Origin: an uncultured Alphaproteobacteria bacterium
GTDB taxonomy: Bacteria; Pseudomonadota; Alphaproteobacteria; Rs-D84
DNA: 64,000 bases
Direction: 5' to 3'
Assembly: GCA_949878575.1 (NCBI GenBank)
Contig: CATLAX010000001.1
Coordinates: forward strand, 320,220 to 384,219
Shown here: positions 1 through 64,000 of the stretch, piece by piece
Position numbering within the stretch: the stretch's first letter is position 1
Layout: each line of letters starts with the position of its first letter
Translations under genes and position numbers: made by a program
The notes under the pieces: generated by a model
What the model saw: only the letters and a program-made list of their open reading frames with translations
Told to the model about the DNA's origin: nothing
The model's database searches: none

Positions 1-2581
1 GGGCGGCGGATGCATCCGCCAGGCCCGTGCCGGATATAAATCCGTTTGTAAATTTATAATCCGGATATTTTTCAAATTTAAACGATGCAGGTGTTAAAAT
101 TACGCGGGCGGATATCCGCTTGTCCGGGGCGGGTGTGCCAAACATGTTGCGCAAAGACACGTTGGCGGTCATATTCTGAGCGGCAATCCATCCGGCGCCG
201 TCGGCGCCCGGCATCGTGGCGCTGATTTTCAAATTGTCCGGGGTGAATTCTTCTATGCGGAAACTGCCGTATCCCAAAATATCCTGTATTTTGTTTTTTG
301 CGTTCAGCGAATACAGCTGCATGTTGTATTCGCCCAGGGGCGCCGTTTCAGGCAATGCATATTTTACGTCAAACATTCCGTCCGGTGTCAAAGAAAACAT
401 TTTTTCCAGCGAAATGCGGCCGCGGGCGTCGCGAACCTCCAGCTTTACGGGGATGCCGGGCAGTGCCTTGAAATTTTTGCCTTTTACAATTCCGGCAATG
501 ACGGCGTTTTCGCCCGGGCGATATATGCCGCGGTCTGTAAACAAAAATGCGTTCAGTGCGGTTGTGCCTGATGCATATACGCCGTCAACGTCAAATTTTG
601 AATATTCAACCATTTGGCCGCCGTCGTTGTATGGAATAAACGATACGTCGTTGCCGCGCCGCGCCACAATCGCCACCGGGGATTTTTCATTTCTGTATTC
701 GTCCCACGGCAGCGCCGGTATGTCCGCACGGCCGGAATTGTCCGTTTGACCGGCCCATACGGAATTTCCGTTGCGGCCCAGAACATATACCTCTACATTA
801 TCGGCGGGTGTCGCCGCGGTCAGATTTGACACGAACAGCGATGACGTGCCGTCCAAATTTACCTTGCGCAACAGGCCCAGATCCGTCAACAGTATCAGAC
901 GGCGGTCGCTGTAATCCGCCTCTGACTGGGACGGGCCGGTTTGAACAATGAATATTCCGGTTTTGTCAGCATGCGTTCTGTCCAGATAATCGCCCAGATC
1001 AACAGATGCATAGTTTACGTGCTTCATTGATGTGTCGGAAAATCCGATTTTCTTTTTGAACACCACCGCCATGTCGTATGCGTCAAAAGACCATGACTTG
1101 AACTCCATGTCGCCGAATATGTTATAGGTTTGGGAAATCAGGTGATTTATTTCCGCCGCCTTTACCTTGTAGAGGTTTATGTATGCCGCATCAACCCCGC
1201 CGCGTGCGGCAATCCCAAGCTGTTTTTCGCCGCCCAGTGCCAGTAACGCACCTGTGCCGGCGATTTTTACGGTGCGTGCCGGGTACGGCACGGCCAGTAC
1301 GCGCCCGCTGCCGTTTTTCAGTGTGAATCCGGATGCGGCCGACATGCCGGATGCAACGGATACATATATAAACCTGTCCTGATTTTCCGATACGTCATAT
1401 TCAAATGCATATTTGTATACCCCCGCCGGATTTTCAAATTCAACAGGTGCGAATTCCAATAATGTCGCTTTTTCCAAAACCTGGGGTGTTATTTCATCGT
1501 CCGCCCAATGGTGCGGGGCGTCGTCCGCCGCATCATTGTCGCGTTTTTTGGGCAATAAATACAGTTTTATGTAATTTTTCCATTTTACATCCCCGGCCGC
1601 GGCCGCCGTCATGTCCAGCAACAACAACTGCTGGGGCAGGCCGGTTCTGTCGTCTGCAACGGTTGTTTCAATTCCGGCGATTTTAAATATGTTGTCGGCG
1701 GATTCTATTGTGATATTCGCCGTCAGTTTTTTTGTGGCTGCGTCCATGCCTTCCGCCGGCAGGCGGTTTATTTTCAGGCGCAAAAACTGGGCGTTGTCGG
1801 TGATTTCAATGGGCGTTGTCGTCAAAAAGGCCGTTCTGTGAAATCTGTCAAATCTGACGCTGTATTCAATTTGCTTCCCGTCCAGCCGCATTGTCGCACG
1901 GTCGGCGAATTTTTTTGTGTCAACGGGATAGTTGAAAGAAATAATCGCAACCCCTATGACCGATTTTGGGGTGTCGGACGGATAGGTATTAAAACTGGCG
2001 ACGGTTGCGGTAAATTCATCGGTGGTAAAAGAAGTCTTGGATTTGGATATGCGGGCGTCCGGATTTGTCAAAGACGGGCTTATTTTTAAAGAAAAGCGCA
2101 TATCCGCGGGCCAGTCGTGTTCGGGTCGGAAAACAATCATGTTTGGTCCACGGCGCGACCATGTGCCGGCTACAGCCGGCGATATTTTTATTTTTTTTGC
2201 AATGTCCTGGTCGGTTAAATCCATTCGCAGCGCCGGCGCATACGGCCCCGATACCTGTTCATATGATACGATTAATTCGCCCGGGGCGCCGATTTCACGG
2301 TTGTTGTTCGGTTCTGGCAGGGCGTTTTGACCAACAAAGTCAATCGTGGCGTTATCTGTAAATGTTGCGGCGGAGGGCTGATTTACAACCAGGTCAAATC
2401 GGGCCGTATCTGCACCTGCGCGTGTTGCGTGCCATATGGCGACGCCGGTGCCGGCAATAATCATTGCCAGCAATAATGCGGCGACAATTTTTTGCCACAG
2501 TTTTAATTTTTCAATAAATTTAAAGGCCTTTGATACAGAATTATTTGTTTGTTTTGCGGATTTTTTTCTGATATTTCTCAT
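1..2581 (-). CDS. Alpha-2-macroglobulin family protein, N-terminal ~860 codons. The gene continues past the window start and is not in the supplied ORF track.
   Basis: My own minus-strand translation from the ATG at 2581..2579 (MRNIRKKSAKQTNNS..., then a TM/anchor segment LLLAMIIAGTGVAIW) runs with no stop to position 1. It contains MG-domain-like segments (e.g. ...IYRPGENAVIAGIVKGKNFKALPGIPVKLEVRDARGRIS...) resembling bacterial alpha2M (YfhM family). Confidence 0.6.
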   Translation of the reverse strand, partial: MRNIRKKSAKQTNNSVSKAFKFIEKLKLWQKIVAALLLAMIIAGTGVAIWHATRAGADTARFDLVVNQPSAATFTDNATIDFVGQNALPEPNNNREIGAPGELIVSYEQVSGPYAPALRMDLTDQDIAKKIKISPAVAGTWSRRGPNMIVFRPEHDWPADMRFSLKISPSLTNPDARISKSKTSFTTDEFTATVASFNTYPSDTPKSVIGVAIISFNYPVDTKKFADRATMRLDGKQIEYSVRFDRFHRTAFLTTTPIEITDNAQFLRLKINRLPAEGMDAATKKLTANITIESADNIFKIAGIETTVADDRTGLPQQLLLLDMTAAAAGDVKWKNYIKLYLLPKKRDNDAADDAPHHWADDEITPQVLEKATLLEFAPVEFENPAGVYKYAFEYDVSENQDRFIYVSVASGMSAASGFTLKNGSGRVLAVPYPARTVKIAGTGALLALGGEKQLGIAARGGVDAAYINLYKVKAAEINHLISQTYNIFGDMEFKSWSFDAYDMAVVFKKKIGFSDTSMKHVNYASVDLGDYLDRTHADKTGIFIVQTGPSQSEADYSDRRLILLTDLGLLRKVNLDGTSSLFVSNLTAATPADNVEVYVLGRNGNSVWAGQTDNSGRADIPALPWDEYRNEKSPVAIVARRGNDVSFIPYNDGGQMVEYSKFDVDGVYASGTTALNAFLFTDRGIYRPGENAVIAGIVKGKNFKALPGIPVKLEVRDARGRISLEKMFSLTPDGMFDVKYALPETAPLGEYNMQLYSLNAKNKIQDILGYGSFRIEEFTPDNLKISATMPGADGAGWIAAQNMTANVSLRNMFGTPAPDKRISARVILTPASFKFEKYPDYKFTNGFISGTGLADASAA

Positions 2582-2774
2582 GCCTGACCCTTCCCGTAAT
2601 AAATGCAAATATATTCTAAATCGCAAAGTCCGGAAAAACAAGTTTTTTGTTGTTTTGGGCTTTTTGTTTTGTGAAATTCATAATTCCATAGTTAAAACAG
2701 TGTGTTATAAATACTTTTTGGTGCGTCGGTTGGGGGATTGGTTTTACCCAAACAGACAAAAGAGGAATAGTATC

Positions 2775-3380
2775 ATGATTTACGGTTACATACGTGTGTC
2801 CACAGACCATCAGACAACAGAAAATCAGCGTTTTGAGATAGAGCGTTTTTGTGAAACAAACAATTTGAAAATTGACTGCTGGATAGAAGAAAAGATATCC
2901 GCTACAAAAGATTTAAACAAAAGGAAACTGGGGCGGCTGATAAAAAATTTAAAGAGTGAAGATTTGTTAATAGCGTCAGAGCTGTCGCGGTTGGGGCGCA
3001 ATTTGCTGCAGGTTATGAGCATACTGCATCACTGCATGAATGTCGGGGCGCGCGTCTGGACAATAAAGGACAATTATCGTCTGGGGGCGGATATTACAAG
3101 CAAAGTTTTGGCGTTTGCGTTCGGTCTGTCCGCCGAGATAGAGCGAAATCTGATTTCCCAGCGAACCAAAGAGGCGTTGGCCCGTTTGAAGTCTGAGGGC
3201 AAACCCATAGGGCGACCGCGCGGCGCGGCTGTTGCATGCAAGCTGGCGGGGCGCGAGAAATACATTTCAAAAAAATTAACCAGCGGCAGCAGCAAATATG
3301 AAATTGCACGGCGTCTGCGGGTGCACAGGGATACTCTTAATAAATTTATAGCTTTAAACGGCTTGGCGCCGACGGCGTAA
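2775..3380 (+). CDS. Small serine recombinase (resolvase/invertase family), orphan
   Basis: MIYGYIRVSTDHQTTENQ catalytic-serine motif near the N-terminus and a C-terminal HTH (KYEIARRLRVHRDTLNKF). An RBS aagaggaa precedes the ATG at 2775. The longer ORF 2436..3380 is an N-terminal over-extension. Confidence 0.8.
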   Translation: MIYGYIRVSTDHQTTENQRFEIERFCETNNLKIDCWIEEKISATKDLNKRKLGRLIKNLKSEDLLIASELSRLGRNLLQVMSILHHCMNVGARVWTIKDNYRLGADITSKVLAFAFGLSAEIERNLISQRTKEALARLKSEGKPIGRPRGAAVACKLAGREKYISKKLTSGSSKYEIARRLRVHRDTLNKFIALNGLAPTA

Positions 3381-3387
3381 TGATTGC

Positions 3388-5205
3388 CTAAAACGCGATT
3401 TTGCGTTTCGCCATGATATAAAATTCGTCCGTGCCGGCGGTGTTGTCAACGAATGCCGCCGTGACGTCCCTGTACGACAGCGAATATTCTATCGCGCCGC
3501 CGCCGCTTAACGATGTTTTGTAATCGTTGAACATCAGCGTGCCGTCCGCCGTGCGTGAACGGGGCATGCGCATATGCATGTCGCCGGCCAGAATCATGTC
3601 CGGAATGGCGACTGATGCGGCCCAGTTGCCCCGCCGCAGCCCGGTTGAAATGCCGGCGGTGTATATTCCGGAAAACTTTGTGACCATGGAATCCGTGCGG
3701 CCGCGTGGATGGGCGGCGCCGATTTCCGGGCGCAAGAATATTTTTGTGTGCCGGCCCGCGTCAAATTCACCGTTAATCGCGACAAATGTTATGGTGTTGT
3801 TTTCATCCGTCCCCAGCAGGCCGGCCGCTGATAAAAATTCACTGCGGCGGAATCCGAATTCCACGGGGCCGGCATTTGCGCTGAGTTTGCGCGGCCCGCG
3901 CAGCGCTTCAAATCCGCGGCCGTGGTTTTTAATTTTTATCTGGTCGCGCAGGTATGCCTCAAACGTGCGGCCGTAATCGTCCACGAATGCCAGCTTTATA
4001 TCGCTGTGCTGTAATTTGCGGCCGATTGCGGCCGGCACATGTGCCGCGCGCAGCGGTGCCGCGCCGCCCGCCGCCAGTGGCACCAGCTGCGTTCCGACAG
4101 GGCGCGATGCGCGTTCCAAATCCAGCATTCCGTGACCGTATACCGCGTCAACACCGGGGGCGCCCAAATCGCGCGCGGTGGTAAACAGCAGGTCGGTTAT
4201 CTGTTCCGGGGTCATGTATGGGAATGCTTCGCGTAATACGGCGACGGCGGCCGATACGACCGGTGCGGCAAAAGATGTTCCGGATACCACGCGGCCCCCG
4301 GCGTCAATTCCGCTTCCGGGGGCGGTGATGCAGTATTCCATTGTTGCGCCGCATGCGTTGCTGTATTCGGCCAGGGCGCCGCGTGCGTCATCCCATGCCA
4401 CAACGTTTATAAAATGACCGCGCATTTCCGGCACCACGCGGGGCAGGGCGGACAGTGCGCCCGGCTGTGCGGCGCCCTCGTTCCCGGCGGCCCATACAAA
4501 TATGGTGCCGCGCCGGGCCGCGGCGGCCATATTGTCTATGAAATTAACATCTGTTAGGTGTGCAACCTGTTCCCGGGAATGTACTGCGTTTGCCCGCATT
4601 TCCGTGTTCCAGCTGGCATTAATAATATCTGATGTTGCGGCGGCCGTGGCGATAACATCGCCGATTTCGCCATATGTTATGAATTTGTTGCCGCGGTCGG
4701 CTATCTGATAATGTGTCACGACGGCGTCCGGTGCAATCGGACCGGCGGCGATGGCGGCAACAGCCTTGCCGTGCCATGATGCGGAATCCAAAACGGCTAT
4801 GTTGGAATTTTTTCCCGTATACCCGCGGGCCAGCGAATACGCCAGGCGTATGGTGTCATATTGTGACTGATTTTTTATGTATGCGTCTGTTGCCATAACG
4901 GCGGACAGTTTTGCCTCTGTTACATCACCGCCGACATAGTTGTATGTGTTCATCGTCGGCATGGCGTCGCCGCCGCCACCACCGCCGCCCCCGCCGGACA
5001 TTCCCGCGGCCATCGCGACGCCGGCCGCCGTCGCGGCACCGCCCAGAACCAGGGCGGTGCCGATCCATGTTTTGGATGATTTTGCGCATTCCGCGGGATG
5101 GGCCTTGTTGTATATCGGATTATCGCATTTGTTTTGCGTCGCGCCGTTTGCAGGAAACGTGGCGATAATAATTGCGGCGATTAAAACAAATTTTGGCGTG
5201 TGCAT
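3388..5205 (-). CDS. S8 family (subtilisin-like) serine peptidase with signal peptide, poly-Gly linker and C-terminal extension (possible autotransporter beta-domain)
   Basis: The signal peptide is MHTPKFVLIAAIIIATFPANGA. There is a G9 run, an Asp motif (NIAVLDSASW) and GTSFAAPVVSAAVAVL with the catalytic Ser. The C-terminus ends in ...KIAF. Confidence 0.75.
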   Translation of the reverse strand: MHTPKFVLIAAIIIATFPANGATQNKCDNPIYNKAHPAECAKSSKTWIGTALVLGGAATAAGVAMAAGMSGGGGGGGGGDAMPTMNTYNYVGGDVTEAKLSAVMATDAYIKNQSQYDTIRLAYSLARGYTGKNSNIAVLDSASWHGKAVAAIAAGPIAPDAVVTHYQIADRGNKFITYGEIGDVIATAAATSDIINASWNTEMRANAVHSREQVAHLTDVNFIDNMAAAARRGTIFVWAAGNEGAAQPGALSALPRVVPEMRGHFINVVAWDDARGALAEYSNACGATMEYCITAPGSGIDAGGRVVSGTSFAAPVVSAAVAVLREAFPYMTPEQITDLLFTTARDLGAPGVDAVYGHGMLDLERASRPVGTQLVPLAAGGAAPLRAAHVPAAIGRKLQHSDIKLAFVDDYGRTFEAYLRDQIKIKNHGRGFEALRGPRKLSANAGPVEFGFRRSEFLSAAGLLGTDENNTITFVAINGEFDAGRHTKIFLRPEIGAAHPRGRTDSMVTKFSGIYTAGISTGLRRGNWAASVAIPDMILAGDMHMRMPRSRTADGTLMFNDYKTSLSGGGAIEYSLSYRDVTAAFVDNTAGTDEFYIMAKRKIAF

Positions 5206-5446
5206 TTAATCCTGCTCTTCTCTCTTTAAATATAAATACCAACTTTGTTTTTGTCAATACGGATTCAAGAAATTTTATTTTTATAAGGAATATGAAAAAT
5301 AGCTTGATTTTTGGGGATAGTTCGGCTATTATCGGCGTACGCGCTTTGCGTGAAGAACACAACCGTTGTGCAAGAATTTCTGTCCGGACATATATTTCGG
5401 TCTTGATGCACACGGCGAGGATAACAACAGAAAAAAGGATAAAATC

Positions 5447-6298
5447 ATGGCATTGCCAACATTTACTATGAAGCAGCTGATGGAAGCGGGCGTTCATTTT
5501 GGTCATCACACACGTCGCTGGAATCCGCTGATGACGCCGTATGTTTACGGGGTTAAGGATAAAATTCACATCATCAATTTGAACAAGACGGCACCCTTGC
5601 TGCATCGCAGCTTGGTTGCATTGGAAGCGATTGCCGCCGCCGGTGGCAAGATTCTGTTTGTCGCGACCAAGCATCAGGCCAAAGACATTGTCAAAGATGC
5701 GGCGGAACGCTGCGGCCAGTATTATGTTAACAACCGCTGGCTGGGTGGTATGCTGACAAACTGGACAACGGTGTCACAGTCTATTCGTCGTCTGAAAAAG
5801 ATGGAGGCGGACATTGAAAACGCCGACAAACTGGGGCTGACTAAAAAAGAAGTCGGCGTAATGACCAAAGAGGTTGAAAAGCTGCGCGGTATTTTCGGCG
5901 GTATTTTGGAAATGCACGGCACACCCCAGGCGATGATTGTAATTGACGTGCCGCGTGAAATGAACGCCGTACGTGAGGCCAAGACACTGGACATTCCGAC
6001 GGTTGCGATTTGTGATACGAATGCGAATCCGGAAATGGTTGACTATCCGGTGCCGGGCAACGACGACGCGGCCCGTGCGACACAGCTGTATTGCGACCTG
6101 TTTGTGGACGCCATTCTGTCCGGTATTGAAAAGCGCCTGGGCGGCGCGGCCGGCAAAAAGGTTGAATCCGATATGAAGGCGGCGGCGGCCGACGAATTTG
6201 AATCGGATGTCAAAGAACGCGAAGCACGCGCAAAATCCAAAATGACGGAAGCGCGCGCCGAACGTCGCGGCAAACTGGCCGACAAGGCGGATAAATAA
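5447..6298 (+). CDS. rpsB: 30S ribosomal protein S2
   Basis: MALPTFTMKQLMEAGVHFGHHTRRWNP... is the canonical S2 N-terminus. An RBS aaaaggataaaatc precedes the ATG. Confidence 0.95.
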   Translation: MALPTFTMKQLMEAGVHFGHHTRRWNPLMTPYVYGVKDKIHIINLNKTAPLLHRSLVALEAIAAAGGKILFVATKHQAKDIVKDAAERCGQYYVNNRWLGGMLTNWTTVSQSIRRLKKMEADIENADKLGLTKKEVGVMTKEVEKLRGIFGGILEMHGTPQAMIVIDVPREMNAVREAKTLDIPTVAICDTNANPEMVDYPVPGNDDAARATQLYCDLFVDAILSGIEKRLGGAAGKKVESDMKAAAADEFESDVKEREARAKSKMTEARAERRGKLADKADK

Positions 6299-6373
6299 AT
6301 CACCCGGTGGTGTGCGGCGCAAATGCGCCGCACACCGCGGGACAAATCAATCATATTTCAACGGGAGAAAACA

Positions 6374-7243
6374 ATGGCAGAAATAACAGCAAAACTGATT
6401 CAACAGCTGCGTGAAAAAACATCCGCCGGCATGATGGATTGCAAGAAAGCGCTGATAGAGGCAAACGGCGACATAGAGGCGGCTGCCGATTGGTTGCGTC
6501 AAAAGGGCATTGTAAAGGCCGCGTCAAAGGCGGGCCGTGTTGCGGCATCCGGTCTGGTCACGGTTGTTAAATGCGACGGTTTGGGTTGCGTTGTTGAATT
6601 GAATGCGGAAACGGATTTCGTGGCCAAAAATGACAAGTTCCAGAAACTGGTGGCGGATGTCGCCGCACGTGCGCTGGCGTTAAAGGGCGATTTTGATGCG
6701 ACACTGGCCGCGGTTAAGGATGATATTGCCGCAACGATTTCCACAATCGGTGAAAACATGAACCTGCGCCGTATTGCAAAGGTTTCCGGTGATCATATTT
6801 ATACATATGTGCACAATGCCATGGTTCCCGGCATGGGTCAGATTGGTGTTGCGGTTGCAATAAACGGTGATGGCGCCGCGATTGATGAAATCGGGCCGAA
6901 AATTGCGATGCACATTGCCGCGAACAAGCCGGAATTCATGACGATTGACGATGTTGATCCGGCGGCGGTTGAACGCGAAAAGAAGGTGTTTATTGAATCC
7001 GGCGCAACCGCGGGCAAACCGGACATGGTTGTTGAAAAGATGGTTTCGGGCCGTATTGCGAAATACTATGCCGAAAGCGTTCTGGAAGAACAGCCGTTCG
7101 TTATGGACCCGTCCAAAAAGGTTAAGGACGTCGTGGCCGAGGCTGGCGGAAAACTGGCCGGCTTTGCGTTCTATGTCCTGGGCGAAGGGATTGAGAAGAA
7201 AGACGACAACCTGGCCGACGAAGTGGCCAAGATGTTGGGCTAA
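6374..7243 (+). CDS. tsf: Elongation factor Ts
   Basis: MAEITAKLIQQLREKTSAGMMDCKKAL... lies directly downstream of rpsB, giving the conserved rpsB-tsf pair. Confidence 0.95.
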   Translation: MAEITAKLIQQLREKTSAGMMDCKKALIEANGDIEAAADWLRQKGIVKAASKAGRVAASGLVTVVKCDGLGCVVELNAETDFVAKNDKFQKLVADVAARALALKGDFDATLAAVKDDIAATISTIGENMNLRRIAKVSGDHIYTYVHNAMVPGMGQIGVAVAINGDGAAIDEIGPKIAMHIAANKPEFMTIDDVDPAAVEREKKVFIESGATAGKPDMVVEKMVSGRIAKYYAESVLEEQPFVMDPSKKVKDVVAEAGGKLAGFAFYVLGEGIEKKDDNLADEVAKMLG

Positions 7244-7269
7244 GTTATGCCGCGAATGGTCGGGAAAGG

Positions 7270-7298
7270 GTAAAAATCCGGCAAATGCCGGATTTTTA
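7270..7298 (+). terminator. Intrinsic terminator after tsf
   Basis: aaaaatccggcaaatgccggatttttac hairpin followed by a T-run. Confidence 0.6.
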
Positions 7299-7340
7299 CT
7301 GGCCTGGGGGTGCGCGGCGACAAATGCAAACGGATAAAAA

Positions 7341-7745
7341 ATGGAAATATATAAGGCTGCTTTTGTATATAACAAACCGGGTGCCAAATATTTGGAGGTA
7401 TGGCAGCCGAATTTTACACCGGCGCCGGTTTATATTCCGGTAATGTATCGTAATTTGTTACAAAGCGGAATGTACATACGGGTATACAAAAATCGTGACA
7501 ATGCCACGATGGCGTATGGATTCGGCAATAATTTGCTGTTCGTAAACCCGCCGACAACGCGTTATGAAATGCAGTTGGTGTTGAACAATATGCGCGATAT
7601 TTATTCCGGAAAACTGGACAGTCTGTTGTTTAAATACGATTTGCGCCGCTGTTTAAGCAAAAACGGACTGTGTCCGACACATGATGCCATAACAAATATG
7701 ATATTGTATGCGTTGGCGATGGATATATATCGCGGCGAACGGTAA
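7341..7745 (+). CDS. Hypothetical protein
   Basis: 134-aa ORF with no recognisable motif. Confidence 0.35.
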   Translation: MEIYKAAFVYNKPGAKYLEVWQPNFTPAPVYIPVMYRNLLQSGMYIRVYKNRDNATMAYGFGNNLLFVNPPTTRYEMQLVLNNMRDIYSGKLDSLLFKYDLRRCLSKNGLCPTHDAITNMILYALAMDIYRGER

Positions 7746-8055
7746 CCGTTTGCGTGTTTTTGTTTGATGTAAATTCGTTTGTTTTTTCGTCGATGTCATT
7801 GTTACGTTTGCGTCCGCGCGGGGTGCGGGCGGACAGGATGGCCCGGCGAATTTCTTTTTGGTTGGCCAGAGCCGGGGTACACCAGCCGACGTCGGGCCAT
7901 AAATTTCATATGATTTTGTTATAGGGCCGGGTGGCAGATAGCCCCACCTTTTTCTGATTGGAGATGAGAAGCAGGTAAAGAACCCATCATAAAAGCCACC
8001 CGGTAAAAATTAACCGCCAAAAGAAAGCCAGACGCATAATAAGGCTTTTAAAAGC

Positions 8056-8127
8056 GGTTGGAGGTTAAGAAACTATCATTCTAAGAAAATAGCCCGGTTT
8101 ATTCAATACATTCACCGGCCTCCAACC
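8056..8127 (+). repeat. Hairpin repeat element, copy 1 (GGTTGGAGG ... TTATTCAATACATTCAC ... CCTCCAACC)
   Basis: 9-bp terminal inverted arms ggttggagg/cctccaacc enclose a conserved internal motif. Confidence 0.8.
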
Positions 8128-8281
8128 AGCAAGGTCAGAGTGTTTTAACGTGCCCCGGCACGCTTAGAATGGAGGTTTCTTAAGCCTCACACTAATATCA
8201 TTAGTGCATATGAATAATATCATATATTTTTAATTGTATCAAGAAAAAAATAATGCAAAAACCATCCTCTAATTTTTAGAC

Positions 8282-8346
8282 GGTTGGGGGTAAGAACTAC
8301 CATTCAGAATAGCGCAGTTATTCAATATATTCACTGCCCCCCAACC
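8282..8346 (+). repeat. Hairpin repeat element, copy 2 (arms GGTTGGGGG/CCCCCAACC, compensatory change)
   Basis: Same internal motif ttattcaatatattcac. Both arms changed A->G / T->C so that pairing is preserved. Confidence 0.8.
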
Positions 8347-8459
8347 ATATGTTAGAGTATTTTTTATTTGAATGAATAGGTTCTTATGCCTATACCGGCA
8401 ACACACCGATACATAGACAATTATATATAATATTTTGCTGATTTCAATATATAAAAAGT

Positions 8460-8529
8460 TGGTCGGATGTTCTAAACTATATCAATGTGATAGAGTGGCT
8501 TATTCCGTATATTCGCCACCATCCGACCA
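8460..8529 (+). repeat. Hairpin repeat element, copy 3 (arms TGGTCGGATG/CATCCGACCA, compensatory changes)
   Basis: Internal motif ttattccgtatattcgcca. The arms differ from the consensus but remain complementary. Confidence 0.7.
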
Positions 8530-8626
8530 TGTGGGAATTATATCATATTTATATTGATGTTTATATGCTAAAAAGTTGCATGGGCGCCAAAAAGCTGATA
8601 TTATTTTTATTTGAAAAGGATTAGCC

Positions 8627-9841
8627 ATGCAAAACGAATTGTTGCGCGAATTGTCCGCGCGCGGATTTATTAATCAGGTTTCTAATATTGATGCATTAAA
8701 CGATGCCTTGAATTCCGGGAAAATTGCCGCATATTTGGGGTCCGACCCGACGGCCGATTCGTTGCATGTGGGGCATTTGGTGCCGGTGATGATGATGCGC
8801 TGGCTGCAAAAATACGGGCATCGGCCGATTATGCTGGTCGGCGGCGCAACAGGCCGCATCGGTGATCCGTCCGGCCGTGATAGCGGGCGCCCCATGATGA
8901 CAGAGGAAACGCTGGCCCGCAATATTGCCGGATTGAAAAAGTCTTATTCAAAATTCTTTCATTTCGGCGACGGGGACTCTGACGCAATCATGGTGGATAA
9001 TTACGACTGGATGGGGGGGTATTCGCATCTGGATTTCCTGCGCGATTTTGGAACGGATTTTACCGTGCCGCGCATGCTGTCCATGGAAAGCGTGAAGCGT
9101 CGTCTGGACAATGGAATGACATTTTTGGAATTTAATTACATGACGTTCCAGGCGGTGGATTTTTTAACCCTGTACAAGGATTACGGGTGCATATTGCAGA
9201 CATGCGGCGCCGACCAGTGGGGCAACGCCATTATGGGAATTGAATTAATACGCAAAAAACTGGGGAAAGAGGCGTTCGTTCTGTCCACGTCGTTAATTAC
9301 CGATTCCAACGGCAATAAAATCGGCAAATCCGCCGGAAACGCAATATGGGTGAACGAAGACAAGACGTCGCCATATGAATACTATCAGTATTTCCGCAAT
9401 ACGCCGGATGATTTGGTGGAAAAGTTTTTAAAGATATTTACGGAAATTCCGCTGGATGAAATTGCGCGCCTGGCCGCGCTGCGCGGGGCGGAATTGAACG
9501 AGGCGAAAAAGATTTTGGCGTTTGCCGCAACAGAAATCGCGCATGGAACCGCCGCGGCAACGGATGCCGCCGCCGCCGCCGCCGCGTTGTTTGGGGGCGG
9601 GGCGGATATGTCAAACGCCCCGTCTGTGACGATGCCGATGGCGGCGCCGATGGGGATTGTGGATTTTTTATGCGCGGCCGGCATGTTCACGTCAAAGTCA
9701 GAGGCGCGGCGCATGATAGAACAGGGCGGAATTCAAATTGACGGTGTCAAAATAACCGACCCGCGTGCAATGATTGCGCCGGCGTGCGACATCATGGTGC
9801 AAAAGGGCAAGAAAACTTTCCTGCGGGTGATGTGTAAATAA
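8627..9841 (+). CDS. tyrS: Tyrosyl-tRNA synthetase
   Basis: HVGHLVP (HIGH motif) and KIGKS (KMSKS motif), with a C-terminal S4-like domain. Confidence 0.9.
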   Translation: MQNELLRELSARGFINQVSNIDALNDALNSGKIAAYLGSDPTADSLHVGHLVPVMMMRWLQKYGHRPIMLVGGATGRIGDPSGRDSGRPMMTEETLARNIAGLKKSYSKFFHFGDGDSDAIMVDNYDWMGGYSHLDFLRDFGTDFTVPRMLSMESVKRRLDNGMTFLEFNYMTFQAVDFLTLYKDYGCILQTCGADQWGNAIMGIELIRKKLGKEAFVLSTSLITDSNGNKIGKSAGNAIWVNEDKTSPYEYYQYFRNTPDDLVEKFLKIFTEIPLDEIARLAALRGAELNEAKKILAFAATEIAHGTAAATDAAAAAAALFGGGADMSNAPSVTMPMAAPMGIVDFLCAAGMFTSKSEARRMIEQGGIQIDGVKITDPRAMIAPACDIMVQKGKKTFLRVMCK

Positions 9842-10917
9842 TGCGGCGTCTGGCGATAATCTTTGCGGTGTTTGTCTTGGCCGGGGCGCCCGCGATGGGG
9901 GCCAGTGAACTGGCCAAAATAAACGCCCAGATTCGCCAGACAGAACAGCAGGACAAAAAACTGTCGCAACAGGTGAAATCGTCTGAGCGTGATGTCGCCG
10001 CCACAAAAAAGAAACTGGTGCGGGCCGCCGACCAGGTCAGCACGCTGGAAGAACAGCGCGGCGCGATTGCAAAAAAAATTACGGAACTGGACAACAAAAT
10101 AGAAGGCCTGTCGGCTGAGATTGAACGCAACCGTGTCCGTATAGCAGAGGCCGCATCCAGTATCCTGTTTGTGGCGTCACACCCCAGTTTCAATACTGAT
10201 GACATGCGGCAATATGCACTGGCATCGGCGGTGTTGTCGGGTGCTGCACAACGTTTTGATGAAGAAATGGAACGGGCCGAGGCACAGATAAAAGAGTTGG
10301 CGGCGGCGCGTGAAGAACGGGCTATTGAAAAAGAAAAACTGGACAGGACGGCGAAAAAATATGCCGCTGAAAAGACCCAGCTGGACAAATTGTTGCGCCA
10401 GCGCGCGGCCCAGAATGAAAAACTGAAAAACCAGCAGGCGGCGGTTCGGAAAAAATTGCGCGAACTATCCGCCCGTGCAAAAAATATATCAGAGTTGTCC
10501 GCAGGTGTCGGGAGTTCAAAGATGTCGGGTGATGCAAGATTTTCACGACGCAAATTAAATCCGCCGGTGCGTGGGCGTCTGGTCGTGCGGTTTGGTGAAA
10601 AAACGGCGCTGGGGTTGAATTCCGACGGGTGGCGCATCCGCACGCGCGGTGACGCGCTGGTCATGGCGCCCGCGGATGGCGAGGTTAAGTTTGCAGACAG
10701 TTTTAAAGGATTTGGAAAGGTCATAATCATGTCCCACAAAAACGGATACAATACTGTCTTGACCAATTTGGGACAGATTGACGCCGTGGTTGGCCAAGAG
10801 GTTTTGGCCGGCGAGCCGGTCGGGCGCATGGATCCGAACAAGCCTGAAATGTATCTGGAGGTGCGGCGCGGCAACAAGGCTGTGAACCCGGAAAACATAT
10901 TTAAAGAACCGGAATAG
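9841..10917 (+). CDS. Coiled-coil M23/LytM-domain protein (EnvC-like murein hydrolase activator)
   Basis: Signal peptide, a long coiled-coil (EQQDKKLSQQVK...), and a C-terminal LytM-like domain (...MSHKNGYNTVLTNLGQI...EPVGRM...). Confidence 0.7.
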   Translation: MRRLAIIFAVFVLAGAPAMGASELAKINAQIRQTEQQDKKLSQQVKSSERDVAATKKKLVRAADQVSTLEEQRGAIAKKITELDNKIEGLSAEIERNRVRIAEAASSILFVASHPSFNTDDMRQYALASAVLSGAAQRFDEEMERAEAQIKELAAAREERAIEKEKLDRTAKKYAAEKTQLDKLLRQRAAQNEKLKNQQAAVRKKLRELSARAKNISELSAGVGSSKMSGDARFSRRKLNPPVRGRLVVRFGEKTALGLNSDGWRIRTRGDALVMAPADGEVKFADSFKGFGKVIIMSHKNGYNTVLTNLGQIDAVVGQEVLAGEPVGRMDPNKPEMYLEVRRGNKAVNPENIFKEPE

Positions 10918-10982
10918 ATTTGACAAAATATTGAATTTGTGTTATATTTGTTAATAAAGACTGTCTTTTAAAAGGGTAAAAG

Positions 10983-11900
10983 ATGAAAGATATTAATGAA
11001 TTGACGCATGGTCGTGAATCTTATGTCATGTATTATGGCGATTATGTTTTAAAGCGCCCGCTGCCGACGCTGGGGGAAGACGCGCGTCAAAAATGGCTTG
11101 AAAAACAGCACAGGACAAAGGATGTGGTTGATTCCATCCGTGCCGTAAACAACCCTGTTTATCATATCCCGCGCATGACATTTATAAACGACCAGGAATA
11201 TCAGATTCTGGAAGAACGCGCCGTCGGACAGCCTTTGACCGCCGCGCTGTTTGAAAAATTAACCCGCCGTCAAAAGGCCGAGGTTGTTATTAGTATCGCG
11301 AACTTTCTGGTTGATATGAATGAATCCCGCCCGGTAGAGGACTGGCGGCGTCATAAAATATCTGATGAATTGAAGTTTGCGCGTCTGGAAAATTTTGTCG
11401 GGAACAAAATGGCGCGCTGGTTTACTGATGGCGAAGTGCGGTATATGTCACAAATTCGCGATGAAATAGGAACTTTTGAATACGACACCCGGCCGGTATG
11501 GTCGCATTGTGATTTGAATTCCGGAAACGTTCTGTACGACAGCGACAACAGCCGTCTGTTCGTTATTGATTTTGCAGAGGCGAATTACAGATTCATCTAT
11601 CGTGACATATTTTCCTCTGTTGCAATGGAACTGGGCATTGGTGCGCAGATTTATGAAGAATATGCAAAGATTCATAATGACGCCCTGTATGATATTCCGT
11701 CACCGGATGATAAAAATTTGAAAAATATTATGAAATATCGCTTAATGACCGTATTGTTGCGGCGCTTTATAAAGGCGGCGGATGATTTGCGTGCGAATCC
11801 CGCGAATGAAAAAAGTGTTAAAAACAATGAAAACAAGGTCATTTTCATGCGCGAAACAATGAAACAGATAAAAGAGCTGGAAGCGGCGATGGCCAAATAG
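10983..11900 (+). CDS. Phosphotransferase-family protein (APH/choline-kinase fold), predicted active
   Basis: HCDLNSGNVLYD catalytic loop and VIDFAEANY (DFG-like). Confidence 0.6.
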   Translation: MKDINELTHGRESYVMYYGDYVLKRPLPTLGEDARQKWLEKQHRTKDVVDSIRAVNNPVYHIPRMTFINDQEYQILEERAVGQPLTAALFEKLTRRQKAEVVISIANFLVDMNESRPVEDWRRHKISDELKFARLENFVGNKMARWFTDGEVRYMSQIRDEIGTFEYDTRPVWSHCDLNSGNVLYDSDNSRLFVIDFAEANYRFIYRDIFSSVAMELGIGAQIYEEYAKIHNDALYDIPSPDDKNLKNIMKYRLMTVLLRRFIKAADDLRANPANEKSVKNNENKVIFMRETMKQIKELEAAMAK

Positions 11901-11920
11901 CCGATTAATGGCCGAACAAT

Positions 11921-11950
11921 AAAAAATCCCCGAAAACGGGGATTTTTTGT
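11921..11950. terminator. Bidirectional intrinsic terminator between convergent genes
   Basis: aaaaaatccccgaaaacggggattttttg. Confidence 0.7.
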
Positions 11951-11954
11951 CGCC

Positions 11955-12686
11955 TTATATTCTGGACTTTTTTAATGTTTTCAAGATTTCTTTCTGGGTC
12001 CGCAACAGCGTTTCCGACATATAGCCGGTGTATTCTTTGGTGTGGCCGTTCGCCATGGCGGTAATCGCCTCGCGATACTTTTGTTTGTCGGACGGCTTGT
12101 TGAACGTAATGGGACGGAATCCGCCCTGGATTAAAACCCAGTTCATGACCAGACGCGCAGTGCGCTTGTTGAAATCATCAAACGGCTGCAGTGCGATAAG
12201 ATCGTAATGGATGTTAAACGCGCGTGTTAAAACATCGCTTTTGTCGTTATGCAGGCGGTAGAGTATGTCATTTAACTGCGGCTCTATCTGGGTGTAATCC
12301 GGCGCATGCATGCGTCCGCCGTTTACAGTTATCTCTATTATTTTGTCGCTGGTACGGAACAGACCGCCCGTTATGTGCGTGCCGCTGCACAAAATGCTGT
12401 GCAGTTTGCGGATTGCGCCCGCATCAATCGGTGTGTCCGGATTGCTGATGATGTAATCGTATGCCGCACCCAGATTCGCCATGTTTGTGTGATCCAGAAA
12501 CGGCGCCTGGTCCCGCTTTGACATGTGAAACAATGTGCGCGGTTCTTCATATGATATTTGATGGCGCAGCCAGTTTAGATTGTTCAGACGCTTGTATGAA
12601 TCAGCCCCGCTTATCATTTTTGAAATGGCGTCGCGATTTTGAGCTATCTGGTCTCTTATCTTCTTCTTTTTCTGTTCTTGTGTCAT
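11955..12686 (-). CDS. Fic/DOC family protein with a degenerate active-site motif
   Basis: The Fic-fold region carries QPFDDFNKRTAR at the position of the canonical HPFx(D/E)GNGRxxR, so the catalytic His is replaced by Gln and both Gly are lost. Confidence 0.65.
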   Translation of the reverse strand: MTQEQKKKKIRDQIAQNRDAISKMISGADSYKRLNNLNWLRHQISYEEPRTLFHMSKRDQAPFLDHTNMANLGAAYDYIISNPDTPIDAGAIRKLHSILCSGTHITGGLFRTSDKIIEITVNGGRMHAPDYTQIEPQLNDILYRLHNDKSDVLTRAFNIHYDLIALQPFDDFNKRTARLVMNWVLIQGGFRPITFNKPSDKQKYREAITAMANGHTKEYTGYMSETLLRTQKEILKTLKKSRI

Positions 12687-12856
12687 CTGTTGCCTCTTTC
12701 TCTTGTAAATATAAGTTCTTAAAATTATTTTGTCAAGTTTTTGAAATTAAAATCTTAAAATTAGTAAAAAAACATGCTTGCGGTCCGCACCTTTTTGTTT
12801 TATTCTAAATTGATGTAATTTTATATTGCCGTTATGGGGTAAAGGAAGGGGATAAT

Positions 12857-14332
12857 ATGCTTAAAAAACTGTTGGTTTTACTGGTATTTGCAATGCCCGT
12901 GGCCGGTATTTGCGCACCGGGGGGCAAAAAAAAGGAAGAACCCGTAGTACATTTGACCGACGAACAGATTTATGAAGAGCTGAAAAAACTGGCCCTGGTG
13001 TTTGAGGTGGCCCGTGACAATTTCGTAGAAGAAGCGGACGAGAAAAAAATGCTGGAAGGGGCGATGAACGGTATGCTGGGTGCGCTGGACCCGCATTCTT
13101 CGTACCTGTCGGCGGATGATTTTAAGGATTTTAACGACAAATCACACGGGGAATTCGGGGGGCTTGGAATTCAAATTACCAGTGACCGCGGCGCCGTGCG
13201 CGTTATTGCGCCCATTGACGACACGCCTGCGGAAAAGGCCGGGATAAAGGCCGGCGATTACATAACGCATATTGACGACGAACAGGTTTTTGACCTAACC
13301 CTGAATCAGGCAACCCAGAAAATGAAGGGGCGGCCCGGCACAAAGGTTAAATTAAAGGTCGTATCCGACGGCGAAGAACCGCGTGACATAACCCTAAAAC
13401 GTGCAATTATTAAGGTAAAATCAGTTAAGTATGAGGATAAAAGTCTGGCGGATGACGATTCTGAGACGCCGGATAAAATCGGATATCTGCGCATATCTGA
13501 TTTCGGCGCCACAACGACCAAGGAATTAAAAGAGGCGATTGCCGCGCTGGAAAAGAAAAATGTTATCGGATATGTTGTTGACGTGCGAAACAATCCTGGC
13601 GGATACCTGACGGCGGCAATAGATGTTTCTGACGCGTTTTTGGATGGCGGTGAAATTGTTTCCACCCGCGGCAAGGACAAGGCGGATATAGAACGGGCCT
13701 TTGCGACACCCGGCGATTTAACAGGGGGCAAGCCTGTTGTGGTTCTTATCAATCACGGTTCTGCATCCGCGTCGGAAATTGTTGCCGGCGCCTTACAGGA
13801 TAACGGGCGCGCACTGGTCATGGGGTCTCAATCGTTCGGCAAGGGCAGCGTGCAACAGCAAAAGCCGCTGGGCGACGGCACGGCCATACATATAACCATA
13901 GCGCGTTATTACACGCCGTCCGGTCGTTCCATTCAAAACGAGGGGATTACCCCGGATATAGAGGTTCTGCACAGCAAGGTTGAAGTGCTGGAGAAAAAAG
14001 AAAGCATGTATTCTGAGGCGTCTTTTAAAAATTCGTTGAAAAACGAAATGGCCAAAAAGAAAGCCGATAAAAAGGACAAGGATGGAGATGAAGACGATGC
14101 GGAATTGACGGACGAGGAAAAAGACGCGTTGGATTATCAGTTGCAGCGAGCCATGGACATGGTGCGCGCCATGGCAAAGTTGAAAGAGCGTGCGCCTGTC
14201 GCCGCGGCGGAGCTTGAAGAAAACATGACGCCAACCGGTATTTCGCCCGCGCCTAAAAAAGACCAGACGGCGCCCGCAGTGGATGACAACATACGTGCGA
14301 ACAATACGGATTCCGAATCAAAAAAGAAATAA
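12857..14332 (+). CDS. ctpA: Carboxyl-terminal processing protease (S41 family, PDZ domain)
   Basis: Signal peptide, a PDZ region (GGLGIQITSDRGAVRVIAPIDDTPAEKAGIKAGDYI), the S41 catalytic region (INHGSASASEIVAGALQDNGRALVMGSQSFGKGSVQ), and an acidic C-terminal tail. Confidence 0.85.
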   Translation: MLKKLLVLLVFAMPVAGICAPGGKKKEEPVVHLTDEQIYEELKKLALVFEVARDNFVEEADEKKMLEGAMNGMLGALDPHSSYLSADDFKDFNDKSHGEFGGLGIQITSDRGAVRVIAPIDDTPAEKAGIKAGDYITHIDDEQVFDLTLNQATQKMKGRPGTKVKLKVVSDGEEPRDITLKRAIIKVKSVKYEDKSLADDDSETPDKIGYLRISDFGATTTKELKEAIAALEKKNVIGYVVDVRNNPGGYLTAAIDVSDAFLDGGEIVSTRGKDKADIERAFATPGDLTGGKPVVVLINHGSASASEIVAGALQDNGRALVMGSQSFGKGSVQQQKPLGDGTAIHITIARYYTPSGRSIQNEGITPDIEVLHSKVEVLEKKESMYSEASFKNSLKNEMAKKKADKKDKDGDEDDAELTDEEKDALDYQLQRAMDMVRAMAKLKERAPVAAAELEENMTPTGISPAPKKDQTAPAVDDNIRANNTDSESKKK

Positions 14333-14360
14333 AAACGGGGGGCGTCCCCCGTTTTTATTA
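14333..14360 (+). terminator. Intrinsic terminator after ctpA
   Basis: aaaaacggggggcgtcccccgtttttatt. Confidence 0.7.
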
Positions 14361-14431
14361 AAACTTGCCTTAATGGGATTTTAGAGGTATTATTTGCCTT
14401 GTGTAAATTATTTATTGCAAGGAAAGATAAT

Positions 14432-17400
14432 ATGTCAAATTTGATTGTGGATGGAAACTGGGCTGCGGCGGATGTCGCATACAGATGCGTTGATTTTGCG
14501 GCGATTTATCCCATTACCCCCAGCAGTACTATGGGCGAACTGGCCGATGAATGGTCGTTTCAGCACAAGAAAAACATTTGGGGCGCAACGCCGCAGATTA
14601 TAGAGATGCAGTCAGAGGCCGGCGCCGCCGGCGCGATGCATGGCGCGTTGCAGATGGGGGCGCTGGCGACGACGTTCACCGCATCCCAGGGATTGCTGTT
14701 GATGATTCCGAACATGTACAAGATTGCGGGCGAACAGACACCGTTTGTCATGCATGTTGCGGCGCGCGCGGTTGCGACGCACGCATTGTCAATCTTTGGC
14801 GATCACAGCGACGTAATGGCCGTCCGCCAGACAGGCTTTGCTTTGCTGTCCAGCCACAATGTTCAACAGGCGTCCGATATGGCGGCGATTGCGCATGCGG
14901 CGACGCTGCGCGCGCGCGTGCCTTTCCTGCATTTCTTTGACGGTTTCCGTACCAGTCACGAAGAATCGCGCCTGACGCGCGTGCCGGACGATGTGCTGCA
15001 TGAAATGATTCCGGATGCGCTTGTGTTGGAAAACCGTGCGCGCGGCATGACGCCGGATGCGCCGACCGTACGCGGAACCGCACAAAATCCCGATGTGTAT
15101 TTCCAAGGACGCGAGGCGGCAAATCCCTTATATGCAAAAACGCCTGAGATCGTACAGGAATGTATGGATAAATTCGCCAAACTGACGGGGCGTGCGTATC
15201 ACCTGGTGGATTATGTTGGCGATCCAAATGCAGAGAATGTTGTTGTCGCCATGGGAAGTGCGTGCGAAACAATAGAAGAAACACTGGCGCATTTGCCGGC
15301 GGGCCTGGGGCTGTTAAAGGTTCATTTATACCGTCCGTTCCCGCGGGATGCGTTTTTGGCGGCGCTGCCCAAAACGGTGAAACGCATCGCTGTTCTGGAT
15401 CGCACAAAAGAGCCGGGCGCCCTGGGCGAACCGCTGTATCAGGATGTAAAGACGGTTGTCGGCGACGCGGCCGATGTATTCGGCGGACGCTATGGTCTGG
15501 GGTCCAAAGAATTTAAGCCCCGTGATGTCAAGGCGGTGTATGAAAATCTGATGCGCGGTGACCTGAAACACAATTTCACCGTCGGGATAGATGATGATTT
15601 AACAAATCTGTCCTTAAAGACTGATCCGGCGTTTGCGGTTGAAGACCCGAATTTCAAAACGGCGATATTATACGGCATCGGTTCTGACGGAACGGTCGGC
15701 GCGGTTAAAAATATTGTAAAAATCGTGGGTGAAAATTCCGACCTGTACCCCCAGTCGTATGCGGTTTATGATTCAAAAAAATCAGGCGGGCTTACCGCGT
15801 CGCATATCCGCTTTTCCGATGCGCCGATAAAAAGCCAGTATCTGATAGAGGTGGCGGATTTCATCAGTGTGTCAAACTTTATGATTGCACAGCGTTTTGA
15901 CGTTTTCCGCGGTCTGCGGGCGGGCGGCACGGTAATGATTAACACGTCAATGGCGCCGGATGTGGCATTTGCAAACCTGCCGCGAGAGGCCCAGGAACAT
16001 TTGATAAGAATGCGTGCAAACGTATATTTCCTGGATGCCAACCGTGCGGCGCGTGATTTGGGCCTGGGGAACAGAATCAATACGTTTATAATGTTGAATT
16101 TCTTTAATTTGACGCGTGTGATTGACCCGGCGGTTGCGGCCGCGTCCGCCAAAATAGCGATAGAAAAAACGTATAAGAAAAAAGGCATGGATATTGTAGA
16201 GGCCAACTGGGCCGCGGTTGACCGGGCGTCGGAATTCTTGCACCGGTACACCTTGCCGTCGTCTGTTTCAAATTTTGCACCTGATTTTGTTCCCGCAATG
16301 ACTGCGGATGCGCCGGCGGAAATTGCCGGCACACTGGGCGAGATTGCCGCCCAGCGCGGCGACGCCATCCCCGTATCGCGGTTCCGTGTTGACGGTGCGT
16401 TTGGCGGCGGCCAGTATCCGGTCGGCACGGCAAAATATGAAAAGCGTGCGATTTCGGAAATGGTTGCCACATGCGATTTGGACAAATGTATTCAGTGCGG
16501 AAAATGCGCAATGCTGTGTCCGCATGCGGCGATACGGATAAAGGCCATGACCGCGGACCAGGCGGACCAGGCGCGCAGTGCCGGCATAATCGTTGTTCCG
16601 ATGAAAACGCCGGAACTGGGGCCGGATATGTATTTTACGTTGAATATTTCCGCGGCGGACTGTACGGGATGCAACATATGCGTAAACAACTGTCCGGTGC
16701 ACGCATTGGCGTTAAAGGCCGCGGCAGAGGTTGGCGCGCAAAATCAGGCGCGCTTTGACGCGGCGGAAAAGTTGCCGGATTTCCCGCAGGAAAAATTGAA
16801 TTTGAACTTGCCAAAGCATGTAGAATTGCTGCCGCATTATTTTGAATTCCCGGGTGCGTGTGCGGGATGCGGTGAAACACCGTATGTCCGTATGCTGTCC
16901 AGTCTGTTTGGCGACCGCATGGTTGTGGCGAATGCGACGGGATGTTCGTCTATTTACGGGGCAAACCTGCCGACAACGCCGTGGACAAAAGATTCAAACG
17001 GCCGCGGGCCGGCATGGTCAAATTCTCTGTTTGAAGACAATGCCGAATATGGTCTGGGGATGAGACTGGCCCTGAACCAAAAGCGGGACACATTAAAAAG
17101 TCTGCTGTTTGAGCTGGGCTTTGATAATGTGGAGGAAATGTTTGACGGCGATGCGGCCGCGTCGCGCAAGGCGGAGGCGGATGTTCGCGCGAAACTGGCC
17201 AAAATGGACGGGCCGCGGGCGCGTCTGGCGGAAAGTCTGGTCGGCGAGCTTGTTAACAAATCCGTATGGATTATCGGTGGTGACGGATGGGCGTATGACA
17301 TTGGTTACGGCGGTCTGGATCATGTCTTGCACAGTGGCGAAAATGTAAACATTTTGGTGCTGGACACAGAGGGGTATTCCAACACCGGCGGCCAGCAGTC

Positions 17401-17938
17401 AAAATCAACCCCGTTCGGCGCCAGCATGAAATTTGCCATCGGCGGCAAAGAGCATGCAAAGAAAGATTTGGGCATGATTGCGATGATGTCGGGCGCATAC
17501 GTCGCGCAGATCGCCATGGGGGCAAATCAGGTGCAGGCGCTGCGCGCCCTGCGCGAGGCGGAAAGTTTCCCCGGGCCGTCAATTATTCTGGCGTATGCGC
17601 CGTGTATTGCGCACGGGTTTGCGTTGCAGAACGGCCCGCAGCATCAGACGGCGATGGTAAACACCGGCGCATGGCCGCTGTACCGGTTTGATCCGCGCCG
17701 CATAGAGCAGGGGGAAAATCCGCTGATGATGGATTCGCCGACGGCCACGACGATTGCGTTGGAAGATTTTCTGAAAACGGAATCCCGTTTTGGCGCGGCG
17801 CGTGCAAACAATCCGCATTTTGACGCTTTGGTTGAAATGGCAAAGGCAAACAATCAGTACAAGACTGAGTTGAAAAAATACATCGCCCAGTTTGCGATGC
17901 ATGATATGCCAAACAAAAAGCGCAACGGAGAGGGTTAA
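14432..17938 (+). CDS. nifJ: Pyruvate:ferredoxin (flavodoxin) oxidoreductase, single-chain NifJ type
   Basis: 1169 aa. Two 4Fe-4S ferredoxin motifs (CIQCGKCAMLCP, CTGCNICVNNCP) and a TPP-binding region (GGDGWAYDIGYGGLDH). The start is taken at MSNLIVDG. Confidence 0.9.
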   Translation: MSNLIVDGNWAAADVAYRCVDFAAIYPITPSSTMGELADEWSFQHKKNIWGATPQIIEMQSEAGAAGAMHGALQMGALATTFTASQGLLLMIPNMYKIAGEQTPFVMHVAARAVATHALSIFGDHSDVMAVRQTGFALLSSHNVQQASDMAAIAHAATLRARVPFLHFFDGFRTSHEESRLTRVPDDVLHEMIPDALVLENRARGMTPDAPTVRGTAQNPDVYFQGREAANPLYAKTPEIVQECMDKFAKLTGRAYHLVDYVGDPNAENVVVAMGSACETIEETLAHLPAGLGLLKVHLYRPFPRDAFLAALPKTVKRIAVLDRTKEPGALGEPLYQDVKTVVGDAADVFGGRYGLGSKEFKPRDVKAVYENLMRGDLKHNFTVGIDDDLTNLSLKTDPAFAVEDPNFKTAILYGIGSDGTVGAVKNIVKIVGENSDLYPQSYAVYDSKKSGGLTASHIRFSDAPIKSQYLIEVADFISVSNFMIAQRFDVFRGLRAGGTVMINTSMAPDVAFANLPREAQEHLIRMRANVYFLDANRAARDLGLGNRINTFIMLNFFNLTRVIDPAVAAASAKIAIEKTYKKKGMDIVEANWAAVDRASEFLHRYTLPSSVSNFAPDFVPAMTADAPAEIAGTLGEIAAQRGDAIPVSRFRVDGAFGGGQYPVGTAKYEKRAISEMVATCDLDKCIQCGKCAMLCPHAAIRIKAMTADQADQARSAGIIVVPMKTPELGPDMYFTLNISAADCTGCNICVNNCPVHALALKAAAEVGAQNQARFDAAEKLPDFPQEKLNLNLPKHVELLPHYFEFPGACAGCGETPYVRMLSSLFGDRMVVANATGCSSIYGANLPTTPWTKDSNGRGPAWSNSLFEDNAEYGLGMRLALNQKRDTLKSLLFELGFDNVEEMFDGDAAASRKAEADVRAKLAKMDGPRARLAESLVGELVNKSVWIIGGDGWAYDIGYGGLDHVLHSGENVNILVLDTEGYSNTGGQQSKSTPFGASMKFAIGGKEHAKKDLGMIAMMSGAYVAQIAMGANQVQALRALREAESFPGPSIILAYAPCIAHGFALQNGPQHQTAMVNTGAWPLYRFDPRRIEQGENPLMMDSPTATTIALEDFLKTESRFGAARANNPHFDALVEMAKANNQYKTELKKYIAQFAMHDMPNKKRNGEG

Positions 17939-17946
17939 ACGTCAAA

Positions 17947-17978
17947 TGAAAATCCCGCCAAACGGCGGGATTTTCTTT
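17947..17978 (+). terminator. Intrinsic terminator after PFOR
   Basis: aaatcccgccaaacggcgggattttctttg. Confidence 0.65.
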
Positions 17979-18069
17979 GCAATGTGCTCTTTTTATGCTA
18001 TAATTCATAATGCATCGGGTGACGCCCGGTGCGGGGTGTAGTAACCTCGTGTAGTTTTTTCTCCAACCC

Positions 18070-18135
18070 GGTTGGAGGGCTGTGATATATTTGAATAAGC
18101 AGCACTATTGCTACAGTAGTTACTAACCTCCAACC
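18070..18135 (-). repeat. Hairpin repeat element, copy 4 (inverted orientation)
   Basis: The reverse complement reads ggttggagg ttagtaactactgtagcaatagtgctgc ttattcaaatatatcacag ccctccaacc. It lies just upstream of XRE gene 18189. Confidence 0.8.
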
Positions 18136-18188
18136 GCCCATTCGTCACGGGCGGTGTTTTTAATTAAAAAAACAATGGAGTGTAAACT

Positions 18189-18500
18189 ATGAAAACACAA
18201 TTGAACAAGCGTCCGGCCGACCCGGCACGTCGTATAAAGGTACATCCTGTTATTGCGAAAAGATTTTCACACAGTCTGCCGCCGAATGTTTTGCTGTTTC
18301 GGGCGCGTCAAATGATGGGCGTATCGCGGCAGCTGTTGGCCGAAGAAATGGGAATTTCACGGGCTTTGTTACGTAAATATGAATGCAGTGAGGTAAAAAT
18401 ACCGGCAAGTTTTCTGTTAAAGATTTTTATGTTTGGTCTGGATTTTTGGACTGACGGAATTTACTGGAATATTGATGGTTCGGAACAAACACAGAAATAA
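18189..18500 (+). CDS. XRE-family HTH transcriptional regulator (small)
   Basis: HTH segment RARQMMGVSRQLLAEEMGISRALLRKYE. Confidence 0.6.
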   Translation: MKTQLNKRPADPARRIKVHPVIAKRFSHSLPPNVLLFRARQMMGVSRQLLAEEMGISRALLRKYECSEVKIPASFLLKIFMFGLDFWTDGIYWNIDGSEQTQK

Positions 18501-18502
18501 CA

Positions 18503-18528
18503 AAACGGCCCCGTGGGGCCGTTTTATT
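18503..18528. terminator. Bidirectional terminator shared by convergent genes
   Basis: aaacggccccgtggggccgttttattt. Confidence 0.7.
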
Positions 18529-21500
18529 TAGAACCGGTATGAACCAGACAGCTTTATCTTATGCATTTGGATGTCTGCATTGTACTGATAACGGTAATCC
18601 AGACCAACCTGAACACCGGTTACAGACAAGAATTCCATGCCGCCACCGATATTCGCCCACAGCGGGTCTATATCAACATCGTATTTTGTAAAGTGCTTTG
18701 CCGCCGCAAACTTGTACTTTGCATTGTCCGGCGCGCCCAGTACGTCATATTCCACGCCGATGGCCGCATACGGACGCAACTGGAACCATGCGGACGGATA
18801 TATGCGCTTTTGCGCGGTTAACGTATACCCCGGCGTTACAATCATGTACCCGTCTGATTTCAATTTCATGTAATCGTCGCCGGCGGCCTTTTCCTTAACG
18901 GAAAATCCAAAATTGTATCCGACGCGGGCGTAAACATTGCCGACAATGTATTGATTCAACCAGTCGTGCATTAACCCCCATTCCGATATTAGGCTAAACG
19001 CTGTTCCGTCGCCGTCAATTTTGGACATATATGTCTGGTCGCGCGTAACATCCAGCCAGTGCAGGTCCAGGAATGCGTTCCCGTACAGGCGCATTTTTGT
19101 CCCCAGATTCTGCATCATATATGCACCCAGACCAAAATTTGTGTCAGATACGGTCGTATTAACACTGCCCGCAATGTACTGGCCCGGCAGATAGCCCAGA
19201 TCCATCGCGTCGTCATTGTCGCCCGACATGTGGGAAACACGGCCCGCCAGTCCCAGAATCAATGTTTCCGTTTCCTGCCAGTCGTATCCGCCGGTAAAGC
19301 CGAATCGGTCTGATGCGACGCGTTTGCCGTCGTCAACCTTTTGGCGTGCCGTGCCGAAATCAAATTCGCCCCAGGCCTTGCGCAAATGACGGTTGCGGTT
19401 CCATATGAATTCATCCAGCATGCGGTCTTCAAAATCACGGAAAGACGTATGTTCGTTCAGAACGACGCTGCCGGCCATCTGTTCTATTTCACGCGGCTGG
19501 AACAGGCGGCTAAAGCGGGCCAGACCGCGACCATCACGCGTGGTGTTGTAGTATTCCATGCGGTTTAACAGTTCTTTGGACATTTCTTCCATGTTTGTGC
19601 CGGCGAATGCAACCGGTATCGCCTCTATCGGTGTGCGGTTATAGAATTTCGCATCGGCCAGACCGCCCGCAATCAAATCATCCAATGCACCGGCGGTTGT
19701 GTATTCACCCTTTGTATGGTCGTTTTCACGTTCAACGATGGGTTGAATCTTGAACACCTGTACCGGGCCGCCAAAGCGCGGATCAAATACCAGATACAGA
19801 CTGTCCGCGGTGCCGTCGCTGTTATAATCACGAACAGATATGTATGCCGGCAAATCGGTTCCCGTTTCATTCAGGCCCTGTGTCGGCTTGAAATAATCAA
19901 AGCATTTGCTGCCGTCCGCGTTGCAGAATTTTACGGCAACATTGCGGATTTTCGTACCTTCTTCGCGGATGCCGCCGTCTGCATGCAGCAGCCATATTGC
20001 GGTACCCTGATCAATCATGTCAAATATTTGTACGCCCATCTGGCCATCGTTTAACAGACCCGTATCATTGTTGATGTTGTCGCCCAGGTTTGTAATGAAC
20101 GTGCCGTTTACGGAAATCAAAGGCTCCGGATTCGGGTGTTTTGACGGGTCGTGTATAATCTGGCCCAGGGTTTTGTCATCGGCCAGGCTGACGTTCGCCC
20201 AATAGTCATATATTGTTGAATTCATGCCGCCACCCGCCGCATAGGGTAAAATCGCCATGTTCAGACCACTGTTGGAATCGTATGTATAGTTCCCCGTTAT
20301 TTTCATGTGTTCCAGACCGGTAAATTTCACGCCGCCTGATACGTTGCCCGTAACACCAACGTTTAGCCAGTTTGTTGCCGGCGTTGCCGCAACGGTCAAA
20401 TCTGTGGCGTCAATATTGCCGCCGACTGTGAAGTCACTGGTTCGCAGTGTTAGGCGCCCGGATTCCTGGGCCACGCCGGCAAAGGTTGCACTTGACGTTG
20501 TTATTGTATAATTGTTGGACATTACATTTATATCGCGTGCGTATACGGCGCCCGTATAATTTTGGCGCAACATGTTTTGCGAAAGTGCGCCGTTTGTTGT
20601 TAAACCCGCCCCCGCCAGTGTTGTTGTGCCGTTAAACATAGCATCCGCCACGTTTGTAATACCCGTGCCCGAATCCAGCGTTATGTCGCCGCCGGACATG
20701 ATGTTGTTCGCATCAATTCCGGTGCCGCCCGCCAGACGCAGCGTGCCGCTGTTTACGACGTTTGTCGTGGTTAGCTTGCCGCCGGCGGCAATGTCGGCAT
20801 CGGCCCCGGATGCCACGGTTACGTTTCCAGCGATTCGTGCGGCCCCCGTAAATACATAGTCAACCGATTCGCCCTGTGCTTTAAAATCACCCGTAACATT
20901 TAACGATTCGCCCGTAAAACGCCCGCTTTTTGTTATGTTCAGGCCGGCGGATTGCGCACCCTGGGTCATGTCGCCGTAAACGGATACCGGGCCGCCGATG
21001 TTTGTGTTCGCAACATCTATTGTTGCGGTTGCGCCGGATAAAACCGTCAATAGGCCAGTCGCGGTCAGTCTGTCGCCGATTATGGTCGTGGTGCCGGCAT
21101 TGGCGTTGATGGCGCCGGCATCAATGTTTGTTGCAACCAGTTTGGCCGTGCCGCTGTTGTTCAAATCCATCATGTCTATATAAGATGCATCAATGTTCAG
21201 CGCACCGGTATTCGCAACGGTTGCATCACCGCCCAGCGTGGCGATTTCCGCCGCGGTGATGTTTAATTCCCCGTTTGCAGTAATCCCGCCGTCAACAATG
21301 GCGTGTTTTGCAGACAATATGTTTAATGTCTTGCCGGATGACATTTCTATACCGCCGACAAAGATGCTTTTTCCGTCCGGTTGTGTCGTTAATGTGAACG
21401 TATCCGTATCTTTTACAATCAGGCCTGTCGCCGGGTCTGTTGACGGATTGTTAAACCATATTGTGTCATCAATGTGTATGGAATCCGTGGCGGCAATCTG

Positions 21501-23672
21501 TTGGCCGTGCATGATATATTGACCATTGCCGGACAAAGAGCCAACTTTTACCTCATTCCCATAGAACTCAATGGAGCCGGCATTGTTTGCCAGATCTTTG
21601 GCCGTTGTAACATCGCCCTTGATTGTTGTGGCGCTGTTTTCATTGTTTCCGAATATCAGGTGGCCCAGTCCCGCGGCATCAGCGTTGCCGTCCACCGTTA
21701 TAACATTATTGCCGGCTATGAATTGTGCCGTGCGGGAAACGTCGCTTTGCACGGCGGCGATATTGCCCCCGATTGTCATGCCGCCATCTGACGTTAATAC
21801 AAAATTTTGGGTGCCGTTGCCGCCGATGTTCACAGCGCCCGGCGCATCCGCGGGCAGGGCCTGTGTCGCGGATAGTGTTACGTCGCCGGCGATTTTTGTT
21901 TCGCCTGTTACGTGCAGATCCGTTGTTGCGTCGCCGATGTTTATGACGCCGGCCGTGGTATACAAATTGCCGTTTACCGTCATCGGGCCGATTAATGAGT
22001 TCAGATTCGTTGTGCCGCCATCGGCGCGTATCGCCCCCAGTGTTACGGCGCCCCCGTTTTTATCAGAGCCCAATATTGACAGCGTGCCGCCTTTGGTTGT
22101 GATTGTGTCTTTTATGTCAATGGTGCGGGCATTAATATTCATTTCACCGCTTTCGTTTGTGACAGTGCCATAAACAATTACCGCACCGGTCGGCGATGTG
22201 GCGGCGGAAATGTTCATATTGCCGGCATTTGTTATGGACGTTGCCGCGGTAAGCGTGCCGAATTTTACGCTGTCCTCGTTAAGTATGTTTATGGTTGCGC
22301 CGGAATTGCTGACAACCGCACCGTTTATCTGCATGTCGCTGGCGCCAGATATGGTGGTAATGCCAGAATTCCCGGTGATGCCGTTCGCTATTGTTATGGC
22401 GTCGCCGGCGGATGTATCTGTTGCCGTAATGTTTAAGTTTTTGCCGGAATTTGTAACGGAATTTGCAGAAATATTTTGCGCCGTTACGGTCATGTTTGCG
22501 TTCGTGTTGGAAACGGCATCAGACTGACCATTGATTATGTTTGTGTTCAGTGCCAAATCACCGTTTTTTACGATTACTGTAAAATTGTTCAATTTATTTG
22601 AAAACAGCTGCAGCCAGTTTTCATCCCCGCCGACATTCAGCGTCCCGGCGGACAGATAAAATTCGTTTGTAGTCTGCATCGCGCTGTTGTCAAAACCGTT
22701 CGCCAGGCTTAAGGCACCGGTAATATTCAATGTCAAATCACCGCTGTTTACAAAAGATGCGTTGTTGTGCGTGGCGTCTGTTCCGGTAACGGTCAGGCTG
22801 TTTGCACGGACAATCATAGTGCCGCCTTCGTTTGTCATGGCGCCGCCCGCGGTTACAGCGCTGCCTGTGGTAATATCCAACAGTTCGCCGCCCTTGTTTT
22901 CAATGACGCCGGCGGAATTTACGGCCCCGGATGTCTTTATGTACATTTTCCCGGCGTTGTTTTGCACGTTGCCGGATGTGACGGACGCGGCGTTAATGCT
23001 TGTTTCCGTGGCGGCCCCGGATGTCGTTATTGCCGCCGTGCCGGTATTCAGGCCGCCCGTCATTATAATATTGCCGTCCGAATCGAGATGGCCGATGGTC
23101 ATTTTTCCGCTGGTATTTTCAATGGCGCCGGTTGTCATGGAAACCGCGTTTATATCCAGTTCCATGGCCCCGGTATTGTTGCGAATCGCACCGGTGGATG
23201 TAAACGTGCCGATATTGGTCAAATCAAGCCGCGCCAGGTTATCAATGGATCCCACGGTCATGTTTGTTGGGGAAACGCCGTCGCTTTGGCCTATTTTCAG
23301 ATAGTTCCCAGCCTCTACCTGCAACATGTTTGCTATTTTTATCGGGCCGTCGGATGCGATGGTAAATCCGTTTGCCGTGCCGGCCGCCGTTTCATTTAAT
23401 ATAAATATCCATCCCGTATCGGCGCCCGTATTGTGTCCGACAATCATTCCGCCCGCTATATCAATGCCGTTTGTGCCGACATTCATGTTTTTGGCGACGG
23501 TTCCGTTGTTTGGATCGTTTCTGACAACAACACTGGATGTGTCCGTGTCAATGTTTAATGTCGTATCCGTTACGGCAATGGTGCCGTTTGCATCCGGATC
23601 CAAATAAGTGGGGACCGCCATAGCACCGAACGGCGCCATGCAGAAAATAAAAGAAAATAGCTTTTTTATCAT
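18528..23672 (-). CDS. Giant autotransporter (type Va) adhesin-like protein, about 1715 aa
   Basis: Signal peptide MIKKLFSFIFCMAPFGAMA. About 1300 aa of T/G/N/A-rich imperfect repeats (beta-helix-like passenger). A C-terminal ~280-aa beta-barrel region ends ...LSGSYRF (terminal aromatic). Confidence 0.75.
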   Translation of the reverse strand: MIKKLFSFIFCMAPFGAMAVPTYLDPDANGTIAVTDTTLNIDTDTSSVVVRNDPNNGTVAKNMNVGTNGIDIAGGMIVGHNTGADTGWIFILNETAAGTANGFTIASDGPIKIANMLQVEAGNYLKIGQSDGVSPTNMTVGSIDNLARLDLTNIGTFTSTGAIRNNTGAMELDINAVSMTTGAIENTSGKMTIGHLDSDGNIIMTGGLNTGTAAITTSGAATETSINAASVTSGNVQNNAGKMYIKTSGAVNSAGVIENKGGELLDITTGSAVTAGGAMTNEGGTMIVRANSLTVTGTDATHNNASFVNSGDLTLNITGALSLANGFDNSAMQTTNEFYLSAGTLNVGGDENWLQLFSNKLNNFTVIVKNGDLALNTNIINGQSDAVSNTNANMTVTAQNISANSVTNSGKNLNITATDTSAGDAITIANGITGNSGITTISGASDMQINGAVVSNSGATINILNEDSVKFGTLTAATSITNAGNMNISAATSPTGAVIVYGTVTNESGEMNINARTIDIKDTITTKGGTLSILGSDKNGGAVTLGAIRADGGTTNLNSLIGPMTVNGNLYTTAGVINIGDATTDLHVTGETKIAGDVTLSATQALPADAPGAVNIGGNGTQNFVLTSDGGMTIGGNIAAVQSDVSRTAQFIAGNNVITVDGNADAAGLGHLIFGNNENSATTIKGDVTTAKDLANNAGSIEFYGNEVKVGSLSGNGQYIMHGQQIAATDSIHIDDTIWFNNPSTDPATGLIVKDTDTFTLTTQPDGKSIFVGGIEMSSGKTLNILSAKHAIVDGGITANGELNITAAEIATLGGDATVANTGALNIDASYIDMMDLNNSGTAKLVATNIDAGAINANAGTTTIIGDRLTATGLLTVLSGATATIDVANTNIGGPVSVYGDMTQGAQSAGLNITKSGRFTGESLNVTGDFKAQGESVDYVFTGAARIAGNVTVASGADADIAAGGKLTTTNVVNSGTLRLAGGTGIDANNIMSGGDITLDSGTGITNVADAMFNGTTTLAGAGLTTNGALSQNMLRQNYTGAVYARDINVMSNNYTITTSSATFAGVAQESGRLTLRTSDFTVGGNIDATDLTVAATPATNWLNVGVTGNVSGGVKFTGLEHMKITGNYTYDSNSGLNMAILPYAAGGGMNSTIYDYWANVSLADDKTLGQIIHDPSKHPNPEPLISVNGTFITNLGDNINNDTGLLNDGQMGVQIFDMIDQGTAIWLLHADGGIREEGTKIRNVAVKFCNADGSKCFDYFKPTQGLNETGTDLPAYISVRDYNSDGTADSLYLVFDPRFGGPVQVFKIQPIVERENDHTKGEYTTAGALDDLIAGGLADAKFYNRTPIEAIPVAFAGTNMEEMSKELLNRMEYYNTTRDGRGLARFSRLFQPREIEQMAGSVVLNEHTSFRDFEDRMLDEFIWNRNRHLRKAWGEFDFGTARQKVDDGKRVASDRFGFTGGYDWQETETLILGLAGRVSHMSGDNDDAMDLGYLPGQYIAGSVNTTVSDTNFGLGAYMMQNLGTKMRLYGNAFLDLHWLDVTRDQTYMSKIDGDGTAFSLISEWGLMHDWLNQYIVGNVYARVGYNFGFSVKEKAAGDDYMKLKSDGYMIVTPGYTLTAQKRIYPSAWFQLRPYAAIGVEYDVLGAPDNAKYKFAAAKHFTKYDVDIDPLWANIGGGMEFLSVTGVQVGLDYRYQYNADIQMHKIKLSGSYRF

Positions 23673-23759
23673 ATTTTTTTGTTTATTTTTGGTTTTGATT
23701 GTGCTCTTATTGTTCAACAAATTGGTAGTATAAGGCAAGTTAAAAAATCTTGTTTGTAA

Positions 23760-25052
<1,293 letters not shown>

Positions 25053-25112
25053 TTAAAAATACGGTTTCCCGCGCCAAACATTTGGCGCGGATTCCGGAAA
25101 AGGAAGGGGAAA

Positions 25113-25319
25113 ATGCGGGTATCGCCCGATATATTGCTTTATATAAAATATGCGGCCGCGGTGGCGATTTTAATCGTGATATTTTTGGCGCCCGCATGGC
25201 TGGCGCGCCAGACCAAAAAAGGCAAATTTGACATGGGGGTTGTCCGTATCGCCAGCTGGCTGTTCGGGTGGACCGGTGTCGGATGGCTGGTCGCGCTGTA
25301 TTGGGCGGTGCGTAAATAG
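25113..25319 (+). CDS. Small membrane protein (2 TM)
   Basis: 68 aa with two hydrophobic segments. A bidirectional terminator follows. Confidence 0.35.
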   Translation: MRVSPDILLYIKYAAAVAILIVIFLAPAWLARQTKKGKFDMGVVRIASWLFGWTGVGWLVALYWAVRK

Positions 25320-25320
25320 T

Positions 25321-25353
25321 AAAACAGGCGAGCAAATGCCCGCCTGTTTTTAT
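25321..25353. terminator. Bidirectional terminator
   Basis: aaaacaggcgagcaaatgcccgcctgtttttatttt. Confidence 0.7.
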
Positions 25354-25700
25354 TTTGCGGCGATAATGGATTGAGCCAGTTCCATAATAAGTTTCCGTTG
25401 TTCCCGGTTCATTTTATACATTAATTTGATTACCTCTGTTATGTCGCGGTCGTGTGCGTATGTTTGTGACACACCGTCCAGCAGCTGGCCGACGGTCATT
25501 TCAAAAACATTTGCTATTTGTATCAGGGTACCCACATATATTCTGTTGCCGCCTGTTTCGTATTTTTGTACCTGTTGAAATGTAACGTTCAGATGTTTTG
25601 CCAAACCTTTTTGAGACATGCCCATGCGTCGCCGTGATATTGCAATAATTTCCCCGATGCGAATATCGTATTCGGACGGTGTGCTTTTTTTACCCGCCAT
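25350..25700 (-). CDS. XRE-family HTH transcriptional regulator
   Basis: SRRRMGMSQKGLAKHLNVTFQQVQKYETG HTH. It is paralogous in type to 18189..18500. Confidence 0.7.
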   Translation of the reverse strand: MAGKKSTPSEYDIRIGEIIAISRRRMGMSQKGLAKHLNVTFQQVQKYETGGNRIYVGTLIQIANVFEMTVGQLLDGVSQTYAHDRDITEVIKLMYKMNREQRKLIMELAQSIIAAK

Positions 25701-25756
25701 TTTGCCTTCCCCTGTTGTGTTATATGTTAAATAAAAACCACTTGAAAAATTCAGGT

Positions 25757-25833
25757 GGTTGGAGGTTCATACTACACAAGGTATAGCGCGCTTATTAGCC
25801 GACCATAGGCCGGGGTATTCACGCCCTCCAACC
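25757..25833 (+). repeat. Hairpin repeat element, copy 5 (long-loop subtype)
   Basis: ggttggagg ... gcttatt[insert]tattcacg ccctccaacc. It is followed by the second conserved hairpin at 25900..25928. Confidence 0.75.
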
Positions 25834-25899
25834 CGATTAAGGTATTGAAGGGCTGCGTTTTTTATATCTCTGCATATTTGATACAGCCATACAGAGAAA

Positions 25900-25928
25900 A
25901 CCTTGTGGGGATATGAAGCCCCATAATG
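25900..25928 (+). repeat. Second conserved hairpin of the composite unit (ccttgtGGGGatatgaaGCCCCataa)
   Basis: It recurs at 26139..26166 with a compensatory change (AGGG/CCCT). Confidence 0.6.
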
Positions 25929-26017
25929 GATGGTTAGTTCCATTACTTTAATGATTATACTAAATTTATGAAAAACATTCAAATAAAAAAGCCTCAAATA
26001 ATATTGAGGGCTGGAGG

Positions 26018-26087
26018 TTCATATTACACAAGGTGTATAGTGCTTATTATAATGGCATGCCATTAATATTCAGACACCCTCCAACCC
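26018..26087 (+). repeat. Hairpin repeat element, copy 6 (long-loop subtype)
   Basis: gggctggagg ... gcttatt[atggcatgccat]taatattcagacac cctccaaccc. Confidence 0.7.
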
Positions 26088-26138
26088 GTAAAGATTGAAG
26101 GTGTTTTACATATGGATACTTAAAATGTATCCGCTATA

Positions 26139-26166
26139 ACCTTGTAGGGATATGAAACCCTATAAC
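26139..26166 (+). repeat. Second conserved hairpin, copy 2 (ccttgtAGGGatatgaaACCCTataa)
   Basis: Covaries with 25900..25928. Confidence 0.6.
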
Positions 26167-26252
26167 AGTACGTTACTACTTGCTACAATGGGCAGTATAT
26201 CCTAAAAAACGGTGCAAAGCCAGCATAAAAAATCCCCCGTTCGGGGGATTTG

Positions 26253-26813
26253 TTACGAATCGTCTTCCATTTCATCATCATCGTCGCCGTCGGCGGCGTT
26301 AAGGTCTATTTCTTTGGGAATGCCCAAAATATCCTCTATCTTGTCCGATGCCTCGTCCAGGTCTATTTTATGCAGGACCGCAAATTCTTGGGCCATGCGT
26401 TCCAGTGCGCGCAGATATAGCTGGCGTGCCGAAAACGTCATGGTGTCCGTCGCACTGCGCCGCTGCAGGTCGCGTACAACCTCGGCCAGTTTCATGGGGT
26501 CGCCGGAATTAATATTTTCCTCGTACTGGGCGGCACGGCGCGCCCAAATCATGCGCTTTGCACCGGCCTTGCCCTTGGCGGCGGCAATCGCTTCATCCAT
26601 CTTTTTGGCGGATGTCAACGGACGCAGTCCCGATATTTCCGCGCGTTCAACCGGCACGCGCAGGGTCATGTGGTTGCGCTCAAAATCAATGACCAGCATT
26701 TTTATTTTCTGGTCGCCGATGGTCTGTTCCTCTATTCGCAACAGTTTTCCGACACCCTGGGTCGGGTACACTACATATTGTCCTGTTTTAAAATCTAACT
26801 TCTTGCTTGCCAT
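26253..26813 (-). CDS. CarD/CdnL-family RNA-polymerase-binding transcription factor
   Basis: YVVYPTQGVGKLLRIEEQTIGDQKIKMLVIDF... N-terminal RNAP-interaction (Tudor-like) domain and an acidic C-terminal tail. Confidence 0.85.
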   Translation of the reverse strand: MASKKLDFKTGQYVVYPTQGVGKLLRIEEQTIGDQKIKMLVIDFERNHMTLRVPVERAEISGLRPLTSAKKMDEAIAAAKGKAGAKRMIWARRAAQYEENINSGDPMKLAEVVRDLQRRSATDTMTFSARQLYLRALERMAQEFAVLHKIDLDEASDKIEDILGIPKEIDLNAADGDDDDEMEDDS

Positions 26814-26934
26814 TTGGCCGTACCTTTTTACGTTGCCATTCTCTCTGACATAGTTGGTATTATATCATAAAATAAACAAAAAACAAACCGCTGGGGTAAA
26901 AATAAAAAAAGCCCCGTTTCGGGGGCCTGATTTC

Positions 26935-27474
26935 CTAAAACGTGCGCCGGCGCAAAGTCCCCGTACGGCGTACACTGGACGCGCGACTGCCGACGTCACT
27001 GCCGCTGGCCGTGGCGCAGTGCCATTCGCCGTTCATTAATACCGCCGTTTCGCCGTTCGGACAATTCGGTTTTTCCAGGCGCCATGCAAAACAGCCGCCT
27101 TTCTGGTATGAAATATACGTCGCATTGTCGCCGCCGCCGCGCGTGTACGCGCCGTATTCGGGATTCCATACGCCAGCCGTTTCACCCCCGCACCATTTGC
27201 GGTCGCCAAAGCATTCCACACAGTTCCCGCGCGCGTCACACAATTCCACCGGGGCCGATGTTGATTTGTATCCCGATGATGCGGAATTGTTTTTGCCCAT
27301 CGTCTTGCCGTTTTCCAAATCCGTGCACCACAGTTTTTGGCATTCCGCGGCGTTTATGCCGTCAATTTTGGCGTGGGTGTTTAAAATATAGCCCAGGCCG
27401 CACGACGTAAACGCGGCATTGGCGCCGCCAAACATTAAAGCAAATATGGAAACTGTAAAAATTATCTTTTTCAT
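26935..27474 (-). CDS. Secreted Cys-rich hypothetical protein
   Basis: Signal peptide MKKIIFTVSIFALMFGGANA and many Cys. Confidence 0.4.
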   Translation of the reverse strand: MKKIIFTVSIFALMFGGANAAFTSCGLGYILNTHAKIDGINAAECQKLWCTDLENGKTMGKNNSASSGYKSTSAPVELCDARGNCVECFGDRKWCGGETAGVWNPEYGAYTRGGGDNATYISYQKGGCFAWRLEKPNCPNGETAVLMNGEWHCATASGSDVGSRASSVRRTGTLRRRTF

Positions 27475-27533
27475 TTGGGTATTCCGTTACAGATATATTT
27501 TACACTTTTTGACCCATAATCGCAAATGATTTG

Positions 27534-27962
27534 TTACTGGCCCAGTCCGGCGGGGGTAAATCGGCCGATGTTGTTGAACAGTTCCTGCAGCGCGTTTAAC
27601 TCTATTGCGGCGGGTATTTCCGTTTCGCCGTCCGCAATTTCAACATCCGGCAGGTCGTCGTCATGCAAAATCTGTGTTTTTACAACGCTGTCGCCGCGCA
27701 CCCATGCCAGCAGAACCGTCCGGTTGTCAAAGGTATGGGGCAGGGGGCCGCGATAGTTTTCATCCGCGCCGTAATAAATCCAGATGCTGTCGCCGTATTG
27801 CGTTTTTACCTGAGGCATGCCTATTTTGTCGGTCAGGTCGCGCGTTGTTTTTACTGATGCAATCTGGGTATCCAAATCTGATGGAAAGACATAGCCGCGA
27901 TGTTTCGTTTGAAACGTGCAGGCGGAAAGAACAACCGTTAAAAACAATAAAACTTTTTTCAT
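27534..27962 (-). CDS. Lipoprotein, unknown function
   Basis: Lipobox LSAC after the signal peptide. It lies downstream of lptB. Confidence 0.45.
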   Translation of the reverse strand: MKKVLLFLTVVLSACTFQTKHRGYVFPSDLDTQIASVKTTRDLTDKIGMPQVKTQYGDSIWIYYGADENYRGPLPHTFDNRTVLLAWVRGDSVVKTQILHDDDLPDVEIADGETEIPAAIELNALQELFNNIGRFTPAGLGQ

Positions 27963-28020
27963 GCCTTAAACCTACAATAATTTCATGACTGCGTGCAACC
28001 AAAAAAATGCCGCGCTGTTT

Positions 28021-28749
28021 CTACATTACAAAATCTTCGCCCAGATAGACTTTTTTTACCATTTCATCCTTGACTATTTCGGCGGTTGTTCCGTGTTTCA
28101 GGATTTTTCCGTCGTGCAGAACATAACTGCGGTCGGTAATGCCCAGTGTTTCCCGCACGTTGTGGTCGGTGATTATAACGCCCAGACCGCGATTTTTCAG
28201 CTGTGAGACCAGACTGCGGATTTCGTTTACCGCAATGGGGTCTATGCCGGCAAACGGTTCGTCCAGCAGGATGAATTTCGGGTCGTTGGCCAATGCGCGC
28301 GCAATTTCAACACGGCGGCGTTCACCGCCGGACAGGGCGGTTGCCGGACTGCGGCGCAGTGATGATATGGAAAATTCTTCCAGCAGCGCGTCCAGTTTCA
28401 TTTTGCGCTTTTTACGGCTGGGTTCCACAACCTCCAGTATCGCCATGATGTTTTGTTCAACTGTTAAACCGCGGAAAACGCTGTTTTCCTGGGGCAGATA
28501 ACCTATGTGCAGGCGCGCCCGCTGATAAAACGGCAGGTGGGTTATATCCTGGGAATTTAAGAATATCTGGCCGCCGGTTGCCCCCAGCTGGCCGGTAATG
28601 CAATAAAAAGCCGTTGTTTTTCCGGCGCCGTTCGGCCCCAGCAGACCAACCGATTCGCCCTGGCGCGCAATCAGCGATATGTCGCGGATTACCATGCGCT
28701 TGCCATAAGATTTAGATAAATGTTCAACGCGTAATACGGATTGTTTCAT
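28021..28749 (-). CDS. lptB: LPS export ABC transporter ATP-binding protein
   Basis: Walker A GPNGAGKTT, signature LSGGERRR and Walker B ILLDEP, in a 242-aa LptB-like protein. Confidence 0.9.
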   Translation of the reverse strand: MKQSVLRVEHLSKSYGKRMVIRDISLIARQGESVGLLGPNGAGKTTAFYCITGQLGATGGQIFLNSQDITHLPFYQRARLHIGYLPQENSVFRGLTVEQNIMAILEVVEPSRKKRKMKLDALLEEFSISSLRRSPATALSGGERRRVEIARALANDPKFILLDEPFAGIDPIAVNEIRSLVSQLKNRGLGVIITDHNVRETLGITDRSYVLHDGKILKHGTTAEIVKDEMVKKVYLGEDFVM

Positions 28750-29225
28750 AATTTTATTACCAATTCTTTTGTTATTATGCGGTCGCCGTTGCTGGAGTTT
28801 ATATTTACATCCCCGGTCAGGCGAATGGATTTGTTCGCGCGGTTATACTGGCCCCGGCGCGCCGTTATATCCTGGGTTACGGTGCCGCCGCCGGATTTGC
28901 GGGTTATGGTGCCGGATACTATGTCCATAAATATTATGTCCGGGTTGTTGTATTCCTGGCGTGCGGTGGCCGCGCGCATGCGGAACGGCGAACCGTTTTT
29001 GTCCGTGCCGGCAAAAGACGCGCCGGACATTTTAAACTGATTGCTGATTACGTCCGTCATGTTGACGGCGGAAATGGGCGTCCATAGCAACTGCTGTGTA
29101 AACAGTGCGCCCGCAACCAGCGCGGCGACCATTACCAGGCCCCATCCTGTAAAGAAAAACTGCCACAGGCGCATCCAGCGCTTGTGTTTTGAGAAAATAA
29201 TAAAACTTCTTTTGTCTTTCTGCAC
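28746..29225 (-). CDS. LptC/OstA-like LPS transport protein (membrane-anchored)
   Basis: N-terminal TM helix plus an OstA-like beta-jellyroll segment, directly upstream of lptB. Confidence 0.55.
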   Translation of the reverse strand: MQKDKRSFIIFSKHKRWMRLWQFFFTGWGLVMVAALVAGALFTQQLLWTPISAVNMTDVISNQFKMSGASFAGTDKNGSPFRMRAATARQEYNNPDIIFMDIVSGTITRKSGGGTVTQDITARRGQYNRANKSIRLTGDVNINSSNGDRIITKELVIKL

Positions 29226-29309
29226 GCATGCAGTGTAGACCGAACCGAGCCAAAAAGCAATTTTTATATTTGAGCAGTTTGTTTTTTGTGTTATAATGAC
29301 GCAGAGAGA

Positions 29310-30116
29310 ATGAAAAAAGCCCTTGTCTTTTTTACCGCTATGTTGTCATTGTGCCCCGAATTGGGGCATGCGGCGGCTACTATCAAAAAGGCCGCCCCGG
29401 TCGCATCACAGCAAAAATCCGCAATGGACAGTACGGGCAGTCTGGTGCCGACGGTGCTGGGGCTGGTAAGTTCGGTTCAGTCGTTAAGTGCCAAAACCAA
29501 AGAGTTAACGGCGGAATGCGTGCCGTCGTCCGCGGATATAACCTTTGTTAACAATGTTGTCAAGGAATGGGCGAAAACAGGGGCCGCAACCGCTGACGAG
29601 GCAGAGAAGTCTTTGGGAATGCGTCGGTGCCCAAATATGCCCAGCGGCGGATATGCGCATTACATGGAACTTTATGCGGGTGATGCGGAACAGGAGATTT
29701 GCACCGACTGGTTCGGAGATGAATCAGAGAAAGACATGGTGTGGTACGGATTCCCAAAGGCTGCGGTTGCAACTGTTTGTTCTGACGGCTCGTACGATTG
29801 TGGCAATTCAAAGAAAAAGACCGTTTCAAACATATACAATGTTTTTAACCTGGTTGATTTTGGAATAGATGACTATACCAAGAGAGAGGCGCAAACGGCG
29901 GCAAGTCTGTTAAATAAAATAGAAAAATGCTCTGATGCGAAATTAAGTGCCAGAAAGCGCGAAATGTGGGGTGATTTCCTGATAAATACTTTGGGCAATG
30001 TCGGGCAGTCCACCAACACCGGTGCGATAATGCAGTCCGTACAGAGTGTTTCCGGCAGCGGTCTGGGCGGCTTGTCGTCTATTTCCGGGTTGGCGACGGA
30101 TCTGCTTAACAAATAA
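29310..30116 (+). CDS. Secreted hypothetical protein
   Basis: Signal peptide MKKALVFFTAMLSL. The start is taken at an internal Met of ORF 29286..30116. Confidence 0.4.
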   Translation: MKKALVFFTAMLSLCPELGHAAATIKKAAPVASQQKSAMDSTGSLVPTVLGLVSSVQSLSAKTKELTAECVPSSADITFVNNVVKEWAKTGAATADEAEKSLGMRRCPNMPSGGYAHYMELYAGDAEQEICTDWFGDESEKDMVWYGFPKAAVATVCSDGSYDCGNSKKKTVSNIYNVFNLVDFGIDDYTKREAQTAASLLNKIEKCSDAKLSARKREMWGDFLINTLGNVGQSTNTGAIMQSVQSVSGSGLGGLSSISGLATDLLNK

Positions 30117-30248
30117 AACCAAAGACGCGTGCTGCGCTTTAGAGGTTTATAATCGTTGATATGTTCAATGTTTTTATCTGTTCTTTTTCTGCTTTACTCG
30201 TGACTGTAAAAATCGTATAATATGGACGATAATATAAAGGAAATGGGG

Positions 30249-31787
30249 ATGAAAAATAAATCTGTTGCATCAACATGGATTATTGCGCGGATGTTTGCGG
30301 CGGTCTCGGTTGTGGCACTGGGCGCGTGTTCGGGGACTGCCCGCAACGATAATTATTCATCGGCTGCGACGCCGACGGTGGATTATGTGGAATCCCTGGA
30401 TGTTTATTCGGCCCCGCACAAGGATTCTTTTTTGAATCAGCTGGCGATGAATTATCGTTCTTATGCGATTTACAACGCCCGGACCAGTGGTTATACCGAT
30501 ATGGGGGAATTGTTCGCTCAGAAGGCGGTGGCGGCTTTTTCCGGTGAACTGCCGTTCCCGGAAAGTCTGGCAAACTGGCCTGTGGCGGACGAGCAGACCG
30601 CTTTTGAGCTAAATACCGCATACAATGATTTGATGAACGAATTGAAAAACGACGCCAGTGAAAACAACCCGGAACTGGCGGCAGAGGCGCAGGCTAAATT
30701 TGACTGCTGGCTGTCGGCAGAGGCGTCAGGCCAGACCGCCACGGCCCGTGAATGCCGCACCAGGTTTAACAAGACCTTGACTGCGTTGCGCGATTGTCGC
30801 GGGGGCAAGATTGTAAATCCGCGCAAGACGGTTACACAGACGGAAACAATTGCCGTTGAAACATCCACGCGTCGTGCGGATGCCCAGACTTATTATCCGG
30901 ATACACGTGATATGGCGGCAATGCGCGGGGCGGGGCGCGCCCGCGAAGGCGTGATTATTGTAAACAACGTCAATGTGCCGGAACATTTGATTAATCCAGT
31001 GCCGGTACAGCCCATGGTGTTCAATCAGAACATATACGGCGGCGACAAATCTATGAGCAACAGTTTGAACAACAACGAAATTTCCGAGTTTTCGGAATGT
31101 GTTGACGGTGCGCCGTGTGCAACGGGTGCCGTTGTGCCGCAATCAGGCGGTGCGTCATCTGCCATGGTGGGCGGCGGTGATGAAATTCCGATGATTGGCG
31201 ATGAAATGGTTAGTCGTGAAGAGTTTATAAACATGATGATGGCGATGCGTGCGGAACTGCAGGCGATTAATGCACGCCTGGACAAGATTCAGGCCGCCCA
31301 GAACGACAAGACCATGATAAAGGTTCAGCAGATTCCGTTGGAACCGTCGCAGCACATAATGGAAGAGGTTTTTGAGATTCATTTTGACTTTAACAAGGCC
31401 ACAATCAAGCCGGAATATCAGGAATTGATCAGAAAACTGGCCGGGGCGACACAGGCAAATAAAAATATAAAGGTGTCTGTTGTCGGCCATACTGATACGG
31501 CAGGTTCAAAGGATTACAATTATTCTTTGGGCGGACGTCGTGCCGAGGCCGTGCAAAACATGCTGATAAAATACGGTATCCCGGCCAGCCAGATAGTCGC
31601 CGTTTCCGCCGGCGAAGAAGATTTGAAGGTTCCGACACCGGATGGTGTGCCGAATGCACAAAATCGCCGTGTTCGTGTCGTCAAAGAGGTTTATACCACT
31701 GATGACGCGCCGGCGGCTGCGCCTGTCGCAATAGAGGTGCAAGAAGTGTCCGCCGGTGATTGCGGTGAATATGGATGTGGCCAGTAA
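30249..31787 (+). CDS. OmpA-family lipoprotein
   Basis: Lipobox LGAC and a C-terminal OmpA domain (VVGHTDTAGSKDYNYSLGGRRAEAV). Confidence 0.75.
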   Translation: MKNKSVASTWIIARMFAAVSVVALGACSGTARNDNYSSAATPTVDYVESLDVYSAPHKDSFLNQLAMNYRSYAIYNARTSGYTDMGELFAQKAVAAFSGELPFPESLANWPVADEQTAFELNTAYNDLMNELKNDASENNPELAAEAQAKFDCWLSAEASGQTATARECRTRFNKTLTALRDCRGGKIVNPRKTVTQTETIAVETSTRRADAQTYYPDTRDMAAMRGAGRAREGVIIVNNVNVPEHLINPVPVQPMVFNQNIYGGDKSMSNSLNNNEISEFSECVDGAPCATGAVVPQSGGASSAMVGGGDEIPMIGDEMVSREEFINMMMAMRAELQAINARLDKIQAAQNDKTMIKVQQIPLEPSQHIMEEVFEIHFDFNKATIKPEYQELIRKLAGATQANKNIKVSVVGHTDTAGSKDYNYSLGGRRAEAVQNMLIKYGIPASQIVAVSAGEEDLKVPTPDGVPNAQNRRVRVVKEVYTTDDAPAAAPVAIEVQEVSAGDCGEYGCGQ

Positions 31788-32053
31788 ACTTAATAATACT
31801 TGACAAAAAGATATTATTAGTATAACGTGGCTGTGTCAGAGAGATGTTTTTGAAAGAGGCATTGAAAATGACTGATAAGGTAAATGAATTTAACAAGGCC
31901 GGGATGGCGATGCAGCGTGCGGTGGGATATCGTCGCGGAATGGCACAGGTTGTAAACCTGGCAGAGGCGTTCGGACGTCGCGGAATTACGTTTGGTGGAA
32001 TGGATAATCTGCCCGGACAGATTGAAAAATAATATCTCTGGAACAACAAACTG

Positions 32054-32095
32054 TCACAAGGGGCCTTTTACGGGGCCCCTTGTGCGTTTTTTGCA
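32054..32095 (+). terminator. Intrinsic terminator
   Basis: caaggggccttttacggggccccttgtgcgttttttg. Confidence 0.6.
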
Positions 32096-32398
32096 TTTTA
32101 TTATATCCCGCCGATTCCGATTGGGGCTGTTATTCCGGGGGCAGTCGTCTGCAGCGCAAAAGGCTGTTTGGATTGGATAAAATGCTGGAATCGTTAAATA
32201 AATCTTGTCTGTTGTTGCGTGGTTATCTGCTGTATTTTTGTGTGTTGTAAATGATATTGTTGCGGGCTGATGTTGCATAAATTTTATCTTATGCATTAGA
32301 TGGAGCGGGGGTAAAATGAACTGGTGCCATAATAAAACAAACCGCCGAAAAGGGCGGTTCGTATAATATCCGGGCAATATTGAATGCCGTATTGTTTT

Positions 32399-32863
32399 TT
32401 AAAACGGTATATCGTCGCCGATTTCCGCAACAGAAATTTCTTCGCGCGGGGTTGCGGGGGCCGCCGGTGCCTGGCCGTAATCGCCGCCCGGCATGCCGCC
32501 GTCCAGTGCTTTTACCCCGCCCAGTATCACCATCTGACCCATGAACGGATTTAATACAACTTCCGTGGTGTATACGTCCATTCCCTGCTGATTCTGCCAT
32601 TTGCGTGTTTTTAATGCGCCTTCCAGGTACAGTTTTGTTCCTTTTTGCAACATGCGTTCCGCAACATCAATCAGATTTGGGTTGAATATGACAATGCGGT
32701 GCCATTCTGTTTGTTCTTTTTGTTCGCCTGTCTGGCGGTCGCGCCAGCGTTCGGATGTTGCCAAAGAAAAGCTGACAACCTTTTGTCCGCTTTGCATTGT
32801 GCGCACCTGCGGGTCTTGACCCACGTTGCCAACAAGTATTACTTTATTTATGCTGCCTGCCAT
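32399..32863 (-). CDS. ssb: Single-stranded DNA-binding protein
   Basis: MAGSINKVILVGNVGQDPQVR... OB fold with a C-terminal DDIPF tail. Confidence 0.9.
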   Translation of the reverse strand: MAGSINKVILVGNVGQDPQVRTMQSGQKVVSFSLATSERWRDRQTGEQKEQTEWHRIVIFNPNLIDVAERMLQKGTKLYLEGALKTRKWQNQQGMDVYTTEVVLNPFMGQMVILGGVKALDGGMPGGDYGQAPAAPATPREEISVAEIGDDIPF

Positions 32864-33039
32864 ATCGCTTCCTTTTGTTATTCCTATTGGTAAATAAGAG
32901 CAGGAAAAGCTAATAAAAGCAAGGGAAAAACACAGTGTTTGACCGCGTGACTTGACTTTTTGTACTGTTTTATATATAATATTAAACTAAGGAGAGTATG
33001 GTTCCATTACTCTATATATTTCCCGATAAAGGATTTTAC

Positions 33040-34308
33040 ATGCATATAAATGAGTTAAAGGCTAAATCGCCCAAACAACTTTTGAAAATGGCCGAGGATA
33101 TGGGAATTGAAAATCCGGCACAGTTAAATGTTCAGCAGTTGCGCTTTGCGGTTATGCGCGCATATGCCGCCGATAACAAGGTTACCTTAATCGGCGACGG
33201 CGTTTTGGAACGCATGCAGGATGGTTTCGGTTTCCTGCGCGCGCCGGAAAGCAATTATCTGGCCGGGCCGGATGATTTGTATGTTTCGCCCGCACTGATA
33301 AAAAAATACGGTCTAAAAACCGGTGATTATGTAGAAGGCCAGATTCAGGCCCCGCAAAACGAATCGGAACGCTATTTCGCACTGGAAACGATAGAACGGG
33401 TAAACGGCGGCGACCCGGAAAAACTGCGTCATCGCGTGTCGTTTGACGACATGACGCCGCTGTACCCCGACGAACAGCTAAAGATGGAGATAGAGGGCGA
33501 CAAGGACAAGGGGCGCAGTCTGTCCGCGCGTGTGATAGATTTGATTTCGCCCACCGGCAAGGGCCAGCGCAGTTTGATTGTTGCACCGCCGCGTACCGGT
33601 AAAACCGTAATGCTGCAAAACATTGCCCATTCCATTGCGACGAATTATCCGGATGTTAAGTTAATTGTCTTATTGATCGACGAACGACCGGAAGAGGTTA
33701 CGGACATGCAGCGCAGCGTCAAAGGCGAGGTTATTTCCAGTACTTTTGACGAACCGGCCGCCCGTCACATACAGGTTGCGGAAATGGTGATAGAAAAGGC
33801 CAAACGTTTGGTGGAAGCCGGCCAGGATGTTGTCATTCTGTTGGATTCCATAACGCGTCTGGGGCGTGCGTATAATACATGCGTACCGTCCAGCGGCAAG
33901 GTTTTGACGGGCGGTGTTGACGCATACGCCCTGCAGCGGCCAAAAAGATTTTTCGGCGCGGCCCGCAACATAGAAGGCGGCGGCAGCCTGACCATTATTG
34001 CGACGGCGCTGGTTGATACCGGATCCAAAATGGATGAGGTTATTTTTGAAGAGTTCAAGGGTACAGGTAACAGTGAAATCATCCTTGACCGCAAACTGTC
34101 AGATAAGCGCGTATACCCGGCGATTGATATTACAAAATCCGGCACACGCAAGGAAGATTTGCTGGTGGGAAAGGAAATGCTGTCCAAAATGTACGTGTTG
34201 CGCCGTATTATAAATCCGATGGGTACGTTGGAGGCGATGGAGTTTTTGCTGGACAAGCTGCGTCTGACCAAAACAAACGCGGATTTCTTTGGATCCATGA
34301 ATCAATAA
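33040..34308 (+). CDS. rho: Transcription termination factor Rho
   Basis: [25 protein letters not shown]..., Walker A PPRTGKT, and a long 5' leader upstream. Confidence 0.92.
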
Positions 34309-34338
34309 AAACAAAGCGCCCCGTCCGGGGCGCTTTGT
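34308..34338 (+). terminator. Intrinsic terminator after rho
   Basis: aaaaacaaagcgccccgtccggggcgctttgtttt. Confidence 0.7.
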
Positions 34339-34592
34339 TTTGGGAAGCGATGATGAACAAATTGTATTTTTTCGTATTGATTTGCGCGGCCGGTGCCGCG
34401 CTTTATTGTTTGGGCCGCGGCGTCGGCGGGGCGCTGTGTCGGGAAAAATCGGCCGCGTACAATGCAAACGCCGCACTTGTATTGCAGACAAAAATTATTG
34501 AAAAACAAAGGAAGATAGATGTTGAGGTTGTTAATACCGGGGGTGATGATATTCGTCGCATCCTGCGCGAGAAATACACAATTACAGAATAA
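34335..34592 (+). CDS. Small membrane-anchored hypothetical protein
   Basis: 85-aa ORF with an N-terminal hydrophobic helix. Confidence 0.3.
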   Translation: MFWEAMMNKLYFFVLICAAGAALYCLGRGVGGALCREKSAAYNANAALVLQTKIIEKQRKIDVEVVNTGGDDIRRILREKYTITE

Positions 34593-34732
34593 TATATGCA
34601 TGCCGGCAACGTGCCGGCCCATATACGGCAGGGCGGCGGACTGGGATGTAATCAGTGATGATTTGGCGCGCAATATTTACAGGCATAATAAAATGTGTGA
34701 AGAATGGAAATGATATTGACAAATAGTGCTAG

Positions 34733-35680
34733 TTGTCTATAATAAGACTCATGGATTTACAGAATGATACTTTTTCTTCGGCTAAAAAATTGCCAAAGCA
34801 TGCGTCGTTGACGCATCTGTTGCGTCATAAATGGATGGCCAGTCCTGACTCGTGGCGTTATATTTTGTCAAAATGTAATGTTGACCATCACTTGGGGGCT
34901 TTGCCGCCGGAATTGCGTGCGCGCGTGCCAAAAGAGAAACTGTCAGAGGTTACGTATGAATTCCGCGTGCGTTTGGATCGGTTTTTGATAGAAAAAGCCC
35001 CGGAAATACGCAACCGCTCCAACCGATCAAGATACAATGTTGCAGAAATAGGTGATTTGTTTGGCACATCCTGCATAATAAAGACTGGAGCGGTTAATGT
35101 ATACGGATGGCGCAAATGGGAGGGCCGCTATGGCGTTGTGTGCAAGATGCAGTTTCCGCAAATACAGGCCGAATATGCGTTAAAGATTTTTTTGCCGCTG
35201 CCAAAAGAAGAAAGCCAAGAACATGTTGGCCATGGTGCTTCTTATGAGATACCTACGGCGTTTGCTGCTTCTTATGCAGAACAAGCGGACAACGTGCATG
35301 TTTATATGGCGTCCTTGTGTGCGGAGAATTATATCCTGGCCGCCTGGGAAGGCGATATTGCAGACGGTAAAATCCGTAACAATAAGAACAAGATTTTTGT
35401 TTCAGACATTTTGGAAACAGAAGCGCGTAACTATCGCGCCGGCCGCCGGATTGATTTTGGCGCCACTTTTCTTACACCTTACGGTCGGCTGCCGTATGAC
35501 GTGCGCAAATTGTACCGTTGTATGATAAATGCCGCCCGCAAATTTGATGTGGACACTTTTGCCAAAGTTGTCGCCGGTGTCCCGCACCAAAAAATTCAGG
35601 CCGTGATAGATACGGCAAATGTCAATGACCGCATGTTTATACGTGATATGATGGCGCGGCTGGGCATGCAGCAGCGTTAG
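34733..35680 (+). CDS. Hypothetical protein (possible kinase-like fold)
   Basis: 315 aa. VYGWRKWEGRYGVVCK resembles a G-loop/beta3-Lys arrangement. This is weak. Confidence 0.35.
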   Translation: MSIIRLMDLQNDTFSSAKKLPKHASLTHLLRHKWMASPDSWRYILSKCNVDHHLGALPPELRARVPKEKLSEVTYEFRVRLDRFLIEKAPEIRNRSNRSRYNVAEIGDLFGTSCIIKTGAVNVYGWRKWEGRYGVVCKMQFPQIQAEYALKIFLPLPKEESQEHVGHGASYEIPTAFAASYAEQADNVHVYMASLCAENYILAAWEGDIADGKIRNNKNKIFVSDILETEARNYRAGRRIDFGATFLTPYGRLPYDVRKLYRCMINAARKFDVDTFAKVVAGVPHQKIQAVIDTANVNDRMFIRDMMARLGMQQR

Positions 35681-36513
35681 CTGTTTGCCACAATCCCGAC
35701 AAGCTCGCGAACCGCATCCGCCGTAGCCTGGTCGCCGGCCGGGGCGTATTCCACGAATTCAAAACTGTGTGCATCGGCAAATTCACGTGCAAGACGCCGT
35801 GCGGCATACATGCTGATGCCGTTTGGTTCCGGCACCAGAACATCTTTGAAATACTGCGGGTCTATTGCGTCAAAATCAAAAGAAACCACAAACGGGCGTC
35901 CGTCCAGGCGTCTGCGTATTTCCGTAATGGCATCGTCCAGGTCGCCGTCGGTCTGCAGTGCGTCCGCCCCGCGCATGAAAATTCCGTTTTCACGCACAAA
36001 ACTTATTTCTGCCGGCTCGTAAGAGCGGCTGGCCAGATAAAACAGATTTTCCGGACGCAGTGCCGGGAACTTTGACTGCAGTGACAGCCAGCGCGCGTCA
36101 CCTTCGCCCAGGTTGGCGCGGACATTTGTTCCGTGCGGTGCCCCCGATGCCTCCGCCTTTGAACTTTCCGGCGTATGAATATCCAAATGCGCGTCAATGT
36201 ATACCAGGCACAGATCCTCGTCCGGCATTGTATCGGCAACGGCCGCAAAATGGCCAAAGTTTACAGAATGGTCGCCGCCAATAAGAATATGGCGCCCGGC
36301 CGGTGTCGCGGCATATATTTTTTTATGAACTTCAAATGCGTCGCCAAAACGGTCGGCCATGCATACATCCGCCGGAACCGGATCCGCCGTAATCATTGTC
36401 CAGTTCGCCTTTGGAAACATTTCGCGCACGGCCCCCGGCCCCAGGGCGGGCCCGCCTTCCACTATCTTTGCGGTTGCACCGCGTCCGTATTCCACACCTA
36501 TAAAGTTAGTCAC
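35677..36513 (-). CDS. Arginase/agmatinase/formiminoglutamase-family ureohydrolase
   Basis: GGDHSVNFG, DAHLDIHTPESS and SFDFDAIDP metal-binding motifs. Confidence 0.75.
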   Translation of the reverse strand: MTNFIGVEYGRGATAKIVEGGPALGPGAVREMFPKANWTMITADPVPADVCMADRFGDAFEVHKKIYAATPAGRHILIGGDHSVNFGHFAAVADTMPDEDLCLVYIDAHLDIHTPESSKAEASGAPHGTNVRANLGEGDARWLSLQSKFPALRPENLFYLASRSYEPAEISFVRENGIFMRGADALQTDGDLDDAITEIRRRLDGRPFVVSFDFDAIDPQYFKDVLVPEPNGISMYAARRLAREFADAHSFEFVEYAPAGDQATADAVRELVGIVANS

Positions 36514-37510
36514 TGTATGCCTCCACTATGCTTTCGGCGGCGTTTTTTATTTTTGCCAGGCCGGATTCGTATGATGCGCAATCGCGTGCTATTTCAGAAC
36601 GATATGCATCGCGCATGTTTGTCGCCATATAGGCACAGCCGCGTAAATGTTGTACGCAGTAATCATGCCCTGTGGCGAATGTCTGCTGGCCGCGCACACG
36701 GCTTTCCGTGCCGGCCCAGTTGATGTTTAGTGCATTTTCCAAATTTACCCATGAATTGTCACCGGTGTATTTCCCGATTGTATTCATCCAATATTGATTC
36801 ATTTCTTCATCAGACCACGTGTTTGTGCTTTGCAGGCGCAGTATTTTTTGAATCAGCCCATCTATTGCCGGTTGATATTCGGCATCAATCCGGGCCAGCT
36901 TTGCACTGCAGTAACACCTGTTATAGGTGGTGTTTTCCCGGCGGCAATATCCGTTCATACATTCCGTGTAATCCGCCAGACAGCGTGCTGCCGGCAGGCT
37001 TTCCGTTGTGTCCGCTGCGGCCGCGGCGGCGGCCCCCAACGCCGTTTGCGATGTCTGGGATGCATCACCGCGGGCACTGCGTGCGGCCATATTTCCGCGC
37101 ACCGCCGCACGTGGTACCACGCGGCGCGTGCCGGATGATGTCGCCGCCCCGCCATTTTGTGTCGTGCGCAGTCCTGCGCGCGCGGCGGTATTGCCCGCGG
37201 CTACACCGGTTCCGGCGGCGTTTGCACTGCGTGCGGCGTTGCGCGACACAACCCGCCGCGGCGCCGACAACTGTTCCGTGCGCGTAATTACGTTTATCGG
37301 ATTTGAACCCTGGTTTGGCGTAACACCGGGGTTTAAATCAGTGCGCATTTGATTGTTTAGATATGGATACATATAGTTGTAATTGTATGCCGCGTTTGGC
37401 GATGCGGTCGCACTGCGTGCACCGGTGTTGCGCGTGGTCACCGCCGATGCCGGCATGGCCGCGGTTATAAATATGAATACAAAAGCAAAAAGGCATCGCA
37501 CTGACATCAT
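36506..37510 (-). CDS. Secreted Cys-rich hypothetical protein
   Basis: Signal peptide MMSVRCLFAFVFIFITAAMPASA. The supplied 440-aa ORF (36506..37828) is trimmed to this Met because the longer version runs through tRNA-Pro. Confidence 0.45.
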   Translation of the reverse strand: MMSVRCLFAFVFIFITAAMPASAVTTRNTGARSATASPNAAYNYNYMYPYLNNQMRTDLNPGVTPNQGSNPINVITRTEQLSAPRRVVSRNAARSANAAGTGVAAGNTAARAGLRTTQNGGAATSSGTRRVVPRAAVRGNMAARSARGDASQTSQTALGAAAAAAADTTESLPAARCLADYTECMNGYCRRENTTYNRCYCSAKLARIDAEYQPAIDGLIQKILRLQSTNTWSDEEMNQYWMNTIGKYTGDNSWVNLENALNINWAGTESRVRGQQTFATGHDYCVQHLRGCAYMATNMRDAYRSEIARDCASYESGLAKIKNAAESIVEAYSD

Positions 37511-37596
37511 GATGCATTTTAGAAATTTTACGAAAACGAAACAAGCATAAAAATTTGCAATTTTGAAAAAGATTGATATACTTTTGCATTGTATAT

Positions 37597-37673
37597 CGGG
37601 GCGTAGCTCAGTCTGGTAGAGTGCTTGCTTTGGGAGCAAGATGTCGCATGTTCGAATCATGTCGCCCCGACCA
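37597..37673 (+). tRNA. tRNA-Pro (anticodon TGG)
   Basis: Cloverleaf: acceptor CGGGGCG/CGCCCCG, anticodon stem CTTGC/GCAAG, loop TTTGGGA, T-arm GTTCGAATC, 3' CCA encoded. Confidence 0.9.
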
Positions 37674-37686
37674 AGTGGTTTAATAA

Positions 37687-37713
37687 AACGGGTGTCATCG
37701 GCGCCCGTTTTAT
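37687..37713 (+). terminator. Intrinsic terminator after tRNA-Pro
   Basis: aacgggtgtcatcggcgcccgttttatt. Confidence 0.6.
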
Positions 37714-37773
37714 TACATTTCTTATATGATTGAATAAAAAAACGCTGGCCTGTGGTGAAAATGATAATGATAT

Positions 37774-37883
37774 AAAAAAAGCCCGACAAGCGGGCCGATA
37801 GAGGATGTTGTTGCCAACAGAGCCCCACAGAGTATTTCTTTATTGTAGATTGCTTTCCAATTCAGTCCGTAATTTAGAAATAC
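37774..37883 (-). ncRNA. Predicted tracrRNA of the type II-C system
   Basis: The minus strand reads 5'-...CUGAAUUGGAAAGCAAUCUACAAU AAAG AAAUACUCUGUGGGGCUCUGUUGGCAACAACAUCCUCUAUC GGCCCGCUUGUCGGGC UUUUUUU. The 22-nt anti-repeat pairs with 19 contiguous bp (plus wobble) to the crRNA repeat 5' end GUUGUAGAUUGCUUUCCAAAUUGG. A Neisseria-like ACAAUAAAG junction is present, and a terminal GC hairpin plus U7 forms the terminator. Confidence 0.65.
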
Positions 37884-37890
37884 ATTGCGC

Positions 37891-37918
37891 ATTGTAGTTA
37901 TAGGAATTAGAATGTCAA
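37891..37918 (-). promoter_or_regulatory. Sigma70-like promoter for the tracrRNA (TTGACA-N16-TACAAT)
   Basis: On the minus strand, TTGACA lies at 37918..37913 and TACAAT at 37896..37891. The predicted TSS is about 37883. It is divergent from cas9. Confidence 0.6.
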
Positions 37919-37934
37919 GAAAAAGACAATAAAC

Positions 37935-40900
37935 ATGCGGATATTTGGTTTTGATTTGGGAATTGCAAGCATCGGCTGGGCGGTTGTTGACATAGAAAAA
38001 GAAAACAATAACCCAGAGGTGGAACGTGCCACTGTTGGTAAAATACAGCAGTCTGGGGTGCGTATTTTTAGTGTCGCAGAAAACCCAAAGGACGGTTCTT
38101 CATTGGCGGCACCGCGCCGCGAGAAGCGGCGGGTCCGTCGTGCGTTGCGCAGGAAGGCGCTGCGAATGAAAGAAATTCGCGCATTGTTGGAAAATAGCGG
38201 CCTGGGCAACCAAAATATCGTTGTTAATTCTGATGATATTGATGTCTGGGCTTTGCGTGCCGAAGATGCCTTTTGCCGCAAGTTGTCGCCACGTGAACTG
38301 TCGCGTGTACTGGTTCATATGGCCAAACATCGTGGGTATAAGTCAATGCGTAAGTCCGCAGAGGAAAACGATAAAGAAACCGGAAAGGTCCTTGTTTCAA
38401 TCGCGCGAAATCGCGAACGTATGGGCGAGTATAAAACAATGGCCCAAATGATTTATAAGAGCGGCTGCAATGATGCAAAAAAATATCGCAATGGTGATGG
38501 CGTATATGATAATTCAATCCCGCGGGAAGAAATAGAGAGGGAACTGGATTTAATTTTTGACGCTCAGCAAAAATATGGGTTGTTTACGCCAGAATTACTG
38601 GAACAATACAAAAAAATCGCATTTCGTGTGCGGCCGATGCAGTCTGTTGGTAAAATGGTTGGCGGGTGTACGTTAGAGCCGAATTGTTTGCGCGCACCGA
38701 AAGAGGCGCCCACGGCAGAATTATTTGTGGCGCTGACCCGTATAAACAACATGAAAATTGTTATTGATGGTGAAGTTCGCTCTGTAAATGATGAAGAACG
38801 GACGGCCATCCTGGATTTGTTGCGCAAGACGCAAACGGTTAAATATAAAACATTGCATAACAAAATATGGAAGGGGCAAGACGTCGTTTTTCGCGGTGTA
38901 AAAGAAGAAACTCAAGATTTTTATTCCATGGCCGGATGGCATAAATTAAAGAAAATCTTGAATGATGCCGATATGGCGGATATGCGAATGCTTGACCGGA
39001 TTATGAAGGTTGTTGCAACCCAGAAAGATGAAGCGGCAATAGCAAAAGAATTACGACGCAAGAAAGTCCCAGAAAAATATATTGCAAAATTAAAGGAATT
39101 GTCTACGTCCAAATTCATAAATCTGTCTTTGCAGGCCTTGTATAAAATTGTCCCGGAAATGATGCGCGGGCTGACGTATGACAAGGCTTGTGCGGCGGTC
39201 GGCTATGATTTTAAAACCAAAGTATCCGGGGATGTAAAGGTGGATAATGGCTGCATTGCAGAGATTTCAGAATGGACGCGTGTCCCGGTTGTTAATCGTA
39301 CTGTAGCACAGTTTCGCAAGGTGTACAATGCGCTGGTCCGGAAATATGGCGCCCCGGATCAGGTGAATTTAGAGGTTGGACGCGAATTAAAGAATAACTT
39401 TGATGATCGTAAAAAAATAGAACGTCAACAGAATGAAAATCGCGATAAAAATGATAAAGCGCGCGCAGAATATGAGGGGCTGGTCGGGCGCAAGGCAACG
39501 GCCAAAGAAGTCTTAAAATATAAACTGTATCAGGACCAAAACTGCCAATGCATGTATTCTGGCGAGGCGATTGATTTAGCGCATCTGGATGATTATGAGA
39601 TTGATCATATCTTGCCGTATTCGCGGTCGTTGGATAATTCTTATACCAACAAGGTTTTGGTTAAATACACAGAAAATCAGGCAAAAGGCAACAAGACGCC
39701 ATATGAATATCTTGGCAATACCGCACGCTGGGACGCGTTTGTCGGGCGTGTGTCCGCAATCAAGACTGCCTTGGGGGGACGTAAGATTGCAAATCTATTG
39801 AACAAAGATTTTGAAGCAAAAGAAGAGGATTTTCGCGAACGCAATGCAAATGATAACGCGTATGCATCCCGCCATATCCGCCAGATTTTAAGCATCGCTT
39901 TCCCGGAATTGCGTGTTGATGTTCGCGCCGGGGCATTGACACATTATTTGCGCGGGCAATGGGGGCTGGAAAAATCGCGTACGGAATCAGACAGGCACCA
40001 TGCCCAGGATGCGATTGTTGTCGCCTGTGCAACACAGGGGATGGTGCAGTATTTGTCAACAATATCTGGGTTGTTTGAAAATAAACGTAACGAGAAGGAT
40101 AAACCGTGGTGGAATAGGTTAAAACAAAACATTCAAGAACCGTGGGATGGATTTCGTGCCGATGTTTTGCGGTCGTTGGATGAAGTGTTTGTTTCGCGCA
40201 CGGTGCGTGGCAAGGCAACGGGCTCGGCGCATAAGGATACCATCAATTCACCAAAAACTAATAAAGGCAGCATGATTTTGCCGCGTGGACGCGCCGATAA
40301 AGACAATATGTTCCGCATGGATATCTTTAAAAAAGACGGAAAATATGTGGTTGTGCCAATATTTGTGGCAGACACGGTTGACAAAAAACGCCAAGATATA
40401 TTTTACCCACAACCCGCCAAGGCGCATAATCCGGTCGCAGTTGATGATACTTATGAATTTGTTATGACATTGCACAAGGATGATTATATCAAGATCACGA
40501 CAGCAGATGACAAAATATATGAGGGGTATATTGTTCAATGCAATATGCCTGTTGGACAGTTTGTTATAAGAAGTACTGATAATTCCGCGGTATTTTCTGT
40601 CAAAACAGATACCTTTGAACCAGACAATTTTATTGTCATAGATGGTAATTTGTGTAAAGTTAAGGATTATGAATGCGGTAAATTGCGTGCAGTGCGCATG
40701 AATGGTGTTGTTGAGGAAATTGATGCCATGAAGAAGCACATGCGTAGTGGCGAGGTCGCGAAAAAGCAAATACAGACAGTAGATAAATATGAAAAGCGTG
40801 ATGCGCAAAAAACGATAAATGTTGGTACTTTTAAAAACTTGCAAAAATTTCATATTGATGTTTTGGGCGATAGGTCAGAGGTTAAATCTGAACATCGTGC

Positions 40901-41006
40901 GCCGGTCTGCGCTATAAAACCGCAATCAGAAAAAAGAAAAGGAAGGAAGCAACCTAAAAGGAATAAAAATGGGGTGGCGAATCCTTCAACTAACGAAACC
41001 GTGTAA
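37935..41006 (+). CDS. cas9: Cas9, type II-C, compact (1023 aa)
   Basis: RuvC-I is MRIFGFDLGIASIGWAVV (catalytic Asp). An Arg-rich bridge helix (RREKRRVRRALRRKALR) follows. The HNH region is YEIDHILPYSRSLDNSYTNKVLV...N. RuvC-III is HHAQDAIVVACATQG. Confidence 0.95.
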   Translation: MRIFGFDLGIASIGWAVVDIEKENNNPEVERATVGKIQQSGVRIFSVAENPKDGSSLAAPRREKRRVRRALRRKALRMKEIRALLENSGLGNQNIVVNSDDIDVWALRAEDAFCRKLSPRELSRVLVHMAKHRGYKSMRKSAEENDKETGKVLVSIARNRERMGEYKTMAQMIYKSGCNDAKKYRNGDGVYDNSIPREEIERELDLIFDAQQKYGLFTPELLEQYKKIAFRVRPMQSVGKMVGGCTLEPNCLRAPKEAPTAELFVALTRINNMKIVIDGEVRSVNDEERTAILDLLRKTQTVKYKTLHNKIWKGQDVVFRGVKEETQDFYSMAGWHKLKKILNDADMADMRMLDRIMKVVATQKDEAAIAKELRRKKVPEKYIAKLKELSTSKFINLSLQALYKIVPEMMRGLTYDKACAAVGYDFKTKVSGDVKVDNGCIAEISEWTRVPVVNRTVAQFRKVYNALVRKYGAPDQVNLEVGRELKNNFDDRKKIERQQNENRDKNDKARAEYEGLVGRKATAKEVLKYKLYQDQNCQCMYSGEAIDLAHLDDYEIDHILPYSRSLDNSYTNKVLVKYTENQAKGNKTPYEYLGNTARWDAFVGRVSAIKTALGGRKIANLLNKDFEAKEEDFRERNANDNAYASRHIRQILSIAFPELRVDVRAGALTHYLRGQWGLEKSRTESDRHHAQDAIVVACATQGMVQYLSTISGLFENKRNEKDKPWWNRLKQNIQEPWDGFRADVLRSLDEVFVSRTVRGKATGSAHKDTINSPKTNKGSMILPRGRADKDNMFRMDIFKKDGKYVVVPIFVADTVDKKRQDIFYPQPAKAHNPVAVDDTYEFVMTLHKDDYIKITTADDKIYEGYIVQCNMPVGQFVIRSTDNSAVFSVKTDTFEPDNFIVIDGNLCKVKDYECGKLRAVRMNGVVEEIDAMKKHMRSGEVAKKQIQTVDKYEKRDAQKTINVGTFKNLQKFHIDVLGDRSEVKSEHRAPVCAIKPQSEKRKGRKQPKRNKNGVANPSTNETV

Positions 41007-41874
41007 ACTATCGGTAAAACAAAAACAATTATTTTACGAATCAGATGATACCAAAACAACGATTCCGATAGAGGATTTATCGGTCGTTGTTTTGGAAACC
41101 GGCTTTGTGCAACTAACGGGACATGTCTTGTCAGAATTTGCGGCAAACGATGTTGTGCTGCTGACCTGCGATGCATCGCATTTGCCGGCGGGAACCTTTT
41201 TCCCGTTTCACGATAACTCGCGTTATTCGGAAATGGCGCATATTCAAATTTCGGCCAGCGAACCATTAAAAAAGCGTGTCTGGCAATCGGTTGTGCAGCA
41301 AAAGATTCTGAACCAGTCGGCGGTATTGCATGCATTTGGAACAGAAAACGCATTGTCTGAAATTGCAAAACGCGTACAAAGCGGCGATAGTGATAATCGT
41401 GAGGCCCATGCGGCGCAATTATATTGGCGATTGTTGTTTGGTGATTTTACGCGACGTGATGATGCGAACATTATAAATAAAGCACTAAACTATGGATATG
41501 CCATTGTGCGCGGCTGCGTGGCGCGTAATATTGTTGCGTCCGGATTATTGCCATGTTTTGGTATCCATCATGATAATCAGCTGAATCAATTTAATCTGGT
41601 TGATGACATGATGGAACCGCTGCGCCCGTTTGTGGATTATAGTGTGGCAAAGTTGGACTTGTCCGATTGCTCAGACTTAACACCAGAATTAAAAAATAAA
41701 CTAATATCAGTATTATTATGTAACGCAAATGTGGGGGGTGAAGCAATATCGTTGCTTAAGTGTGCAGAAATGATGTCGGCATCACTGTCCAAGGTATTTA
41801 GACAAAAGGATTGTCGTTTATTGGTGTTGCCGGTGTTTGATAATTCTCTGCTGGATATGGAGGATTTTGACTAA
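40969..41874 (+). CDS. cas1: Cas1 integrase
   Basis: 301 aa. MGWRILQLTKPCKLSVKQKQLFYESDDTKTTIPIEDLSVVVLE is a typical type II Cas1 N-terminus. Its start overlaps the cas9 3' end by 38 nt. Confidence 0.93.
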   Translation: MGWRILQLTKPCKLSVKQKQLFYESDDTKTTIPIEDLSVVVLETGFVQLTGHVLSEFAANDVVLLTCDASHLPAGTFFPFHDNSRYSEMAHIQISASEPLKKRVWQSVVQQKILNQSAVLHAFGTENALSEIAKRVQSGDSDNREAHAAQLYWRLLFGDFTRRDDANIINKALNYGYAIVRGCVARNIVASGLLPCFGIHHDNQLNQFNLVDDMMEPLRPFVDYSVAKLDLSDCSDLTPELKNKLISVLLCNANVGGEAISLLKCAEMMSASLSKVFRQKDCRLLVLPVFDNSLLDMEDFD

Positions 41875-42203
41875 TGGCGCAATATGGGGAACGATTTATG
41901 AGAATGATAGTATTTTTTGATTTACCAACACTGACAAAGCAAGACAGAAAACAAGCGTCCAAATTTCGTAATGCCTTGTTAAAGGATGGGTACTATATGA
42001 TGCAACTGTCTGTTTATTCAAGGATTTGTAAGGGTATGGCACAGGTTGAAAAACATGCCGGACGCCTAAAATGCTTGATTCCGCCCAGTGGAAGTGTTAG
42101 ACTGATGACGGTAACAGAAAAACAGTTCGCTGATATGGAAATATTGGTCGGCGAATCGAAAAAACAAGAAAAAATAGGTGCAAAGCAACTTGTTATGTTT
42201 TAG
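41874..42203 (+). CDS. cas2: Cas2
   Basis: MRMIVFFDLPTLTKQDRKQASKFRNALLKDGYYMMQLSVYSRI. The ATG overlaps the cas1 stop. Confidence 0.9.
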   Translation: MAQYGERFMRMIVFFDLPTLTKQDRKQASKFRNALLKDGYYMMQLSVYSRICKGMAQVEKHAGRLKCLIPPSGSVRLMTVTEKQFADMEILVGESKKQEKIGAKQLVMF

Positions 42204-42227
42204 TTTTTCTTTAAAGAATTACAAAAT

Positions 42228-42256
42228 AACCCGCTATATTCAGCGGGTTGTTTTGT
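42228..42256. terminator. Hairpin terminator between cas2 and the array (usable from either strand)
   Basis: aacccgctatattcagcgggtt + gttttgtt. Confidence 0.55.
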
Positions 42257-42260
42257 TGGT

Positions 42261-42956
42261 ATTATATCAAAACCAATTTGGAAAGCAATCTACAACCGTA
42301 TCGTCTTGTTTGGGAACATTGGAAAGATTATATCAAAACCAATTTGGAAAGCAATCTACAACTATGCCTCGTTCTCAATATCGTGACTTTATATTATATC
42401 AAAACCAATTTGGAAAGCAATCTACAACCACATTCATCGTCAAATACGCCAAGACGGTATTATATCAAAACCAATTTGGAAAGCAATCTACAACCGTAAA
42501 TTGTTTGGTACGCGCTTGTTATCTATTATATCAAAACCAATTTGGAAAGCAATCTACAACGTGAAGACCTCTTTTATGACTTTAAACAGTATTATATCAA
42601 AACCAATTTGGAAAGCAATCTACAACAAGAGTGTTGGCGTGAAATTCAGTTGCCTTATTATATCAAAACCAATTTGGAAAGCAATCTACAACGACCGATT
42701 TGACTGGTGGCATCCGGAATTTATTATATCAAAACCAATTTGGAAAGCAATCTACAACCTACCCGATATTCTTAAATGATGACCATCTATTATATCAAAA
42801 CCAATTTGGAAAGCAATCTACAACATTGATTGGCATAAATGCCGTTGCTCGTAAATTATATCAAAACCGATTTGGAAAGCAATCTACAACCGCTTGTTGG
42901 GGCTGTATGTTTCCTGCAATATTATATCAAAACCAATTAGAAAAACAATCTATAGA
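42261..42956 (-). CRISPR. CRISPR array: 11 x 36-bp repeats, 10 x 30-bp unique spacers. It is transcribed on the minus strand.
   Basis: Repeat (plus strand) ATTATATCAAAACCAATTTGGAAAGCAATCTACAAC with an exact 66-bp period from 42261. Repeat 10 has one SNP (CCGATTT). Terminal repeat 11 (42921..42956) is degenerate. The reverse complement GTTGTAGATTGC...TTTTGATATAAT matches the II-C repeat style and carries an extended -10. Confidence 0.95.
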
Positions 42957-43198
42957 GTTGTGGGTTATTATTAAGAGCTATTTTATTGTATAAAAAAATC
43001 GGTTCGGAGTTTGCCGAACCGATTCATCGCCTTCTCATCTCATTTATAATATTACATAATTTTTATGTCTTTTCCAGTATTATTTTTTTTGCCAGTGCTG
43101 TGAAAACAGTTGTTTTATAGTTAAAATTTGTAATAATTATGAAACGATAATAATCCCATATGATTTTTGCCGCCCGGGGCGGTAAAATTATGTAAAAC

Positions 43199-44035
43199 TT
43201 GTCGGAGAGAGAAATGCCAAAAAAGAAAAAACAGACAAATAATGAAATTCCGTCCGCGGTGCCGGCGGATACTGTTGCAAGTGATGCGGCGCGAAAAAAA
43301 CGTCGCCGCATGGCGTACATTGTCGGCATTGTGGCGGCATTATGCGTTGGGGCTGTTGTGTTAAAGCATGTTTTGACATCCGGACCGTTTATGTATGCCG
43401 GAACACTGGAAACCACAAAGGTGACACTGGCGGCGCGTGTTTCGTCCGATATATCCAATGTTTTTGTGTCAGAGGGCGATTACGTTCTGCGCGGCCAGCC
43501 TCTGATGGAGCTTAGCTGTGACACATATAAGATTTTGGCGACACAGATAGATAATGATTATGGCCGCGCCCAGGCGCTGTCTCAGCGCGGGCACATGTCC
43601 CAGGCGGAGTTTGATGTTTTGACCCGCAACAAGCAGGACAATGATTTGAAATTGCAGTGGTGTAATGTAACGGCGCCGATTGACGGCATAATCACCACAA
43701 AGTTTCGTGAGCCTGGCGAGATTGTGGCGCCTGGAACCGCGTTGATATCGCTGGCGAATCCATATGAAATATGGGCGTATTTTTATGTGCCGTATACAAT
43801 GCTGCACAAATTGCGCGTTGGTCAGCAGGTTACGGGAATCCTGCCGGAGGCGGATAACAAAAAATTTCAGGGAAAAATAATCAAAATCAGTGAAGAGGCG
43901 GAGTTTACACCCAAAAACGTGCAAACTCGCGAGGAAAGGACCCGCCTGGTCTATGGTGTAAAGGTTCAGTTTGAAAATTCTGATCTTAGTTTGAAATCCG
44001 GAATGACGATTGAAAGTGCGCTGGTTGATGAATAA
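43199..44035 (+). CDS. HlyD-family periplasmic adaptor (membrane fusion protein)
   Basis: N-terminal TM helix, coiled-coil and beta-barrel/lipoyl-like segments. It is the first gene of the exporter operon. Confidence 0.8.
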   Translation: MSEREMPKKKKQTNNEIPSAVPADTVASDAARKKRRRMAYIVGIVAALCVGAVVLKHVLTSGPFMYAGTLETTKVTLAARVSSDISNVFVSEGDYVLRGQPLMELSCDTYKILATQIDNDYGRAQALSQRGHMSQAEFDVLTRNKQDNDLKLQWCNVTAPIDGIITTKFREPGEIVAPGTALISLANPYEIWAYFYVPYTMLHKLRVGQQVTGILPEADNKKFQGKIIKISEEAEFTPKNVQTREERTRLVYGVKVQFENSDLSLKSGMTIESALVDE

Positions 44036-44756
44036 GGTTGAAATCAATATTTCAAATATATCAAAGCAGTTCCGGGATGTGGCCGCCCTGGACAATGTTT
44101 CAATGCATTTTGAAACAGGCAAACTGTACGGCATAATAGGTCCGGCCGGCGCGGGTAAAACCACCTTGTTTAGAATTATGCTGCAACTGATGCGCGCGGG
44201 GGCTGGAACTGTTGAATACCTGGCCGACGGGCGTGCGGTAAAGTTTTCTGATTTCAGCGAACATATAGCCTATATGCCGCAGAGTCAAAGTCTGTATGCT
44301 GATTTGTCCATAGACGAGCATCTGGATTTTTTTAAAAAACTGTACGGAATAGATGACGATGAGTATCGCAAGCGTAAGCAGGAGCTGATTCAGTTGGCGC
44401 GTTTGGATAAATTTTTAGATCGTACGGCGGGTCATTTGTCCGGCGGCATGTATAAAAAACTGGGGCTGATGTGCGCGTTGCTGCGGTCGCCAAAGGTAAT
44501 GTTACTGGACGAGCCTACAAACGGTGTTGATCCCATTAGCCGCCGCGAATTTTGGAGTCTTTTGCACGAATCTCTGGGGCGGGGGATTTTGGTGATAATG
44601 ACCACCGCGTATATGGACGAGGCCGAACGCTGCAGCGAAGTGGTGCTGATGGAGGGGGGGCGCGTTCTGGGAACGGGCGAACCACGAGAGCTGCTGGCGC
44701 GGCACGGGTGCGCGAATTTTGATGAGTTCTTTTTAAAGCGCGGGGGTGAAAAATGA
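44025..44756 (+). CDS. ABC transporter ATP-binding protein (first of a split pair)
   Basis: Walker A GPAGAGKTT, signature LSGGMYKK and Walker B LLDEP. Confidence 0.85.
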   Translation: MMNKVEINISNISKQFRDVAALDNVSMHFETGKLYGIIGPAGAGKTTLFRIMLQLMRAGAGTVEYLADGRAVKFSDFSEHIAYMPQSQSLYADLSIDEHLDFFKKLYGIDDDEYRKRKQELIQLARLDKFLDRTAGHLSGGMYKKLGLMCALLRSPKVMLLDEPTNGVDPISRREFWSLLHESLGRGILVIMTTAYMDEAERCSEVVLMEGGRVLGTGEPRELLARHGCANFDEFFLKRGGEK

Positions 44757-45664
44757 CCGCGGCTATTGTTGACGTTCAGGATTTATCTGTTATATTCGGG
44801 GATTTTTACGCCGTGCGTGACGTCACCTTTCGTGTGGCGCCGGGTGAAATATTTGGATTCCTGGGGGCGAACGGGGCGGGAAAGACGACCACAATACGCG
44901 TGTTGTGCGGCCTGTTGCCGGGCAGTCGCGGGCGCGTTGTCATAGACGGCGAAGAATTTGTCCGTGGGCGCGAAAACATAATAAAGCAAAAGGTCGGATA
45001 CATGTCGCAGCGGTTTACGCTGTATGACGGGTTGTCGGTAAAAGAGAATTTTGATTTTGCCGCGTCACTGCGCGGATTGACGCGTGATGAATATTTGGCG
45101 TCCCGGGAAAGACTGCTGGAATTTATAGGCTTTGATAAAAATTTAAATACTGTGGTAAAAAATCTGCCCGGCGGAATAAAACAGGAGGTGGCGCTGTGCG
45201 TGGCGCTGCTGCATAATCCGAAAATCGTTTTTTTGGACGAGCCGACGGCCGGTGTCGCACCTGTGGCGCGCGATCGTTTCTGGAAACTTATAAAAGATTT
45301 GGCCGCCGCCGGCAAAACGGTTTTTGTCACAACCCATTACATGGACGAGGCGGAAAACTGCAACCGCATTGCGCTGATGCGGGCCGGAGAGCTGATTGCG
45401 GTGGATTCGCCCGCAAATTTGAAGCGCCGCACGTTTGGCGACGGCCTGTATAACTTTACCCCGCGGCGTTCGGGCGTGGTGCTGCGCATGGGGGGCGATA
45501 TGGAGATTTGTGAACCGTACGGTCTGCACTGGCATGTAAAATTCAGAAACGGTGTTGACGCCGCCGCGGCCGTAAAAAAATACAGAAATGATTTTGAAAT
45601 AGAAAAAATTCCGCCGTCGCTGGAAGATGTCTTTATCCGTCTGGTGGAGGGACAAAATAGATGA
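44753..45664 (+). CDS. ABC transporter ATP-binding protein (second of a split pair)
   Basis: Walker A GANGAGKTT, signature LPGGIKQE and Walker B FLDEP. Confidence 0.85.
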   Translation: MTAAIVDVQDLSVIFGDFYAVRDVTFRVAPGEIFGFLGANGAGKTTTIRVLCGLLPGSRGRVVIDGEEFVRGRENIIKQKVGYMSQRFTLYDGLSVKENFDFAASLRGLTRDEYLASRERLLEFIGFDKNLNTVVKNLPGGIKQEVALCVALLHNPKIVFLDEPTAGVAPVARDRFWKLIKDLAAAGKTVFVTTHYMDEAENCNRIALMRAGELIAVDSPANLKRRTFGDGLYNFTPRRSGVVLRMGGDMEICEPYGLHWHVKFRNGVDAAAAVKKYRNDFEIEKIPPSLEDVFIRLVEGQNR

Positions 45665-46785
45665 AAATGTTTTCCATGCGCCGAATGGGGGCCATATTTT
45701 CCAAAGAGTTCAAACATATATTCCGTGATCCGTTTACGTTGCTGATGGCGCTGATGCTGCCGCTGGCGATTGTGCTGATACTGGGCAATTCCATTGAGTT
45801 TAATGTACGGTCAATCAATATGGCGTATCATGACGCCGACAGGACGGAAAGTTCGCGCAAGCTGATAGAGACTTTTGCCAGTTCCAATTATTTCCGCCCG
45901 TATGAGATTGAAAATCCGGACGGCGGTTTTTCCGATATTGTGGACGAGCGGGCGCGGGTCATGGTTTCTGTTTCGCCGGATTTTGAGAAAGATGTAAAAG
46001 GCGGCGGCACGGGCAGGGTGCAGGTTTTGATGGATGGCGCGGATAATTCGTCCGTTATGGCAGTCATGAATTATCTGACAACAATCAACCGGATGGCTTA
46101 TTTCAAAATCATGGATATGCCGCGCAGTGTGGCGTCGCCCCAGATGTCTTTTAAAACGCGGTATCTGTTTAATCCGGAATTAAATTCCCGCTGGTTTTCG
46201 GTGCCGGGGTTGTCCGCGGTTATAATTGCGCTGGTGGCGATTATGCTGACCACGCTGACCATATGCCGCGAATGGGAGCGCGGATCAATGGAAATGCTGT
46301 TGTCAACGCCGGCGACATCGCTGGAAATTATTTTGGGCAAGGTTTTGCCGTATGCGATTTTAAGTTTTGTCGGGTTCGTGTTGGTGTTCATAGTGGCGCG
46401 TGTCGTGTTTGGCGTCCCGTTTGTCGGCAGTTATGCGACACTGATACTGGGGACGCTGCTGTTTATTCTGGGCTATCTGGCGATAGGGCTGTTTATTTCC
46501 ATTTCCACGCACAAGCAAGAGGTTGCGATTCAGTTTGCCTGTATAATAGGCTTGCTGCCGACGGTGGTGCTGTCGGGGTTTGTGTTTCCAGTGGAATACA
46601 TGAGCCGTGGTTATCAGGTGTTTTCATCGCTGTTTCCCGCGCGTTTTTACATGGACATAACACGCGACCAGTTTTTAAAAGGCAGTTCGCTGATAGATTT
46701 GTGGGTGCCGTTCGCGTTGCTGGGGCTGCAGGCGGTTGTGCTGATGGTGGCGTGTATCGCGCATTTTAAAAGGACGCTGGAATGA
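45661..46785 (+). CDS. ABC-2 family permease
   Basis: 374-aa polytopic membrane protein with an N-terminal periplasmic loop. Overlapping start/stop codons link the five genes 43199..47873; tolC follows after a 16-nt gap. Confidence 0.8.
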   Translation: MKMFSMRRMGAIFSKEFKHIFRDPFTLLMALMLPLAIVLILGNSIEFNVRSINMAYHDADRTESSRKLIETFASSNYFRPYEIENPDGGFSDIVDERARVMVSVSPDFEKDVKGGGTGRVQVLMDGADNSSVMAVMNYLTTINRMAYFKIMDMPRSVASPQMSFKTRYLFNPELNSRWFSVPGLSAVIIALVAIMLTTLTICREWERGSMEMLLSTPATSLEIILGKVLPYAILSFVGFVLVFIVARVVFGVPFVGSYATLILGTLLFILGYLAIGLFISISTHKQEVAIQFACIIGLLPTVVLSGFVFPVEYMSRGYQVFSSLFPARFYMDITRDQFLKGSSLIDLWVPFALLGLQAVVLMVACIAHFKRTLE

Positions 46786-47873
46786 ACAAACTGATAGGCT
46801 TTTTTAAGAAAGAATTAATCGGTCTGTTGCGCGATCCGGTGCTGCTGGTGGCGGTTATGGTTATGCCGGCGGTGCAGCTGGTGGTGCTTAGCGGGGCCAT
46901 CACGCTGGAGGCAAAAAATCTGCGTCTGGCGGTGGATACCGGCGCCCATGACATGATGATGGAAAAAATTTACAATCACGCCATTGGATCCGGATGGTTC
47001 GTGCGCGCCCCGGATACGGATAAGGATCCGGTGGCCGCGGTGCAAAGCGGCCGCGCCGATGTGGCGATTGTTGCGCCAGAGGGCGGCCTGACGCGCGCGG
47101 TGGGACGCGGCGAAGGAGAAATTCAGGTTTTAATAGATTCCATGAATATTTTAAAGGCGCAAAGTATAGAGGCTTATTTGCAGGGGGTGACGGCGCGTGC
47201 GGCGGCCGACATGAATTATTCCATTGGCGCGTCGCCCATAGAATTCAACGTGCGCATTCTGTTTAACCCGCAGTTGAATACAAAATGGTTCATGGTGCCG
47301 TCGTTGATTGCCGTGCTGGTGTTTATAGCGTTGCTGGTGCTGATAACCATATCCATTGCAAAGGAAAAGGAAACCGGCACGATAGAAACACTAATATCGG
47401 CGCCGGTGTCAAAGTATGACATAATAATCGGCAAAGTTGTTCCGTACATACTTGTCTCGTTTTTAATAATGCTGTCCATTCTGGTCATCGGCCTGATTGT
47501 GTTCGGAATACCGTTTGTGGGGTCCGGGCTGATGTTTCTGCTGGGTTTTCTGGCGTTCTGTGTGCCGGGTGCCGCCATTGCGGTATTGTTGGCCAATTAT
47601 ACGCACAATCAGCAGCAGGCGCTGCTGGGTATCGTTATTGTGGCGTTTTTGTCGCTGATGCTGTCGGGGGCGCTGATTCCGACGGAAAACATGCCGACAC
47701 TGCTGCAGTATGTCAGTTATATAAATCCGCTTAGCCATTATTCGTACATGGTGCGCAGCATAATATTAAAAGGACCTGACTGGTCGTATTTTGCTGCGCA
47801 TGCGTTTGTTATGATTCTGGTCGGGGGGCTGATATGGGTTATCGCTGTTAAAAAGTTTAAAACCACGCTATAA
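46782..47873 (+). CDS. ABC-2 family permease
   Basis: 363 aa and paralogous to the preceding permease. Confidence 0.8.
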   Translation: MNKLIGFFKKELIGLLRDPVLLVAVMVMPAVQLVVLSGAITLEAKNLRLAVDTGAHDMMMEKIYNHAIGSGWFVRAPDTDKDPVAAVQSGRADVAIVAPEGGLTRAVGRGEGEIQVLIDSMNILKAQSIEAYLQGVTARAAADMNYSIGASPIEFNVRILFNPQLNTKWFMVPSLIAVLVFIALLVLITISIAKEKETGTIETLISAPVSKYDIIIGKVVPYILVSFLIMLSILVIGLIVFGIPFVGSGLMFLLGFLAFCVPGAAIAVLLANYTHNQQQALLGIVIVAFLSLMLSGALIPTENMPTLLQYVSYINPLSHYSYMVRSIILKGPDWSYFAAHAFVMILVGGLIWVIAVKKFKTTL

Positions 47874-47889
47874 TAAGAAGGAAGGAACG

Positions 47890-49170
47890 ATGAAAAACAG
47901 TATTTATTTTTGTTGGGTTTGTATTCTGGCCTCTTTGCCGGCGCGTGCGGATATGTATTCCGCCCTGCAGGGGGTGTATGACAGCAATCCCGTGATAGAG
48001 CAGGCGCGCAGCGCCGTCGGCATCGCGAACAGCGAACTGGCCGCCGCGCGCACGGAAACAAAGCCGTATCTGGGCGTTTCGGCGAATGCCGGACTGGCCC
48101 GGACCAAGGTTTTTGACCAGACGTTTGACACCACGCCGACAGAGGTTGGCGCCACTTTTCAACAAAACGTCTTTCAGGGTTTTTCCACCATGGCAAAGAT
48201 AAAGGGGGCCAAAGGCGGCGTCGCCGCCAGCCAGGCCGCACTGTACGCCACGCAGCAGGATGTTTTTCTGGATGCGATAAACGCGTATATAAACGTGTTG
48301 AACGCACAGGAGGTTTTAAATCTAAAGAAAAACAATCAGCGCGTCTTACAGGAATACTATGATTTGTGCCGCCAAAAGCAGGAAGTTGGTGTTTTGACTG
48401 CAACCGATGTGGCCCAGGCATCCGCCCGCCTGGAAGGCGCGAAGTATCAGACCATAGACGCCGATGCGGAATATCAGAACGCACAGGAAACCTTTCGGCG
48501 CATATACGGACGGACAGAGGAAAAATATTCCGATATCAGCCTAAAGCGCATGCAGCATTTGTTCCCGGATTCTGTGGAAGAGGCCGAAGAGTATGCGATA
48601 AAAAACCATCCGGCGCTGATTGCTCTTAACGCCCAAGAGGCCGCCGCGCGCGAAAATATAACCGTGGCGCGCAAATCCCGCCTGCCGTCGGTTGACATCA
48701 AGGCGTCCGCCATGCAGATAAACGATATTCCCGTTGCGGACAAACTGCGTGACGGCCGGGTCGGTATATATTTAAGCATGCCTTTGTACGACAAGGGGAA
48801 CGCATCCGCAAATGTTGAAAAAGTGCGGCACACCGTTGCCGGCATACAGGACAAGACAGTTGATACGCGTCGCATGATTGTTGAGCATCTGCGCCAGGCG
48901 TGGAACATGTACGAGGCCCAGGATTCCGCAATCAGCGCCGCCCAGGCCGGTGTCCGTGCCAGCCAGCTGGCGCTGGACGGAACGCGTGAAGAGCAGGCGC
49001 GCGGCCGCCGTACAGTTTTGGACGTTCTGAATGCCGAACAGGAACTGTTGAATTCCAAAGTGTCGCTGGCGCATGCGCGTCACGGCAAGGTGGCCGCATA
49101 TTTTGCCGTTTTGGCCGCAACCGGAAAACTAAGTGCGGAAAATCTGGGAATTAAAATAGAAGAAAAATAG
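47890..49170 (+). CDS. TolC-family outer-membrane efflux protein
   Basis: Signal peptide and two TolC-type repeats in a 426-aa protein. Confidence 0.8.
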   Translation: MKNSIYFCWVCILASLPARADMYSALQGVYDSNPVIEQARSAVGIANSELAAARTETKPYLGVSANAGLARTKVFDQTFDTTPTEVGATFQQNVFQGFSTMAKIKGAKGGVAASQAALYATQQDVFLDAINAYINVLNAQEVLNLKKNNQRVLQEYYDLCRQKQEVGVLTATDVAQASARLEGAKYQTIDADAEYQNAQETFRRIYGRTEEKYSDISLKRMQHLFPDSVEEAEEYAIKNHPALIALNAQEAAARENITVARKSRLPSVDIKASAMQINDIPVADKLRDGRVGIYLSMPLYDKGNASANVEKVRHTVAGIQDKTVDTRRMIVEHLRQAWNMYEAQDSAISAAQAGVRASQLALDGTREEQARGRRTVLDVLNAEQELLNSKVSLAHARHGKVAAYFAVLAATGKLSAENLGIKIEEK

Positions 49171-49180
49171 GTGTTGGCTT

Positions 49181-50131
49181 ATGAGCAGGGATGAAATACA
49201 AAAATTTTTGGAAAAGAAATTTCCGGGCGAGACCGTAAAATATGTCGGATGCGGCACGGATTCCACCGCGTTCAAGGTCGGCGACAGGATATGCCGTTTT
49301 CCTCATAACAGTGCGGATGTTTACAAGATGGAGGCGGCGTTGTGCGATTTTATCCGCCCAAACATTTCCGTTGACATTCCGAATGTTGAAATAGTTTCCG
49401 ACGGAGGATCCGTGTTTGCAATACATAAAATGATACAGGGCGGCAAATGGTCGTGGCATAAATTTTCGTGGCACCCCCGTCGCCAGCGCAATTTGTCGCG
49501 ATCGTATGCACGTTTTCTGGCCGAATTGCACGGCGTGGATGCGGCGTCCTTGCAACGGCGCGTCCCGGAACTGCGCGAATCGGTGCCTTACTGCGATATA
49601 GATGAAATTTCCGATTTTTTGGCCCGCTTTATGACGCCCGGCCAGTTGCGCTTTTTTAGAAAAAATTACGAACGCATTACCGGTGCGCCCGTGGCGCCGA
49701 GCGACATGGTCTTTATACACATGGGGATGAAGGGGGCGAATTCCGTCGTTGGGAATGACGGCGCGATATGCGGCGTGTTTGATTTCTGCAGCGGCGGTGT
49801 TTACGAACGCTGGCGCGATTTTGTTTTGGTGTATTTGGGGCGCAACGCCCGCATGTTTCGCCAGGTGCGGCGCGAATATGGCAAATTAACGGGGCTGCGC
49901 CCCGATGCGGGCCGCATCGCCGATTTGGCGGTGATAGAATTTTTATGGCGCCGCCGGCTGTATCCAAACGGTGTGTTCGCGCCGCGCAACGACCATTTTA
50001 TAAAGAAAAATATTGCCGTGGCGTTAACGCGCTTTCATCGTCTGCCAAAAAAGATGTCATGGATAATTTATGCACGCATGTCGCTGCATGACCGGATTGT
50101 GGCGCGTCGCCGCCGCGGACATGTTTCCTGA
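49181..50131 (+). CDS. Phosphotransferase-fold protein with degenerate catalytic motifs (possible pseudokinase). It is a paralogue of 10983..11900.
   Basis: GCGTDSTAFKVGDRICRFP resembles a G-loop/Lys region. The position of HxDLxxxN holds IHMGMKGANSVV (no catalytic Asp), and GVFDFCSGG is DFG-like. Confidence 0.4.
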   Translation: MSRDEIQKFLEKKFPGETVKYVGCGTDSTAFKVGDRICRFPHNSADVYKMEAALCDFIRPNISVDIPNVEIVSDGGSVFAIHKMIQGGKWSWHKFSWHPRRQRNLSRSYARFLAELHGVDAASLQRRVPELRESVPYCDIDEISDFLARFMTPGQLRFFRKNYERITGAPVAPSDMVFIHMGMKGANSVVGNDGAICGVFDFCSGGVYERWRDFVLVYLGRNARMFRQVRREYGKLTGLRPDAGRIADLAVIEFLWRRRLYPNGVFAPRNDHFIKKNIAVALTRFHRLPKKMSWIIYARMSLHDRIVARRRRGHVS

Positions 50132-50201
50132 AGGTGAATCTGCCGGACTGTGATATAATACGCCTTGTAATTATGATGCTATAAGGCAAGGAGGTGTTAC
50201 C

Positions 50202-50834
50202 ATGCAAAAACAAAGAAAAAATGTCGCAGCGAACGCGTCCGGCGGTCGTCGGCGTGCGCCGTCAAATCCCATGTATGCGTATATTCAAAACCTGTATAAC
50301 CGCAGCGCCCCGCTGTTGATATGCGAGGCGGCCCTGCTTGGTTTCGCGGCCATACTGATGGTGTTTCGGCCGATAGAAATGCTGGCCATGATGACGTTTG
50401 TCATAGGGGTTGCATTGATACTGTTCGGCCTGTACCGCACGATTGCGGGATTTACGGTGTCCCGTGTGCCGGGGGGCGGATGGATAGACGTGATATTCGG
50501 TCTGACGAACATTATTCTGGGCGTGCTGTTTTGCGCATATCCGACCAGTGCATCCATGGGAATCGTATATGTGTTTATAGCCCTGTTGGTGTTCAAGGCG
50601 ATAAAGGCGCTGATTTTTGCAATAAACATGGCGCGGGCACGTGTCGGGCATTATGCGATGGATTTGACGGTCGCGGCCGTGCTGTTCCTGTTGGCAGTAC
50701 TGCTGATGTTCTTTCCGGCCGTGGGCGGCGTCACCCTTATATACATGATGGCAATTATATTGCTGTTGTATGCCGCCTCAGACATTTATATGTTTGTAGA
50801 GCTGTTTCATCTTAAAAACAAAATAAAAGAATAA
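50202..50834 (+). CDS. Polytopic membrane protein (HdeD/DUF308-like internal repeats)
   Basis: Six predicted TM helices in a 3+3 internal repeat. Confidence 0.45.
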   Translation: MQKQRKNVAANASGGRRRAPSNPMYAYIQNLYNRSAPLLICEAALLGFAAILMVFRPIEMLAMMTFVIGVALILFGLYRTIAGFTVSRVPGGGWIDVIFGLTNIILGVLFCAYPTSASMGIVYVFIALLVFKAIKALIFAINMARARVGHYAMDLTVAAVLFLLAVLLMFFPAVGGVTLIYMMAIILLLYAASDIYMFVELFHLKNKIKE

Positions 50835-50960
50835 AACCGGGGCGTTTTGCCCTGGTTTTATTCAATATGGCACCTTTTCTGTATTTCGGCCCAGTCGGTT
50901 GCGGCATAGCCGCGCTGATGTTCCGGCTTGTTCATTTCCATGACACAGTCTTTTTGTATA

Positions 50961-51188
50961 TCAGTCGGGCATCGCCAGCACGCCTTTAATGCTTCCTGTG
51001 ATATGCGGTTCATACTGCTTTTGGGAATGCATTGTTTTTTCTGTCTGTCTGTCAAAAAATTCCGTGTCTTTGTCGCATCCTTCGCCGCACGGGACAACGC
51101 CCGCGCCGTGTTTGTGGTCTGCGATGGCGGGGGCGTTTATGGCGCATGATATGGCAATAATGATTGCCGGCCAATGGAAAATCTTCAT
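50961..51188 (-). CDS. Small secreted hypothetical protein
   Basis: Signal peptide MKIFHWPAIIIAISCAINAPAIA, 75 aa. Confidence 0.3.
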   Translation of the reverse strand: MKIFHWPAIIIAISCAINAPAIADHKHGAGVVPCGEGCDKDTEFFDRQTEKTMHSQKQYEPHITGSIKGVLAMPD

Positions 51189-51480
51189 TTGTCGTCCTTT
51201 TTTATAGCAAAGAAAAACCACCAAGCAGATTTGGTGGTCGGGGGGTTAGAAAAATCAGTTCATCAATGATTCCGATCGCTTTTGGAATAAACCTGTTTTA
51301 TAACGACCGCCACCCGACGAAATAAATCGGGGAACAAACGGTGCAAATGCATCGCAATACCAGATAACGATGCATTTGTTTTGCACCGGATGAACGTCAG
51401 GCTTTCTAAGGCCCCGAACCACATCCATGCGGTTCGGAATAAGTTTATTGAAGTTTGTTTAATCGGTTAATAATAAAAAA

Positions 51481-51557
51481 TGGCGCGCCCTGCAGGATTC
51501 GAACCTGCGACCTGCGGATTAGAAATCCGATGCTCTATCCAGCTGGGCTAAGGGCGC
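51481..51557 (-). tRNA. tRNA-Arg (anticodon TCT)
   Basis: Reverse complement GCGCCCTTAGCCCAGCTGGATAGAGCATCGGATTTCTAATCCGCAGGTCGCAGGTTCGAATCCTGCAGGGCGCGCCA. The anticodon loop is TTTCTAA, the T-loop GTTCGAATC, and CCA is encoded. Confidence 0.9.
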
Positions 51558-51784
51558 ACTTATGTTTCATTTTATAACAAAATTTTGTCAATTTCAAGCC
51601 CAGCACAACATTTTATCTGGCAAATCAGGCGATATTTCTTAAAAATAGTTGTTGCAGGCCGGTTTTTAAAAGGTTAGAATGCAATTACTCAAGTGATTTT
51701 CCGCACCGCGTGACTCTTGACATATTGGTGCGGCAAAAAGCGGGGGCTTTGGTCGTTTTTCATTCAAATTAAAAGGAGAACATA

Positions 51785-52147
51785 ATGAAAAAACTGTTTG
51801 TATTGCCGATGTTGTGCGGTGCGTTGCTGGCGGGCTGCAGCAAAGATAACTCTGTGGAAGTTCTGGGTCAGAAGTGCGAAAAAATCGCAACTGGCGAACG
51901 TGGCGATTTCTTGGCGAAATGCCCGGTTGTTCCGGAATTGGACGCTATCCGCAATGCTGACAAGAATGCAATGTTCCTGTCTGTTGCACCGAGCGAAGAA
52001 GTAATCGCAGATGTTGAAAGCGTTTATGTTGATGTTGTTCCGGCGAACACAGTAGAAGGCGTTGCGGTTAACTGCTATCGCGTTCTGGGTGTAAACCCGA
52101 CCGTTGACGGTGAAGCAATGTATGCGGTTGAAGTTTGCGAACAGTAA
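51785..52147 (+). CDS. Lipoprotein, unknown function
   Basis: Lipobox LLAGCS, 120 aa, followed by a terminator. Confidence 0.5.
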   Translation: MKKLFVLPMLCGALLAGCSKDNSVEVLGQKCEKIATGERGDFLAKCPVVPELDAIRNADKNAMFLSVAPSEEVIADVESVYVDVVPANTVEGVAVNCYRVLGVNPTVDGEAMYAVEVCEQ

Positions 52148-52378
52148 ACTTTTATGGCTCTTGATTAAAAACCGCCGCGAATGCGGCGGTTTTTAATATA
52201 ACCGGCCAAAATATGATTTTGGCCGGTTGGTGCGTCTTCTCAGCTCCGTGGGGATTATTACATATTATATTATGATTTGCTAATATTATTTTTTGTGTAA
52301 ATTCATGGGGAAATGCTTCCTGTGAGTATGCTGGTAAAATGGTGTTATAATGGTGGCAACAATACAAAGGCAAATTTT

Positions 52379-52852
52379 ATGAAAAAGATTTTACAGTTTG
52401 TATGCGCTATGTTTTTTGCTTTTTTACCTGGTTTCTTCGGAATTATGTTTACACCCAGCGGTGCGTCGGACATGTGGTATAACGCCCTTGGCAAATCCGT
52501 GGTAACGCCAGAGGGATGGGTTTTTGGCGTCGCCTGGGCCGTATTGTACGCATTGTTGGGAATTGCACTGTTTCTGGTGATTAGCAGTGAGCGCGCCGGT
52601 CCCGGCAAGACAAAGTCTTATGCGCTGTTCGGGGTTCAGATGATCTTGAACGGTTTGTGGTCTTATTTGTTCTTTGGACTGCATATGGCAGGTGTCGCGT
52701 TTGCTGTTATAATAGCGTTAATAGCCGTTGCGGTGTGGATGATGCGGGCTTTTTATCCCATCAGCAAAACCGCCGCATATCTAATAGTTCCGTATATTTT
52801 ATGGCTGATTTTTGCGGCTTATTTAAACGGTGTGGTTTTGTATTTAAATTAG
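52379..52852 (+). CDS. TspO/MBR (tryptophan-rich sensory protein) family
   Basis: Trp-rich five-TM protein. MKKILQFVCAMFFAFLPGFFGIMFT...WYNAL matches the TspO N-terminal region. Confidence 0.75.
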   Translation: MKKILQFVCAMFFAFLPGFFGIMFTPSGASDMWYNALGKSVVTPEGWVFGVAWAVLYALLGIALFLVISSERAGPGKTKSYALFGVQMILNGLWSYLFFGLHMAGVAFAVIIALIAVAVWMMRAFYPISKTAAYLIVPYILWLIFAAYLNGVVLYLN

Positions 52853-52868
52853 GAAACGGGGCGGGGTG

Positions 52869-53204
52869 CTATATTTTTAGTATTTTGTAGTCCGCATCCC
52901 CGATGTTTAAGTATTTCAGCCCCAGTTCTTCAACATAATCAGGGCTGTAATCCTGCAGCAATTTAATATGTTGCTGTAACGCCTCCATATTCTTCTGCTC
53001 TGTTTCCAGCTGCTGCTGTTCAGAATTCAGGCGCCATATGTTTATTATGAATTTTTGTACATTAACCTCGCCCCAAAAGATGCGCACAAACATAAACGCG
53101 GCAAATACTGCGAATAATATTCCTATCTTGCCGCGGATGCCGCCGCACCACGCGCGCCCCATAAATCCAAAGAAATTTTTGATTTTTTCCATCATAGATG
53201 TCAT
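52869..53204 (-). CDS. FtsB/septum-formation-initiator family protein
   Basis: TM helix followed by a coiled-coil (QQQLETEQKNMEALQQHIKLLQD). Confidence 0.6.
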   Translation of the reverse strand: MTSMMEKIKNFFGFMGRAWCGGIRGKIGILFAVFAAFMFVRIFWGEVNVQKFIINIWRLNSEQQQLETEQKNMEALQQHIKLLQDYSPDYVEELGLKYLNIGDADYKILKI

Positions 53205-53214
53205 TATATCACAA

Positions 53215-54144
53215 ATGCTTACTGATAATCAAATTTTTGCAGCACCCCTGGCCGGTGTTACCGATCGACCGTTTAGGCGCATTGTGCGTGAATTTGCGCC
53301 AAACGCCCCGATTGTGACGGAAATGATATCTTGTCATTCTTTGGTGGGGGGGCATAAAAATTGTCTGCGTAATTTTGACAGGTATGATGATGAAGCGCCC
53401 ATCGGCGCCCAGATATTCGGCGCTGACAAAGATTTAATGGCGGAGGCGGCACGAATGTTGCAGGACGCCGGTGCCGGCTGGATTGATATAAACATGGGTT
53501 GTCCCGTGCCAAAGGTTGCGACGCGCGCCGGTGCGGGGGCTTTTTTGATGCGCGATCATAAACTGGCCGGGCAAATAATGCATGACGTTGTTCGGGCGGT
53601 AAAGATTCCTGTTTCCATAAAGACCCGCCTGGGCTGGGATTCAGAACATACGGATTGGCGTGATCTGTTGGGGATTGCGGCCGACTGTGGCGTGCGTTTT
53701 GCCACATTGCACGGGCGTACCCGGGCGCAGCTGTATCTGGGGCCGGCCGTGTGGCCCGATGTTTCGGATTGTCCGATTCCCGTTATTGCGAACGGTGATA
53801 TAAAAAATGCCGATGACGCCATGCGCGCAATGCGGCTGGGGTACAGCGGTGTAATGATTGGGCGCGCAATGTTGGGGCGGCCGTGGATAATAGGGTGCAT
53901 GGCCGGTGGCGACGCCCCGGATAAAATCGGGGATGTTGTATTGCGGCACCTGGATTATGCGGTGGAATATTACGGTGCCGCGGTCGCAGTACCCATGTTT
54001 CGCAAACATGCCGCATGGTACAGTGCCGGGATGCCGAATTCCGCTGATTTTCGTATTCGGGTAAACAGGATTGTCGATGTTTCGGAACTGCGTGATGCAA
54101 TTTGCGAATTTTGGGGTTGCGATTTGCCGTGCCAGATTCTATGA
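53215..54144 (+). CDS. tRNA-dihydrouridine synthase
   Basis: IFAAPLAGVTDRPFRRIVREF... and the DINMGCPVPKV FMN/catalytic Cys region. Confidence 0.85.
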   Translation: MLTDNQIFAAPLAGVTDRPFRRIVREFAPNAPIVTEMISCHSLVGGHKNCLRNFDRYDDEAPIGAQIFGADKDLMAEAARMLQDAGAGWIDINMGCPVPKVATRAGAGAFLMRDHKLAGQIMHDVVRAVKIPVSIKTRLGWDSEHTDWRDLLGIAADCGVRFATLHGRTRAQLYLGPAVWPDVSDCPIPVIANGDIKNADDAMRAMRLGYSGVMIGRAMLGRPWIIGCMAGGDAPDKIGDVVLRHLDYAVEYYGAAVAVPMFRKHAAWYSAGMPNSADFRIRVNRIVDVSELRDAICEFWGCDLPCQIL

Positions 54145-54172
54145 TAGGCCTAACAGCAGGGGATTGTTCAAG

Positions 54173-55084
54173 ATGAATGAAAACACAAATATAAAAGAAA
54201 AAGAAGATGTAACAGAAAATGTGGAAATGACGGCGGGTGAAATGTTGCGTAACGCCCGTACAACCGGTCGTCGCAAGCGCGAAATACCGACTATTTCCAA
54301 ACAGCTGTGCATACGCGAAGAATTTTTACAGGCGCTGGAAAGCGGGGATTATTCCGAAATACCCGAACCCGTTTATATTCTGGGCTTTGCGCGCAACTAT
54401 GCAATGGAGCTGGGGCTGGATCCAGATGAAATCGTATCAAAAATTAAGCGCGAGATGGGGATTTCAACCGATTGCACGCCAGAGGCCGACGGCGGCGAGG
54501 CGGCGGCATGCGCGGTGCCGCATGTAACGGCGGCCGGCGTGATGTCACGTGTGTTGAAGTTCATGCGCGCACGGTGGAAATGGTTTGCCGCCGGTGGCGC
54601 GGTGTTGGCGGCAGTTGTGCTGGCGGTTATTATCATTGTTTCGCTTGTGCGCACCGATAGCCCCGCAGATGTTGCAAATGCGCCGGTTGCGCTGGTTCAT
54701 ACCGTGACAGAACCCACGTATAACAAAGAGGTTCGCGAACGTTTCGGGGCCGAAAACCGCGACAGCGCCCGCATCATTCTGCAGTCTGTGCAGGAATCGT
54801 GGGTAAAGGTTGAAGATGCCCGCGGAAACACCGTGTTTAGCCGTGTTTTGGTGCCGGGTGATGTGTATTATGTTCCGTCCGGTACAGGTTACAAGGCCAC
54901 ATTCGGAAATGCCGGCGGTGTTGATATTTGGGTTGATGGCAAGGCTGCGGCCAAAGCGGGCCCGGCACATACGCGTAAATCCGGAATAGAGCTGGATGCG
55001 GACGCGCTGGCCAAGACGGCCGGGTCGGCCAAAGCGGACGAAGATGTACAGCCGGAAGAGGCATCGGCGCCTGCGGGTGAATAA
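54173..55084 (+). CDS. RodZ-like HTH/TM protein
   Basis: N-terminal HTH (GEMLRNARTTGRRKREIPTISKQLCIREEFLQALE), then a TM helix, then a C-terminal periplasmic domain. Confidence 0.6.
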   Translation: MNENTNIKEKEDVTENVEMTAGEMLRNARTTGRRKREIPTISKQLCIREEFLQALESGDYSEIPEPVYILGFARNYAMELGLDPDEIVSKIKREMGISTDCTPEADGGEAAACAVPHVTAAGVMSRVLKFMRARWKWFAAGGAVLAAVVLAVIIIVSLVRTDSPADVANAPVALVHTVTEPTYNKEVRERFGAENRDSARIILQSVQESWVKVEDARGNTVFSRVLVPGDVYYVPSGTGYKATFGNAGGVDIWVDGKAAAKAGPAHTRKSGIELDADALAKTAGSAKADEDVQPEEASAPAGE

Positions 55085-55289
55085 AACTGTTTTATTTTTT
55101 AACGGGGGCAACCCCGTTTTTATTTGTTATATATGGTTGACAAAAACATAAAAGTGTGTTAAGTTTGTTGTTGTAAAATTCCTGCGAATCATTGTTTTTG
55201 GTGCTGGGAATATATGTATGCGGAGCGGAATATATTTTTCGCTCTTTTTGTTGAAATTTTTGGTAAAATATCTATATTTGGTGATGAAG

Positions 55290-58166
55290 ATGGCTAACGT
55301 GATAAAAATTCGCGGCGCACGCGAAAACAATCTTAAAAATATTGATTTGGACATACCAAAAAACAAGTTGGTGGTGTTTACCGGCGTATCCGGTTCGGGT
55401 AAGTCGTCGCTGGCCTTTAATACCATTTACGCAGAGGGCCAGCGCAGATATGTTGAATCGCTGTCGTCTTATGCGCGCCAGTTCCTGGATATGCAGAAAA
55501 AACCGGATGTTGACCTGATAGAGGGCTTGGCGCCGGCTATTTCCATAGAACAAAAAACAACATCAAAAAATCCACGTTCAACGGTGGGAACCGTGACGGA
55601 AATATATGATTATCTGCGATTGCTGTGGGCGCGCATCGGCGTGCCGCATTCGCCGGTAACGGGGCTGCCGATTAAATCACAGTCTATATCGGAAATGGTT
55701 GATTGGACCATGAAGCTGCCGGCGGGAACAAAAATTTATGTTATGGCGCCGCTGGTCCGCGACCGCAAGGGTGAATACAGAAAAGAAATAGCATTTTTGA
55801 TAAAGCAGGGGTACAGCCGCGCAATAATTGACGGCGAGCTGTACGATTTGTCTGCGGCGCCGGCGCTGGATAAAAATAAAAAGCATAATATTCTGGTAAT
55901 TGTTGACCGGTTGGCGATACCGTCGCCTGATTCCGATAACGATGAGTTCCGGTCGCGTTTGTATGCTTCTTTTGAGGGGTCCTTGCGGCTGGTGCCGGGC
56001 TCTGTTCTGGTGCGGCGTTTGGATACGGGCGAAGACACGCTGTATTCGCAGAACTATGCGTGTCCGGTCAGCGGGTTTACAGTGCCAAAGATAGAACCGC
56101 GGCTGTTTTCATTCAACGCCCCGGTTGGTGCCTGTCCGTCCTGTGACGGTTTGGGTGTACAGTTGAACATGTCGCCGGATTTGGTTATACCCGATCCGTC
56201 AAAGTCTATTTTGGATGGGGCGATTGCACCGTGGTCGCGCGGCGGCATGCTTAGCCAGTTTGAGCATCTGTTAAGCGCGCTGCATAAAAAATACAAGATT
56301 CCGCTGACACGGCCGTGGCACATGCTTAGTGAAGAGCAGAAAAATCTTATTTTGTACGGCAGCGGGGACGAAACCATAAAAATCAACTGGAACGGTTTTG
56401 TATATGAAAAACCGTACGAAGGGGTAATTCCGAACATAGAACGCCGCTGGCGCGAATCGGATTCAGAGGCGATGCGGACAGAGCTTGCCAAATATCAATC
56501 GGAAAAACCGTGCCCGATGTGTCATGGAAAGCGGTTAAACATTCAGGCGCTGTGTGTAAAGATAAACGGCATGGACATCATGGATGTGTGCGACATGTCC
56601 GTGGATGATGCTGCGCAGTGGTTCGTTGACCTGCCGACGCATCTGACGCAAAAGGAAAACGATATCGGCCGTATTGTTTTGCGTGAAATAACAAGCCGCC
56701 TGCAGTTTTTGCAAAACGTCGGTCTAGGCTATCTGACAATGTCGCGCATGGCGGGAACCCTGTCCGGGGGCGAGGCCCAGCGCATCCGTCTGGCGTCCCA
56801 GATAGGCAGCGGCCTGTCCGGTGTCTTGTATGTGCTGGACGAGCCGTCCATCGGTCTGCACCAAAGTGATAATGACAAGCTGCTTGAAACGTTGAAAATG
56901 CTGCGTGACAAGGATAACACCGTGATAGTTGTGGAACACGACGAGGACGCCATGCGCGCGGCGGATTATCTGGTTGACATCGGTCGCAATGCCGGTGTGA
57001 ACGGCGGCCGGGTCATTGCCGCAGGAACGCCGGCCCAGGTTATAAAAAACAAGGATTCTTTAACCGGAATGTATTTGTCCGGCAAGAAAAAGATAGAAGT
57101 GCCGAAAAAGCGCCGTGACGGAAACGGCAGGTCAATCATTGTTCACGGTGCGCGCGAACATAATTTGAAAAACATAGACGTGGAATTTCCGCTGGGAAAA
57201 TTTATCGCGCTGACCGGGGTGTCGGGGTCCGGCAAATCAACGCTGTTGCTAAATACGCTGTATCCGGCGCTGATGCGTGCGCTGTATAATTCCAAGATGG
57301 AAACCGGCGCCCATGATATTATTCGCGGGATGGAAAACGTGGACAAGGTTGTTGACATAGACCAGTCGCCGATAGGCCGCACGCCGCGCAGCAACCCGGC
57401 CACGTATACGGGCGTGTTTTCAAACATTCGTGACTTTTTCGCCGGTCTGCCGGAGGCAAAGGCGCGCGGATATACGTCGGGCCGTTTTTCATTTAACGTA
57501 AAGGGCGGCCGGTGCGAGGCATGCCAGGGCGACGGCCAGATAAAGATAGAGATGAACTTTTTGGCCGATGTCTACGTGGAATGCGACAAGTGTCACGGTG
57601 CGAGGTATAATGAGGAAACACTGGCCGTAAAGTATAAGGGAAAATCCATTGCGGATGTTTTGGACATGACCGTTGAAGAGGCGTACAGGTTCTTTGTAAA
57701 TGTTCCGCAGATTGCGCGCAAACTGGAGCTGCTGAAACGGGTGGGGCTGGATTATATAAAGCTGGGGCAGAGTTCGTTGGACCTGTCCGGGGGCGAGGCT
57801 CAGCGTATCAAGCTGTCCAAGGAGCTGGCGGCGCGCAGCACCGGACAAACCATTTATATTCTGGACGAGCCGACAACAGGACTGCATTTTGAGGATATAA
57901 AAATGCTGTTGTCCGTCTTGCACGAACTGGTGGAGCAGGGCAATACCGTAATAGTCATAGAGCATAATCTGGAGGTTATAAAAACCGCGGACTGGGTCAT
58001 AGACCTGGGGCCGACGGGCGGCGCCGGCGGCGGCCGTGTTATCGCATGCGGCACGCCGGAACAGGTGGCGGCGGTTGACGCGTCGCCAACGGGGCGCTAT
58101 CTTAAGAAATATCTGCCGTCCGTGCATGCGGCGAAAAGAACAGTTTCAACAAAGGAGAAAGCATAA
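55290..58166 (+). CDS. uvrA: Excinuclease ABC subunit A
   Basis: Two ABC modules ([23 protein letters not shown]) and Zn-finger Cys clusters ([16 protein letters not shown]). Confidence 0.95.
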
Positions 58167-58690
58167 TGTTTGGTTTTGGAAAAAAGAAAGCAAAAGAAAA
58201 CGTACAGGCCGGGGCGGCATCGGCCGCACCGAATTTGGACGATGTAAAGATGCCGGCCGGCATGAAGGAGACGGCCGCACGCATGATGGCGGGACAGTTT
58301 GATTTGAACGACATGCTGGCCCAGTTGAAGCAGATTAAGAAAATGGGAAATTTCAGCGGATTGTTAAAGATGGTGCCGGGCATGTCCGGGGCCGTCGCCG
58401 CGATGAAGGAAAAGATAAAGGACGGCAGTGTTGACGCCCAGATAAAAATTCTGGAGGCAATGACGCCCGAAGAGCGTGCGAATCCGGACAAGATTTTTGC
58501 TAATGCAAAAACACGCATCTCAGAAACGGCGGGATGCACCGTGCGCGATGTTGAACATATAATAAAGCAGCACGCAAAAATGAAACAGCAGATGGCCATG
58601 ATTCAACGCATGGGCGGCATGGAGGCCGTGATGCAGAAAATGCAGGCGGCCCAGGGTGCCGGCGGCATGCCGGGCGGCGTAAAGGCGTAA
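58166..58690 (+). CDS. Stand-alone SRP54 (Ffh) M-domain-like protein
   Basis: GQFDLNDMLAQLKQIKKMGNFSGLLKMVPGM ... MTPEERANPDKI ... RISETAGCTVRDVEHIIKQHAKMKQQMA aligns along the whole Ffh M-domain (FDLNDFLEQLRQMKNMGG...MTMKER..P.II...R..RIA.G.G..V.DVN.LLKQ...M). No N/G domain is present, and the ATG overlaps the uvrA stop. Confidence 0.55.
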   Translation: MFGFGKKKAKENVQAGAASAAPNLDDVKMPAGMKETAARMMAGQFDLNDMLAQLKQIKKMGNFSGLLKMVPGMSGAVAAMKEKIKDGSVDAQIKILEAMTPEERANPDKIFANAKTRISETAGCTVRDVEHIIKQHAKMKQQMAMIQRMGGMEAVMQKMQAAQGAGGMPGGVKA

Positions 58691-58698
58691 TAAACTCG

Positions 58699-59370
58699 GT
58701 GTTGGCGGCAATGAAAATACTAAACAAAAAAATTGCGGCGAAAAAATCATCCGTTGCCTGGCTGCAGCGCCAGGCGGCGGATCCGTATGTTGCGCGTGCG
58801 CAGAAAGAGGGGTATCGTGCACGCGCCGCCTATAAGCTGCTGGAGATGAACGAACGTTTCCGGTTTCTTAAAAACGGCCAGGTTGTTGTTGATTTGGGTG
58901 CGGCGCCGGGATCATGGACACAGTATGTAATGCGTGAATTTCCGCACAGCAAAGTGTTCGCCATGGATTTGCTGGAAATAAAACCGATTCCTGGTGTTGA
59001 ATTTTATCAGGGTGATTTTACAAGCGACGAGGCCCTGGCGTGGCTGACCCAAAAATTGAACCTGTTGGATGAGGGGACGGCGGGCGGCACTGTTGACGTC
59101 GTTTTGTCCGATATGGCGCCAAACACCGTTGGACACAAAAAGACCGATCATATACGCCAGATGGTATTGCTGGAATACGCGTTTGATTTTGCTCTGCGTG
59201 CGTTAAAGCCGGGCGGAACCTTTGTCGCAAAGTCTTTTACAGGTGGAACAACAAACGAACTGCTTAAACAAATAAAAGAAAAATTTGAGGCGGTTCATCA
59301 TATCAAGCCGCCGTCTTCGCGCAAAGATTCTGTTGAAATGTTTATTGTGGCGACTGGATTTCGTGGGTAA
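58699..59370 (+). CDS. rlmE: 23S rRNA U2552 2'-O-methyltransferase
   Basis: [37 protein letters not shown] SAM-binding motif. Confidence 0.88.
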   Translation: [223 protein letters not shown]

Positions 59371-59434
59371 AACTTGACAAATTTATTCCAGTGTGTCAAA
59401 CTTAAATAAGTTATAGAGAAGCAAGGAATATAAA

Positions 59435-60151
59435 ATGAAAAAGACTTATTCTATTTTGACTCGTGGTGTGGCCGGATTGACAGTTTCTTTGTTGATGTTG
59501 GCGTGTGCAAAAAAAGACCGTGGCGCCGCCGTATCCGGTGATCTGCAGGCCAGAATAGATTCCATAGAAAACCTGCGCTCAGAACAGTTGCGCAATTTGG
59601 ATTCGTGCATTATGCGGGCGGATATTGCAATGGGCTCATACGGCCAATATGCGGATAATATGGTTACGGAATACCAGAAAATGATTGACTCCAAATATTT
59701 GTTAAGCAGGTATATAATCCCGGGCGAGTTGGATCATATAATAGACACGGCTGACAACTGGCTGCCCGATTCCGCGCGTAAAACGGATGAGTATAAAAAA
59801 CTGCACATAGACAAGGCGACGCTGGTGGATTTGTATACGCTGTTTGAAAAGTTTGCGGGTCGCGCAGATATAGATGCGTGCAACAAGGAACTGATGGGTG
59901 TTTTGGAATATGTGCGCAAAAAAGACGGTTCCGGATATGATTTAAGATTTTCCGATGACATGCTGGCGCGCCAGTTTCAACGTCAAAAAGCGGACTATGT
60001 AAACATGGAAATGTATCATAACAGCCGTCGTCAGATTAGTGACGCCGTGCGTGCCATTGCCGATACAGCCGCGGCTGTGCGCGGGCGCGTGGCCGATTAT
60101 GACGCCCAGTTAAAGATATTGCGTGCTCGTGCGGCCGGACGTCAGAAATAA
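59435..60151 (+). CDS. Lipoprotein, unknown function
   Basis: Lipobox LMLACA. Confidence 0.4.
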   Translation: MKKTYSILTRGVAGLTVSLLMLACAKKDRGAAVSGDLQARIDSIENLRSEQLRNLDSCIMRADIAMGSYGQYADNMVTEYQKMIDSKYLLSRYIIPGELDHIIDTADNWLPDSARKTDEYKKLHIDKATLVDLYTLFEKFAGRADIDACNKELMGVLEYVRKKDGSGYDLRFSDDMLARQFQRQKADYVNMEMYHNSRRQISDAVRAIADTAAAVRGRVADYDAQLKILRARAAGRQK

Positions 60152-60158
60152 CCGGAAT

Positions 60159-60554
60159 ATGCAGATGCGTTTTAAGTATGGAAATTTGTCAAAGCCGGCG
60201 CTGTGTCTGCTGATGCCGATAATGGCGGCGTGCGGCCGTTCGAACAATGGTGATGTTACCGCCGAAATTGAAGAGGCCAACCGATCTTATGATTCCATTG
60301 TCGCGTTGTGCGATAAAACAGATGCCCATAATGAACGGCTGATGGCGTCGCTGATTTTGTTGGAATCGGATTATGGTGCGCATTATGTAAACTGTCGTGT
60401 AAAAAATCCTAAGATTACGGAGTGCAAGAAAAAACAAATGCGTCTGATATGTGACAGTTTGTTAATAAACGCTTTGCAAAAGAGGGCCTTGATAGATGAA
60501 AAAATAATGCTGCAGGCGCGTTTGCAACAGCTGCGCATGCAAAAAGACAAATAA
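60159..60554 (+). CDS. Lipoprotein, unknown function
   Basis: Lipobox MAACG, followed by a bidirectional terminator. Confidence 0.35.
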   Translation: MQMRFKYGNLSKPALCLLMPIMAACGRSNNGDVTAEIEEANRSYDSIVALCDKTDAHNERLMASLILLESDYGAHYVNCRVKNPKITECKKKQMRLICDSLLINALQKRALIDEKIMLQARLQQLRMQKDK

Positions 60555-60580
60555 AAACGCCCGTTCGGGCGTTTTTATTT
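60555..60580. terminator. Bidirectional terminator
   Basis: aaaaacgcccgttcgggcgtttttatttt. Confidence 0.7.
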
Positions 60581-61036
60581 TAAACTTTCAGCGGCGGTGC
60601 GCGCCAATTCGTCACAGCGCTCGTTCATTTCTTCGCCGGCGTGTCCCTTGCACCAATGCCAATGAATTTTTATCTTTGACGCCGCCTCGTCCAGGGCCAT
60701 CCACAGGTCTTGGTTTTTTACGGGCTTTTTATCGGCCGTGCGCCAGTTGTTGCGTTTCCAGTTGCGCATCCACGACTGCATGCCGTTTTTTACATATTGG
60801 CTGTCGGTGTGTATTTCAACCTCTGCATGGCGGCGCGCCGCGGTCAGCGCACGCAGCACCGCCATCAGTTCCATTCTGTTGTTTGTCGTGTCGCGTTCGG
60901 CGCCGCAACGCTCAGCGGTATCTTTTCCGTTTGTTGCCACAAATGCCCAGCCACCGGGGCCCGGGTTGCCCAAACAGCTGCCGTCGGTCCATATTTTTAA
61001 CATTTTTTTAATATCCTTTTTGTGATATAATATCAT
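60575..61036 (-). CDS. rnhA: Ribonuclease HI
   Basis: KIWTDGSCLGNPGPGGWAFV ... ELMAV ... HTDSQYV ... WHWCKGHAG. Confidence 0.9.
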   Translation of the reverse strand: MILYHKKDIKKMLKIWTDGSCLGNPGPGGWAFVATNGKDTAERCGAERDTTNNRMELMAVLRALTAARRHAEVEIHTDSQYVKNGMQSWMRNWKRNNWRTADKKPVKNQDLWMALDEAASKIKIHWHWCKGHAGEEMNERCDELARTAAESLK

Positions 61037-61039
61037 AAA

Positions 61040-62833
61040 ATGATGTACGATTCCAAAGATTTGAAAGAAATGTCAAACGCGGTGCGTGCGGACGCGCTGC
61101 GCTCTATTATTTCCGCGCGCAGCGGACATGTGGGCATCGTCCTGGGGGCGGCCGATGTTGTGACGGATGTGTATGCGAATTTTCTGCGGCCGGGAACGGA
61201 TGTGTTTGTTTTGTCCGCCGGTCATGGCAGTGCGCTGTTATATTCCGTTTTACGGCTGTCCGGGTACATGTTGCCGCCTGTGAATTCATTCCGGCAAATT
61301 GATGGTTTGCCCGGACATCCGGAATTCGGAATACCCGGGGTGTATGCGACAACGGGACCGCTGGGCCAGGGAATCGGGAATGCGGCCGGTCTGGCCATGG
61401 CGGCCAAACTGCGTAAGCAGGACGGCCGCGTGTATTGTCTGTGCAGTGACGGCGACTTGATGGAGGGTGTCGCGCAGGAGTCGGTTGCCTTTGCCGGGCG
61501 GTACGGTTTGGACAATCTTGTTTTGATTTGGGACGACAACGGGGTCAGCATAGACGGTGCGGCCCAGACTGATATTGATGTTCCCGCCCGGATGGAGGCC
61601 GCCGGATGGCATGTCATGTCAATAGACGGTCATGATTTTGAACAAATTACAGATGCGTTGGATGATGCCGGCGATTGTGACAGACCTGTATTTATTCAGG
61701 CGAAAACAGTTTTGGGCCGCGGAACATCCGCGGCCGGCACGCCGCGTGCGCACGGCCTGGGGATAAAAATAGAAGAGCTGCAGGCGTTGGCGAATACTTT
61801 TTCATCCGACAGGGGATTGCAGTTGTGGAACGAGGTTGCCGGGCGTTTTGGTCGTGATGCGGGGGGGCGCGCGGCGTGGCCTGTGCCGGATATGGGGGGC
61901 GCGGCGCTGGATATTGATGCCGGCGCACAGATTTCCACGCGTGAACTGTCCGGGGATTTTTTAAGACAGATGCTGGCCGCGGGCGCGGATCTGGTTGTCG
62001 GCAGCGCCGATCTGGGGAGCAGCACAAATCTAAAAAGTGACGCCACGCATGATATAACAGCGGAAAATTTTACGGGCAATTATATAAATTACGGCGTGCG
62101 GGAACACGCGATGGGTGCGGTTATGAACGGGCTGGTTGCGGCCGGTATGCGGGCGGTCGGCGGAACGTTTCTTGTCTTTTCGGATTATATGCGCCCCAGC
62201 ATACGTCTGGCCGCGTTGTCGTGTCTGCCGGTGATATATGTTTTTACGCATGACAGTATCGCCGTTGGCGAAGACGGTCCCACGCATCAGCCCATAGAAC
62301 AGTTGCCTTCATTGCGTTTAATGCCGAATTTGAATGTTTTTCGGCCGTGCAACGGGGCAGAGGTTGTTTATGCATGGACAGAGGCTTTGTCGGATACTTC
62401 GCGTCCGTCGTGTCTGATTTTGTCGCGGCAGAAAATATCACAGGTTGCGACGCCTGTAAACGCAGATATTACGCGCGGCGGATATGTTATGCGTCCGGCG
62501 GCGCGTCGTGCGCGTGTGACGATTATAGCAACCGGTTCTGAGGTTCCGCTGGCGTTGGATGTGGCGGGCCGTCTGGGTGACGACGTTCAGGTGGTCAGCA
62601 TGCCGTGTGTTTCGCGGTTTCGTGCGCAGCCGGCGGAATACAAGGCTGATGTTCTGCGCGGATATATCGTTGCAATAGAGGCCGCGGCGTCCGCGGCATG
62701 GTTTGAATTTGCCGATGCTGTCGTTGGAATTGACGAGTTTGGGATTTCCGGGCTGGGCGATGCCGTATACAAACGCGGCGGATTTGACGCGGACATAATC
62801 GCGCGGCAAATACGGCGGAAACTAAAAAAGTGA
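61040..62833 (+). CDS. tkt: Transketolase (short form)
   Basis: TPP-binding region GHGSALLYS...GPLGQG...DGDLMEG and THDSIAVGEDGPTHQPIEQL. Confidence 0.85.
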   Translation: MMYDSKDLKEMSNAVRADALRSIISARSGHVGIVLGAADVVTDVYANFLRPGTDVFVLSAGHGSALLYSVLRLSGYMLPPVNSFRQIDGLPGHPEFGIPGVYATTGPLGQGIGNAAGLAMAAKLRKQDGRVYCLCSDGDLMEGVAQESVAFAGRYGLDNLVLIWDDNGVSIDGAAQTDIDVPARMEAAGWHVMSIDGHDFEQITDALDDAGDCDRPVFIQAKTVLGRGTSAAGTPRAHGLGIKIEELQALANTFSSDRGLQLWNEVAGRFGRDAGGRAAWPVPDMGGAALDIDAGAQISTRELSGDFLRQMLAAGADLVVGSADLGSSTNLKSDATHDITAENFTGNYINYGVREHAMGAVMNGLVAAGMRAVGGTFLVFSDYMRPSIRLAALSCLPVIYVFTHDSIAVGEDGPTHQPIEQLPSLRLMPNLNVFRPCNGAEVVYAWTEALSDTSRPSCLILSRQKISQVATPVNADITRGGYVMRPAARRARVTIIATGSEVPLALDVAGRLGDDVQVVSMPCVSRFRAQPAEYKADVLRGYIVAIEAAASAAWFEFADAVVGIDEFGISGLGDAVYKRGGFDADIIARQIRRKLKK

Positions 62834-63537
62834 TGTCGGTTTCAACATATGTTTTTACAACATCAGACGGGGAAGAAATACCTGTACATGTTGCCGCGCG
62901 TCGCGGAATTCGCAATATAACATTGCGGCCAAAGGTGGGTGCGACGCGTGAAATACATATTTCAAAGCCGTGGTTGGTGCGTGACGCGGCGGCACTGCGT
63001 TTTTTGGAATTAAAGCGGCGCTGGGTTGAAGGTGTGTTCGGGCGTGCGCCGGTGCGTGAACGTGTGCGGCCCGGAATGTGTCTGGAAATCTTTGGCCGTA
63101 TTGTCGCCATAGAACATGATGCATCGCAACATTCAAATACGTACAGTCCTGACGGTCTGCACTTGATTATAGGGGGTGGGGCGGATATGTTTGAACGCCG
63201 CCTGCGCGATGTTATAAAGAAAGAGTTTGTGTCAGAGGCAAAAAAAATGATTCATACTTGCCCGCGGGAGTTGTGGCCGCGGCGAATCGCGGTTAAAGAC
63301 ACGACGTCGCGCTGGGGCAGCTGTTCCAGCACGGGGACAATCTCTTTTTCTTGGCGTCTGGCCTTTGCGCCGCCTGATGTTATGCGGTATGTCGTCATGC
63401 ATGAAATGGCGCATCGCAGGCATATGGACCATTCGCCAGAGTTTTGGGCGACCGTATCGGAACTGTATGGTTTCGGTGTGGAACGGGCAAAGCGCTGGCT
63501 GAATGTGCATGGCGGCGAATTGCACAAATTTTTGTGA
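62830..63537 (+). CDS. YgjP/DUF45-family (WLM-like) metal-dependent hydrolase
   Basis: C-terminal HEMAH motif (VVMHEMAHRRHMDHSPEFW). Confidence 0.7.
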   Translation: MMSVSTYVFTTSDGEEIPVHVAARRGIRNITLRPKVGATREIHISKPWLVRDAAALRFLELKRRWVEGVFGRAPVRERVRPGMCLEIFGRIVAIEHDASQHSNTYSPDGLHLIIGGGADMFERRLRDVIKKEFVSEAKKMIHTCPRELWPRRIAVKDTTSRWGSCSSTGTISFSWRLAFAPPDVMRYVVMHEMAHRRHMDHSPEFWATVSELYGFGVERAKRWLNVHGGELHKFL

Positions 63538-63726
63538 CGCTTGTTTTTTGTTGAAATATCAGAACAATGCGCTAAAATTAAAGAGATGTGTAATTTGAAT
63601 TTCTTTTTGTCGTTAATTTATCATTTCCGTCATGCGGCGTATTAGCTATTTTTGTTATATTGTGATATAATCAGAACTCAGAACGTTAATCGCGCAATAG
63701 CCGCAAAAAACATATAGGATTTCATT

Positions 63727-64000
63727 ATGGATTTAAAGCCTACAAAACCACTGTCCGGATTTGTTGAATTACTGCCCGCGGCGCAGCGTTGTTTTGATTA
63801 TTGTGCGGGCCGCATGCTAAATGTGTTGCAGAATTCCGGGTTTTCTGTTCTGGATCTGCCGGCGATAGAACGGGCCGAGGTTTTGACCGACAAGGATAAC
63901 TGGGACGAAATAGAAACACAGATGTTCCTGTTTCAAAAAGGCGAGACAAAAATGGGCCTGCGTTATGACGGAACCGTTGGTCTGGCGCGCTATGTCGCCG
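63727..64000 (+). CDS. hisS: Histidyl-tRNA synthetase or HisZ, N-terminal part (the gene runs off the window end)
   Basis: MDLKPTKPLSGFVELLP...GFSVLDLPAIERAEVL...EIETQMFLFQKGETKMGLRYDGTVGLAR follows the class II HisRS N-terminal pattern. Confidence 0.55.
   Translation, partial: MDLKPTKPLSGFVELLPAAQRCFDYCAGRMLNVLQNSGFSVLDLPAIERAEVLTDKDNWDEIETQMFLFQKGETKMGLRYDGTVGLARYVA

Follow-up and report, generated by a model that had tools for sequence, protein, structure and literature searches.

A predicted tracrRNA gene divergent from cas9 in a type II-C CRISPR-Cas locus of an uncultured human-gut Alphaproteobacterium

The short intergenic stretch upstream of cas9 in the window (the whole stretch of DNA that was analysed, 64,000 nucleotides or 64 kb, with a G+C content of 49.5%) raises the question of whether it encodes the tracrRNA of the adjacent CRISPR-Cas9 system. 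A sequence-only reading of the window had predicted a tracrRNA at this site. Our comparison with related loci supported the prediction: the conservation was sharp-edged despite unrelated flanks, the helices covaried, and the anti-repeat changed together with the repeat. On the basis of these comparisons, the stretch very probably encodes the tracrRNA of a type II-C CRISPR-Cas9 system that belongs to an uncultured Alphaproteobacterium from the human gut.

Gene content and transcription signals of the locus

The genes of the locus and the array were located as follows.

37597–37673, plus strand: tRNA-Pro(TGG), with its own terminator at 37681–37715, which bounds the locus on the tracrRNA side
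37935–41006, plus strand: cas9, type II-C, 1023 aa, with RuvC Asp7 and HNH His558 present
40969–41874, plus strand: cas1 (NMENI-type; cas1_NMENI match)
41874–42203, plus strand: cas2
42261–42956, minus strand (crRNA sense): CRISPR array with 11 repeats (36 nt each) and 10 spacers (30 nt each)

Cas9 matched TIGR01865 with an E value of 4e-200, and the nearest solved structure was that of N. meningitidis Cas9 (442 bits, residues 3–745). The C-terminal quarter (approximately 250 aa) gave no sequence match to a solved Cas9 in the PDB; residues about 780–1023 (40275–41003), the WED and PAM-interacting part, end in a Lys/Arg-rich tail, KRKGRKQPKRNK. Downstream of cas9 lie, in this order, cas1, cas2, a terminator that acts in both directions, and the array; neither csn2 nor cas4 was found in the locus. 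The presence of cas9, cas1, and cas2 without csn2 or cas4 therefore indicated type II-C.

Upstream of cas9, the minus strand carries the following elements.

37913–37918, minus strand: −35 box (TTGACA) of the predicted tracrRNA promoter, unchanged in 10 relatives
37891–37896, minus strand: −10 box (TACAAT) of the same promoter, separated from the −35 box by a 16-nt spacer
37774–37884, minus strand: predicted primary tracrRNA of about 111 nt, with the 3′ end within the T7 run
37876–37883, minus strand: 5′ leader strand GUAUUUCU of helix 1, assigned from folding and covariation
37842–37873, minus strand: anti-repeat, with a core of 19 contiguous bp (37842–37860) and interrupted pairing out to 37873
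37832–37839, minus strand: partner strand AGAAAUAC of helix 1, directly after the AAUAA junction
37801–37826, minus strand: conserved hairpin GGGG-CUCU-GUUG-GCAA-CAAC-AU-CCUC, comprising helices 2 and 3, an internal loop, and a GNRA loop
37774–37796, minus strand: intrinsic terminator (helix 4), with the stem GGCCCG/CGGGCU (37796–37780) and T7 (37780–37774)

The promoter that had been read as TTGACA-N16-TACAAT, divergent from cas9, was indeed found on the minus strand at 37918–37891, and it agreed with the sigma-70 consensus at 11 of 12 positions. Sites as good as this one occurred seven times on both strands of the window, against 1.1 expected under a first-order Markov model. The transcription start was placed at 37883–37886 from promoter geometry only. 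The sequence-only reading had put the CUGAA segment (CUGAAUUGG, 37865) about 7 nt past the −10 box, which was incorrect: the actual distance is 26 nt, and a leader of about 19 nt therefore precedes CUGAAUUGG (start near 37884). The GC hairpin followed by U7, which had been taken as the terminator, is present at 37796–37774. Both the promoter and the Rho-independent terminator are oriented to yield the anti-repeat, and both were kept in relatives. The candidate is intergenic, with tRNA-Pro and its terminator (37597–37715) on one side and cas9 (37935) on the other. A 440-aa minus-strand ORF overlapping the tracrRNA was rejected as an over-extension; it runs through the tRNA, and the gene that it over-extends is called with 333 aa in the relative L003.

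The published in-silico criteria for a tracrRNA are an anti-repeat in a type II locus, an intergenic position, pairing with the repeat, and a dedicated promoter together with a Rho-independent terminator in the matching orientation (Chylinski et al. 2013, PMC3737331); all of these were found in the window element. A candidate cas9 promoter, TTGCGC-N17-TAGAAT, was also observed at 37885–37913 on the plus strand, in a back-to-back arrangement that overlaps the tracrRNA promoter, and its counterpart in relatives reads TTGCAA-N16-TAAAAT. Owing to this overlap, the cas9 and tracrRNA transcription units may be in competition for a shared 35 bp.

Pairing with the CRISPR repeat

For the repeat to be complementary to the candidate RNA, the array must be read against the direction of the cas genes, on the minus strand; the repeat is then GUUGUAGAUUGCUUUCCAAAUUGGUUUUGAUAUAAU. 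The core anti-repeat UUGGAAAGCAAUCUACAAU (37860–37842, minus strand) pairs with repeat nt 1–19 through 18 Watson-Crick pairs and G1:U, which reproduced the 19 contiguous bp reported from the sequence. RNAduplex extended the pairing to repeat nt 31 (−34.5 kcal/mol; extended anti-repeat, 37873–37842): the core is followed by an A:A mismatch, seven pairs including a G:U, a bulged C, and four pairs. The anti-repeat claimed earlier is thus present, but its given length of 22 nt did not hold, as the pairing comprises either 19 contiguous or about 30 interrupted bp. A search with repeat nt 1–17, allowing up to three mismatches, returned 10 array copies and one further site at 37842–37858 on the plus strand, with 0.12 expected by chance. 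Since this extra match is a plus-strand one, the complement of the repeat is on the minus strand. It was the sole non-array copy within the 64-kb window at this threshold, in agreement with the view that the window contains no better anti-repeat.

The repeat and the anti-repeat change together across relatives. Repeat positions 18–31 vary among the window and the loci L001, L007, and L012, and the upstream part of the tracrRNA varies too; the cognate duplexes in these four loci are all 30–32 bp long (−34 to −41 kcal/mol). In L016, an internal loop comes after 17 perfect base pairs. The searchable literature contained neither the repeat sequence nor that of the anti-repeat.

The 3′ end of each repeat, TGATATAAT, is a perfect extended −10 box. 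In the cas-distal repeat (42921–42956), six positions of the 5′ half are mutated and the 3′ half is intact. All repeats of the clade (arrays of L001–L090) end in the extended −10 box TGnTAnAAT, and related arrays finish in a partial repeat that retains nt 12–36, the promoter part. In N. meningitidis and C. jejuni, crRNAs start from promoters within the repeats, with no need for RNase III (Chylinski et al. 2013, PMC3737331; Charpentier 2015 review). The pattern in the array fits such Neisseria-type promoters embedded in the repeats.

Two spacers (42693–42722 and 42297–42326) match major capsid genes of Microviridae from animal faeces with 92–97% identity. These were the only credible matches among the 10 spacers of the window array in a search of GenBank phages; the remaining phage matches were 84–89% identical and were taken as chance. 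No match was obtained when 50 spacers from relatives were compared with phages, and four window spacers had no exact match in IMG/VR. The 3′ flanks of the matched protospacers were GAATTT, GAACAT, and GAACAA, of which only two protospacers are independent, and tentatively suggest a PAM beginning with GAA.

An sgRNA could join a 17-nt repeat part to the anti-repeat through a GAAA loop; a candidate would consist of a 24-nt guide, GUUGUAGAUUGCUUUCC, GAAA, and GGAAAGCAAUCUACAAUAAAG through the U-run. The repeat/GAAA/anti-repeat recipe suggested earlier is standard and reasonable, but the statement that the sequence gave all elements needed for an sgRNA was too strong, because the PAM is only hinted at (GAA) and expression is only predicted. 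The tracrRNA call completes the set of guide-RNA parts for a compact type II-C Cas9 of 1023 aa, and sgRNA design is now possible.

Conservation and fold of the minus-strand RNA

We compared 14 close loci (Cas9 79–98% identical) and 78 wider ones. The close Cas9 homologues come from MAGs labelled Alphaproteobacteria bacterium and from human-gut metagenome contigs, and the wider clade is 39–61% identical. The block from promoter to terminator was conserved in more than 25 related gut-metagenome loci (Cas9 39–98% identical). Among L001–L016, identity between the −35 box and the end of the T-run amounts to 88–91%, and it is lost within a few bases past the T-run. The flanking genes vary among close loci, namely tRNA-Pro with an arginase-family gene, a Na/Ca exchanger, an HNH-domain gene with two DNA methylases, or DHFR. 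In almost all wider loci with an array and upstream sequence, the best anti-repeat was found 70–170 nt upstream of cas9 on the opposite strand; in the subgroup L019–L030, it lies approximately 1.1 kb upstream of cas9, beyond a 197-aa ORF.

This ORF (L021, 1561–2154; also in L019–L030, L060, L064, and L068), which separates the tracrRNA from cas9, looks by eye like a serine recombinase/invertase. The locus adjoins tRNA-Pro in the window, L003, L004, and L005, and L001 (5790–5830) retains only a 13-nt remnant of the tRNA 3′ end, TGGTCGGGGCGAC, past the terminator of its tracrRNA. In other close relatives, the cas locus is the same but its surroundings are unrelated and often include restriction or Mrr genes nearby. 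The tRNA-Pro junctions and the unrelated neighbourhoods suggest a mobile defence island.

The predicted 111-nt RNA folded with −26.7 kcal/mol (z = −2.1) into a 5′ helix, the GGGG...CCUC hairpin, and the terminator. The stem region that had been noted after the junction was confirmed as a structured tail, the hairpins of which are conserved and covary. Within the close clade only, the helices were 98.7% paired and three pairs changed on both sides. A covariance model, R1, was built from ten close sequences; it matched the window at 37775–37886 with 138 bits and found the same RNA upstream of and divergent from cas9 in distant members (Cas9 39–47% identical) with 25–49 bits. In L056 and L057, weak plus-strand matches of R1, placed about 3.4 kb before cas9, lie at an ORF start and look spurious, and plus-strand matches over the tracrRNA itself reflect the palindromic leader helix.

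For the counting of pairs, a MAFFT alignment of the 5′ domains (A3) placed the leader helices of subgroups in different registers; therefore, we used the alignment A6, in which the 22 best R1 matches were aligned by the covariance model. In A6, which leans towards the structure because it was fitted to the covariance model, 98.5% of the cells of the four helices were paired across the 22 sequences, compared with 51–61% when the partners were slid by 1–3 columns. Both sides changed in 19 of 22 pairs, and none of 500 shuffles matched the observed values. Compensatory changes in the GGGG...CCUC hairpin were seen in L009 and in distant relatives; in L009, GUCA-GAAA-UGAC replaces GUUG-GCAA-CAAC.

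An Rfam scan of 30000–46000 (E ≤ 1) yielded tRNA-Pro and sub-threshold noise only, with no match to a tracrRNA family. The missing match counts for little, because the Rfam tracrRNA model was built on distant tracrRNAs. It is also no argument against function, as tracrRNAs are too diverse for a single model (Chylinski et al. 2013, PMC3737331).

The conserved block might have its main function on the plus strand, where it would supply the promoter and 5′ leader of cas9, with its inverted repeats acting as a DNA operator or as an mRNA structure. Conservation ends at the T-run and tRNA-Pro is self-terminated, so the cas9 promoter must lie within the block, and the site at 37885–37913 does overlap the tracrRNA promoter. 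However, we counted 26 G:U cells and 4 A:C cells, an excess that favours the minus-strand transcript as the folded molecule, and the hairpin with its T-run terminates minus-strand transcripts only. In addition, L019-type loci keep the RNA approximately 1.1 kb from cas9, past the recombinase-like ORF, so the RNA is conserved independently of adjacency to cas9. We consider it very unlikely that the plus strand is the main site of function; a plus-strand role and a tracrRNA role are, moreover, compatible with each other.

The element could also be a decayed solo repeat upstream of cas9 that yields no functional RNA, flanked by promoter- and terminator-like sites through coincidence. Partial repeats outside arrays do exist: in L069–L090 (Cas9 31–34% identical), a solo copy of the promoter-bearing half of the repeat (nt 12–36, with starts between nt 11 and nt 16) lies in the crRNA sense, on the minus strand, about 130–190 nt upstream of cas9, and may be a repeat-derived tracrRNA promoter. 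In the window element, in contrast, the similarity reaches no further than the first 19 nt of the repeat and runs antisense relative to the array. Coincidental sites are also at odds with the conservation of the whole unit from promoter to terminator, with sharp edges, in differing genomic contexts, and with the covariation of the helices and of the element with the repeat. A decayed repeat is thus highly improbable.

The tracrRNA reading suggests the following course of events. A strong sigma-70-type promoter, divergent from cas9, would produce an RNA of about 111 nt ending at the intrinsic terminator, the anti-repeat of which would pair with the 5′ portion of every repeat in the array. Transcription of the crRNAs would probably begin inside the array, from the extended −10 box at the 3′ ends of the repeats, as in Neisseria. 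The tail, consisting of the AAUAA junction, a short hairpin at the nexus position, the GGGG...CCUC hairpin, and the terminator hairpin, would serve as the Cas9-binding scaffold, and the dual RNA would direct Cas9 to cleave DNA that matches the spacer. These steps, from transcription and RNase III processing to binding by Cas9 and cleavage, are predictions from sequence.

The 5′ leader helix and comparison with known systems

One feature was absent from the sequence-only reading: at least the first 8 nt of the predicted transcript pair with the segment directly 3′ of the anti-repeat. This pairing was present in every subgroup of the clade (L001–L062), with sequences that differ between subgroups, as follows.

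Window: leader GUAUUUCU, partner AGAAAUAC
L036: leader UUUUCGAUUAU, partner AUAAACGAAAA
L019: leader GUAAAGAAAC...UUUGAUU, partner AAUCGAA...GUUUCUUUAC
L045: leader UCGAAA...CGAUUAUU, partner AAUAAUCG...UUUCGA
L054: leader AGAAAUCUUUAUU, partner AAUAAAGA...AUUUUCU
L062: leader AUCUUUG, partner CAAAGAU

The helix appeared in the minimum-energy fold of each single sequence, and the leader/partner duplexes gave z values of −1.9 to −6.4 relative to shuffled leaders. Six of its eight pairs covary in A6. In the predicted fold, the helix closes the anti-repeat into a loop of about 30 nt, and the partner strand AGAAAUAC shares sequence with a weak local AGA/UCU hairpin that occupies the nexus position. 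Co-folding with the repeat opened the leader helix, and L033, L045, and L054 then formed a short hairpin at the nexus position. No description of a leader helix of this kind was found in the literature searched.

According to these fold predictions, the leader helix should compete with crRNA pairing. Our best guess is that it acts as a clamp on the free RNA, stabilising the 5′ end or presenting the anti-repeat, and that crRNA pairing displaces it. A more elaborate possibility, which we regard as rather doubtful, is that the tracrRNA is a crRNA-gated switch: the first 8–17 nt pair with the nexus-position segment in the free RNA, this clamp blocks the nexus hairpin, and the crRNA opens the clamp in the manner of a molecular beacon, whereupon the released segment folds into the nexus hairpin required by Cas9, so that only the loaded tracrRNA is competent for Cas9. 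This proposal draws on the predicted folding exchange in L033, L045, and L054 and on the clade-wide covariation of the helix. If it does serve to gate the loading of Cas9 or to stabilise free tracrRNA, the helix would represent a new regulatory layer in type II-C systems.

The long form of the S. pyogenes tracrRNA was also considered as a model, in which a 5′ extension base-pairs in cis with the anti-repeat and bears a short guide against the cas promoter. The leader of the window RNA pairs 3′ of the anti-repeat and not with the anti-repeat itself, and the arrangement therefore differs from that form. Overlapping tracrRNA and cas9 promoters and a conserved intramolecular helix at the RNA 5′ end would suit a self-folding natural single guide that represses the cas9 promoter, but this is scarcely credible, as the anti-repeat is left out of the helix, no repeat-like duplex forms in cis, and the helix begins at transcript nt 1–4 with no guide-like 5′ extension.

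As a tracrRNA gene, the window element resembles that of S. pyogenes in its position upstream of cas9 on the opposite strand, which is common among type II-A and II-C tracrRNAs (Chylinski et al. 2013, PMC3737331). The S. pyogenes system differs in being type II-A, with csn2, another scaffold, and crRNAs released from a long precursor via RNase III.

The locus shares with N. meningitidis the cas9-cas1-cas2 operon with an array read in the opposite direction, 36-nt repeats that start with GUUGUAG and end in the extended −10 box (TGnTAnAAT), and an ACAAUAA junction after the anti-repeat. The N. meningitidis tracrRNA is located between cas9 and cas1, whereas that of the window lies upstream of and divergent from cas9. 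In addition, the window Cas9 is approximately 60 aa shorter, the scaffold after the junction differs, and the 5′ leader helix is missing from the published N. meningitidis tracrRNA sequence.

The sequence-only reading had likened the junction to that of Neisseria. This resemblance is real, but the likeness to C. jejuni is even stronger: the local alignment score of the window RNA was 58 against C. jejuni and 44 against N. meningitidis. The junction and scaffold of the three RNAs compare as follows.

Window: AAUAAAGA...CUCUGUGGGG; longer form, ...CUACAAUAAAGAAAUACUCUGUGGGG...CCUC
C. jejuni, published: AAUAAAGAG...CUCUGCGGGG; longer form, ...CUAAAAUAAAGAGUUUGCGGGACUCUGCGGGG...CCCC
N. meningitidis, published: junction ACAAUAAGG; scaffold, ...GCUACAAUAAGGCCG...

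The junction and the stretch leading up to the main hairpin are near-identical to those of C. jejuni, with the shared pattern AAUAAAGA(N)nCUCUG(Y)GGGG...CCCC, and repeat-embedded promoters, which are predicted for the window array, are described for C. jejuni as well. The first stem-loop of the C. jejuni RNA is longer and is described as part of a triple helix, and CjCas9 is only distantly related to the window Cas9 (246 bits, N-terminal half). The C. jejuni tracrRNA begins within or at the anti-repeat, without a 5′ leader (Chylinski et al. 2013, PMC3737331). Taken against these systems, the window element leaves known tracrRNA biology unchanged, except possibly for its 5′ leader helix.

Follow-up and report, generated by a model that had tools for sequence, protein, structure and literature searches.

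The window that we analysed, a stretch of 64,000 nt from an uncultured alphaproteobacterium, contains a CRISPR-Cas9 locus in which a divergent tracrRNA on the minus strand is followed by cas9, cas1 and cas2 on the plus strand, a hairpin, and a repeat array that runs antisense to the cas genes. The protein-coding part of this locus and the flanking tRNA gene are as follows:

37597-37670, tRNA gene
37935..41006, plus strand, cas9, encoding 1023 aa (TIGR01865, E = 4e-200)
40969..41874, plus strand, cas1 of the NMENI / type II subtype (TIGR03639, 295 bits)
41874..42203, plus strand, cas2 (TIGR01573)

Using ORF calls together with NCBIfam matches, the only adaptation or effector genes that we identified were cas9, cas1 and cas2, and the same search found neither csn2 nor cas4 at the locus. 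As this combination of genes is that of type II-C, the locus is, judged by its gene content, an intact type II-C CRISPR-Cas9 system of an uncultured gut alphaproteobacterium. Its flanks hold the tRNA gene, a 440-aa ORF that is unannotated and has no family match, and a gene for an HlyD-like adaptor. Among solved structures, the best matches to the Cas9 protein were 6jdq and 6kc8 (E about 1e-131), both of N. meningitidis (Nme) Cas9; this group and 8uza ranked ahead of 5axw and 4cmp as solved relatives, and 5x2g matched with E = 4e-72. The RuvC Asp and the HNH Asp-His residues are invariant in our alignment (A1). By these matches, Cas9 groups with the II-C lineage, and Cas1 is of the type II (NMENI) subtype. 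Two relatives from genome collections, with Cas9 proteins 84-89% identical to that of the window, are labelled as Alphaproteobacteria MAGs, and many further Cas9 relatives came from gut metagenomes.

The array downstream of cas2 is highly regular, and each of its repeats carries a promoter-like motif:

42261..42956, crRNAs from the minus strand, CRISPR array of 11 repeats of 36 nt and 10 spacers of 30 nt, with an exact 66-nt period
42261+66k to 42269+66k (k = 0 to 10), minus strand, extended -10 box TGATATAAT, repeat positions 28-36

Read on the minus strand, the repeat is GTTGTAGATTGCTTTCCAAATTGGTTTTGATATAAT and begins GTTGTAG. The original prediction, that every repeat read in this direction ends in an extended -10 box, agrees with what we found, since TGATATAAT occupies positions 28-36 in all 11 repeats, with TG at positions 28-29 and the hexamer at 31-36. 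Each repeat accordingly has one copy of the motif TGNTATAAT on the minus strand, the first at 42261, the second at 42327 and the last at 42921. Throughout the window there are 24 such sites, against 2.5 expected from shuffled sequence; as the 11 repeat copies are duplicates of one sequence, however, this count says little, and conservation of the box was tested across independent loci instead, a test that it passed (see below). Within the repeat, the -35-like element matches poorly (TTGCTT, 3/6, at a 16-nt spacing), and a generic promoter scan did not call the repeats; this reflects a limit of the tool, which demands a 4/6 match at -35, rather than counter-evidence. Outside the array, TGNTATAAT is also about five times commoner than expected, with 13 sites against 2.5 (e.g. 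at 17996, 26859, 50151 and 63663), about five of which are intergenic by a crude ORF call. The first spacer base (crRNA sense) is A in eight of the ten spacers of the window, so that most repeat starts read TATTAT on the plus strand; this bias is absent both from the related locus L001 (T in 8 of 13) and from 819 pooled 30-nt spacers.

The strand from which the crRNAs are made can be deduced from the tracrRNA, which was located between the tRNA gene and cas9:

37774..37884, minus strand, tracrRNA of about 110 nt, upstream of cas9, with its own promoter and terminator
37891..37918, minus strand, tracrRNA promoter (TTGACA, 16-nt spacer, TACAAT; 11 of 12 matches in the promoter scan)
about 37842-37874, minus strand, anti-repeat, with GGAAAGCAATCTACAAT at 37842-37858 (one mismatch to the repeat complement)
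37780-37796, minus strand, intrinsic terminator of the tracrRNA (GC-rich stem, then a T run)

Beyond the array, the stretch GGAAAGCAATCTACAAT (37842-37858, minus strand) is the sole repeat-like sequence. The predicted repeat:tracrRNA duplex covers repeat positions 1-31 with about 30 bp, two bulges and G-U pairs (-34.5 kcal/mol). In L001, where repeat position 18 is T rather than the A of the window, the anti-repeat changes to match, a compensatory exchange. The tracrRNA promoter is kept in L001, L002 and L005, as is the tracrRNA as a whole, with its anti-repeat and terminator. The tracrRNA corresponds in sense to the plus strand of the array, so that only array transcripts from the minus strand can pair with it, which fixes minus as the crRNA strand. 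Thus, the minus-strand orientation originally proposed is upheld by the GTTGTAG start of the minus-strand repeat and by an anti-repeat whose pairing is limited to minus-strand transcripts. We had also considered the degenerate repeat of the array as the anti-repeat of a plus-strand tracrRNA, which was rejected once the real tracrRNA had been found upstream of cas9. Searching Rfam at the gathering threshold returned no tracrRNA or crRNA family, only weak plus-strand matches to CRISPR-DR50.

Transcription of the array from the plus strand, by read-through from cas2 or from the TATTAT-like boxes at the repeat starts, with the minus-strand box being incidental, is to our minds extremely unlikely. 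TATTAT (5/6) arises wherever the base preceding the repeat is T, which holds for nine of the 11 repeats, and the scan lists a few plus-strand sites that join a spacer -35 with TATTAT; yet plus-strand transcripts would be of the same sense as the anti-repeat and could not pair with it, and type II repeats begin GTTGTAG or GTTATAG in the crRNA sense, which is minus here. Moreover, cas2 is followed on the plus strand by a hairpin and then a T-rich tract, and the flank common to the two protospacers described below lies on the side that guides from the minus strand would predict.

The tracrRNA itself showed further features. Its predicted 5' end, GUAUUUCU (37883-37876), is perfectly complementary to AGAAAUAC (37839-37832), which lies just 3' of the anti-repeat on the minus strand; this pairing is kept in L001, L002 and L005, so that the free tracrRNA is predicted to close the anti-repeat into a loop. 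In the clade of the window (the window, L001, L005 and L008-L044) the tracrRNA is divergent from cas9 and pairs over ~30 nt with bulges. The distant relatives L059, L066, L069 and L073 have it upstream of cas9 and co-oriented with that gene, and the anti-repeat of L066 is full-length (36 nt).

In order to follow the box across independent loci, we scanned metagenomes by Cas9 alignment, which gave 80 loci, to which two genome loci were added. Arrays were held by 63 loci and yielded 25 distinct repeats, all of 36 nt (Cas9 identity 31-85%); all 63 arrays lie downstream of cas2, with the repeat opposite to cas9. The information content over these 25 distinct repeats was distributed as follows:

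Positions 1-7 (GTTATAG or GTTGTAG), mean 1.69 bits
Positions 18-27, mean 0.65 bits
Positions 28-30, T28 1.4 bits, G29 1.8 bits, n30 0.1 bits
Positions 31-36, T31 2.0 bits, A32 2.0 bits, T33 1.0 bits, A34 1.8 bits, A35 1.2 bits, T36 1.8 bits

This profile of the repeat 3' end is, on the sequence comparison, that of an extended -10 element, TGnTAtaaT, with its middle n unconstrained. TG was present in 21 of the 25 repeats, and the hexamer matched at least 5/6 in 22. At the same time, positions 2-6 and 31-35 are complementary in 16-25 of the 25 repeats, forming a terminal inverted repeat. Because hexamer positions 31-35 thereby mirror the repeat 5' end, their conservation is partly confounded with constraint from the integrase or from repeat symmetry. 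The same complementarity lends itself to another explanation, namely that the TATAAT end, which abuts the acquisition leader where integration starts, is a Cas1-Cas2 integration signal or terminal inverted repeat, and that the minus strand is transcribed from a leader-type promoter lying upstream of 42956 into a single long pre-crRNA, which is cut by RNase III and 5'-trimmed, as in type II-A. The inverted repeat would, however, account for positions 31-35 only and cannot explain T28, G29 or T36: position 36 is T, and not the C that symmetry requires, in 24 of the 25 repeats, positions 28-30 and 7-9 lack complementarity, and T36, T28 and G29 all depart from the inverted repeat towards the promoter consensus, with n30 left free. 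Compared across loci, the box appears to be under selection as a promoter, rather than being kept by chance or by repeat symmetry.

Further evidence on this point came from the repeat at the cas-distal end of the array:

42921..42956, minus strand, extra repeat, the oldest and transcription-proximal one, with six substitutions and an intact box

The substitutions fall at positions 1, 2, 4, 12, 16 and 18, i.e. in the 5' half that binds tracrRNA and Cas9, and reduce the predicted stability of the duplex with the tracrRNA, from -34.5 kcal/mol to -19.4 kcal/mol, whilst TTGGTTTTGATATAAT is untouched. The neighbouring repeat has one substitution, at position 22. Mutated repeats are cas-distal in the window and in every mutated relative, and among complete arrays the cas2-proximal repeat is never mutated. 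The original prediction had made this degenerate repeat the transcription-proximal end, and we concur, as it lies at the oldest end of the array, where it has been described for type II-C (PMC12080349). Among 28 distinct complete arrays, the terminal repeat is mutated in 18, and none of the 86 substitutions that these contain falls in the eight specified positions of the motif (binomial about 5e-10), with one at the free n. As extra repeats are never integration sites, recognition by the integrase cannot explain why the box is kept in them. Such a repeat serves no spacer upstream of it, which would leave its 3' end a single task, that of driving the oldest spacer. Substitutions are likewise scarce at positions 19-27 of the extra repeats, which lie beyond the box, so that the pattern could partly reflect erosion from the outside inwards and not selection on the box alone. 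Nevertheless, that the box itself is never mutated in the decayed extra repeats of these 28 arrays is new relative to the published survey of type II-C systems, and it provides a sequence-only argument for promoter selection, the box being kept where integration and tracrRNA pairing are no longer served.

Both ends of the array are bordered by hairpins with the appearance of terminators:

42996..43025, minus strand, intrinsic terminator, 12-bp stem then TTTTTTT, about 40 nt upstream of the extra repeat
42228..42249, hairpin with an A run on one side and a T run on the other, 12 nt past the cas2-proximal repeat, with the shape of a bidirectional terminator

The upstream terminator is, from its structure, an insulator of the array against read-in transcription; a minus-strand gene feeding into it was not found upstream. 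Between terminator and array about 33 nt remain for a leader promoter, and this gap contains a weak promoter-like site (42994-42967; TTTATA, 16 nt, AATAAT), which could be taken in favour of a leader-driven pre-crRNA. In L001 the array adjoins sequence that reads as coding, with no leader. With a terminator 40 nt away in the window and coding-like sequence abutting the array in L001, there is little or no space for a leader promoter. Moreover, both experimental type II-C models use repeat promoters (PMC3656092, PMC5965381), and we consider it unlikely that the TATAAT end is an integration signal only, served by a single upstream promoter. We also noted weak minus-strand promoter-like sites at 43106-43076 that could yield a transcript of 50-80 nt ending at 42996-43025; the paper on the N. 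meningitidis scaRNA revealed no link to short transcripts beside the array.

On the cas2 side, the hairpin was identified from a minus-strand terminator call and a fold, and lies inside the presumed acquisition leader (42204-42260). Of 23 related loci that are not identical, about 18 have an equivalent hairpin 5-15 nt past the cas2-proximal repeat, with no conservation of its sequence (L001, L005, L008, L012, L032-L036, L044, L046, L058 and L060, and additionally L069, L073, L076 and L083). Rfam leader-peptide matches to the hairpin were judged spurious. Such a structure would end crRNA-strand transcripts before cas2, and transcripts of the cas operon before the array; among those stopped would be the product of the promoter in the last repeat, downstream of which there is no spacer. 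More tentatively, and with some doubt on our part, the repeat 3' end and the adjoining leader may form a single compact module of dual purpose with the hairpin built in, where the TATAAT end may be both a promoter and the leader-side repeat end for the integrase, and where the hairpin would silence the spacer-less repeat promoter, would block antisense transcription in both directions and would perhaps mark the integration site as well. The publications consulted on type II-C arrays discuss the upstream array end only.

We then turned to the spacers. A group of 19 arrays shares the repeat GTTATAGCTTCC...GCTATAAT, with Cas9 proteins about 47% identical to that of the window. In this clade, shared spacers lie at the end with the terminal repeat and unique spacers at the cas2 end, from which it follows that new spacers enter at the cas2 end, which is distal to transcription. 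The spacers of the window, compared with those of L001 and L005, include none that are shared, so that its polarity is deduced from where the degenerate repeat lies; L003, whose Cas9 is 98% identical, lies on a contig that ends inside cas2 and hence offers no array for this comparison. Two spacers, spacer 10 (42297-42326) and spacer 4 (42693-42722), match major capsid protein genes of Microviridae from the gut of rodents, pigs and primates with 1-2 mismatches, which points to a gut host under attack by microviruses. In each case the protospacer is followed, on its 3' side (crRNA sense), by GAA, tentatively the PAM, as this is the side expected for type II; the assignment rests on two protospacers, given that the arrays of L001 and L005 had no phage matches and that three exact 20-mer scans of viral contigs with other spacers of the window returned no match. 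These findings also bear on whether the locus is a silent relic in which the boxes no longer matter, something that the degeneration of the oldest repeat might suggest and that we regard as very unlikely: the reading frames of cas9, cas1 and cas2 are intact with conserved catalytic residues, 10 of the 11 repeats are identical or one base apart, the newest spacer matches gut microviruses with only 1-2 mismatches, and close relatives carry different sets of spacers.

For the type II-C system of N. meningitidis (Zhang et al. 2013; Heidrich et al. 2017), repeat-embedded promoters have reportedly been described. In N. meningitidis and C. jejuni, repeats are 36 nt long with TG at positions 28-29 and the hexamer at 31-36, and the box of the window has the same register. 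In C. jejuni, the repeats end GGTAAAAT and the 5' ends of primary crRNAs map to spacer position 5 (Dugar 2013, PMC3656092), RNase III and tracrRNA making the 3' end only (PMC3656092). For N. meningitidis, repeat-embedded promoters with dispensable RNase III processing have been documented (PMC5965381), and transcription begins at the sixth spacer base (PMC12477760). In about 650 type II-C systems, every repeat has been described as carrying a promoter and the last repeat as the site of acquisition (Feussner 2025, PMC12080349); the same survey found the extra (first) repeat to be mutated mostly in its first 15 nt and noted that terminators can precede the array (PMC12080349).

Since a perfect promoter box ends every repeat, each guide RNA is probably transcribed separately. 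We propose, with high confidence, a type II-C locus with per-repeat promoters and spacer-internal starts, whose array is confined by terminators; that the repeats act as promoters we regard, by sequence and by analogy, as a probable part of this scheme. We rely on homology with N. meningitidis and C. jejuni as to whether the promoters are active, where transcription starts, how long the guides are and what RNase III does. The crRNA-strand end of each repeat, TGaTATAAT, would be a consensus extended -10 element, usable by the housekeeping sigma-70 polymerase without a -35 box. Transcription would start about 5-7 nt into each downstream spacer, giving 5'-triphosphate crRNAs with a guide of ~24-26 nt, and would enter the next repeat, the first 19-31 nt of which would pair with the tracrRNA anti-repeat. 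Cas9 would bind this duplex, and RNase III would probably trim the 3' end, although probably not as an essential step. Terminators at both ends would restrict transcription to the array. At the oldest repeat, loss of the pairing half would prevent a guide-less crRNA, whilst the retained promoter would be the sole one for the oldest spacer. With new spacers entering at the cas2-proximal, transcription-distal end, per-repeat promoters would render expression independent of position in the array.

The Neisseria/Campylobacter form of II-C arrangement that had been suggested for this array is thus supported, as far as sequence can show, by the shared register of the box, its conservation in relatives and its retention in decayed terminal repeats, whereas two details of the original prediction required adjustment. 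A start inside the spacer stands by analogy; the figure of 23-24 nt for the guide is slightly short, since the models start at the fifth (C. jejuni) or sixth (N. meningitidis) spacer base, so that guides of ~24-26 nt are to be expected. Start sites probably vary between spacers, as spacer bases 5-8 differ and one spacer has no purine there. Similarly, the claim that no RNase III-dependent 5' trimming takes place is supported in that the 5' end is set by the start in both models, but RNase III still cuts the repeat:anti-repeat duplex to form the 3' end; by analogy, it very likely does so here as well, where the predicted duplex of ~30 bp would allow it.

As in N. meningitidis, there are only cas9, cas1 and cas2, the repeat is a 36-nt GTTGTAG...TGnTAnAAT with 30-nt spacers, and the array runs against the direction of the cas genes; its leader, where spacers are acquired, is cas-proximal and distal to transcription. 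The tracrRNA of N. meningitidis lies downstream of cas9, whilst here it is divergent and immediately upstream; the box is a perfect TATAAT rather than TACAAT, Cas9 has 1023 aa rather than 1082 aa, and the host is an uncultured alphaproteobacterium known from sequence alone. The minimal type II-C system of C. jejuni likewise ends each repeat in an extended -10 box (GGTAAAAT there), but its Cas9 is smaller and more distant (5x2g, E = 4e-72), and tracrRNA position and repeat sequence differ. The locus resembles type II-A (Streptococcus pyogenes) in having Cas9 with a tracrRNA, in the pairing of repeat and anti-repeat, and in the degeneration of its oldest repeat. Type II-A systems have one leader promoter, with transcription along the polarity of acquisition, need RNase III plus 5' trimming, and have repeats that end ...CAAAAC without a -10 box. 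Relative to the generalized type II-C scheme we found no difference, making the window a typical case: two of the three published ways of suppressing guide-less crRNAs are present, namely an extra repeat substituted within its first 18 nt and an intrinsic terminator that precedes the array (PMC12080349). As read from its sequence, the window is in keeping with published type II-C biology throughout, and differs only in its perfect TATAAT, its divergent tracrRNA and its host.

These observations add no new principle, but extend the per-repeat promoter design to uncultured gut alphaproteobacteria with microviruses as targets, and do so with a perfect consensus box. For users of the 1023-aa Cas9, they supply the tracrRNA and the orientation of the crRNAs, together with a guide that is likely ~24-26 nt long and a tentative GAA flank on the 3' side. 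Lastly, weakened boxes (TGCTACAAC, TGGTATTTT and TAGCTACACT) were observed in the related repeats of L036-L038, L080 and L083, and these arrays represent natural cases in which takeover by a leader promoter upon decay of the box could be sought.
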